Counted from the first letter of the stretch, positions 1-42,830 are shown. The stretch: DNA of 42,830 bases from Chloroflexia bacterium (GCA_013697005.1 JACCXM010000033.1:1-42830); one strand, 5' to 3'. The notes: generated from the sequence alone by a model not told the origin. Numbers and translations: made by a program.

Positions 1-467
1 TCGATGACCTGCTTCGCCGCGGCCGGGCGGAACACAGGCAACGCTCGGCCGAACGCGGGAGCACGTTCGGCGTTCCGCTTCACAATGTCGAGACGCACCC
101 GTTCGATCGCGGCAGCGTCCTCCACGCCAAATCCTTCGATTCGAACAAGCGGCACCTGCGGGGATGCGAACCGAAGCGCTTCCGCCACGCGCGTGCCAGC
201 TCCCGTCCGTTCCGGGTCCCAGATCACCGCCGCATCTACCTTACCGACCGCGTCAAAGGACTCATCGACCGCGCGAAGCACCGTTGTATGGGCACCTTCA
301 TCACCTGTCAAAGCGAGGCCAAGACGACGTGCCTGCTCTTGCGTGGATCCAACTATGAGGAGTCGCGGTGTGATTTGCGCCTCTTCGCGAATGTCTTCGA
401 GGCTGACCTCCCGCAAAACGGCCATCATGGTGCGCATTGCGTTCACGGCGCCAAGTCGCTGGACCAT
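1..467 (-). CDS. Conserved hypothetical protein, 3'-truncated by the window edge (possibly DUF697-like)
   Basis: Not in the ORF track. ATG at 467 is preceded by GGAGGA and the frame stays open to base 1: MVQRLGAVNAMRTMMAVLREVSLEDIREEAQITPRLLIVG...FGRALPVFRPAAAKQVI. It is co-directional with moeA. The family guess is tentative. Confidence 0.7.
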   Translation of the reverse strand, partial: MVQRLGAVNAMRTMMAVLREVSLEDIREEAQITPRLLIVGSTQEQARRLGLALTGDEGAHTTVLRAVDESFDAVGKVDAAVIWDPERTGAGTRVAEALRFASPQVPLVRIEGFGVEDAAAIERVRLDIVKRNAERAPAFGRALPVFRPAAAKQVI

Positions 468-556
468 TGTTCCTCCGGGAATGTCTTGCCGGACATTCCT
501 CGCCCAGCACGACTGAAATCAGGGAGACAGTCTACCGGGTGTGAACGTCGGCAGAT

Positions 557-1789
557 TTAAAGAACCATGGCGCGCAGCCGCATTCCTGGTTCCACTCGTT
601 CCACGTCTTCCGGAACGATCAACAATGCATCGGCCGCGGCGAGGGAACTGAGAATACCCGCGCCCTGATCCCCAACCACCGACGCAATTGCTGGTCCTTG
701 TTCCTGAGGTTTCAATGTTACCCGCACGTAGTGCCTTCGCCGCCCCCGGTTTTCGATCGGATCGGCCGACTGCACCTCCACGGTGCGCGGTGTCACATCG
801 GAATCTCCCAGCATCGTTCGCACCGCGGGACGACCGAAAAGCATGAAGCTCACCGCGGCAGCAACAGGGTTTCCAGGTAAACCAAGTAGCGGCGTGCCTG
901 CCACTGTTCCGAACGCCAGCGGTTTCCCCGGCTTCATCCGCACTTGCCATATCGCTATGTCTCCAACAGCGCGAAGCACATCTTTGACGAGATCGAAGTC
1001 ACCCCGGGAGACGCCTCCCGTCGTAACCACCAGGTCGAGTTCGCTGGCATCCGAGAGACAGGCAGTCAACTCGGACACAGTGTCACGGGCGATCCCCAGC
1101 AGTCGCACTCGCGCCCCCCATTCCCGGGCCATCGCAGCGATCACGAGCGCATTGCTGTCGCGGATCGTTCCCGGCTTAAGTGTGCTTCCCGCATCGACGA
1201 GCTCGTTACCAGTCGAGAGGACGCCGATAACGGGACGCCGATGGACCAGCACCGAGCGTTCGCCGGTAGCAGCAATGAGCCCCACCATTGCCGGTCTGAG
1301 CACCGTGCCCCGTGTGGCGACGACGTCCCCCGCGGAAACGTCCTCGCCCATCTCGCGAATGTTTTCGCGCGGAGCGGCGGCGCTATACACTCGCACGGAG
1401 CGCCGATCGCGATACTCTCCAGTCTGCAATTCGTCGATTTCTTCGAACCGCACCACCGCGTCCGCGCCATCGGGCATGGGCGCTCCGGTCATGATTCGGA
1501 TCGCATGGCCCACTTCCAACCGTGCCGCGCTGCGATCCCCGGCTGCGACATTCGCGGCGACGGGTAGTTCGATCGGATCCGATCGGCTCGCCGCTAGCGT
1601 GTCAACAGATCGCACCGCATAACCGTCCATCGCCGAATTGCGAAATGGAGGAACGTTGTCGCGAGCAACAACATCGGAGGCCAGAACGCGGTTCGCTGCA
1701 TCACGCGGAGCAACCGCCTCCGCCGGCAATGGCGCGAACGCCCTCAAAACCACCTTCAGCGCGGAATCGACGTCGAGCATGCGGGACAT
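557..1789 (-). CDS. moeA: Molybdopterin molybdotransferase MoeA (gephyrin-like)
   Basis: Motifs PPFRNSAMDGYA, IMTGAPMPDGADAVV, STGNEL, TTGGVSRGDFD, MKPGKP and GLPGNPVAA. Confidence 0.96.
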   Translation of the reverse strand: MSRMLDVDSALKVVLRAFAPLPAEAVAPRDAANRVLASDVVARDNVPPFRNSAMDGYAVRSVDTLAASRSDPIELPVAANVAAGDRSAARLEVGHAIRIMTGAPMPDGADAVVRFEEIDELQTGEYRDRRSVRVYSAAAPRENIREMGEDVSAGDVVATRGTVLRPAMVGLIAATGERSVLVHRRPVIGVLSTGNELVDAGSTLKPGTIRDSNALVIAAMAREWGARVRLLGIARDTVSELTACLSDASELDLVVTTGGVSRGDFDLVKDVLRAVGDIAIWQVRMKPGKPLAFGTVAGTPLLGLPGNPVAAAVSFMLFGRPAVRTMLGDSDVTPRTVEVQSADPIENRGRRRHYVRVTLKPQEQGPAIASVVGDQGAGILSSLAAADALLIVPEDVERVEPGMRLRAMVL

Positions 1790-1851
1790 CTAACTACGGT
1801 CGTTGGACAACGGTTGTGTCGGATCCTGGCGCGGTAAAGCCCCCGCTGCCG

Positions 1852-2838
1852 TCAGGCATCGGGCTCGCCATTCGAGGCAAGGCGCGCCATCGTGTCGACT
1901 AGGTCCTTGACGGCGGCGGCTGATTGCTGGAGCGCAGCAGTCTCCTCTGGCAACAAGGAAAGCGGAATAATCTGACGCACCCCACCATGTCCGAGCTTCA
2001 CCGGCACGCCGACGAACAGGCCGTCGATTCCAAATTCACCTTGCAGATAGACACTACACGGCAGGATTCGGCGCTTATCGAGCAGGATCGAGTCGATCAT
2101 TTCCACCACCGATGCCCCGGGCGCTTGGTAGGCACTACCTGTCTTTAGCAAAGCCACGATCTCCGCGCCGCCGGAGGCGGTGCGCTCCTCCAGCGCTTTT
2201 ACCTGCTCTGGTTCGAGAATATCCGTGATCGGCACTCCCGCCACCGTCGAATAACGCGAAATGGGAACCATCGTGTCGCCATGACCACCCAGCACCATGG
2301 CGCTCACGTCCTCAACGGACACATCTGTTGCTTCGGCAATGAACGCCCGGAATCTGGCGGAATCGAGTACTCCTGCCATCCCAATGACGCGCTCTCGCGG
2401 CAGTCCCGCGGCCGCGAATGCCACGTGGCACATGGCATCCAGCGGATTTGACACGACGATGAAGATCGCGTTGGGCGAATTTCGCACCGCTTGCTCGGTT
2501 ACTGAGCGGACGATTCCCATATTCGTTCGCAAGAGGTCGTCGCGGCTCATCCCCGGTTTGCGCGCAATGCCCGAGGTGATGACTACGATGTCCGAGTCCC
2601 CCGTTTCCTCGTAGGCGTTAGTCCCCGTCAGTGCGCTATCGTATCCAAGCACCGGCGCCGATTGCGCCAGATCGAGCGCTTTTCCCTGCGGCAGCCCGTC
2701 GACGACATCTAGCAGCACGATATAGGCATAGTCGCGGAGTGCCAGGTATTGCGCCACCGCGCCGCCTACCATTCCGGTGCCGATGATCGTAACTTTTGGC
2801 CTTCCTTCTCCGCCTCTTCCCATCGCCATGGCAGCCAC
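1852..2838 (-). CDS. mdh: Malate dehydrogenase (LDH-like type)
   Basis: GTGMVG Rossmann motif, [10 protein letters not shown] substrate loop, [20 protein letters not shown] and [10 protein letters not shown]. The start could be GTG 2838 or a nearby downstream ATG. Confidence 0.95.
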
Positions 2839-3003
2839 ACTTTCCTATACGATCCACCGCGCCTGGCATCCGCCCGCGCACGCTAATCAATTTCTCAGGT
2901 GAGAGAAAGCATACGCCCTCTCCCGCGGCTTGGCCGCGGTTCTTCCTGCTCCCCGGCGCCCCGTATCTGCTGAGCGGCCGGAGCATCGGTGAATTGCTAT
3001 CGG

Positions 3004-3033
3004 TTGACTCCCCGTACTGGCGATCCTTATAAT
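3004..3033 (+). promoter_or_regulatory. Sigma70-type promoter of the tRNA Leu-Val-Phe cluster
   Basis: TTGACT (3004-3009), 18-nt spacer, TATAAT (3028-3033), then a GC-rich discriminator CGCGCGG just upstream of tRNA-Leu. Confidence 0.8.
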
Positions 3034-3056
3034 CGCGCGGTGCCGTGCAAAGCCTT

Positions 3057-3141
3057 GCCCAGGTGGCGGAACTGGCAGACGCGCTAGCTTGAGGGGCTAG
3101 TGCCCGATTAGGGCGTGAAGGTTCAAATCCTTTCCTGGGCA
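3057..3141 (+). tRNA. tRNA-Leu(GAG)
   Basis: Acceptor stem GCCCAGG/CCTGGGC, anticodon arm CTAGC-TTGAGGG-GCTAG, long variable arm, T-loop GTTCAAATC. CCA is not fully encoded. Confidence 0.95.
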
Positions 3142-3159
3142 CCGCTTCCCGCCAGCCAT

Positions 3160-3235
3160 GGGCGATTAGCTCAGCTGGAAGAGCGCCACGTTTACACCGT
3201 GGATGTCAGAGGTTCGAGCCCTCTATCGCCCACCA
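3160..3235 (+). tRNA. tRNA-Val(TAC)
   Basis: Acceptor stem GGGCGAT/ATCGCCC, anticodon arm CCACG-TTTACAC-CGTGG, T-loop GTTCGAGCC, encoded CCA. Confidence 0.96.
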
Positions 3236-3253
3236 GCCGGGCCGGCACGTATC

Positions 3254-3326
3254 GCCAAGGTAGCTCAGTTGGTAGAGCTCACGACTGAAAATCGTGCGGT
3301 CGGCAGTTCGAGTCTGCCCCTTGGCA
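3254..3326 (+). tRNA. tRNA-Phe(GAA)
   Basis: Acceptor stem GCCAAGG/CCTTGGC, anticodon arm CACGA-CTGAAAA-TCGTG, T-loop GTTCGAGTC. Confidence 0.96.
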
Positions 3327-3346
3327 CCCCTCCCACACCCCGCATA

Positions 3347-4231
3347 TCACGCTGATCCCTCGACCACCGGTAACTCGGGCCGCTCCCCCCATTCATTCCA
3401 GGAACCGTCGTAATTCGCCCAAGACCCATGACCGATACGATCGAGCGCGAACAGGATTGCGGTCGCTGTTACGCCGCCATTGCAATAGGTGATGACAGGC
3501 ATGCCAGACTTCACTCCGCCAGCAGCGAGGACGTGCTGTAACTCCTCATCCTTCTTCCAGGTGCCGTCGTCGGCGAAGAGCGATTTCGCCCAGATATTCA
3601 CCGCCGAAGGCACATGCCCTCCCCGCGCCCCCCGCCGCACCGCCCCGGAATACTGGCCAGGATCGCGAGCATCGACGATCAGTGCATCACCCGCACGTAC
3701 TTTCGCCAGTAACCCATCGCTATCGACTCGCAAATTGCCGTGCTCCCGTGGCGTGAATTGACGTCGCTCAGGCTCCGAAACCGCTTGCGTGAGCGGGAGC
3801 CCGAGCGCCTTCCAGCGATTGAATCCTCCATCGAGAACTGCCGCGCGATCGTGTCCATAGTATTTCAGCGCCCACCACAACCGGGTCGCGAAATGACCTC
3901 CCGTGTGATCGACGATCACGACGTCGGTCGCGTCGCCGACCCCACGCTCGCTCATGGCGGTAGAAAATAGGTCAGATTTCGCCAACTGAACCTTGACCGC
4001 GCAGTCCTGGTCAGTGATGTCCAGGGTCCAGTCGACATACGTGGACCCCGGAATATGTTCGGCCAGGTATTCCTCGCCTGCCGCCACATATTCCGCACGC
4101 TGTTCGCCGTTGCCAAGATCTTGCGTGTTCACATACCCACGGATGTCGACCACCTGCACATCTGGATCATCCAGATGCGTCACTAACCACTCCGGGCCGA
4201 CAAGCGTTCCTGGCAACGAAGTCGGAGACAT
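3347..4231 (-). CDS. Tandem-domain rhodanese/3-mercaptopyruvate sulfurtransferase (SseA-like)
   Basis: Motifs HIPGS, RLWWALKYYG, LDGG, DAR...YSG, GHVPSA, active loop YCNGGVTA and YDGSWNEW. The true start is ATG 4231 after GGAG. The longer ORF call (4603) runs antisense through two tRNAs. Confidence 0.92.
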   Translation of the reverse strand: MSPTSLPGTLVGPEWLVTHLDDPDVQVVDIRGYVNTQDLGNGEQRAEYVAAGEEYLAEHIPGSTYVDWTLDITDQDCAVKVQLAKSDLFSTAMSERGVGDATDVVIVDHTGGHFATRLWWALKYYGHDRAAVLDGGFNRWKALGLPLTQAVSEPERRQFTPREHGNLRVDSDGLLAKVRAGDALIVDARDPGQYSGAVRRGARGGHVPSAVNIWAKSLFADDGTWKKDEELQHVLAAGGVKSGMPVITYCNGGVTATAILFALDRIGHGSWANYDGSWNEWGERPELPVVEGSA

Positions 4232-4250
4232 CTGGCACTCCTGCAACTCC

Positions 4251-4279
4251 TTGACGAGGATTCTGAGCCTCACTATCAT
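4251..4279 (+). promoter_or_regulatory. Sigma70-type promoter of tRNA-Gly
   Basis: TTGACG (4251-4256), 17-nt spacer, TATCAT (4274-4279). Confidence 0.65.
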
Positions 4280-4296
4280 ACTGCGACGGAAGCGAC

Positions 4297-4371
4297 GCGG
4301 AAGTGGCTCAGTGGTAGAGCATCTCCTTGCCAAGGAGAAGGTCGCGGGTTCGAATCCCGTCTTCCGCTCCA
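4297..4371 (+). tRNA. tRNA-Gly(GCC)
   Basis: Acceptor stem GCGGAAG/CTTCCGC, anticodon arm TCTCC-TTGCCAA-GGAGA, T-loop GTTCGAATC, encoded CCA. Confidence 0.96.
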
Positions 4372-4376
4372 TCGTC

Positions 4377-4401
4377 ACCCGGGCCTCGCCCGGGTCTTTT
4401 T
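4377..4401 (+). terminator. Intrinsic terminator after tRNA-Gly
   Basis: Hairpin ACCCGGGC-CTC-GCCCGGGT followed by CTTTTT. Confidence 0.75.
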
Positions 4402-4453
4402 GTGCGCGGCGATGGACGGGCGATGTATGCTCTGCCAACGTCTCTCGATCGGC

Positions 4454-4541
4454 GCGGGCGTGGCGGAATGGCAGACGCCGCGGTCTTAAAAACCGCTGAG
4501 GGGCAACCCTCGTGCGGGTTCGAATCCCGCCGTCCGCACCA
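4454..4541 (+). tRNA. tRNA-Leu(TAA)
   Basis: Acceptor stem GCGGGCG/CGTCCGC, anticodon arm GCGGT-CTTAAAA-ACCGC, variable arm GAGGG-GCAA-CCCTC, T-loop GTTCGAATC, encoded CCA. Confidence 0.95.
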
Positions 4542-4605
4542 GAGTGATCGCCAATTCGGCCACCGCCGCCGGCATCGCGGCCTTCAGGAGTCGAGCAACT
4601 CACCC

Positions 4606-4896
4606 ATGGCGATGGATATCACCAAAGGATCCACCCGAGTCTACATCGACCCCAAGCGCTGCATCGCCAACGCCAAATGTACGACTGCCGCTCCCGGCGT
4701 CTACGTCCTCGATGAAGAGACTGGCGTTGCCGTCATCGAGAACCCGGATGACGCCACCATCGATCAGCTCTTCGCCGGCGCACGCGCATGTCCAACCCAG
4801 GCCATCATCATCGAGCAGTTTGGCCGGCGACTGTTTCCCACTATCCTCACCCCCATGTTTGGCGCAGGCAAGAATAGCGATGAGAGCGATTCATGA
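4606..4896 (+). CDS. Single-cluster ferredoxin, probably [3Fe-4S]
   Basis: RVYIDPKRCIANAKC...AGARACPTQAI gives a CxxNxxC...CP motif. Start is ATG 4606 or 4612. The ORF-track start at 4327 lies inside tRNA-Gly. Confidence 0.85.
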   Translation: MAMDITKGSTRVYIDPKRCIANAKCTTAAPGVYVLDEETGVAVIENPDDATIDQLFAGARACPTQAIIIEQFGRRLFPTILTPMFGAGKNSDESDS

Positions 4897-6233
4897 CCGG
4901 GCGCGCGATATCGTCTCGACATGCCGTGGCGGTCGTGGTGGCGCTGACAGTGTGTCTGTCCCTTCTTCGTCTCACGTTCTTGAACATCTCGGCCCAGCAA
5001 GCCACCCCATCCGCATCTCCGGCATCAGATGACGTAGCCGGTCAGTTACCCCCAGCGTGGTTGGAGTTCGGTCCCGGCGGACTGCTAATCGCCAGAGTCA
5101 TCGTCGATGGTGCTTGCCCTCCACTGACCCTCGAAGGTCTCGACCTCGCGATGACTCGGCGCACAACACCGACTGCAGCCTTCCCCGTCATTGCGTGCGA
5201 AGCAACCATTCCTTTCGGTACCGACACGGCCACGATCGCCGACCAGACACTTCCGCTTCCCTCCGGTTCCCTGCAGCGGATCGCCGTGATCGGCGATACC
5301 GGTTGCCGGTTGAACGACTGGGAAAAACGATATCAAAGCTGCAATGACCCCCAGCAATGGCCCTTTGCGCAAGTAGCAGCGTCGGTCGCGGCCTGGCAGC
5401 CGGATCTAATTGTTCACGTTGGTGATTACCTCTACCGCGAGAGCCCCTGTCCGGCACTGGGATTCGATTGCCAAGGAAGTCCATTCGGCGACAACTGGGC
5501 GACCTGGAATGCCGACTTCTTCGCCCCGGCCTCGTCGCTCCTCGCTGCTGCCCCCTGGGTGTTCATACGCGGCAATCATGAAACGTGCGAGCGCAGCCCT
5601 GAAGGCTGGTTCGCCTATCTCGACACCCGTGCCTATCAATCGTCCTGTCAACAATTCACACAACCATACGTGGCGCCATTGAACGGTGTTTCGTTGGCAG
5701 TCATCGACTCCGCTGAAGCCGGTGATACGAAAGTCACACCGGACGAGCAAACGCAATATGCCCAGCAGTTCGCGGTGCTCGGGGCGATGGCGCCCACTGG
5801 CTCGTGGCTGGTGACGCACCGGCCAGTCTGGGGCATTCTGGAAGGCAAAACTGACGAGTTCGAAGTGGAAAATGCCAGTTACCAGGCCGCCACTGATGGC
5901 TCGCTCGAGGGCGATTACGCCCTCATCATTTCAGGACATATTCACGCCGCTGAGTCGATTGCGTTCGACGAAGATTCGGGCAAACAGCCGCAAATCATTT
6001 CTGGCAACGCTGGCACCGCCCTCGATGGACTTCCCACCGCGAGCCCGGCCGCCGGTGTGCTGAACGATTCCACTGTCGCGCAGGCCGAAACGCTCTCGGA
6101 ATTTGGCTTTCTCACACTTGAATCCGACGGCGAGAACTGGCACGCCACCCAGCGCGGCGCCAGCGGCGAGCCACTGCTCGAGTGCTTCCTCGACGTGCCT
6201 GAGATGGTCTGCGCTGCGGCTGACGCTGGATAG
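4893..6233 (+). CDS. Exported calcineurin-like metallophosphoesterase
   Basis: N-terminal hydrophobic signal/anchor, followed by motifs GDTG, HVGDY, RGNHE, THRP and SGHIH. The start overlaps the ferredoxin stop (ATGA). Confidence 0.85.
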   Translation: MTGRAISSRHAVAVVVALTVCLSLLRLTFLNISAQQATPSASPASDDVAGQLPPAWLEFGPGGLLIARVIVDGACPPLTLEGLDLAMTRRTTPTAAFPVIACEATIPFGTDTATIADQTLPLPSGSLQRIAVIGDTGCRLNDWEKRYQSCNDPQQWPFAQVAASVAAWQPDLIVHVGDYLYRESPCPALGFDCQGSPFGDNWATWNADFFAPASSLLAAAPWVFIRGNHETCERSPEGWFAYLDTRAYQSSCQQFTQPYVAPLNGVSLAVIDSAEAGDTKVTPDEQTQYAQQFAVLGAMAPTGSWLVTHRPVWGILEGKTDEFEVENASYQAATDGSLEGDYALIISGHIHAAESIAFDEDSGKQPQIISGNAGTALDGLPTASPAAGVLNDSTVAQAETLSEFGFLTLESDGENWHATQRGASGEPLLECFLDVPEMVCAAADAG

Positions 6234-6358
6234 GAACCCCGACCTTCAAGCATTCCAACTCGCCATAATTGTCAGTTTTTACGTAGCCTAAGCTACAAAT
6301 TGAGCCACGCAACCACGCCAATATCTACGAAGGTGGCACTAAAACCCGTCCCCAAAGG

Positions 6359-6743
6359 GTCTTATTAAGGAGAGGGGATGAACACGGACGCGGTCGGACA
6401 CCGTCGACACCACCGCGCCACGCATTCCTGCCCCGGCCCAACGCCCTGGTCCGGGAGCCCGCCTCGGTCAGCAGTGGCCACGGGAGGTACGGCCGTATCT
6501 CCTTCCGGTTGCTGCGCGCACCGACGCGGTCCCGCTCCTGAGTCGACCCGTCGTGTTGCTCATGGCTGACGTATTCCGCCACCGTGCTGGGTCGGATCAT
6601 TTCCGGGCGCGCGCTCCCCGTCGTGGGGGGTCCGCTCCTCTTCCCGGCCTGCTCCAGCAGGTAGCAGCCCAGGGCGTTGGGCGCCGGGGGGTTCCGGCGG
6701 TCCCGGCTCGGTGCGGTGACCACCTCTCCTCAACGCATCGTCT
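6359..6743 (-). mobile_element. Putative non-autonomous IS110/IS1111-type element (no transposase) carrying a structured ncRNA
   Basis: GTCT direct repeats at 6359-6362 and 6740-6743. Sub-terminal inverted repeats at 6365-6377 and 6721-6733 (core AGGAGAGG/CCTCTCCT), 2 and 6 nt inside the repeats. Perfect 14-bp internal long-range stem 6436-6449/6669-6682 plus several hairpins. No credible ORF. Confidence 0.55.
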
Positions 6744-6796
6744 GGCACGTCGCTGGATGGGAGAGCTGCGCCCGACTCCCGCTTGACACCGGAGTG

Positions 6797-6824
6797 CTCT
6801 CAGGGAAAGGGGTTGGGGTGAGGG
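6797..6824 (-). repeat. Degenerate BoxC/CIR-like intergenic repeat (CCCTCACCCCAACCCCTTTCCCTGAGAG)
   Basis: The minus strand matches the pyrimidine-rich CCCTCACCCYAACCC(C)TCTCCC tail of BoxC-like repeats, but the palindromic half is eroded. Confidence 0.45.
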
Positions 6825-6949
6825 TTTCTCAGACTGCGGCGATCGCCCTCCGCGCCCGCGTGCCGAGATTGGCACTACATGAGCGTGGTCCCCATGTGCC
6901 CGGATTACCGTGACAGGGGATTGCGAGGAATCTTTCAGTTCCTCGACGC

Positions 6950-6981
6950 AAAAAGAGAGGGCGGCCCCGGGGCCGCCCTCT
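6950..6981 (-). terminator. Intrinsic terminator of groESL
   Basis: Minus strand reads AGAGGGCGGCC-CCGG-GGCCGCCCTCT followed by CTTTTT, about 30 nt after the groEL stop. Confidence 0.88.
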
Positions 6982-7012
6982 GCTTGCCTGCTGTCAGATA
7001 TGTCGATCTGGA

Positions 7013-8644
<1,632 letters not shown>

Positions 8645-8704
8645 TTACCTCCGCTGATTTCCTGCGAGTCGAATAATGTGCCGCGTGCCTGTTCCGAACC
8701 TCGA

Positions 8705-9025
8705 TTAGTCCTCGACCTTGGCAAGAATGTCCTTCTCGGAGAGGATGAGGTACTCGACCTCCTCATATTTGAATTCGGTCCCACCATACTTGGCGAAAAG
8801 CACCGAGTCCCCGACCTTGACATCCATCGGAATCCGCTCGCCGTCATCATCCCGGCGGCCCATGCCCACCGCGATCACGCTTCCTCGCTGCGGCTTCTCT
8901 TTGGCAGTATCAGGGATGACGATTCCCGACTTCGTTGTCTCTTCGCGGTCCGCTGGCTGCACGACCACGCGGTCACCCAGCGGCTGCAGCTTGACGGCAG
9001 TCGCCGTCCCATTTGACTTCGCCAC
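8705..9025 (-). CDS. groS: Co-chaperonin GroES
   Basis: Motifs [28 protein letters not shown] and KYGGTE. GTG start at 9025 after AAGGAG. Confidence 0.97.
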
Positions 9026-9112
9026 GTCTCCTTGTCCTCCTACCAATCGACCGATCCAAGTCCTGCCTCACACGAGGCGGAACGTTTGACTTTGCCAAGC
9101 GTAGCAGCCCGT

Positions 9113-9139
9113 TTAGCACTCTGCAAGGGTGAGTGCTAA
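9113..9139. promoter_or_regulatory. CIRCE element (HrcA operator) upstream of groES
   Basis: Perfect consensus TTAGCACTC-N9-GAGTGCTAA. Confidence 0.95.
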
Positions 9140-9292
9140 ATCGGGTGTCGTCGCTGCCCGCCACTTCGGCCGCGGCGAATCAAGTGGGGCACGCCCAATA
9201 CGCCATGTTAGAATCACTGGTCACTGAGGAGATTCCGGGACATCCCTTTTTGAAGCGGCACTCCCGTTCGATGGATGCGGCGAGGGCTTCGC

Positions 9293-10504
9293 ATGTCGTC
9301 ACCCACGAAAACACTCGCGCCGATGTCGGGGTTTGTGAGCGATCGCGTCCGCACCCTCGCGCCGTCGCCGACACTGGCCGTTTCCGATCGCGCCAGGGAG
9401 ATGAAAGCCCAAGGCATCGACGTGATCGATCTCGGCGGTGGCGATCCCGATTTCATCACCCCAGAGCATATTCGCCTGGCGGCGACCAATGCGATGAACG
9501 CCGGCGAGACCCACTACGTCGCGAGCGCCGGCATTCCGGCGCTCCGGGAGGCGATTGCCGAAAAGCTCCGCGTCGACAACGGGATCACGGTCGACCCTAG
9601 GGGCGGCGTCGTGGTGACGCCCGGCGGCAAACAGGCGCTGTTCGAGGCCGCGCTCACCTTTGTCGAGCCAGGTGTGGATGTCCTGATCCCGGAACCCGCC
9701 TGGGTCTCCTATGCGCCCATGGTCGAGCTCGCGGGCGGCACGGCAATTCCGGTGCCGCTCGATCCAGATGACAACTGGCGCCTCACACGTGCCAATCTCA
9801 CGAGTGCCTTGACGCCAGCGACACGCATCCTGCTGCTCAACTCACCAAATAACCCGACCGGGCGCGTGCTTGACGATCGTGAATTGGGGGACATCGCCTC
9901 GTTCGCTCTGGACCACGGCCTGTTGGTGTTCTCGGACGAGATGTACGAGAAAATCCTCTACGATGAGAATAGACATACGAGCATTGCCACCCTTCCCGGC
10001 ATGGCCGAACGGACGCTCATCTTCAACGGGCTGTCCAAGGCGTACGCCATGACCGGCTGGAGGCTCGGTTACGTCGCGGGCCCACCGGCTTTTATTCAGC
10101 AAATTGAAAAGGTGCATAGCCATTCCGTGACGTGCGCCACGTCGTTCGTGCAAAGAGCCGGCGTCGTGGCGCTCAGTGGCCCCCAGAACTTTATCGATGA
10201 GATGGTCCAGGCGTGGGATCGCCGGCGGCGAGCCGTTGCCGCCGATCTCAATCTGTTGCCCGGCGTGCTCTGCCCGCTCGTCGAAGGCGCGTTCTATGCC
10301 TTTGTCGATATTCGAAAAACTGGGATGCCATCCGTGGCGGCGGCGGATCTCCTCCTCCAGGAAGCCCACGTTGCCGTAACCCCTGGCGTCGCGTTCGGCG
10401 CCGCCGGCGAGGGACATCTTCGGCTCTCCTTCGCCACCAGCGACGAGCTGTTGGAGGAGGCGGTTGATCGCATCGGCAACGCGTTCGGACGCCGGGCAGC
10501 GTAG
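9293..10504 (+). CDS. PLP-dependent class I/II aminotransferase (aspartate aminotransferase-like)
   Basis: Motifs GDPDF, TPGGKQAL, NSPNNPTG, SDEMY, SKAYAMTGWRLGY (PLP lysine) and RLSFA. The start could also be 9323. Confidence 0.93.
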   Translation: MSSPTKTLAPMSGFVSDRVRTLAPSPTLAVSDRAREMKAQGIDVIDLGGGDPDFITPEHIRLAATNAMNAGETHYVASAGIPALREAIAEKLRVDNGITVDPRGGVVVTPGGKQALFEAALTFVEPGVDVLIPEPAWVSYAPMVELAGGTAIPVPLDPDDNWRLTRANLTSALTPATRILLLNSPNNPTGRVLDDRELGDIASFALDHGLLVFSDEMYEKILYDENRHTSIATLPGMAERTLIFNGLSKAYAMTGWRLGYVAGPPAFIQQIEKVHSHSVTCATSFVQRAGVVALSGPQNFIDEMVQAWDRRRRAVAADLNLLPGVLCPLVEGAFYAFVDIRKTGMPSVAAADLLLQEAHVAVTPGVAFGAAGEGHLRLSFATSDELLEEAVDRIGNAFGRRAA

Positions 10505-10537
10505 TGGGCGACCTGCTCGCACGGAGAGGATGCAGCG

Positions 10538-10987
10538 ATGAGTGCTGAACGGAAGATCAGGGAGTTGGGAATCGTATTGCCGGAGCCGGCGCAACCGATG
10601 GGAAGCTATGTGCGCTGGGTGCAAACCGGCAACCTCCTCTTCATCTCTGGCACGGGACCAGGAAATGAAACTCAACGCGGCAAACTCGGGAGCACAATGT
10701 CTTTGGACGAAGGGTATGCCGCGGCACGTGAGGTGGGATTGCAAATCCTGGCTACTGCCAGGGCGGCGCTGGGTGATCTCGACCGCGTGACCAGGGTTGT
10801 CAAAGTTCTGGGAATGGTCAATTCGACCCCTGACTTCGCCGATCAACCTAAAGTGATCAACGGCTGCTCGGATCTTTTAGTCGAGGTGTTCGGAGAGGCC
10901 GGCCGCCACACCCGGTCTGCCGTCGGCTTCGTCGCCCTCCCCGGCCAGATTCCCGTAGAAATCGAATGCACCATGGAAGTGCGATAA
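10538..10987 (+). CDS. RidA/YjgF family protein
   Basis: Motifs GNLLFISG, RVVKVLGMVN, NGCSDLLVEVFGEAGRHTRSAVG and PVEIE. Confidence 0.92.
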   Translation: MSAERKIRELGIVLPEPAQPMGSYVRWVQTGNLLFISGTGPGNETQRGKLGSTMSLDEGYAAAREVGLQILATARAALGDLDRVTRVVKVLGMVNSTPDFADQPKVINGCSDLLVEVFGEAGRHTRSAVGFVALPGQIPVEIECTMEVR

Positions 10988-11057
10988 CCGCTGCGGCAGC
11001 AAAGTCGTCGCTGATCGCGGCGCCTCCCTCTGGGGACGCGTCGTGTGGAGAGATTCC

Positions 11058-11531
11058 GTGACTGATCGACAAGTACCGGTCACTCGGGAAGGTTTGGAGC
11101 GACTTCGCTCCGAGCTCGATGACCTGAAAAAGATACGTCGCCCGGCCATCGTCGCCGCAATTGCGGAAGCGCGTTCACATGGCGATCTGCGCGAAAACGC
11201 CGGCTATGACGCGGCCAAACACGACCAGGCCATGACCGAAAAGCGAATCGCCGATCTCGATACCTTGCTGCGTCAGGCAGTGGTGATCGAAACCAACGCC
11301 GGCGGCAGCGTCGATCGCGTCCAGATCGGTTCGACCGTCGTCGTCGATGTCGAAGGGGATGAAGAACGCTTCACGATCGTCGGAGCAATTGAAGCGAAAC
11401 CAGCCCAGGGACTCATCTCCAACGAGTCGCCTGTTGGCCAGGCGCTGCTCGGAATGCGTCCCGGTGATGAAGCGGTCGCTGCCGCTCCGCATGGGGAAAC
11501 TCGCCTCCGCGTGCTCAGAATCGAGCGCTGA
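11058..11531 (+). CDS. greA: Transcription elongation factor GreA
   Basis: Motifs ARSHGDLRENAGYDAAK and ISNESPVGQALLG. GTG start after GGAGA. Confidence 0.95.
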   Translation: MTDRQVPVTREGLERLRSELDDLKKIRRPAIVAAIAEARSHGDLRENAGYDAAKHDQAMTEKRIADLDTLLRQAVVIETNAGGSVDRVQIGSTVVVDVEGDEERFTIVGAIEAKPAQGLISNESPVGQALLGMRPGDEAVAAAPHGETRLRVLRIER

Positions 11532-11538
11532 CGCACGC

Positions 11539-12231
11539 ATGGTTGGGCCATTGCCACCGAAACGCAACGTCGATCCCTATCAGCAAATCTGGGACGCGTT
11601 CCAGCAGAGTGAGACCACCAGCGATGGCCGGCATGACACACCGTACTGGCGCGCGCAACCCGGTCCGTATGCCGCGTGCGTCGTCCGCGTACCTGGTCAG
11701 GTGCTCGAGCCTGGACTCAGCCGCGTGCGCGGTGATCTCTCACGGCTGTTGGGAACTCGCATTCATCCCGATCATTTCCTGCACATCATGCTTCAGGAGC
11801 TCGGATTCGTCGTCGACCAACCCCGGCGCCCTGATGAGATCAGCGCCGCCCGGCTGGAAGAATTCGCGCACGCCGCGGCCGAACCGGTTTCCCGCATCGC
11901 GCCGTTCCCGGTTGCTCTTGGCGGCGTAAATACATTTCAGGACGCCGTTTTTCTGGAGGTTCGCAGCGCTGAACCGCTTGCTCAAATCCATGAGCGGTTA
12001 TTCGACCTGGCAGCCGTACCGCACGTTCCAACATTTCCCTATTTGCCTCATTGCACCATCGCGCACTACGACGGCAATGTTTCTCCTCGTGAAGCGATGC
12101 GAATTCTCGACCCTTGGAGAAACGATGTCTGCGGCGAATTCATGGTGGCCGAAATCGAAATCGTGACCATCGATCCCGCCGAGTCTTATCCCGAATTCGA
12201 GAGTTTCGCCGTCATTCCGCTGGCGACGTGA
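11539..12231 (+). CDS. 2H phosphoesterase / 2'-5' RNA ligase family protein
   Basis: Two His motifs (FLHIML, LPHCTIA) at typical spacing. ATG 11539 lies just after greA. Confidence 0.75.
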   Translation: MVGPLPPKRNVDPYQQIWDAFQQSETTSDGRHDTPYWRAQPGPYAACVVRVPGQVLEPGLSRVRGDLSRLLGTRIHPDHFLHIMLQELGFVVDQPRRPDEISAARLEEFAHAAAEPVSRIAPFPVALGGVNTFQDAVFLEVRSAEPLAQIHERLFDLAAVPHVPTFPYLPHCTIAHYDGNVSPREAMRILDPWRNDVCGEFMVAEIEIVTIDPAESYPEFESFAVIPLAT

Positions 12232-13342
12232 TCCTCGTAGCCGCGCCCCGTTCTGTGACATGACGTACGACCTCGTCCCCGAACTCAGCGGTGCTGACGG
12301 CCGCTACGTCCCGCTCCGCGATGTCGATAGTTCGCACCCCGGATGCAATCACGTTAGAAACCGCCTGCTCGATCTTTCGAGCCAGGTCGGGCATTCCGAG
12401 CGACCATCGCAACAGCATCGCTCCCGACAGAATCGCTCCCGCCGGATTGGCGCGGCCCTTGCCCGCGAGATCGGGCGCGCTCCCGTGAATCGGCTCATAT
12501 AGACCGTATCGCGTTCCCGGTTGCATCCCTACCTTGTCGCTCAGGCTGGCCGAAGGCAGAAGACCGATCGATCCCGAGAGGACGGACGCCTCATCGGTGA
12601 GGATGTCGCCGAACATGTTTTCGGTCACGATCACGTCGAATCTGCCCGGATTCTGGATCAGGTGCATCGCCATCGCGTCGACAAGAATATGCTCGGTTTC
12701 GACGTCCGCATACTCTTCTCGCAGTTCATCGACAACCTCGCGCCATAGCTGCGACGTACGAAGGACGTTTGACTTATCCACACTCGTCAGCCGGCCCCGG
12801 CGCGTTCGCGCCAGTTCATAAGCAAGGCGCACGACCCGTTCGATCTCGTCATCGCGGTAGCGCAGCGTGTCGACCGCCGACCGGCCCCGAGCACTGACCC
12901 ACCGTCGGGATGGCCTGCCAAAGTAGATCCCGCCCGTTAACTCTCGCACCACAAGAAGATCGACATGCTCGACGATCTCGGCTCTCAATGGCGAGTTTTG
13001 CACGAGCGCGGGAAGCACGTGAACCGGCCGCAGGTTTGCAAAGAGACCGAGGGCGTGGCGAATCTGAAGGAGACCCCGCTCTGGTCGCAGTGCCGGCTCC
13101 ACGGCGTCCCATGCCGGTCCACCCACCGCCCCAAGGAGCGCCGCGTCAGCGTTTCCGGCAAGGTCTATGTCCGATTGACGAATCGGCAACCCGAAACGAT
13201 CGAGTGCATCACCACCTATGGCAAGCGGAACAAACTCAAAAGTTTCCCCGGACCGCCCCTCCACCGCACGCAGCGCCTTTACCGCCTCCGCGATGACCTC
13301 GGGACCGATCCCATCGCCGGCGAAAAGCGCGATTCTCGGCAT
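12212..13342 (-). CDS. leuB: 3-isopropylmalate dehydrogenase
   Basis: Motifs GDGIGPEV, RELTGGIYFG, VDKSNVL, NMFGDILTDEA and EPIHGSAPD. Confidence 0.97.
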   Translation of the reverse strand: MPRIALFAGDGIGPEVIAEAVKALRAVEGRSGETFEFVPLAIGGDALDRFGLPIRQSDIDLAGNADAALLGAVGGPAWDAVEPALRPERGLLQIRHALGLFANLRPVHVLPALVQNSPLRAEIVEHVDLLVVRELTGGIYFGRPSRRWVSARGRSAVDTLRYRDDEIERVVRLAYELARTRRGRLTSVDKSNVLRTSQLWREVVDELREEYADVETEHILVDAMAMHLIQNPGRFDVIVTENMFGDILTDEASVLSGSIGLLPSASLSDKVGMQPGTRYGLYEPIHGSAPDLAGKGRANPAGAILSGAMLLRWSLGMPDLARKIEQAVSNVIASGVRTIDIAERDVAAVSTAEFGDEVVRHVTERGAATRITSPAE

Positions 13343-13435
13343 GAAATCCTCGCCTCTGAGCTCGCGGTCGTCATATCGAACGTTGACGCTCGCGGTTGCA
13401 CCTTTCGTCGTTGAGTATGCGGTCCTTGACCGCCC

Positions 13436-14038
13436 CTAGTCGGGATCGACACTTGGCATCCACGCTGGCCGCCCAGTTTCGTACGCCGAAATCTTGTCGA
13501 CGTGCCGCAACGACAATCCAATGTCGTCCAATCCCTCGAGCAAGCGATGACGCGTGAATTCGTCGAGCGTGAACTCGGATTCCAATCCCACGCTTGGCGC
13601 GGAAATCCATCCTTCGGCCACATCGATCATGATCTCCAGCGTCGGATCATGTTCGACTGCCCGCAGCAGTGCCTCGCCGAACTCCTCCGAGACGACCACC
13701 GGCACCAGACCCGTCTTGGTCGCGTTGTTCCGGAAAATATCACCAAAGCGCGGTGAAACGACTGCCTCGAACCCGAAATCGGTCAACGCCCAAACCGCAT
13801 GTTCGCGCGACGAGCCAATCCCGAAATTGGGACCAGCGATGAGAATTTTTGCTCCGCCGAACTCTGGCCGGTTCAGCACGAAGTCGGGATCATTTTCTCG
13901 CCATGCCGAAAAAAGTCCTATACCAAACCCCGTTCGCTCCACGCGTTTCAACCAGGACGCGGGGATAATCTGATCCGTGTCGACGTCGCTCCGATCCAGT
14001 GGCGCCGCCGTTCCCACAATGCGTGTCACGGGTTGCAT
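13436..14038 (-). CDS. leuD: 3-isopropylmalate dehydratase small subunit
   Basis: Motifs DVDTDQIIPA, NFGIGSSREHAVWAL and GLDDIGLSL. ATG at 14038 directly follows leuC. Confidence 0.96.
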   Translation of the reverse strand: MQPVTRIVGTAAPLDRSDVDTDQIIPASWLKRVERTGFGIGLFSAWRENDPDFVLNRPEFGGAKILIAGPNFGIGSSREHAVWALTDFGFEAVVSPRFGDIFRNNATKTGLVPVVVSEEFGEALLRAVEHDPTLEIMIDVAEGWISAPSVGLESEFTLDEFTRHRLLEGLDDIGLSLRHVDKISAYETGRPAWMPSVDPD

Positions 14039-14042
14039 CGGT

Positions 14043-15443
14043 TTACCCGAGCTCGGATGGTGTTGCGAACGTCCCGGCGATCGCCGTGGCGGCGGCGACA
14101 GCGGGCGATACCAGGTGGGTTCGCCCCCCCGGTCCCTGCCGTCCTTCAAAGTTTCGGTTCGACGTCGACGCGCAGCGCTCCCCAGCTCGCAGTTTGTCTG
14201 CGTTCATCCCCAGACACATCGAGCAGCCCGCGGCGCGCCACTCGAAACCAGCATCCTTGAATATCCGGTCCAGACCTTCCACCTCAGCCTGGGCCCGCAC
14301 CATCATTGAGCCGGGCACAACCATGGCGCGGACGTTCGGCTTCACCGTTCGTCCCGCTACGACGTCTGCCGCAAGCCGCAAGTCCTCGATACGGCTATTC
14401 GTACAAGAGCCAATAAAGACGGTATCGACCGCAATCTCCCGCATGGGAGTTCCCGGGACAAGCCCCATGTACGTCAGCGCTCGCGCCGCTACTTCGCGCG
14501 CGCCAGCGTCGTCGAAACTTTCCGGACTGGGCACCGCCCCGTCAATCGGCACGACCTGTCCAGGGTTCGTTCCCCAGGAGACGTGCGGCCGAATTGCCGA
14601 TCCGTCCAGCGCGACGTCGCGCGCGAATTCCGCCGCGCTATCTGTTGGCAAGGTGCGCCAATCGTCCAGGGCCCGCTCCCAGAGAACGCCTCTGGGGGCA
14701 TACTTGCGACCTTCAACATAGGCGAAGGTCGTGTCGTCTGGCGCGATCATCCCCGCTTTGGCTCCAGCTTCGATCGACATGTTGCAGATCGTCATCCGGC
14801 CTTCCATCGACAGCGCCCGTATAACCGAGCCCCGGTACTCGATAATGTGCCCGATACCACCGCCGGTGCCGATCATGCCAATGATGGCGAGAATCACGTC
14901 CTTCGCCGTCACTCCCGGTTGGAGGTCTCCGTCTACCGTAATGGCCATCGTCCTGGGTCGGATTTGCGGCAGGCACTGGGTCGCCATGACGTGCTCGACT
15001 TCGCTGGTGCCGATACCAAACGCGAGTGCGCCGAAGGCGCCATGGGTTGAAGTGTGGCTGTCCCCACAAACGACGGTCATCCCCGGCATGGTCAGTCCCA
15101 ACTCGGGACCAATCACATGCACGATGCCCTGGTTCGGATGAGCGAGCGGGTACAGCTCAATGCCAAATGCCGCGCAGTTCGTATCGAGGGCTCGTAGCTG
15201 GGTTGCCGAAACCGGATCCGCAATCGGCCGATCGATGTGAATCGTCGGTACGTTGTGGTCCGCCGTGGCAAGTGTCAAATCAGGCCGCCGTACGGGACGG
15301 TTCGCCAGCCGCAGTCCGTCGAAGGCCTGTGGCGAGGTCACCTCATGCACGAGATGCATATCGATGTACAGCAGATCCTGATCGCCTGGAGCCTCGTGCA
15401 CCAGATGGCGTTCCCACAATTTTTCACTCAGCGTTTTCGACAT
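14043..15443 (-). CDS. leuC: 3-isopropylmalate dehydratase large subunit
   Basis: Motifs [39 protein letters not shown] and [12 protein letters not shown]. The start [10 protein letters not shown] overlaps the leuA stop (TGATG). Confidence 0.97.
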
Positions 15444-17032
15444 CAGGTCCACCGGGAGACGGCCGACACGGGACCGGGAATAATCGCCGTTGGTTGATCT
15501 TGCAGCACGTTGCTCAACGCCGCCAGATAGGCCCGCGCACTCGCTTCGATAACGTCGGTCGCCAGTCCGTGACCGGTGTACACCCGGCCGTTGGCGCGAA
15601 TGCGAAGCCTGACCTGACCCTGGGCGTCTTCCCCTGGTGTCACGGCTTCGACGTGATAATCCTCGAGCTCGCACGGAATCCCGATCGCGCTGTCGATCGC
15701 TTGAAAGAGGGCGTGCACGGCGCCGTTGCCTTGTCCGTCGCCACTGATTTCCTGACCCTCGCGATTCACCACCACACTTCCCGTGGCCGGCCCATTGGAG
15801 CCCAGACTCGCGTTCCATCGCACAAGGTGCAGCGGGTCATCGGCCACTTCGAGTTGATCGCTGACGAGTGCGACGAGGTCAGCCGCGGTAACGAATTTCT
15901 TGCGATCTGCAAGATCGAGAAATCGCTGATACGACTCGTTGAGTTGATCGTCATCAAGCCGGATTCCTACCTCCTGCAACGTATTACGGAACCCGGCCCG
16001 CCCCGAATGCTTTCCGAGCACGAGGCGGGTTCCTTCCCAGCCAACGTCTGTGGGATCCATGATTTCGTAAGTCGTCCGCTCTTTGAGCATCCCGTCCTGA
16101 TGGATACCCGCCTCATGCGCGAATGCGTTCGCACCCACGATCGCCTTGTTCGGTTGAACGACTACCCCGGTCAGGCTGCTCACCAACCGGCTGGTCGGAA
16201 CGAGGCGGTCTTTGCGGATGCGAGTCCACCCGCCGCCAAACTGATCGCCACGCGTCGCCAACGCCATCACGACTTCCTCGAGCGACGTGTTCCCGGCACG
16301 CTCACCAATCCCGTTCATGGTTACCTCGACCTGGCGCGCCCCGGCGCGGACCGCGGCCAGCGTATTGGCGGTTGCCATACCGAGGTCGTCATGACAATGG
16401 ACCGATATCACCGCTCGCTCCAAACCCGGAACCTGTTCCAAGAGAAACTCCATCAGCGCCGCGTACTCTGGGGGAGATGTGTATCCAACGGTGTCCGGAA
16501 CGTTGAGCGTCGTGGCGCCCGCCGCAATCGCCGTGCCGAACACCTGGGCCAGGAACTCCCATTCGCTCCGGGTCGCGTCTTCGGCCGAGAATTCGACATC
16601 GGCGGTGAAGCCCTTGGCAAAACGCACCATGTGCGCGACTCGATCGAGAACCTCTTGCCGCTCCATGCGGAGCTTGTGTTTCAGATGGATGTCAGATGTC
16701 GCGATGAAGGTGTGAATGCGCGCCGCCTCCGCACCTCGTACGGCCTGGGCGGCACGCTCGATATCTGATTCGTTGCAGCGCGCCAGACCCGCAACTGTCA
16801 CTCCTTTGACTCGATTGGCGATCGAGCGTACCGCTTCGAAATCGCCAGGTGAGGCGGCGGGGAAGCCCGCCTCCATGACATCGATACCAAGCTCGACCAG
16901 TGCGTCGGCAACCTCGAGTTTCTCGTTCGCTGTCAGTGTCGCACCCGGTGATTGCTCGCCGTCGCGCAGCGTCGTGTCAAAAACGATGACACGCTCTGCA
17001 TCCTGCGCTACGTCTGTTGCATCTTTCGGCAT
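15443..17032 (-). CDS. leuA: 2-isopropylmalate synthase
   Basis: Motifs [27 protein letters not shown] and [10 protein letters not shown], plus the C-terminal regulatory domain. Confidence 0.97.
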
Positions 17033-17035
17033 CGT

Positions 17036-18067
17036 TCAGCCTCCCGCCTGGCCAGCGACCGCAACCGGACGGCCTTTTCTCAGCCACGGCATCATCTTGC
17101 GCAGTTCCGCTCCAACCTGCTCGACCTCGCTGCCTTGGGCGCTTTCCCGCATGCTGAGAAATCGTTCACGCCCCGCCTCGTTTTCCGCGAGCCATTCTTT
17201 CGCGAAGGAACCGTCCTGAATACGCGCCAACAATCCCTGCATCGTTTCTTTCACATGGCCGTCAATGACCTGCGGACCGGCATAATAGTCACCAAACTCG
17301 GCGGTATCGCTCACCGAGTAGCGCATGTACTCCAGACCACCTTCGTAGATCAGATCGACGATCAGCTTCAATTCGTGCAGACACTCGAAATACGCGATCT
17401 CCGGTTGGTATCCGGCGGCCACCAGGGTGTTGAACCCCGCCTCGATGAGGTTGCTCACGCCACCACACAGTACCGCCTGCTCGCCAAATAGATCGGTCTC
17501 CGTTTCCTCCTTGAAAGTTGTTCCCAGCACTCCCGCGCGCAGCGACCCAAGCGCTCTGGCATAGGAAAGAGCGGTATCCGTCGCCTCCCCAGTCGCGTCC
17601 TGATGCACGGCAAGCAGCGCGGGGACGCCGACTCCCTCCTGAAACAGCTCGCGTAGCCGATGGCCAGGACTCTTTGGCGCGATCATCGCCACGTCGATTC
17701 CCTCCGGCGGCGTGATGGCGCCAAAATGGATGTTGAATCCGTGCGCGAACATCAGCGTCTTGCCCGGAGCCAGATTCGGTGCAATCTCCTCCTCGTACAA
17801 CCGCTTCTGGATGTGGTCTGGAACCAGAACCATGATGACGTCGGCATCACGCGCCGCGTCCGCAACCGAGGAAACCCGCAGACCTTCAGACTCCGCCTTT
17901 GCGCGGCTACTGCTTCCCTCATGCAGCCCTACGACAACGTCGACCCCGGAATCTCGAAGATTCAGTGCGTGCGCGTGACCTTGACTGCCGTAACCAATCA
18001 CGGCCACGGTCTTGCCCTGCAGCGCGTCAAGTCCGGCGTCACTCTCGTAGTAAACCTTCGCGGGCAT
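17036..18067 (-). CDS. ilvC: Ketol-acid reductoisomerase
   Basis: Motifs [36 protein letters not shown] and SDTAEFG. ATG at 18067. Confidence 0.97.
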
Positions 18068-18112
18068 TGCGGCTTTCCCCTCCATTGGTCGATCGAACAC
18101 GTTGCATTCATC

Positions 18113-18676
18113 TCAGTTGCTGATAGCTACCGTTCCATTCCCGGCCACGGCCAACTCGCGGTCCGGCCGCGGACCCTCCTTGACTCCCACCGTTGACGTC
18201 CCACGCATCATGGCCACCGGTCCGGTTCTCACCAGCTCACGGATACCGAACGCCTTCAACATGTTCAGCAACCCGTCGACCTGCTCTTCCGGTCCTGTTG
18301 CCTCGATGAGCAGTGTGGTCGGACTGGCGTCAACGACTCGGGCGTTGTAAATCTGCGCGATCTGCAGAATTTCTGAACGTGTTTGTGATTTTGCCGCAAC
18401 CTTGATCAGGGCAAGCTCGTGCGCTATGCAGTTCAGCGGCGTCACGTCAGTGACTTTCAGCACCTCCATCAACTTGTACAGTTGCTTGCCAGCCTGCTCG
18501 ACTTCCTGATCTCGCCCGAGCACGACAATCGTCATCCGCGATACGCCTGGTTGCTCCGAATGCCCGACGGTGATCGAGTCAATATTGAACGATCTGCGTC
18601 TCAGCAACGAAACCACCCGATTCAGCACGCCGGGATGGTCTTCCACCAAGACGCTGAGGGTGTGCCGGTTCTTCAT
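18113..18676 (-). CDS. ilvN: Acetolactate synthase small (regulatory) subunit
   Basis: ACT domain VEDHPGVLNRVVSLLRRRSFNIDSITVG and the motif IRELVRTG. Confidence 0.95.
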   Translation of the reverse strand: MKNRHTLSVLVEDHPGVLNRVVSLLRRRSFNIDSITVGHSEQPGVSRMTIVVLGRDQEVEQAGKQLYKLMEVLKVTDVTPLNCIAHELALIKVAAKSQTRSEILQIAQIYNARVVDASPTTLLIEATGPEEQVDGLLNMLKAFGIRELVRTGPVAMMRGTSTVGVKEGPRPDRELAVAGNGTVAISN

Positions 18677-18685
18677 CCCATGCCC

Positions 18686-20443
18686 CTACCCTTCATACCG
18701 TTGCTGATGCAGCATTCCTGAATTCGCGGCGCCCGGGGGAACGATCGGCCAGACATTCGCTTCCGGCTCGATGACGAAATCGATCAGCACCGGTCCCCGG
18801 ATCGCACGCGCGCGGTCGATCGCGGGACGAATTTCCGCGTCAGTCCGCACGGTGATCCCGGTGATCCCGTACGCCTCGGCGAGCTTCTCGAAATCGGGAG
18901 CCCCGATCTTGACTTCAGAATAGTTCTTGGCGTGGAACAAATCCTGCCACTGGCGCACCATGCCGAGATACCCGTTATTTATGACCGCGATATTGATATC
19001 GAGATTTTCCTGCACCGCCGTGGCCAGCTCGTTGCAGGACATCTGAAACCCGCCGTCACCAATGATCGCCCACACTTCGCGATCCGGCCGTCCAATCTTT
19101 GCGCCGATCGCCGACGGCAGCCCGAATCCCATGGTCCCCAAGCCGCCGGAAGTAATCCAGCGGTCGGGATGGTCGAACCCATAGTGCTGGGCGGCCCACA
19201 TCTGGTGCTGACCGACATCTGTGGTCACAACCGCTTCGCCATCCGTCGCTTCGGCAATCGCCTTGATGATCGTGTAGGGCTCAGGCCATGCGGGCCGTTC
19301 TTCCAACGCCTCGTCCAGCGCACGGTCCCGCCGCGAATCGATCCACGCCAGCCAGTCGTCCCGGTGCTCCTGCTCGACCTCAGGGATCAAAAGCCTGAGC
19401 ACTTCAGCTGCATCTCCAACCACCGGGACGTCGGTGTGGACGTTCTTGCCGATCTCCGCGGGATCGACGTCGACGTGCACGACGAAGGCGTTTGGAGCGA
19501 ATCCACTCACCTGGCCGGTTGCGCGGTCGTCAAACCGGGCGCCAATGTTGAGCAGCAGATCGCATTCATCAAGCGCGTCGTTGACATGTTTGTGCCCATG
19601 CATCCCCATCAGACCGAGCCCCAGCGGATGAGACTCCGGAAATGATCCTAGACCCAGCAGCGTATGCGCGACTGGAATGCCGGTCTTCTCCACGAACTGC
19701 CGAAATAAATCGGTCGCGCCGCTGAGCATGATCCCATGACCTGCCATGACCAGCGGCCTTCGGGCAGTGGCGATCGCATTCGCCGCGAGTCTCACCTGCC
19801 TGATATTCGGCACTGACGTCGGCTGATAGCCACGCCGGTGAACGGTCTGTGCAGGAGTATATGGATGCTTCTGCAAGAACAACGTCTTTGGGATATCGAT
19901 GAGCACCGGCCCCGGACGGCCGGTTGTCGCAATATGAAAAGCCTCCCTGATGGTTGGCGCCAGGTCCTCGATGCGGTTGACAAGATAGTTGTGCTTCGTG
20001 ACGGGCAGCGTAATCCCGGTGATGTCGACTTCCTGGAACGCATCACGTCCTATCAGCGGCTGAATGACCTGTCCGGTAATAGCGATAATCGGGATCGAGT
20101 CGAGCATCGCATCGGCAAGACCAGTAACCAGATTCGTGGCGCCCGGACCCGACGTGACGAGACACACTCCCGGTTTCCCAGTTGCTCGTGCATAGCCCTC
20201 CGCGGCCAAGGCCGCCCACTGCTCGAATCGCACCAGAACATGGTGGAAGCCCGCTTTTGGCAAGGCGTCGTACAGGGGAATAACGGCGCCCCCTGGGTAT
20301 CCGAATACCGTCTCGACGCCCTCATCCTCCAGCGCCCGGCAGACGATTTCCGAACCGGTCAACAATGACCGTTCCTCAGATCGCCCACTTCCCGGCGGCT
20401 GTGCTGACGGGTGCTCCTCCAGCGCCGTACTCCTCGTCGCCAT
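18686..20443 (-). CDS. ilvB: Acetolactate synthase large subunit
   Basis: Motifs FGYPGGA, TSGPGATN, DAFQE, RFDDR, TDVGQHQMW and the TPP motif GDGGFQM...NNGYLGMVRQWQ. ATG at 20443 after GAAGGAG. Confidence 0.97.
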   Translation of the reverse strand: MATRSTALEEHPSAQPPGSGRSEERSLLTGSEIVCRALEDEGVETVFGYPGGAVIPLYDALPKAGFHHVLVRFEQWAALAAEGYARATGKPGVCLVTSGPGATNLVTGLADAMLDSIPIIAITGQVIQPLIGRDAFQEVDITGITLPVTKHNYLVNRIEDLAPTIREAFHIATTGRPGPVLIDIPKTLFLQKHPYTPAQTVHRRGYQPTSVPNIRQVRLAANAIATARRPLVMAGHGIMLSGATDLFRQFVEKTGIPVAHTLLGLGSFPESHPLGLGLMGMHGHKHVNDALDECDLLLNIGARFDDRATGQVSGFAPNAFVVHVDVDPAEIGKNVHTDVPVVGDAAEVLRLLIPEVEQEHRDDWLAWIDSRRDRALDEALEERPAWPEPYTIIKAIAEATDGEAVVTTDVGQHQMWAAQHYGFDHPDRWITSGGLGTMGFGLPSAIGAKIGRPDREVWAIIGDGGFQMSCNELATAVQENLDINIAVINNGYLGMVRQWQDLFHAKNYSEVKIGAPDFEKLAEAYGITGITVRTDAEIRPAIDRARAIRGPVLIDFVIEPEANVWPIVPPGAANSGMLHQQRYEG

Positions 20444-20509
20444 CCGCTTCTCCTTCCCTGGCTCCCGGTGCCATCGTCCGGGATCCTGTGTCACATTCCT
20501 ATCTGCAAC

Positions 20510-20544
20510 AAACACGAAAATGGCCTCCCGGTTTCGGAGGCCAT
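20510..20544 (-). terminator. Attenuator terminator of the ilv-leu leader
   Basis: Minus strand reads ATGGCCTCC-GAAACCG-GGAGGCCAT followed by TTTCGTGTTT, about 70 nt before ilvB. Confidence 0.8.
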
Positions 20545-20596
20545 CCTGGGAATCGACTTTCGTTGTCTTGCGGCAATCGCCGAACGCATGGCCCCC

Positions 20597-20683
20597 TTAA
20601 CGCATGCGGCTCCCTACCGGGAGCCCCGTAAGTACGAGGCTGGTAATCTGCGAGCGTGCGCTTCGGCCCAAGCGTTGTGTCAT
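20597..20683 (-). CDS. ilvB operon leader peptide (28 aa)
   Basis: MTQRLGRSARSQITSLVLTGLPVGSRMR* with an Ile/Leu/Val cluster. It is followed by GGGGGCCAT, which can pair with the 5' arm of the terminator. Confidence 0.75.
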   Translation of the reverse strand: MTQRLGRSARSQITSLVLTGLPVGSRMR

Positions 20684-20730
20684 AGCCCTACGTTACCAAT
20701 TAATGCTGATCGTGCCCAAGTTCTGGACGA

Positions 20731-20760
20731 ATCGTATTGCGCACACCGCCCGCTTGTCAA
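20731..20760 (-). promoter_or_regulatory. Sigma70-type promoter of the ilv-leu operon
   Basis: Minus strand reads TTGACA, 18-nt spacer, TACGAT, about 47 nt upstream of the leader ATG. Confidence 0.7.
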
Positions 20761-20796
20761 ATAGGCGCCAGCGCCGGTGCGGGAATGGCGGTTCCA

Positions 20797-21324
20797 CTAT
20801 ACCTCTTCGACATCATCTGTAGGCTCTAAGTCATGCCGATAATGTCCGTTTTGCTGCGGGCAGACATGTGGCTCCGGCCCCATTGGTTCCCCACACATCG
20901 TGCATCGTGGGCGACCCGCGGCAACGACAGCGGCAGCCTCGATACTGAGTTCCCGCGCTTGCGCACGCGTCATGCGACACGCGAACGCGGCGTCCGCCTC
21001 TTCCTGACCGTTCAAGTCGTGCGCCACGACGACGATTCGGTCCTCGTCGTCGTCGTAACCGAGTTCCATGCGTCCCACGCGAAACTGTTTCCGTGTTTCG
21101 CGGTCAAATTCCGCGATACTGGATGCCCCACTGAGTGGGGATTCCGCGTCTGGCAGCCGCTCGAGCATCTGCTCGAGCGCCAGCCCCAGTGCTTGGAGCT
21201 GCTGTTTTTCCATCCAGACAGCGAACGTCTGGCCATTTACGATCGACAGGAGCCGGAACCTGCGGTCACCTGGTTCGCCAAGTGCTTCGATCTGCATTCG
21301 CTCCGCGTCGAGATCTCCACCCAT
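20797..21324 (-). CDS. DUF3090 family protein
   Basis: Motifs ALGEPGDRRF, EKQQLQAL, FRVGRMELGYD and the C-terminal AAGRPRCTMCGEPM...HVCPQQNGH. Confidence 0.8.
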   Translation of the reverse strand: MGGDLDAERMQIEALGEPGDRRFRLLSIVNGQTFAVWMEKQQLQALGLALEQMLERLPDAESPLSGASSIAEFDRETRKQFRVGRMELGYDDDEDRIVVVAHDLNGQEEADAAFACRMTRAQARELSIEAAAVVAAGRPRCTMCGEPMGPEPHVCPQQNGHYRHDLEPTDDVEEV

Positions 21325-21521
21325 GCGTACCAACCACCTGCTGACGGCAAAAAAGTATCTCTTGTGCCAGTTACTTGAGCTCGAGAATCATAGCATGGGC
21401 CATCGCGGCTCGAGTCGTCGTTTTGCGAGCCGCGTTCCGGCATTCTTTACTTGATTAGTCGAACGCGCGCTCCCTCCATATACTCGGTACTAGCATCAGT
21501 GCCGCTCCCTCCCGCGGCGGA

Positions 21522-22697
21522 TTGATGCTCGGGCAACCGGCTCTGCTTCGGGACGCGTCCAACGGGAAAGCAACGGTGCATCGACTCGGCCGAGGTTGGA
21601 AAGGGTTCGATTTTTATATTCTGGTGACGACGATTGTCCTCCTGGGCTTCGGCGCCTTGACAATTTATAGCGCTGATGGGGGTGGACCTTTGACTCCAAC
21701 GAACCTTGGAGTCCGGCAAGCACTGTACGGCGCACTCGGCATCGTCGTGATGCTCCTCGTGGCGAGTATCGACTATCGCATCCTGGGGTCGCTTTCCTGG
21801 GCTCTCTACGGGGCCTCGCTGTTGGCGCTCACCCTCGTCCTCATACCTGGAATTGGCACGGAGATTGCCGGATCCCGTCGCTGGTTCGATTTCGGATTTT
21901 CCACGGTACAGCCGTCGGAATTTGCGAAAGTTGCCACACTTTTGGCTCTTTCGGCGTTCGTCGCCTCGCGCGGCCCCGCAATGCGCGAATTCGGCAATTT
22001 CATTGTCTCGATCCTCATTGTTCTGGCGCCGTTGCTGCTGGTCTTTCGTCAACCGGACCTCGGCACCAGCCTGGTCTATGCCATTATCTGGGTTTCTGTT
22101 ATGACGATTACGCAGACTCGCAGACGCTATTGGTTGGCTATCCTCACAATTGCCCCGGTCGCGGTGCTGGCGACCTGGGAGTTTTTTCTCGCTGATTATC
22201 AGAAACGGCGCTGGTCGGTGTTCCTTAATCCGGAAGCAGATGCTCGCGGCGATGGCTTCAACCTCATTCAGGCTCGCATCAGTATCGGCTCAGGTGGATT
22301 GACTGGGTTCGGTATTGAAGGAGGTACGCAGAGCCAGCTTGGACTGCTCAAAGTTCGCGAATCGGATTTCATATTTGCCCACGCCAGCGGCATGTTCGGC
22401 TTTATGGGCATGGTTGCCCTCATGCTCATGTTCGCGATTCTTCTCTGGCGTTGCTTGGATGTATCCGCATCGGCGCGCGACGAACTGGGTCAAGCGCTTG
22501 CAATCGGCATCGCTGGGATGGTGTTCTTTCAGGCCTTCGTCAACATCGGAATGAATATCGGTCTGATGCCGGTCACAGGTGTTACACTGCCGTTCGTCAG
22601 CGCCGGGCTGTCATCACTTTGGACGTTTCTCATTGCCGAGGGAATCTTGCAAAGCATCTTGATCCGGCAGCGCAAGCTCGCGTTCCAACCCGTCTGA
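21522..22697 (+). CDS. rodA: SEDS family peptidoglycan glycosyltransferase (RodA-like)
   Basis: Multi-TM protein with GSRRW, QPSEFAK, QPDLGT, QARISIGSGG, DFIF and GLMPVTGVTLPFVS. Confidence 0.88.
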   Translation: MMLGQPALLRDASNGKATVHRLGRGWKGFDFYILVTTIVLLGFGALTIYSADGGGPLTPTNLGVRQALYGALGIVVMLLVASIDYRILGSLSWALYGASLLALTLVLIPGIGTEIAGSRRWFDFGFSTVQPSEFAKVATLLALSAFVASRGPAMREFGNFIVSILIVLAPLLLVFRQPDLGTSLVYAIIWVSVMTITQTRRRYWLAILTIAPVAVLATWEFFLADYQKRRWSVFLNPEADARGDGFNLIQARISIGSGGLTGFGIEGGTQSQLGLLKVRESDFIFAHASGMFGFMGMVALMLMFAILLWRCLDVSASARDELGQALAIGIAGMVFFQAFVNIGMNIGLMPVTGVTLPFVSAGLSSLWTFLIAEGILQSILIRQRKLAFQPV

Positions 22698-23519
22698 TTC
22701 GTTCCCCCGCATTTGTCGGGCCAGGGTGTAGAGATCGGATCGCGGCAATCCTGTCAGCGTCGCGGCTTCCCTCGCCGCCTGGCTCACGCTCATCCCTGCT
22801 CTGGCCAACATCCTCAGAAGTGACGGGACCTCTTCTTGCTTCACCTCGATTTCTGACCCTCCCCCAATAACCAGGACGATCTCACCTTTTGGCGAGTCTT
22901 TTCTGATCCACCCAAGGAGTTCCGCGATTGACCCAAACCGAATTTCTTCGTGGATCTTGGTCAACTCTCGCATCACTGTGGCTGGGCGGTCGCCGAGCAG
23001 ACCATGCAGCTCCTCTAGTAATTTTTCCACCCGCTGCGCCGACTCGAAGATAACGAGCGGGAATCCGGTTGCCGCGCCGCGAACGACAAGTCGCTTCCGC
23101 GGGTTGGCTTCACGCGGGAGAAAACCGAGACTGAGAAATGGCCCGTGAATCAGACCGCACGCGCTGACGGCCGCGGTCAGCGCGGACGGTCCGGGGATGG
23201 GAGATACCATGTGGCCCGCCTTGAGCGCGGCGGCTACCAATTCAGCGCCAGGGTCTGACACCGCGGGCGTCCCAGCATCGGTTATCAGCGCGACGTCCCC
23301 GGTTGCCAATGCAGTCATCAATTGGCCGCGTCGTCCCCGTTGGTTATGCTCGTGGTAGCTCAGCAAGGGTGTGGCAACGCCAAAATGGGCAAGCAAGCGC
23401 CGGCTGTGTCGAGTGTCTTCGGCGGCGATCAACGCCACCTCGTGCAGCGTACGCAGGGCCCTGGGTGAGAGGTCTTCAAGATTGCCTATCGGCGTGCCAA
23501 CGATGTAAAGAGTGCCCAA
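22614..23519 (-). CDS. rsmI: 16S rRNA (C1402-2'-O)-methyltransferase
   Basis: Motifs LYIVGTPIGNLEDLSPRA, AAEDTR, DAGTPAVSDPG, RELTKIHEE and KGE. Confidence 0.95.
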   Translation of the reverse strand: MGTLYIVGTPIGNLEDLSPRALRTLHEVALIAAEDTRHSRRLLAHFGVATPLLSYHEHNQRGRRGQLMTALATGDVALITDAGTPAVSDPGAELVAAALKAGHMVSPIPGPSALTAAVSACGLIHGPFLSLGFLPREANPRKRLVVRGAATGFPLVIFESAQRVEKLLEELHGLLGDRPATVMRELTKIHEEIRFGSIAELLGWIRKDSPKGEIVLVIGGGSEIEVKQEEVPSLLRMLARAGMSVSQAAREAATLTGLPRSDLYTLARQMRGNESDGLERELALPDQDALQDSLGNEKRPK

Positions 23520-23645
23520 TCTTTGCCTTTTTTCCCGTCAACCCAGAGCGATCGATCGCGCGCCTGACACTATCCTATACTCGCGTACGGACACGGTGAT
23601 TCGGCCCATGACTGCAATGACTACGCGCTTTGGAGGGATAACGGT

Positions 23646-25523
23646 ATGACGACCCCGTCGCTTTTTGGCGACACCCCAGATCCAGAGGGATCATTGCCGA
23701 GCGTGGGCCAGACTGACGCACCGCAAAGCGACAGCTCGCCAGTGTACCTGCCGACATCATCACTCTATCGGAAGTATCGCCCCCAGTCATTCAGCGTGCA
23801 GGAGCTCGTCGGCCAGGAGCATGTGGTCCGCACGATTCGCAATGCGATCGCACTCAACCGGGTCGCCCATGCGTACTTGTTCAGTGGTCCTCGCGGTACC
23901 GGGAAGACGACAACGGCGCGGCTGTTAGCCAAAGCGGTCAATTGTCTTCACGATGATCCCGATTATCGGCCATGTAACACATGTGTCAATTGTGCGGCAA
24001 TCAACGCCGGTGCCGCGTCTGATATCGTCGAGATCGATGCCGCCAGCAACCGCGGGATCGATGATATTCGCGATCTGCGGGAACGAGTCCGTTACGCGCC
24101 TTCGCAGCTTTCGTCCAAGGTGTACATCATTGACGAAGCTCATCAAATCACCGGAGCAGCCGCGAACGCCTTTCTCAAGACCTTGGAGGAACCACCGGAT
24201 CATACTCGGTTTATTTTGGCCACGACCGACCCCGAGCTCTTACTCCCCACGATTGTCTCGCGCTGCCAACGATTCGAGTTTCGTCGCGTCGGCGTCAGCG
24301 ACATCGCTCAGCGACTACGTACCGTGGCGGACGTTGAAAAGATCGTTATCGATGATGACGCTCTACGCCTCATCGCGCGACATGCGACGGGAAGTTTGCG
24401 AGACGCACTCGCACACCTGGAGCAGGTAGCCCTGTATTCGGCCAGATTCCAGGGTAATTCCTCACCGGGATCGATCACTGCGTCCGACACCAGGGCGGCG
24501 CTTGGATTGAGTCACGACGAGCGAGTGGATCAACTCCTCGCGGCAATCCAGCAGCGGGACACTGCGTGTGCCCTCCGCGTCGTCCAGGAAGCACTCGATC
24601 AGGGCGAGGATGCCAGACAACTCAATCGCCAACTTTTGAGTTTTGTCCGTCTGCTGATGATCGAGCGTTCCGGCGGCGGATCGGCGTCCTCCGACCGGAT
24701 TCGTGAGATGGCCTCCGCGTTTTCCTTGAATGAGCTCGCGATCCTGGCGCGGCGTTTTGGCGAGATCGATTTCAACATCAAACATGCACCGTATCCGCAA
24801 TTGCCGCTTGAAATTGCGCTTGTCGAGTCCACCGCGAATCCAGAACCCGAGAGTTTCAACGAGTCAATTGACCGCGACGCGCCGATCCCAAGAACCACCA
24901 TTCCGCGTCCGGCCACGTCACTTCGCGAACGCGCGCGAGGAAACTCGTCTATCCGCGAACTTCCACCGGCCCAACGCGCCCAGCTACGTCCGGCTGAGCC
25001 CGCGCCTGTAACACCGCTCCGTCCAGACCCTTCACCCCAGGTTGATTCCGAGCCGCGGCCAGACCCCGCTGAGAACTTCTCCGTTGCTCACATTGCCGAT
25101 CTCTGGCCGAGTGTCAGGGCCGATGTGAAGGCGGTAAATCGCAGAGTGGAGGCACTACTGAGCGAAGTCGATCCCGTCGCCGTTTCGGGCAACCAGATCA
25201 CCTTGGCGGTGCCCTATCCATTTCACCGCGACAAGCTGAACTCCGACGACGTGCGTGAAATACTTTCCTCTGTTCTTTCTCGGATATTGGAAAGAGACGT
25301 TACTCTGCTCTGCATCTTGCGAGGAGAGATGACCCTACTGGCTCCACCGCGTGTTTCCTCGAATGAGTCTGAATCGGCGATTCCCACCGAATCAGCGGCC
25401 GGATCACCGGACGATGAAGAACGAGCAAGAATTCGGTTGCAAGCGGCGATCAACATTTTCGATGCGGAAGAGATCGCTGACTCGCCGTTGGTAGCCCAAT
25501 CCACGTCCAGCGAGACTGTTTAG
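23646..25523 (+). CDS. dnaX: DNA polymerase III subunit gamma/tau
   Basis: Motifs LYRKYRPQSF, Walker A GPRGTGKTT, Zn-binding cysteines, EIDAASNRG, IIDEAH, LKTLEEPP and SRC. Confidence 0.97.
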   Translation: MTTPSLFGDTPDPEGSLPSVGQTDAPQSDSSPVYLPTSSLYRKYRPQSFSVQELVGQEHVVRTIRNAIALNRVAHAYLFSGPRGTGKTTTARLLAKAVNCLHDDPDYRPCNTCVNCAAINAGAASDIVEIDAASNRGIDDIRDLRERVRYAPSQLSSKVYIIDEAHQITGAAANAFLKTLEEPPDHTRFILATTDPELLLPTIVSRCQRFEFRRVGVSDIAQRLRTVADVEKIVIDDDALRLIARHATGSLRDALAHLEQVALYSARFQGNSSPGSITASDTRAALGLSHDERVDQLLAAIQQRDTACALRVVQEALDQGEDARQLNRQLLSFVRLLMIERSGGGSASSDRIREMASAFSLNELAILARRFGEIDFNIKHAPYPQLPLEIALVESTANPEPESFNESIDRDAPIPRTTIPRPATSLRERARGNSSIRELPPAQRAQLRPAEPAPVTPLRPDPSPQVDSEPRPDPAENFSVAHIADLWPSVRADVKAVNRRVEALLSEVDPVAVSGNQITLAVPYPFHRDKLNSDDVREILSSVLSRILERDVTLLCILRGEMTLLAPPRVSSNESESAIPTESAAGSPDDEERARIRLQAAINIFDAEEIADSPLVAQSTSSETV

Positions 25524-26851
25524 ATCGGCTGTGGCGTCGCCGCGGGCGTGCCGCTGATCGGCGTTCCGGCCGGCACGGGAGCCGCCCACAACACCCTGAC
25601 CTGCCCGTCGTGGCGAACTTCGAGCAACTCCTGCGCGCCAGTTCTTTCGCCAGGGTTTCCCTGCGTCGTGACGGCGATCACCAGCCCCTGATCGGTCCAC
25701 CAAATGTCATCGACGCTATCGACCGACGGCAGCGCTATTTTGAACCCCAAATGCGATTCCAGGTCCCGAACCCAAACGCTGTCAGCCCGAGGACCGTCCG
25801 GACCCGGAATCTGCACCGAATACGCCACGCTGCGGCCATCTGAAGATGGCCGGACATTCGTGACCCGGGCCACGGGGGCAACTGTTCCGGCGCTAACCAC
25901 CAACTCGCGGTTCGCGCCATCGGCATCGATCCGCCACAGGTCGATACCACCTACGGCTCCTCCGAGTTCCCCTCCCTCGGTGAAGAGGAGTGTATTGCCG
26001 TCCGGCATCCAGGCGAAGTCGACAACGAACCGGCCATCTGTGGGCACGATGAGGGTATCCACGCGGTGACTGTTGACGTCGAGAACCGAGAGGGACCGCG
26101 CGCGTTGGGAGTCGGTAACGGAAATGAACCCCACCCGTTCTCCAGTGGGTGACCACGCCGGGTTTACTACCGTTCCGGCGCCTACGCGGCCAATGAGCTC
26201 CATCTGATCCGCGTCGTCGTTCAGCGGCAGTGCAAAAATTGCTCCATTCCGAAACGACACCAACGCACGGTCACCCTGCGGTGACCAATCGATTGCCTCG
26301 GCAACCGACACTGGTTGGGGAGGCCCCGGCGTGGCAGGCACAACCTCGAGGTTTGCCAACCGCCCCACCGTCTCGCCGTCGCTAGCAAGGATCAGGACCT
26401 CATCGATCTGCCTGTCGGGCGCGGCAGAACTCAGCAGCACGGCAACCTGTTGGCCACTTGGGTCAGGATCAATCGCGACGATCGCCGAACCGGCCCGAGG
26501 CGTGAACAGGCGAGTCGCTCGTCCGCTACTTGCGATCGACCAAAGCGTGCCATCCACTACCGTGAAAACGCGGCTTGGTGCGCCGCGGGCCGCGAGAATA
26601 TCAGAGACCGTTGCCGGCGTCGCACTCGCCGGTGTGGCATCCACGGCCGATGTTGGTAATGGCAAAGGCGTGCCGAGTGGCGCGGAATCGGGCAATGACC
26701 GAGTCGGCATTGGATTATTCGCGAACTGGGGACCAGCGTCTTCTTCCGCGCAAGACACGAGGAAGAGACACACCACCACAATAAGGAATTGTGAGCCCCG
26801 AGTTGGGAGGATACGCTTCGCTGGATTCACTCCAGTTTGTCGGTATGGCAT
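25520..26851 (-). CDS. Lipoprotein with TolB/PD40-like beta-propeller repeats
   Basis: Lipobox FLVSC, Pro/Ala/Thr-rich linker and repeated WSPxG-type motifs (WSPQG, WSPTG, WMPDG). Confidence 0.72.
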   Translation of the reverse strand: MPYRQTGVNPAKRILPTRGSQFLIVVVCLFLVSCAEEDAGPQFANNPMPTRSLPDSAPLGTPLPLPTSAVDATPASATPATVSDILAARGAPSRVFTVVDGTLWSIASSGRATRLFTPRAGSAIVAIDPDPSGQQVAVLLSSAAPDRQIDEVLILASDGETVGRLANLEVVPATPGPPQPVSVAEAIDWSPQGDRALVSFRNGAIFALPLNDDADQMELIGRVGAGTVVNPAWSPTGERVGFISVTDSQRARSLSVLDVNSHRVDTLIVPTDGRFVVDFAWMPDGNTLLFTEGGELGGAVGGIDLWRIDADGANRELVVSAGTVAPVARVTNVRPSSDGRSVAYSVQIPGPDGPRADSVWVRDLESHLGFKIALPSVDSVDDIWWTDQGLVIAVTTQGNPGERTGAQELLEVRHDGQVRVLWAAPVPAGTPISGTPAATPQPI

Positions 26852-26947
26852 TGCAACACATGAATCGGCACGATCGTCGGCGCCTAACGTTGCTCAGACC
26901 ACAGACGATGCCAACAAGGATTCCGTATATTCTCCCGCGAAGGAGCA

Positions 26948-27976
26948 GTGGCTGTGGAGTTATTCAGCCAGGTTGCGACCCGGCCAGTCTACAACACGCG
27001 CGCGGTGGTTCTCCGCACCGGCGTTCCGGCGGACACGTTTCGTGCCTGGGAGCGTCGCCATGGACTCCCCGCTCCAGCGCGCACCGAGGGCAATCACCGG
27101 CTCTATTCCGATCGTGACGTAGCAACTATTTCCTGGCTGCGAGATCAAACTCTGACCGGAGTTACCATCCGGCAAGCGATTGCTCTGCTGAAGTCTCGCG
27201 AAGCATGGTATCCGGCATCCGATGCTACGGTCAGCGGGCCATCCCCGATCCGGGCGAACCCGGACCACTCGGCGATTCTTGGTCCTCGGCTTGCTCGTTT
27301 CTGCATCGGAATGGTGGCAGCGCTCGTGGCGTATGACTCACGTGCGGCGTCTCATCTCCTTGACGAGGCGTTCGCTTTCGCCCCCTTTGAGAATGTTTGC
27401 CTCCAGGTGCTGCAGGCAGGACTCTATGAAATCGGGGACCGCTGGCAGCGGGGAGAAGTACTCGTCAGTGGCGAGCACTTCGCCACGTCCTTTGTCGCAC
27501 GCAAACTTGGCGCATTCCTGAGCTCGTCTCGGCCGAAACTAGGAAGAGGGCCAATCCTCACTACGTGTCTGGAAGGGGAGCTGCACGAAGTCGGGATGCT
27601 CATGACAAGTGTGTTTCTCTCCCGACGGGGGTATTCGGTGGTTTACCTGGGACCCAACCTACCCACGGACGACTTGATCACGACCATTCAGAACATCCGG
27701 CCCCCGATGGTGCTGCTTTCGGCCTCCACCCGAGAAAGTGCGCGAAAACTCGCGCGATCCTCGAACGAGATCAAGTCGGCGTGTTCCGCGCTAGGCTCAC
27801 GACCATTCGTCCCGGAGATCGGCTTCGGGGGTCGAGTCTTTGTCGAAGACCCTTCGCTTTTGCGCGAGGTAGATGGCATTTTCTGCGGCCGCGATGTCGA
27901 CCATGCGGTAGCCTCGATCGAGTCTGTTCTCGACCTGACTCCGCCGGCGGCTGCCACGAAGACGGGCAGTGCATAG
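26948..27976 (+). CDS. MerR-family regulator with cobalamin-binding domain (CarH/LitR-like)
   Basis: MerR HTH (TFRAWERRHG...RTEGNHRLYS), Wx9EH (WQRGEVLVSGEH), ExHxxG (ELHEVG), YLGPNLP, LLSAS and GFGG. Confidence 0.88.
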   Translation: MAVELFSQVATRPVYNTRAVVLRTGVPADTFRAWERRHGLPAPARTEGNHRLYSDRDVATISWLRDQTLTGVTIRQAIALLKSREAWYPASDATVSGPSPIRANPDHSAILGPRLARFCIGMVAALVAYDSRAASHLLDEAFAFAPFENVCLQVLQAGLYEIGDRWQRGEVLVSGEHFATSFVARKLGAFLSSSRPKLGRGPILTTCLEGELHEVGMLMTSVFLSRRGYSVVYLGPNLPTDDLITTIQNIRPPMVLLSASTRESARKLARSSNEIKSACSALGSRPFVPEIGFGGRVFVEDPSLLREVDGIFCGRDVDHAVASIESVLDLTPPAAATKTGSA

Positions 27977-28090
27977 TCTTCGGTCGCCCACCGAATCCGA
28001 AAAATTGCCATGCTAGACTCAGGTTCCGGTCTTGCCGAAGTTCGCGTTCGGCGCGCTTCGGGCCGCGCCTCGAAATGTGGACGGACCTCT

Positions 28091-28402
28091 ATGCCACTCT
28101 CTCGCGAAGAAGTCGAGCATGTCGCGTCGTTGGCCAGACTCGGGCTGACGACCGAAGAATTGTCACTGATGCAAGACCAATTATCCTCGATCCTGGGACA
28201 CATCGCGGTCATCGATCAGGTCGACACCGCGATGATTTCGCCTACCGCCCAGGTAGGTTCGGTTTCCCTCCTGTTACGCGCCGACGTTGTCACGGCATCA
28301 CTGCCGCGGGATGCGGTCCTGGCCAATGCACCCCGGCAGCAAGATGGTTTCATTGAGGTTTCCGCGATTCTTGACGTCGTCAACGAGGAAACTGACTCGT
28401 GA
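28091..28402 (+). CDS. gatC: Asp/Glu-tRNA amidotransferase subunit C
   Basis: MPLSREEVEHVASLARL, LRAD and LANAP...DGF. It overlaps the gatA start. Confidence 0.92.
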   Translation: MPLSREEVEHVASLARLGLTTEELSLMQDQLSSILGHIAVIDQVDTAMISPTAQVGSVSLLLRADVVTASLPRDAVLANAPRQQDGFIEVSAILDVVNEETDS

Positions 28403-29877
28403 GTAACGGCGCCGCCGAGATCACGGCATTGACCGCGGCGGAAGCTCGCCGCGCGCTCGATGCACGAGAACTCTCCGCGATTGAGCTCACCCGCTCATAC
28501 CTCGCGCGCATTGACCGGCTGGATGACGAGATCGGCGCCTATTTGCATGTGATGCGGGACGTTGCGCTCTCCCAGGCAGAAACCGCGGATCGGCGCATTG
28601 CCGCGGGGAACTCTGAACCGATGACCGGCATCCCAGTCGCGCTGAAGGATGTGCTTTGCACGATCGACGCCCCGACGACCGCGGCTTCCAGGATTCTCGA
28701 AGGGTTTCGCCCTCCATACGACGCCACCGTTGTCAACCGCCTCCGCCGCCAGGGCGCCGTCTTCTTGGGCAAGGCCAACACCGACGAGTTCGCAATGGGC
28801 TCCTCCAATGAGAACTCGGCGTTTAAACCCGTCCGCAACCCGTGGCATCGCGATCGAGTGCCTGGAGGCAGCAGCGGAGGACCGGCTGCCGCCGTGGCGG
28901 CGGAAATGGCGATGGTCAGTCTCGGCTCGGACACCGGAGGTTCGATTCGGCAACCTGCCGGATTCTGCGGCGTCGTCGGACTGAAACCGACGTATGGGCG
29001 AGTCTCTCGGTTTGGCTTGCTTGCGTTTGCTTCGAGTCTGGACCAGATCGGACCGTTCGCACGCACCGTGCGGGATGCGGCCATGGTGCTTCAGGCAATT
29101 GCGGGCCATGACCCGTTCGACGCCACGTCGTCGCCTGAACCCAGCCCGGATTACTCGAGGGCGCTCTCGGGCGACATTCGCGGCATGAAGATCGGACTTG
29201 CCCGGGAATACACCGCCGATGGCATGGAAGACGGCGTCTTTGCGGCCTTCAACTCCGCGATCCATCGATTTAGGGCACTTGGTGCAGAGATTGTTAGCAT
29301 TGATTTACCGCATACCGAGTATGCACTTCCAACCTACTACATCACCGCTCCGGCAGAGGCGAGTGCAAATCTGGCTCGATATGACGGCGTGAAATATGGT
29401 TCCGTCGAGACCGCCTCCACACTGCGAGAAACGTATGCGCGGACCAGGGGCAAGGGATTCGGGCCTGAGGTGAAGCGCCGGATCATGCTCGGCACATACG
29501 CTTTGAGCTCTGGCTACTATGATGCGTATTACATCAAGGCTCAAAAAGTGCGCACGCTCATCAAGCAGGATTTTGATGCGGCATGGTCTAAAGTGGACGC
29601 CATCGTGGCGCCGACTTCGCCAACCGTCGCTTTTCCGTTAGGAGCCCGCACCGATGACCCATATCAAATGTACTTGGCGGACGTCTTTACAATTCCCGCG
29701 AACATGGCAGGCATCCCCGGCGTGGCGGTTCCCTGTGGATTCAGTGAAGAGCTTCCGGTCTCACTCCAGGTCTTGGGCCCGGCATTTGCTGAAGCGACGA
29801 TCCTGCGGATCGCCGACGCCTATGAGCGCACCGAATCATGGGCTGCGCGGCGGCCGCAAATTGCGGCCGCCGGTTAA
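28399..29877 (+). CDS. gatA: Asp/Glu-tRNA amidotransferase subunit A
   Basis: Amidase signature GGSSGG and GSDTGGSIRQPA, plus RYDG, EVKRRIMLGTYALSSGYYDAYY and MYLADVFT. Confidence 0.97.
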   Translation: MSNGAAEITALTAAEARRALDARELSAIELTRSYLARIDRLDDEIGAYLHVMRDVALSQAETADRRIAAGNSEPMTGIPVALKDVLCTIDAPTTAASRILEGFRPPYDATVVNRLRRQGAVFLGKANTDEFAMGSSNENSAFKPVRNPWHRDRVPGGSSGGPAAAVAAEMAMVSLGSDTGGSIRQPAGFCGVVGLKPTYGRVSRFGLLAFASSLDQIGPFARTVRDAAMVLQAIAGHDPFDATSSPEPSPDYSRALSGDIRGMKIGLAREYTADGMEDGVFAAFNSAIHRFRALGAEIVSIDLPHTEYALPTYYITAPAEASANLARYDGVKYGSVETASTLRETYARTRGKGFGPEVKRRIMLGTYALSSGYYDAYYIKAQKVRTLIKQDFDAAWSKVDAIVAPTSPTVAFPLGARTDDPYQMYLADVFTIPANMAGIPGVAVPCGFSEELPVSLQVLGPAFAEATILRIADAYERTESWAARRPQIAAAG

Positions 29878-29892
29878 TTTTGCCGGTACGGA

Positions 29893-29922
29893 TTGACACC
29901 AGTTTTGCAAGGTTGCTATCCT
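29893..29922 (+). promoter_or_regulatory. Sigma70-type promoter of tRNA-Lys
   Basis: TTGACA, 18-nt spacer, extended -10 TGcTATCCT, ending 8 nt before the tRNA. Confidence 0.7.
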
Positions 29923-29930
29923 TTCCGCGC

Positions 29931-30006
<76 letters not shown>

Positions 30007-30072
30007 GGGTTCGTTTTCCCACAAACAATGCAGGCCACGCCTTTGGGTGTGGCTGTATGTCGCAAACATCCC

Positions 30073-30477
30073 ATGTCTGATCCCCGAGCAACCGCCGGAC
30101 CAAGTGAAGATCTCGGACCGCTCCTGGTGCGGCTGCGCACTGAGCGTGGTCTGGCGCAAAAACAGGTAGCGCGAAGCGCGGAAATCAACGGCAGTACATT
30201 GAGTCGTCTCGAATCTGGCGAACGCGGCGTAAGCCGAGAAATCCTGGAACGCATCGGTGTCGTGCTCAACCTCGATCGGCAGGATCGCCTCAACCTCCTC
30301 GTTGCGGCTGGGTTTCTCACCGATGACGCCGGGAGATTACTCGCGGACGAATCCCTGGCCAGGTTTGCGCGAGTCTTGAGCGATCCTGCCACCCTTCCCG
30401 GAGACATCGTCGTCCTTCGCGGCTTTCTCGAGCTTGCTTTGGCACATGCTCGTGCACTCGGCTATGACTGTGACTGA
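30073..30477 (+). CDS. XRE-family helix-turn-helix protein
   Basis: HTH_3 pattern LRTERGLAQKQVARSAEINGSTLSRLESGER. ATG at 30073. The ORF-track start lies inside tRNA-Lys. Confidence 0.82.
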   Translation: MSDPRATAGPSEDLGPLLVRLRTERGLAQKQVARSAEINGSTLSRLESGERGVSREILERIGVVLNLDRQDRLNLLVAAGFLTDDAGRLLADESLARFARVLSDPATLPGDIVVLRGFLELALAHARALGYDCD

Positions 30478-30479
30478 GT

Positions 30480-31943
30480 TCAACCAGCCGGAGGAACCGC
30501 TTCGGGTCCCTGCCGGTGGCGGGTTCTGACCCGGAGATGGCGCAATTGTTGATTTCTCCGGGCGCGAACGAGCCCATATGAGCCGACCGCGATAAGGAGG
30601 ATTGCGACTCCAGTGAGTACCGTCACGACTCCCAGAATGTCGGCAGCCGCGGCGGCGAAAAAGATCGGGATGAATGAGACAACGCTCGTGACTGTAAAGA
30701 ACGTCGCGTAAACCCTGGCCCTGATATGCTCGTGTGAACGCTCTTGCAAAATCGTCTGCGAGGGCACCAGCACCAGTGCATTACACACCCCAAGCACCGC
30801 TGCCAGCAATCCGGCTACCACCACCTCCAACATACGGGGAACTTCGGCTGGCATCAAGATCGTGGTGAGAATCGCTCGGCTCAATGCCAGCAGCAGCAGT
30901 GATAATCCTCCGACAACCACTGCCCAATCAATTAACGCCTCCCGCGGGAAACGGCGGACCAGTCGCGGCACGATTACCACGCCCACGATCACGCCGAAAC
31001 CACCCGGTGCAACTAGGTACCCAATATCACTGGGCGGCAGTCCAACCACGGTTGCCACAAAATTCGGCGCCAGCGCCGCGATCAACATGAATATCGTGGT
31101 CGCGAACGTCAAATAGGCGATCGATTTGATCAAGATCGGATCTTGCTTGATGTAATCAAGCCCTTCTCGGATGTCAGCCCAAATCCGCCGGAATAGATGG
31201 GCGGGTTCATCCTGGCTGAGCCGTTTCGGCAAGGGCATAGGCGGCAACCAAACCGTCAACAACGCCGAAATGATGAATGCCGCCATCGTCACCATGAAAA
31301 GCGTATCGACGCCCAGTGCCTGAGAGAGGAGCGGCCCCAGAATCGCGAAGCCAAGAAGCTGAGTTGCGGTAAAGGTCAAGTTGAACAGGGCGTTGGCGGT
31401 GGTGAGCTGATCCCGTGGCACCAGTGCCGGAATCGAAGCCCCCTGTGCCGGCATGAAGAACTGGCCCGCCGCCCCAAACAGAAACGAGATCGAATAGTAG
31501 GATGCCAGCGCGATCTGCACCGGCCAGGACGGTTGGACGAGCAGGAACAGCAAGACTAACGCGGCGCGCACGATATTGGTAATGATCATCAACGTGCGCC
31601 GGCTCATGCGGTCCGCTACCGCGCCGGCGATCGGACCGAAGACCACGGCCGGAAGCGAAAACGCCAGGATGACGAAACTCACCGCTGTGTTCGCCTGCGA
31701 TACCTCGTGAAAATCAACCGCCTCGCCGACACGCAGCAGCAAGGAAAAGTCGACCATGCTATTCGCGGTTTGGGAGACTGCCTGGGCGATCCACAGGCGG
31801 AGGAATGGATAGTTCCCAAGCACGGCCCGAAACGAGCCCTGATTTTGCGGTCGGAGCACTCTGCGGGTCTTACTTACTGGTGGCGCGGTTCCCGCTGAGG
31901 TATCTGGTTCAGGGGTCACCGGCCCGTAATCCGGACTGCTCAA
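30480..31943 (-). CDS. MFS transporter (DHA3-like)
   Basis: About 12 TM segments, with [21 protein letters not shown] (motif A) and EGLDYI. Confidence 0.9.
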
Positions 31944-32209
31944 GAGTGGCCCTCGATGCTGGCGGCAACGGCGGCAGACTCACGACACGTGTTTGCATCT
32001 TCGGCCATCAGGCCGCGCTCGAGGAATTGCTTGAGACGCCGCTCCAGCTCCCGCCGCGGCAGAAGCACTCGCCGCCCGCAGCGGAGACATTTTAATCCGA
32101 TATCGGCGCCCAATCGCACGACGGCCCAATCAAAACCGCCACAAGGGTGTGATTTCTTCAATCGCACCACATCGCCGAGGATGAACGGAACTGGGTCTTT
32201 GCTCACCAT
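31940..32209 (-). CDS. DUF951 family protein
   Basis: Motif [41 protein letters not shown]. Confidence 0.88.
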
Positions 32210-32257
32210 GTGACGTATCGAAACTGGATTGGACTGTAATCGGGCCGGAAATCCGTA

Positions 32258-32560
32258 CTACATCAATCCGGGAATCCGCATGCCACCGGTGAGCGCGCCC
32301 ATTTTATCTTCGGCCAGCGCGGTGGCACGATTCATCGCGTCCTGGATGGCCACTGTCACTAAGTCCTCGAGGACTTCAACATCATTAGGGTCGACGACGC
32401 TCGGGTCGATCGAAATACCTCGAAAGTCACGCGCCCCTGTCACTTGCGCTTTTACTACTCCCCCGCCTGCCGCACCCTCAACGACCGTCTCCGCAAGCTC
32501 CTTCTGCATCGACTCGAGCCGCGTTTGCATCTGTTGAATCATCTTCATGTTTACGCTCAT
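32258..32560 (-). CDS. ybaB: YbaB/EbfC nucleoid-associated protein
   Basis: Motifs GAAGGGVVKAQVTG, IDPSVVDPNDVEVLEDLV and TGGMRIPGL. Confidence 0.92.
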   Translation of the reverse strand: MSVNMKMIQQMQTRLESMQKELAETVVEGAAGGGVVKAQVTGARDFRGISIDPSVVDPNDVEVLEDLVTVAIQDAMNRATALAEDKMGALTGGMRIPGLM

Positions 32561-32651
32561 GGCGCGGCTCCTTCATTCCGTATCTGTCGGCCACTTCAGG
32601 TCAGCGCTTAACGGTCGGTCCTGGAGTATAGCAATCAGTCCGGAGGTATCT

Positions 32652-34421
32652 TTATTGATGCCGGATCCTGACATTTTTTGCTTCGCTTGCCCGGTCGATC
32701 ATCTCCTCCGCGTTTTGTCGCGCCGTGTCAGAAACGGGGAGACCGTCGAGCATCGCGGCCAACTCCCCGACCCGAGCCGACGATTCGAGCTCAGTGAACT
32801 TCGAGATCGCGCGCCCCTCGCGATCTCCTTTCTCGATCCGAAAATGCGTGTCGGCAAATGCCGCGATTTGTGGGAGATGAGTAATGACGATAACTTGATG
32901 ATCGTTCGTCAGGCTCCAAAGTGTTTCACCAACAACTTGCCCAGACCGTCCACCAACACCCACGTCGATTTCGTCGAAAACGAGCGTTGGCGTTTGATCG
33001 ACTTCAGACAGAATCGACTTGAGCGCCAGCATCAATCGCGCCGTTTCGCCGCCCGACGCGATCCTGCTCAACGGTTTCAAATCCTCTCCGCTATTCGGGG
33101 CTATCATGAACGTAATTCGGTCGATTCCGAAGGTATCGGCGGCGAAGCTTTTGATGATCTCACGGGTTCCCCCAACCGGAAGTCCCCGCGGATCTTCCAC
33201 CCTTTCCATAGCGACCGCGAACCGCGCGTTTCCCATGTTCAGTTTCGCAACCATGTTTTCTACCTCGGCCGCCAATGCGGCCGCCGCGGCAGACCTCATG
33301 GCCGAGAGCTCTTCCGCAAGTGCACCACTCTCCTGCGCCAATTCGGCTTCTCTGGCAGCTAGCGTCTCGGCGTTCGACTCCGCCCCCTCCAAGCGCGCCA
33401 GCTCTTCCTCCGCCTCCCGCGCGCAGTCGAGGATCGCGGCGATGTCCGCCCCGTATTTCCGCTTGAGCTGACGAATCTCCGCAAGACGCTCCTCAACGAT
33501 CTCCAGGCGGTCAGGGTCCGCCTCGATCGCGTCTCGGTAATCCCTGATATCGCTCGCAATGTCTTCGACGAGATAGAGCACTTCTGCTGCCCGCGCCGCG
33601 ACAGTGGTCGACTCCGGGTCTATAGCGGTCAAGTCATTGAGCGTTTGCGCAGCAGATCTGAGGGAGGGAAGCGCCGCACCGTTGGCGGCGATTTCGTCGA
33701 CGCCAACAAGTGCCGCGTATGCCGCTCCTGCATCGCGCGCCAGTCGATCCGCGTTGGCGAGCCGCATGCGCTCGGCTTCAAGTTCTGGTTCTTCTCCGCT
33801 TCGCAGGTTGGCGTTGGCAATTTCGTCAACTTGGTATCGCAACAGGTCGGTCCGCTGTATTCGCTCCCGCGCGCCTGTAACTGTCTGCTCCAGAGAAGCG
33901 CGAGTAGCTCGCAGCGCCGCGAAGCTCTTGCCGTATTGGTCTCGCGTTTCCGTGACTCGCGCGAAGCGATCGAGGAGTTCTCGTTGCGCCGAGGTGTTCA
34001 GGAGCGACAAGTGATCGCTTTGGCCGTGGATATCCACCAGCAACGAACCCACCTGGGAAAGGATTGTTGCGGTCGTCGGCCTGCCATTGAGTCGCGCACC
34101 GCTGCGTCCCCCGCTTTGGATTTCCCGGCCGAGAATCAAATCGCTTCCAGGTTCCGCGATCCCAAGCTCCGCGAGCAGACTCAATACGGAACCACGGTTG
34201 GAACACTGATCGAGATCGAACGTAGCGTCGATGGTCGCGGCGCGCGTTCCGGTGCGTACCATGTCGGAATGAACGCGATCGCCGAGGACTGCCCCAAGGG
34301 CATCGATGAGGATCGATTTACCCGCGCCGGTTTCGCCCGTCAGCACATTGAGCCCGGCGCCAAAGCCGATCCTCACTGCCTCGATGATGGCAAAGTTTTG
34401 GATTGCGAGTTCAACCAGCAT
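32652..34421 (-). CDS. recN: DNA repair protein RecN
   Basis: Motifs LTGETGAGKSILIDAL, IHGQ, ASGGETAR, FDEIDVGVGG and ITHLPQIAA. Confidence 0.97.
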   Translation of the reverse strand: MLVELAIQNFAIIEAVRIGFGAGLNVLTGETGAGKSILIDALGAVLGDRVHSDMVRTGTRAATIDATFDLDQCSNRGSVLSLLAELGIAEPGSDLILGREIQSGGRSGARLNGRPTTATILSQVGSLLVDIHGQSDHLSLLNTSAQRELLDRFARVTETRDQYGKSFAALRATRASLEQTVTGARERIQRTDLLRYQVDEIANANLRSGEEPELEAERMRLANADRLARDAGAAYAALVGVDEIAANGAALPSLRSAAQTLNDLTAIDPESTTVAARAAEVLYLVEDIASDIRDYRDAIEADPDRLEIVEERLAEIRQLKRKYGADIAAILDCAREAEEELARLEGAESNAETLAAREAELAQESGALAEELSAMRSAAAAALAAEVENMVAKLNMGNARFAVAMERVEDPRGLPVGGTREIIKSFAADTFGIDRITFMIAPNSGEDLKPLSRIASGGETARLMLALKSILSEVDQTPTLVFDEIDVGVGGRSGQVVGETLWSLTNDHQVIVITHLPQIAAFADTHFRIEKGDREGRAISKFTELESSARVGELAAMLDGLPVSDTARQNAEEMIDRASEAKNVRIRHQ

Positions 34422-34463
34422 CGATCGTGTCTTGGACGACGAACCCGTTGGGTCGCTTGATTC

Positions 34464-36758
34464 CTAGTCGGCGGCGGTCGCCGGAGCCCTTTCCCACAGC
34501 GCCTCGGACACCGCCTCCGGCCGTATCGGGAGGCACAGCAACCGCGTCCCCGTCACATCGCGAATCGCGTTCGCTACTGTCGCGGCGCCAGGAATTGCAG
34601 GCGGCTCGCCAATGCCTTTTGCTCCATAGGCGCCATGTTCGGAGGCAACCTCCACCAGCACAGTTTCGATCCAGGGCGCCATTTCCGCGCGAGGGAGCGC
34701 ATAATCCATCAGGGTTGCGGTAAGCAACTGCCCGTCGTTGTCGTAGACCATACCCTCATAAAGCGCCCACCCGAGACCCTGGACGACGCCGCCGTGGATT
34801 TGCGCCTCGACTTCAGCCGGATTGATCGCGAACCCGACATCCTGCACGGCGACGTAGCGAACAGGACGCGTCACCCCCGTGACCTCGTCGATTTCCACTT
34901 CGACCAGATGCGCCGCAAACCCTGGGGCGCTTTCGCGAATTGCCGTCGACCCAGTGCCATAGACCGGCTCGTTCCTCGCCGCGAATCCCATCGTCCGCCC
35001 AGCGATATCTTTAAGCGACAGCCCGGATCCGGGGACACCGCGCACACGAACGGACCCGTCGACCATCTCGAGATCGTCCACTGAAGCTTCCAGGGCCTCG
35101 GATGCCACGGCGAGAATCTGCAGCATCGCGTCTTCCGCGGCGCGCTGCACGGCTTTGCCAACGGTGTACGTAATTTTGGAGCCGCCTGTACCACCTGCGA
35201 ACGGCGCGGCATCCGTCGGGGCCGTCGTGACCGCTATGTTTTCTGCGCTCATGTTGAACGTCTCGGCCGCAATTTGGGCAAACGCCGTATTCGTGCCAGT
35301 GAGATCGACGGAACCGAGAACAACAGTCAATTTCCCGTTTGAGTCGAGACGGCAGACGGCCGTCGCGGGCTCGATCCCTCCCGGCCATCCTCCGACCGCA
35401 ATACCAACCCCTCGCCCTTGCTCGCGGGCCGCATTGCGATTGATCCAGGCCGGGTGCTCTCTGAGCGCGAGGAGGCATTCTTTGAGACCTATCCGCGGCC
35501 AAGCCCCACCATTCGGTCGCTCGTCGCCCTCCACGGCGCAATTGCGTAGCCGAAACTCAAGCGGATCGAGATCGAGCTTGCGCGCAAGCTCATCGACCGC
35601 GGATTCGATGGCAAATGTGGCCTGCTGTGCTCCCGGTGCTCGGTATGCTCCCGCCCCCGGCTTGTTGGTCAGAACTTCGTGCCCCTTCAGCTCGAGATGG
35701 GGGAACCGGTAGTAGCCACCCAGCAGGATCGCGGCAATCTGGAGTGGCGAGCCGCCGCTAGAACCGGTGTCGAAGACAAGACGGGACTCGAGCGCGGTAA
35801 TATCACCGTCTTTGGTTGCTCCGAGTTTTATGGCGATACGGCAATCGGGTGCAGGATTGCCGGCTAGAAAGTCGTCCATCCGCGCGTACCGCAACAACAC
35901 CGGCCGGCCCACTGCAAGCGCGGCAGCGGCGACCATTGGCTCAATGAGCACAAATTTGCCGCCAAATCCACCGCCGACCGGCATCGGCACCACATTGACG
36001 CGCTGCGTCGGCATGCCAACCGTTTCCGCCACCCGTGTGCGGCAATAGAACGCGGCCTGGGTGCTGGTATAGACCGTTAAATCACCAAGCGGCTCAATGT
36101 CTACCAAACAGACTTGCGGTTCCAGATACCCTTGATGGACAGTCTGCGACTCGACGGTAAACTCGACGATGGCATCGGCTTTGGCAAATCCCGCCGCCAC
36201 ATCTCCGCGACTGAAATGCACGCTATTCGACACATTCGGCGCGACGAACTCGTCGTTCTCCTCAGCGTGTACGGCGGCATCCGCGTTATGCATAGCCGCC
36301 TCTTCATCGTTCGCTTGCTGCCGTGTTTCTCGAATATGCGGTGACGTTGGATCGAGCCCCTCGTCCAGTGTGGCAACCACCGGAAGCGGTTCGTAATCGA
36401 CGACCACGGCGACGACGCCGTCTTCGGCCGCGGCATCGGTCTCGGCCAGGACCAGTGCCACGAACTGGCCCACGTAAACCGCTTCATCCGAATCGATTGG
36501 CATCTTTACTGGCGCCCCACTCTCGTCTCGGGCCACAACGAGGTCATGCGAGGTGAGCACCCGTACCACGCCAGGGACGAGCAGCGCTTTCGATGCATCG
36601 ATGCCATTGATCCTTGCATGCGCGTAGGGGCTCGTTACCGGACGAGCAATGAGCATCCCCGGCACGCGCAAGTCTCCGGTGAATCGCTCTTGGCCAGTCA
36701 GTTTGGGCGGCGCGTCGATGCGTCGCACACGTTGACCTACGGCACGGGTTTCGACCAT
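34464..36758 (-). CDS. Xanthine dehydrogenase family molybdopterin-binding subunit
   Basis: Motifs HQGYLEP, GGGFGGK, AYRAPG, QIHGGVVQGLG and GAKGIGEPP. Confidence 0.92.
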   Translation of the reverse strand: MVETRAVGQRVRRIDAPPKLTGQERFTGDLRVPGMLIARPVTSPYAHARINGIDASKALLVPGVVRVLTSHDLVVARDESGAPVKMPIDSDEAVYVGQFVALVLAETDAAAEDGVVAVVVDYEPLPVVATLDEGLDPTSPHIRETRQQANDEEAAMHNADAAVHAEENDEFVAPNVSNSVHFSRGDVAAGFAKADAIVEFTVESQTVHQGYLEPQVCLVDIEPLGDLTVYTSTQAAFYCRTRVAETVGMPTQRVNVVPMPVGGGFGGKFVLIEPMVAAAALAVGRPVLLRYARMDDFLAGNPAPDCRIAIKLGATKDGDITALESRLVFDTGSSGGSPLQIAAILLGGYYRFPHLELKGHEVLTNKPGAGAYRAPGAQQATFAIESAVDELARKLDLDPLEFRLRNCAVEGDERPNGGAWPRIGLKECLLALREHPAWINRNAAREQGRGVGIAVGGWPGGIEPATAVCRLDSNGKLTVVLGSVDLTGTNTAFAQIAAETFNMSAENIAVTTAPTDAAPFAGGTGGSKITYTVGKAVQRAAEDAMLQILAVASEALEASVDDLEMVDGSVRVRGVPGSGLSLKDIAGRTMGFAARNEPVYGTGSTAIRESAPGFAAHLVEVEIDEVTGVTRPVRYVAVQDVGFAINPAEVEAQIHGGVVQGLGWALYEGMVYDNDGQLLTATLMDYALPRAEMAPWIETVLVEVASEHGAYGAKGIGEPPAIPGAATVANAIRDVTGTRLLCLPIRPEAVSEALWERAPATAAD

Positions 36759-36870
36759 CGACCTCGTCCTTGGGTGAGTACCAACATGCGCGATAGGTCA
36801 CTTCCCACCTCGCGCTTCGATTCTAGCATCGAGGACCAGTGACAGGTTCTGGGCTGCTCCCTGTCCCGCG

Positions 36871-37167
36871 TCACCCCTCCGCGTCGAGAACGTCACGTGG
36901 TCCCCACTCGCGGACTTGAAAAGGCGTGGCATCCATTTCGTCGAGAAAACCGAAATCGGCAAGGATTGCCCGGACGTCGTCGGCCGACATGGCCTCCCAA
37001 AGGGTAAAAATCCGATCGTCGTGCAGATCGGGCGACCAAGTCTTCAGCCAGCGCGGTGAGCGTTCATTGTCCAGCGACAATTCCGCCAATTCACGGAGTC
37101 GCGTCGGCGGCCGCACCACATCGACGTCAGCAGCTCTCGGGGAATGCTCAACAAAATACAACGCCAC
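36871..37167 (-). CDS. Small conserved protein, DUF4242-like
   Basis: The pattern LYFVEH...WLKTWS...RIFTLWEA.S.DDVR resembles DUF4242. GTG start after GGAG, co-directional with its neighbours. Confidence 0.6.
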   Translation of the reverse strand: MALYFVEHSPRAADVDVVRPPTRLRELAELSLDNERSPRWLKTWSPDLHDDRIFTLWEAMSADDVRAILADFGFLDEMDATPFQVREWGPRDVLDAEG

Positions 37168-37202
37168 CGGGACACTCCCCTGTTTTGCGCGATCTCCTCC
37201 GT

Positions 37203-38372
37203 TTATTGCCCGCCGCGACGGCCACCGCGGCGACGCCTCCGCCGCCGAACCACCGGTGCCATTAGTTCTTGGGGTGCCTTCTGCACGGAAAGAGACGCTT
37301 CTGGATCGGCAGGTTCCTCAGGCAGAGCTGGCAGTGCCACGACGGTCACGGGATCGATTCTCACCTTTCGATCCATTCCAAAATCGACTTCGCTGGAAGG
37401 GAAGGCAACCTCGGCCAAGTCGTTCTCCAGTCTGACCGTAACTAATTCCTTGAGCAGATGCATCGAAACGACCTGTCCAGCACCACGCGACGTTTCCACC
37501 ACTTGACCGAGTTTCGGCATCACGGCCTTCATTTGGCGATATTGCTCGTTTTCATATGAAAGACAGCAGAGGAGGCGGCCACACACCCCTGACACCTTTG
37601 TCGGATTGAGCGGCAGGTCCTGATTCTTTGCCATACTCATCGAGATTTCCGGATACACCGGAAGCCACGACGAACAGCACAGAGTTCGTCCACAACGACC
37701 CAGGCCGCCGAGCAGACGCGCCTCGTCCCGCGGTCCGACCTGGCGAAGCTCGACTCGACAACCAAGACGTTCGGCGAGTTCCCGCGCCAGTTCGCGCAAC
37801 ATCCCAGAGTCAGGTCCACGCTCCCGATCCGGCACCGAATAGCTCAATGTTACGGCCAGACCATCGAAATCATATTCAGCTGAGATGACCTTCATGCCCA
37901 GCCGTCGCGCTCGGACACGTTCCCCAAACGTCTTGACGGCGTTGGCGGTCCTCGTTTTTTGCGCCGCCATGTGCCCGGCATCATCGTTGTCGAGGCGGCG
38001 CACCACGTTCCCGAGTTCACCGTGCAGCATGGCCTGCCGCACCAGATGCGCGGCGATAACGACCCGTGCTGCCTCTTGACCGCGTTCGGTTGCCACGACG
38101 ACCCAGTCGCCAACATGCACGTCGTCCTGAGCAGAGCGGAAGTAATACACGCGCCCAGAGTCGCGAAAGCGGACCCCAATGACGCACTCGACCGGCGAAT
38201 TATCGTGATCGCCGACCACCCGATCATCCGCCCCGCAACCGCACTCCCCTATCTGTTGACCCGATTCGAGCCGGCTCTTGAAACGCTCTCGGGCACGGGC
38301 GCGGGCCTCATCAATCGACGCTGGCGGCAACCACGGGTCACTCAAGCCTGCTGAAGTTCCAGATTCGGCCAT
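37203..38372 (-). CDS. ricT: PSP1-domain Fe-S protein RicT/YaaT
   Basis: Motifs GVRFRDSGRVYYF, RVELRQVGPRDEARLLGGLGRCGRTLCC and KVSGVCGRLLCCLSYE. Start estimated at MAESG. Confidence 0.88.
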   Translation of the reverse strand: MAESGTSAGLSDPWLPPASIDEARARARERFKSRLESGQQIGECGCGADDRVVGDHDNSPVECVIGVRFRDSGRVYYFRSAQDDVHVGDWVVVATERGQEAARVVIAAHLVRQAMLHGELGNVVRRLDNDDAGHMAAQKTRTANAVKTFGERVRARRLGMKVISAEYDFDGLAVTLSYSVPDRERGPDSGMLRELARELAERLGCRVELRQVGPRDEARLLGGLGRCGRTLCCSSWLPVYPEISMSMAKNQDLPLNPTKVSGVCGRLLCCLSYENEQYRQMKAVMPKLGQVVETSRGAGQVVSMHLLKELVTVRLENDLAEVAFPSSEVDFGMDRKVRIDPVTVVALPALPEEPADPEASLSVQKAPQELMAPVVRRRRRRRGGRRGGQ

Positions 38373-39400
38373 TGCATCACCATCGTTTCGAGAGCCAGTC
38401 GAGGCCGTACGTTGGCTTCGAGATCGCTGAGGCATTGCAGGGAAGCCGTTATTGACCTGCTGATCGCCAACGGCGAGTTCTTGACACCTGTGGCGCCAGT
38501 AGGCGCGGCAACCTCTTCCGCACCGGCGGCCGCATCGATCATGCGTGCGCGCAGGATTTGCACCACGGTTTGCACGACCGCCAGGACATCAGAGCGCTTC
38601 TTACCGAATCGCTCACCCATCGTGAACGCCGTCACCAGGCGATTGTACCGGGAGGCATCGATCCATGTCGTCGCGGCGTCCCACTCCGCACGCCGCGCTT
38701 TCAGCATAGTCCCTTCAACCGCTGCTGCACGCGCCCAAGCGGGACAGCCCCGGCTCAATACCGCAACCTCACGCGCGAGCGTAGCTTCCACACCCCGCTC
38801 CATGAGAAAAGAGCTGATGGCAACTTCTGGACGGGGCCGCACTGGGATCTGCTGGCATCGCGACCGTACCGTTTCCAGGAGTGTTTCGGGTTCGTCGCTC
38901 AGGAGCAACAGCGTCACCATCGCAGGTGGCTCTTCAAGTGTCTTCAGCAGCGCCTGCTGGGCCGGATGCAACAGTGTTTCCGCGTCATCAATAATCAGGA
39001 TGCGTCGCGAGGACTCCAACGGTAGCAGCGACGCCGATGAGCGCAAACTCCTCACCGTTTCGATGCTCAAACTTGCGCGCGACGAGCCTTTATCGATCAA
39101 CGCTGATTGCGATTCGAGATCGAAAGTCTCGACGTCAGGGTGCGCGCCGCGATCCACATTGCGGCACGCGCGACACTCGCCGCACGCCTGAGATGCATCG
39201 CCTTGCATGACAGTTGTACAGCAGATGGACTGTGCGAACGCCAGCGCAAGATCGGCCTTCCCAACGCCTTTGGGTCCCGCCAGGAGATAGGCGTGCCCGA
39301 TGTGGTTATTGCGCAGACACTCTCTCAGGCGCTCGGTTGCGAGTGGATCGGCCCAATCGGGCCAGCCCAGGACGCTGGATCGTTTCGAGTTCTGCGGCAT
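38342..39400 (-). CDS. holB: DNA polymerase III subunit delta'
   Basis: Motifs HAYLLAGPKGVGK, CGECRAC, HPD, ALLKTLEEPP and TVRSRC. ATG at 39400. Confidence 0.92.
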   Translation of the reverse strand: MPQNSKRSSVLGWPDWADPLATERLRECLRNNHIGHAYLLAGPKGVGKADLALAFAQSICCTTVMQGDASQACGECRACRNVDRGAHPDVETFDLESQSALIDKGSSRASLSIETVRSLRSSASLLPLESSRRILIIDDAETLLHPAQQALLKTLEEPPAMVTLLLLSDEPETLLETVRSRCQQIPVRPRPEVAISSFLMERGVEATLAREVAVLSRGCPAWARAAAVEGTMLKARRAEWDAATTWIDASRYNRLVTAFTMGERFGKKRSDVLAVVQTVVQILRARMIDAAAGAEEVAAPTGATGVKNSPLAISRSITASLQCLSDLEANVRPRLALETMVMQWPNLELQQA

Positions 39401-39401
39401 G

Positions 39402-40190
39402 TTACGCCGCCCGCCGCTTGACTGGCCGTCTCGTGGGAACTGCCTGTGGCGCGGCAAAAGCTCCCTCGCCGGTCAGGACTTCCACAATTCGTTGCCGTTG
39501 CGCGGATTGCAGGCTGGCATCGGATGGAAGCGACGCGATATACGGTCTGAGACCCTCACCATTCGTGACCGGGTAGTCTGGTTCAACAGCGTCGATCTTG
39601 ATGCGCGGATTGATGAATGCAATGACCGCGTCGACGTCAACCGGCCATTGGTCTTCGCCAAGTCGGTCCGATACCGCTTGCGTGTCGGCTTTGGCATCAG
39701 CCGTCGGATTGCCAAGATACGCTCCACCCATGCCGATAAATCGACTCAGACCCTGCCCGACTTTTCGCCAGCGACCGTCCCTATACGCCACGCCACCTGG
39801 CAATTCTCTCGCACTGATCGTCAACACTCCCCCTGGATGGATGAGAGCATGTTCCACAGTCCGCTTGCCTACCCGAGCGTAGTGAATCAAGGCATAACGG
39901 TCCCCGAGATCTTTCAGCAACGTATCGAGAATCACGTCGTTGCGCTGGGCTCGATTCCATTTTCCAACTTGCTGCATTCCGAGATGGAAAATGACTGTGC
40001 CCGCGAGCAAAGGAAGGTAAGCGATAAATATGCCGGACTGGCCGCCCGTCGAGGCGAGCCAGAACGCCGAGCCAAGGAGGGCGACGCCTGCGATTGCCGC
40101 CACCGTCGCGATACGCTTTCGCTTTCGCACATAGTCGACGTCGCGATAGACCTTCATTAGGGGATCAACCAGAAAATCGGCAAACCCCAT
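39402..40190 (-). CDS. Membrane-anchored hypothetical protein (possible NERD-like domain)
   Basis: Two N-terminal TM helices followed by a soluble domain (LIHY...VEHALIHPGGV...LGNP). It ends 1 nt before holB. Confidence 0.65.
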   Translation of the reverse strand: MGFADFLVDPLMKVYRDVDYVRKRKRIATVAAIAGVALLGSAFWLASTGGQSGIFIAYLPLLAGTVIFHLGMQQVGKWNRAQRNDVILDTLLKDLGDRYALIHYARVGKRTVEHALIHPGGVLTISARELPGGVAYRDGRWRKVGQGLSRFIGMGGAYLGNPTADAKADTQAVSDRLGEDQWPVDVDAVIAFINPRIKIDAVEPDYPVTNGEGLRPYIASLPSDASLQSAQRQRIVEVLTGEGAFAAPQAVPTRRPVKRRAA

Positions 40191-40273
40191 CGTGCTGTGC
40201 GAACTCGGCGAAAGTTGAAAAAGGCGGTCACGGCTGGGAGTGTATCACAGGGAAAGGCCATGACACGCTATGT

Positions 40274-41173
40274 CTACTGCGGAAGTCCGAAAGCGGATTC
40301 TGCCATCAATCTCATCCCCGCCAATTCGGCAATGATCGTGATCGCCAGCAAGGTTCCCCCACCCATCATCGGAAGGAAATCACCATATGAATAGCACGTC
40401 CACGCGCGTCCGCGGGCAAGAGCGAGTGCGACCATTCCGATCGCGGAAAAGACGAAGACTGTGGCGACAACAAGTCCCACGGCGAACGGAGTGAATAGGA
40501 TAGGCAGACCAGATACCACGAGCATTCCCAGCGTCGCCGCCATCACGAGCGAAGGGAATAGCTCCAGCGGACTCTCGACGACTGCCTGTCGGGCTTCGGG
40601 ATTGGCCCACAACGAAGAACCAATCAACCACGCGATCACGACTCCCACGGTATTGCCTCCCAGGATTCCGGTCACGAGCCGCAACTCGTTGGAGGGTTGG
40701 TACGGGTGTGGCAGACCAAGATCGAACGCCAGTGCGTTTACGCCGTCCGATCCGAGCAGTGCTATGAAGAACACCAGTACGCTGATCACGAGACGAGAAG
40801 GCATTCGTGTCGCGCGCAAACGGCCGGAGCCGATGAGCCACAAAAGTGAACAAACCGCTCCGATATAGAGTCCCGTCATCCGCGCGTCGAGCGGCAAGGT
40901 CGCGCCCCCCAGAACAAAACTGTGGCTAGGACGCTGTGAGCACAGCCCATGAAGGACAATTTGCGTCTTCGCCGCGATGCTCCCGGGAAACACAAGCAAC
41001 CCGGCCACCACGATCAGAACGATGGCGAGCGATAACAGGATTGCGCTTCTAGACGATGGTGGTATCTGATCGGTGTCGCGAATCATTGCCGTCAACGCGT
41101 ATCCTCCGGTGAATAGTGTCTGTGGCGACAGTGACCTCGCTTCGGCGAGAACGCACTTCGAATCTGGGGCCAT
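40274..41173 (-). CDS. DUF2085-like membrane protein
   Basis: Motifs GLCSQRPSHSF...LPLDARMTGLYIG, DGVN and RLVTG, with multiple TM helices. The start is uncertain and may be 41086. Confidence 0.75.
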   Translation of the reverse strand: MAPDSKCVLAEARSLSPQTLFTGGYALTAMIRDTDQIPPSSRSAILLSLAIVLIVVAGLLVFPGSIAAKTQIVLHGLCSQRPSHSFVLGGATLPLDARMTGLYIGAVCSLLWLIGSGRLRATRMPSRLVISVLVFFIALLGSDGVNALAFDLGLPHPYQPSNELRLVTGILGGNTVGVVIAWLIGSSLWANPEARQAVVESPLELFPSLVMAATLGMLVVSGLPILFTPFAVGLVVATVFVFSAIGMVALALARGRAWTCYSYGDFLPMMGGGTLLAITIIAELAGMRLMAESAFGLPQ

Positions 41174-41179
41174 TGGAAC

Positions 41180-41935
41180 GTGCTGACTGCAAACGCAAGA
41201 TCAACCGAAAGAGGGACGCCCCGTCTCCTCATGGAGACTCCTACTGGTAGGCTTTCCGTTCGTCAAGTGTTTCCCCCACGCCGGGCTGCTGCCAGAGGGC
41301 GAGGCGCGACGGCCATTGTCGCCGTCGCGATTGGCGTCTTCGCCGCCGTCTTTACCATTGTCAAGCGCAACCGCAGCCAACTCATCGATCTCCGCGCGAC
41401 GCGAGCTCTGCAGCGCGTCGACACCCAATGGTTCGATCGCGTGATGCACGTGGTCTCTTGGCCCGGCTTTCCGCCACAGTCTCGGCTAATTCCGGTCGTG
41501 CTTTCGCTCTTCTGGCTCCTTCTTGGCTTCCCGATTGAAGCGGTTTTTCAACTCTTGGCTTGGGGCACAGGAGTCATCTCCGCGGCAGTGAAGATGATCA
41601 TGCGGCGCCCAAGACCCGTGGCGCCCGATGTTCGCGTGTTTCCGGGGCGCCTGGGCGGATCATCATTTCCCAGCGGCCACGTCTTGATCTACAGTGGAGT
41701 GTATGGATTCCTCGCATTCCTCCTCGAAACGCTGGTCCGCCCGGAACGCTATCGGCGCATCGCCGTTTCTTCCCTTCTGGCGCTCGTGACACTCGTCGGT
41801 CCCAGCAGGATCTATCTTGGCCATCACTGGTTTACTGACGTCGTTGCCTCTTATCTGTTGGGAACATCCTATCTGCTCGCGCTCACGGCGCTCTACAGGC
41901 GCACGAAAACACGCTGGATCAACCGAGGAAGGTAG
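41180..41935 (+). CDS. PAP2-family membrane phosphatase
   Basis: Motifs KMIMRRPRP, SFPSGH and SRIYLGHHWFTDV. The start is 41180 or 41231. Confidence 0.9.
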   Translation: MLTANARSTERGTPRLLMETPTGRLSVRQVFPPRRAAARGRGATAIVAVAIGVFAAVFTIVKRNRSQLIDLRATRALQRVDTQWFDRVMHVVSWPGFPPQSRLIPVVLSLFWLLLGFPIEAVFQLLAWGTGVISAAVKMIMRRPRPVAPDVRVFPGRLGGSSFPSGHVLIYSGVYGFLAFLLETLVRPERYRRIAVSSLLALVTLVGPSRIYLGHHWFTDVVASYLLGTSYLLALTALYRRTKTRWINRGR

Positions 41936-41962
41936 GTTTCGATACCTGTGGAGAATTCCGAA

Positions 41963-42830
41963 ATGACCGAAGTGCGAGGCGGTATCCAGAAAGTTGAATC
42001 GCGTCCCGACTTCCCGGCGTTGGAGCGAGACCTTCTGGCCACGTGGGATCGGGACGGCATCGTCGAGAAATATCTCCACCGCAACGACGCCTCGGAAGAA
42101 CGGTACTCGTTCCTCGACGGCCCGATCACGGCGAACAATCCCATGGGCGTTCACCATGCTTGGGGAAGAACATACAAAGATCTCTTTCAGCGCTATCAGA
42201 CCATGCTCGGCAAGCGCCAACGGTATCAGAACGGCTTCGATTGCCAGGGCTTGTGGGTCGAGGTTGAAGTCGAGAAGGAACTTGGGTTCAAGAGCAAACG
42301 CGACATCGAATCATTCGGGATCGCCGAGTTCGTCGAGCGTTGCAAACAGCGTGTGTTGAAGTCGGCGGCGCGCATAACCTCCCAATCTGTGCGACTCGGC
42401 TACTGGATGGCCTGGGGCGATTCCTACCTCACGATGTCGGATGAAAACAACTACACCATTTGGCACTTTCTCAAGAGCGTGAACGATCGCGGTTGGCTTT
42501 ACAAGGGACATGACGTGATGCCATGGTGCCCGCGCTGCGGCACCGGCATCTCCGAGCACGAGATCGTGACGGAGGGATACCAGGAGCGGACCCACCTCGC
42601 GGTCTTCGTGGCCTTCCCGTTGCGCGATGAACCAGACGCGAACCTGCTGGTCTGGACCACGACGCCCTGGACCCTCACCGCGAATATCGCCGCGGCGGTC
42701 CATCCAGAATTGACGTACGTGCAAGCCAAGCAAAATGGCAAGAGTTTCTACGTCGCCAAAGAGGCGATGCGCACGGCCCTGCGCGGCGACTCCACAGCCA
42801 TCCGGGAACTACGGGGCCGCGACCTTATAG
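41963..42830 (+). CDS. ileS: Isoleucine--tRNA ligase, type 2 (5' part, runs off the window)
   Basis: Not in the ORF track. ATG at 41963 after GGAGA, then FLDGPITANNPMGVHHAWGRTYKD, GFDCQGLWVE, RLGYWM, PWCPRCGT and WTTTPWTL. Confidence 0.95.
   Translation, partial: MTEVRGGIQKVESRPDFPALERDLLATWDRDGIVEKYLHRNDASEERYSFLDGPITANNPMGVHHAWGRTYKDLFQRYQTMLGKRQRYQNGFDCQGLWVEVEVEKELGFKSKRDIESFGIAEFVERCKQRVLKSAARITSQSVRLGYWMAWGDSYLTMSDENNYTIWHFLKSVNDRGWLYKGHDVMPWCPRCGTGISEHEIVTEGYQERTHLAVFVAFPLRDEPDANLLVWTTTPWTLTANIAAAVHPELTYVQAKQNGKSFYVAKEAMRTALRGDSTAIRELRGRDLI

Follow-up and report, generated by a model that had tools for sequence, protein, structure and literature searches.

The locus and its repeated unit

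The analysed window is a 42,830-nt stretch of DNA, contig C114 of genome assembly G000 (4.05 Mb in 479 contigs, 98.46% complete). Related records and proteins are labelled Chloroflexia, Chloroflexota or Thermomicrobiales. In the window, a metallophosphoesterase gene (4893–6233) is followed by the unit described here and then by groEL (7013–8641, minus strand). The parts of the unit are listed below, with the fraction of base pairs changed on both sides given for each helix of the RNAalifold consensus.

6303–6800, plus strand: whole unit, in the window an RNA-only form
6303–6361, plus strand: conserved promoter-like block, with TGGCACT at 6334–6340 (-35-like), a 17-nt spacer and GGTC at 6358–6361 (-10-like)
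6366–6782, plus strand: recently copied segment, common to other G000 copies at 97–98% identity (C41, and fragments on C20 and C212; blastn)
6368–6539, plus strand: 5′ domain of the predicted RNA, helices 1, 2, 3 and 5
6368–6372 with 6535–6539, plus strand: helix 1 (both-side changes in 3/5 pairs)
6374–6377 with 6425–6428, plus strand: helix 2 (1/4 pairs)
6389–6397 with 6410–6417, plus strand: helix 3 (3/7 pairs)
6430–6458, plus strand: hairpin A (helix 4), with the invariant loop ACGCCC at 6441–6446 (7/11 pairs; 93% of cells pair)
6463–6467 with 6521–6525, plus strand: helix 5 (3/5 pairs)
6471–6515, plus strand: long variable hairpin, one extended hairpin in 12 of 13 single-sequence folds, with differing stem sequences
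6587–6711, plus strand: 3′ domain of the predicted RNA, helices 6–8 and 10, hairpins 11 and 12
6587–6606 with 6694–6711, plus strand: closing helices 6–8 (4/8, 2/3 and 3/4 pairs)
6640–6646 with 6685–6691, plus strand: helix 10 (1/7 pairs)
6647–6662, plus strand: hairpin 11 (3/6 pairs)
6667–6682, plus strand: hairpin 12 (core B), with the nearly invariant CCAGGGCGTTGGGC (1/6 pairs)
6714–6800, plus strand: 3′ tail, kept only inside the G000 subfamily, with a right repeat (6721–6733) and a second GTCT (6740)

A sequence-only reading of this DNA had taken 6359–6743 for a transposase-less IS110/IS1111-like element. Its view of the region as a discrete, multi-copy, non-coding unit that encodes a large structured RNA is supported, and its expectation of further copies in the genome was confirmed by near-identical ones, such as that on C41 (97.0% identity over 433 nt, window 6350–6782; blastn). 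Profile searches of G000 revealed the unit at 8 places, six of them full copies (C114, which is the window, C41, C254, C364, C293 and C339) and two of them fragments where the contigs end (C20 and C212). In two congeners the unit was recovered with R1, a covariance model built on its 3′ domain that scores 98.3 bits in the window: G008 has 9 copies and G006 has 1, which brings the total to 18 units. By blastn, the unit was present in 3 of 41 genomes (G000 and 40 relatives), namely G000, G006 and G008, and the covariance model of the 3′ domain detected it in 2 of 61 family genomes (G000 and G006), among which 32 genera are sampled. Metagenome contigs yielded four genuine matches, all near-identical to G000's own loci and adding no diversity, and a phage collection had no blastn match to the unit. 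A pattern scan of viral contigs gave 10 matches, which we regard as chance because none fitted the full unit profile. The same kind of scan on genome contigs, with a pattern too loose for GC-rich genomes, gave at least 119 stretches; among the matches listed, two (L068 and L180) fitted the profile, and these were not counted as new because their scores were identical to those of copies L018 and L020. At the gathering thresholds of Rfam 15 only tRNAs passed in the whole window, and with E up to 10 the region 6250–6950 matched only msiK (14.7 bits against a threshold of 33) and HgcE (11.9 against 50); no Rfam family matches the unit. As judged from sequence, the unit represents a repeated, lineage-restricted and previously undescribed family of predicted structured RNAs.

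The same metallophosphoesterase and groEL genes are adjacent in five relatives (G006, G013, G015, G008 and G001), where the unit is absent, in agreement with the empty sites anticipated by the earlier reading. The spacers between the two genes are about 35–620 nt long in these relatives; four of the five contain little beyond the groEL terminator hairpin, and the 620-nt spacer of G013 consists of other sequence. Because these five orthologous spacers lack the unit, we interpret it as an addition in the lineage of the window. The tally of adjacent genes also took in G011 (flagged unpublished), of which this synteny argument is independent. Contigs assembled from public runs break at 6366 and 6782, and no empty-site allele, that is, a joint across the unit, was found in the contigs of four DNA runs.

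The unit is non-coding. Two open reading frames are present, of 132 aa on the minus strand and 63 aa on the plus strand, and neither matched Pfam with E up to 10; every frame is interrupted in at least one of the 13 aligned copies. Pairwise comparison of the aligned copies showed that 100 of 861 gap runs are divisible by three, and the variable columns have no three-base period (96/98/105). An ATG behind a strong AAGGAG at 6378 occurs only in the near-identical subfamily of the window. The earlier statement that there is no credible ORF therefore stands, as does that of a GC-rich region (0.70–0.73 in 6400–6800 versus 0.52–0.63 in the flanks).

Predicted fold and strand of the RNA

Alignment of 13 copies, which are 49–77% identical apart from recent duplicates, gave a consensus fold of 68 pairs in 12 helices (RNAalifold). 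In this fold, 90.7% of cells pair, compared with 82.1% in shuffles (none of 500 as high) and 41–49% when the partners are slid, and 32 pairs are changed on both sides, compared with 18.5 in shuffles (0 of 500) and 10–17 in slid controls; the 13 rows come from three genomes, and their kinship inflates the shuffle statistics. The comparison points to a predicted structured RNA of about 350–400 nt whose fold is kept by compensatory changes among diverged copies. Minimum-free-energy folding of 6318–6790 as a single sequence was not better than that of shuffles (z of -0.94 on the plus and -1.15 on the minus strand). The single exception to the extended form of the variable hairpin at 6471–6515 is the thirteenth copy, which has a deletion there. 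Two invariant loops, ACGCCC and GGCG, are complementary, and a loop–loop contact between them is possible.

The minus-strand orientation proposed earlier was not upheld. Consensus folding gave -70.96 kcal/mol and 68 pairs on the plus strand versus -53.3 kcal/mol and 44 pairs on the minus strand, and the plus-strand structure contains 102 G-U cells versus 21 A-C cells. Since the plus strand folds better and G-U outnumber A-C cells, we assign the predicted RNA to the plus strand, and the promoter-like block and the gene located downstream in some copies point likewise. Invariant G-U pairs also occur within the covarying helices.

All of the repeats and pairings that had been described in the window are present, and they differ in how far they extend to the rest of the family. 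GTCT occurs at 6359–6362 and 6740–6743 and nowhere else in 6300–6800; as a conserved core it does not hold up, for the left one corresponds to the -10-like element of the putative promoter and the right one is found only in the G000 subfamily. The inverted repeats TTAAGGAGAGGGG (6365–6377) and CACCTCTCCTCAA (6721–6733) do pair at 11 of 13 positions in the window, but the terminal repeat is not conserved: across 13 members it pairs in 46–54% of cells, which is the range of slid controls. A conserved closing helix between the 5′ and 3′ ends was rejected copy by copy, because the window's own copy is the sole one of 13 whose duplex outperforms 95% of shuffled tails. An end repeat of at least 11/13 arose in 4 of 1000 dinucleotide shuffles of 6359–6743, a figure that flatters the repeat because the edges were picked around it. 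The left inverted repeat is better described as the first stretch of the predicted transcript, which forms the covarying helix 1 with 6535–6539. A lesson for the reading of sequences follows: what looks like a purine-rich "inverted repeat" bordering an element may turn out to be a promoter together with the beginning of a transcript.

The 14-bp stem formed by GCCCAACGCCCTGG (6436–6449) and CCAGGGCGTTGGGC (6669–6682) is likewise perfect in the window, and none of 1000 dinucleotide-shuffled versions of 6359–6743 contained a perfect inverted repeat of that length or longer (maximum 13), but across the family it shows no compensatory change. It pairs in 83% of cells, and each arm belongs to a local covarying hairpin; in the C293 copy, a double change keeps the local core B hairpin and would break the long-range stem. 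The nested pairings CCGGGAG (6451)/TTCCCGG (6641) and GTCAGC (6467)/GCTGAC (6565) were found as described. So were the hairpins at 6648–6661 and 6483–6502, both of which are conserved, the former as helix 11 and the latter as the tip of the variable hairpin.

The promoter-like block and the terS-position gene

About 75 nt upstream of the predicted RNA are conserved in nearly all copies, and we infer that this left edge is a conserved bipartite promoter of the ECF-sigma type, TGTCnnA-N17-CGTC. The pattern TGTCnnA-N17-(C/T/G)GTC, with one mismatch allowed and the spacing fixed at 17 nt, fits all 17 blocks, one of which has the exact TGTCACA, and 9 of the 17 open with the palindromic GTACGTACGT. 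A scan with the sigma-70 consensus found no promoter at the block of the window. The window copy may be weakly expressed or silent, because it has G for T in the -35-like part (TGGCACT) and GGTC for CGTC. When G000 was searched with a profile of the 17 blocks, six places were recovered at E < 1e-10, five of them RNA units and the sixth a terS-like gene on C24, and there was one further weak match (E 0.019). In four RNA-less loci (G000:C24, G008:C16, and one each in G015 and G006), a small Zn-ribbon gene directly follows the same block, with a 5′UTR of about 35 nt.

According to the available text of one source, the signature of ECF41 promoters is TGTCACA-n16-CGTC (PMC3426412). The block resembles it, and differs in its spacer of 17 rather than 16 nt and, in most copies, in the -35 part. 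The activators RinA and Ltr, as far as the accessible accounts describe them, act on late-operon promoters just upstream of terS (PMC3152322, PMC3753634); in both cases the first packaging gene would be preceded directly by a conserved promoter of its own. Unlike these promoters and those of ECF41 type, the putative promoter of the unit has been multiplied together with an RNA gene.

The small gene belongs to a family present in 20 of the 41 genomes, a tally that includes G021 (flagged unpublished), which alignment A3 leaves out. At the four RNA-less loci with the block, its members encode proteins of 150–160 aa with an N-terminal Zn-ribbon. Next to the small gene lies a terL-like gene in G000:C24 and in G026:C20 (phrog_2, 1.2e-5 and 2.9e-12, respectively), and in G010:C25 the small gene comes first in a module that also encodes a major head protein (2.5e-70), a portal protein (1.6e-22) and a tail protein. 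Family members at these loci occupy the place of TerS, the gene before terL at the head of the packaging module, and the small protein is termed terS by position only. Similarity searches gave it no other identity. It had no match in Pfam; a single-protein scan of PHROGs returned only phrog_4295 (internal virion protein, E 0.21) and no TerS PHROG, and its alignment matched only phrog_144 (HNH endonuclease, 2 of 21 members). Among PDB sequences it matched only designed proteins and, weakly, one natural protein (5fmn, E 0.2). A fold search of BFVD gave nothing at E ≤ 0.001 (model pLDDT 80, pTM 0.42), and in the Atlas a Terminase_2 cluster appeared only at 0.75, below lead level. A search of 5.8 billion proteins recovered 155 relatives, all "hypothetical", and the phage collection had no tblastn match.

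In 3 of the 18 units (G000:C293, G000:C339 and G008:C3), the RNA is followed after about 100–170 nt by an ORF of 143–146 aa, a Zn-ribbon-less paralogue of the small gene, for which the RNA would form a leader of about 440 nt; the remaining 15 units, including that of the window, are RNA-only. None of the three RNA-linked paralogues is followed by a terL-like gene, and one is followed by a PHP/DNA_pol3_alpha gene. When the flanks of all units were compared by tblastx, no common neighbour emerged except the small terS-like gene.

On one alternative view, the RNA does no more than act in cis as the 5′ leader of the Zn-ribbon-less gene, in the control of translation or in antitermination, and the RNA-only copies are dead remnants left when the gene was deleted. 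In favour of this, the three RNA-plus-gene copies stand at or near the base of the copy tree, in which copies mostly cluster by genome. The right edges agree as well: in the RNA-only copies of G008 and G006, an RBS-like AGGGGG-N7-ATG aligned to the start of the small gene is followed by about 10–25 nt more of the unit, and no terminator-like site was found by scanning between RNA and gene or at the end of the window copy. In G000 the right edges lie at about 6782–6800, where homology past the 3′ domain stops at 6782 (versus C41) and at 6800 (versus C212) by blastn. However, remnants should decay, yet RNA-only copies as little as 49–66% alike keep about 90% of cells paired, and it is these copies that supply most of the compensatory changes. 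They have also been duplicated recently at least three times (C114/C41, 97–98%; L015/L017; L219/L220, 96.3%), and they stop at nearly one point, which independent deletions would not produce. We consider a leader-only role unlikely. HK022 put and the lambda late leader are cis-acting antiterminator leaders of 70–200 nt that precede a whole late operon; the unit resembles them in that a phage late transcript would open with a structured RNA, and differs in that modules with terL lack the RNA and no gene follows it in most copies. Because intact-looking packaging modules carry the promoter-like block without the RNA, these modules would not need it.

A further alternative is that the features act as DNA, as a cos/pac-type packaging signal or a recombination site next to terS, with hairpins in single-stranded DNA. 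Packaging signals are usually located at terS or a short way upstream of it, the palindrome opens about half of the blocks, the 14-bp inverted repeat of the window is beyond chance, and the C212 fragment resembles an inversion between its arms. The large excess of G-U over A-C cells, the invariant G-U pairs within covarying helices and the better folding of the plus strand argue instead for RNA; 12 helices over about 350 nt go far beyond the known needs of a terminase site, and terL-bearing modules lack the RNA part. Taken together, a DNA-level role appears very improbable.

Origin of the copies and possible role of the RNA

The edges of near-identical copies differ among pairs. Besides C114/C41, near-identical pairs are L015/L017 and L219/L220 (96.3% over 483 nt), and their left edges vary, lying at 6350, at 6364–6366, or within the block in L219. 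The upstream part of the block differs far more between C114 and C41 than the RNA does. The copies on C20 and C254 have no block and start 3–5 nt past the -10-like element, at 6364–6366 in C20. A DDE_Tnp_1 gene lies at the block-less edge of the C254 copy. The C212 fragment, as noted, looks like an inversion between its arms. Inspection of the unit edges showed no target duplication. A REP-like core was found within 120 nt of 8 of the 18 units versus 1.1% of random intervals of G000, a background that is neither intergenic nor drawn from G008. A MITE was rejected as a candidate, since terminal inverted repeats are not conserved and inspection showed no direct repeats of a target site at the edges.

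In a broader sense, the unit could be a non-autonomous mobile element, MITE-like, rolling-circle or one-ended, or copied through RNA, with a fold that serves mobilisation by an enzyme encoded elsewhere. This would account for the patchy spread (units in 3 of the 41 genomes searched by blastn and in 2 of the 61 searched with the covariance model), for loci that differ per genome while orthologous sites are empty, for near-identical pairs with sharp edges and for contigs that start or stop inside the unit; two promoter-less copies begin near the predicted 5′ end of the RNA, and the association with REP-like cores points the same way. On the other hand, terminal inverted repeats are not conserved, target duplications are not visible at the edges, the flanks have no common gene family except the small terS-like gene, and copies that bear the promoter-like block cannot be copies of the transcript. 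The variable left edges fit gene conversion between paralogues as well as transposition. We regard a mobile element as the whole explanation as distinctly unlikely; as to how the copies arose, the facts fit both gene conversion or duplication of paralogous RNA genes and another kind of mobilisation.

The specific affiliation to IS110/IS1111 fared less well. On that reading, the unit is an internally deleted element and its RNA an orphan bridge or seek RNA usable in trans, an idea that was reasonable given the precedent of ssr9, an IS110-linked small RNA gene with orphan copies in Pseudomonas putida (PMC12288879, as described in the accessible part of that source). The same available text has P. 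putida IS110-family elements inserting into REP sequences, and the units are often near REP-like repeats. The unit thus resembles bridge and seek RNAs and orphan ssr9 as a multi-copy structured ncRNA gene, some copies of which have no adjacent enzyme gene and lie near REP-like repeats. DEDD recombinases are encoded in two of the genomes with units (5 matches in G008 and 4 in G006). However, PF01548 and PF02371 have no match in G000, which nevertheless contains copies 97–98% identical (6 of 14 control genomes do match; the assembly is 98.46% complete, although assemblies can miss IS copies), and the nhmmer profile of the unit, with E up to 10, matched none of eight IS110 loci taken from G008 and G006 (about 1.5 kb on each side). 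No full-length element with the same ends around a DEDD gene was found, and the supposed relic DEDD codons lie in a minus-strand ORF that has no Pfam match. The supposed ends also dissolve, the left one into the -10-like element and first transcribed bases of a putative promoter common to a protein gene, the right one into a repeat restricted to a subfamily. Since the edges are not those of an IS, they mark out no donor or target flanks that internal guide loops might match. Compared with the bridge and seek RNAs in the accounts available, the unit has no link to a recombinase and no common ends, its RNA is larger and lies on the strand opposite to that proposed, its promoter-like block is shared with a phage-type gene, and no Rfam family matches it. 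The IS621 bridge RNA is about 177 nt, approximately half the size of the RNA predicted here. The defining features of an IS110 element fail, and the idea is largely refuted; we give it hardly any credence.

The reading that we tentatively favour, at somewhat less than even confidence, is that 6303–6800 on the plus strand is an RNA-only copy of a unit of promoter and structured RNA that is co-regulated with a phage-type packaging gene. The unit would consist of an ECF-sigma-type promoter, which elsewhere would drive the Zn-ribbon/helical gene at the terS position, and a structured RNA of about 350–400 nt that would start a few bases past the -10-like element. In its fullest form, promoter and RNA would be followed by the Zn-ribbon-less paralogue of the small gene; most copies, including that of the window, would have lost everything past the first bases of this gene and kept the fold. 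Because most copies have lost the gene yet kept the fold, we read the RNA itself as the selected product. A sigma factor or activator that switches on the packaging gene would also fire the units, and the RNA would act as RNA in the late or packaging phase, on a terminase-side protein or as a decoy or signal. What this reading infers is the promoter role of the block, the start point of the transcript, the production of the RNA and any function of it. A mobile element is also compatible with the sharp-edged, near-identical pairs and with the contig breaks inside the unit.

A more speculative version, which we think improbable, is that the units form a chromosomal sensor array, on the side of the host or of a satellite, wired to a phage late or packaging promoter. 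If so, a late sigma factor or activator supplied by an infecting or induced phage would fire 8–10 dispersed copies at once and flood the cell with folded RNA, which at three loci would come with a Zn-ribbon-less TerS-like protein. The RNA might then interfere with, redirect or report DNA packaging, as an RNA counterpart of the packaging interference by satellites or as a self-made signal of the cabRNA kind. The nearest functional analogies to the unit are the activator-dependent promoters before terS, described above, and cabRNA. In the available account, cabRNA is a structured RNA of about 400 nt from the terS–terL coding sequence of staphylococcal phages that binds a CBASS cyclase (PMC10686824). 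The unit is similar in size, in its predicted structure, in its connection with the terminase-gene region and in that hairpins matter over coding content; it differs from cabRNA, as described there, in being non-coding, in lying upstream of the terS-position gene with its own predicted promoter and in occurring mostly as solo chromosomal copies. The likeness is one of description, and no sequence relation is claimed. Our literature search for structured RNAs upstream of terS found only the cabRNA work, and nothing fitting was found for such RNAs in Chloroflexi. GOLLD and ROOL, large ncRNAs associated with prophages (10.1101/2024.12.08.627333), are alike, so far as the accessible text describes them, in being large, ornate, covariation-supported RNAs tied to phage-derived DNA; the unit is shorter, is present in three species only, is multiplied within genomes and has no Rfam match.

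The RNA family described here would be unusual in three respects. It has its own conserved, predicted non-sigma-70 promoter; this predicted promoter is common to the first gene of a phage packaging module; and the cassette of promoter and RNA has been multiplied to 8–10 copies per genome with the fold kept. Few large RNAs are known from bacteria with a fold maintained by compensatory change, and each new class of them has tended to bring new biology to light. To our knowledge, the phage biology of Chloroflexota and Thermomicrobiales is almost unexplored. If the RNA is made, the control of DNA packaging would be tied to an RNA in these bacteria.

Possibly rearranged and promoter-less copies of the RNA

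Three partial or altered copies of the RNA unit (promoter-like block plus structured RNA) were located in the window's own genome (G000):

G000:C212:1-205, fragment of the RNA unit at the start of the contig (loci L004/L005/L014)
G000:C20:30936-31015, RNA copy without the promoter block
G000:C254:4701-5108, RNA copy without the promoter block

The 5' end of C212 consisted of the reverse complement of the equivalent of window positions 6450-6522, and this segment was connected via the 14-nt inverted repeat to the equivalent of 6669-6800. Either the sequence between the two 14-nt arms was inverted, or the junction is an artefact of fold-back or assembly. The C20 and C254 copies both start 3-5 nt past the position of the -10-like element, near the point where the RNA is predicted to begin, and a DDE_Tnp_1 transposase gene adjoins the left (start) edge of the C254 copy.

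Sequences in and around the window copy

The 3' tail of the RNA unit shows a small tandem-repeat polymorphism: a 7-nt sequence, CTCCCGC, was duplicated after window position 6775 in L198, L200 and one contig of run X3, which are other versions of the window locus and the C41 locus. Two further types of feature were recorded in the window:

6795-6832, 38-nt REP-like repeat (core GGGGTGAGGG)
3057-4538 and 29931-30003, six tRNA genes in total

The REP-like repeat gave 72 matches across 59 contigs of G000 (blastn-short), and several RNA units in the relative G008 were directly bordered by similar repeats. Five of the six tRNA genes form a cluster 1.8-3.3 kb upstream of the RNA unit; no tie between the window tRNA genes and the unit was seen.

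Genes beside the small gene and in packaging modules

Neighbours of members of the small-gene family, some of which occupy the terS position of phage packaging modules, included:

G000:C339:1453-3924 (L044), polymerase gene (PHP + DNA_pol3_alpha)
G008:C16 (L195, 9977-13294; L208), terS-position gene and frameshifted terL-like gene with an IS110 DEDD fragment between them

The polymerase gene lies 3' of a unit of RNA plus small gene and overlaps its end. The IS110 DEDD fragment was interrupted by two stop codons, and the G008:C16 locus looks like a decaying packaging module. In six loci from several relatives (L025, L030, L031, L034, L036 and L043), a short ORF separated the terS-position gene from the terL-like gene; a conserved hydrophobic motif (…AGS/AxxxDVxLRL…) stood at its end, and its predicted product would be a small, membrane-like protein. 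Such a protein between the terS position and terL is unusual.
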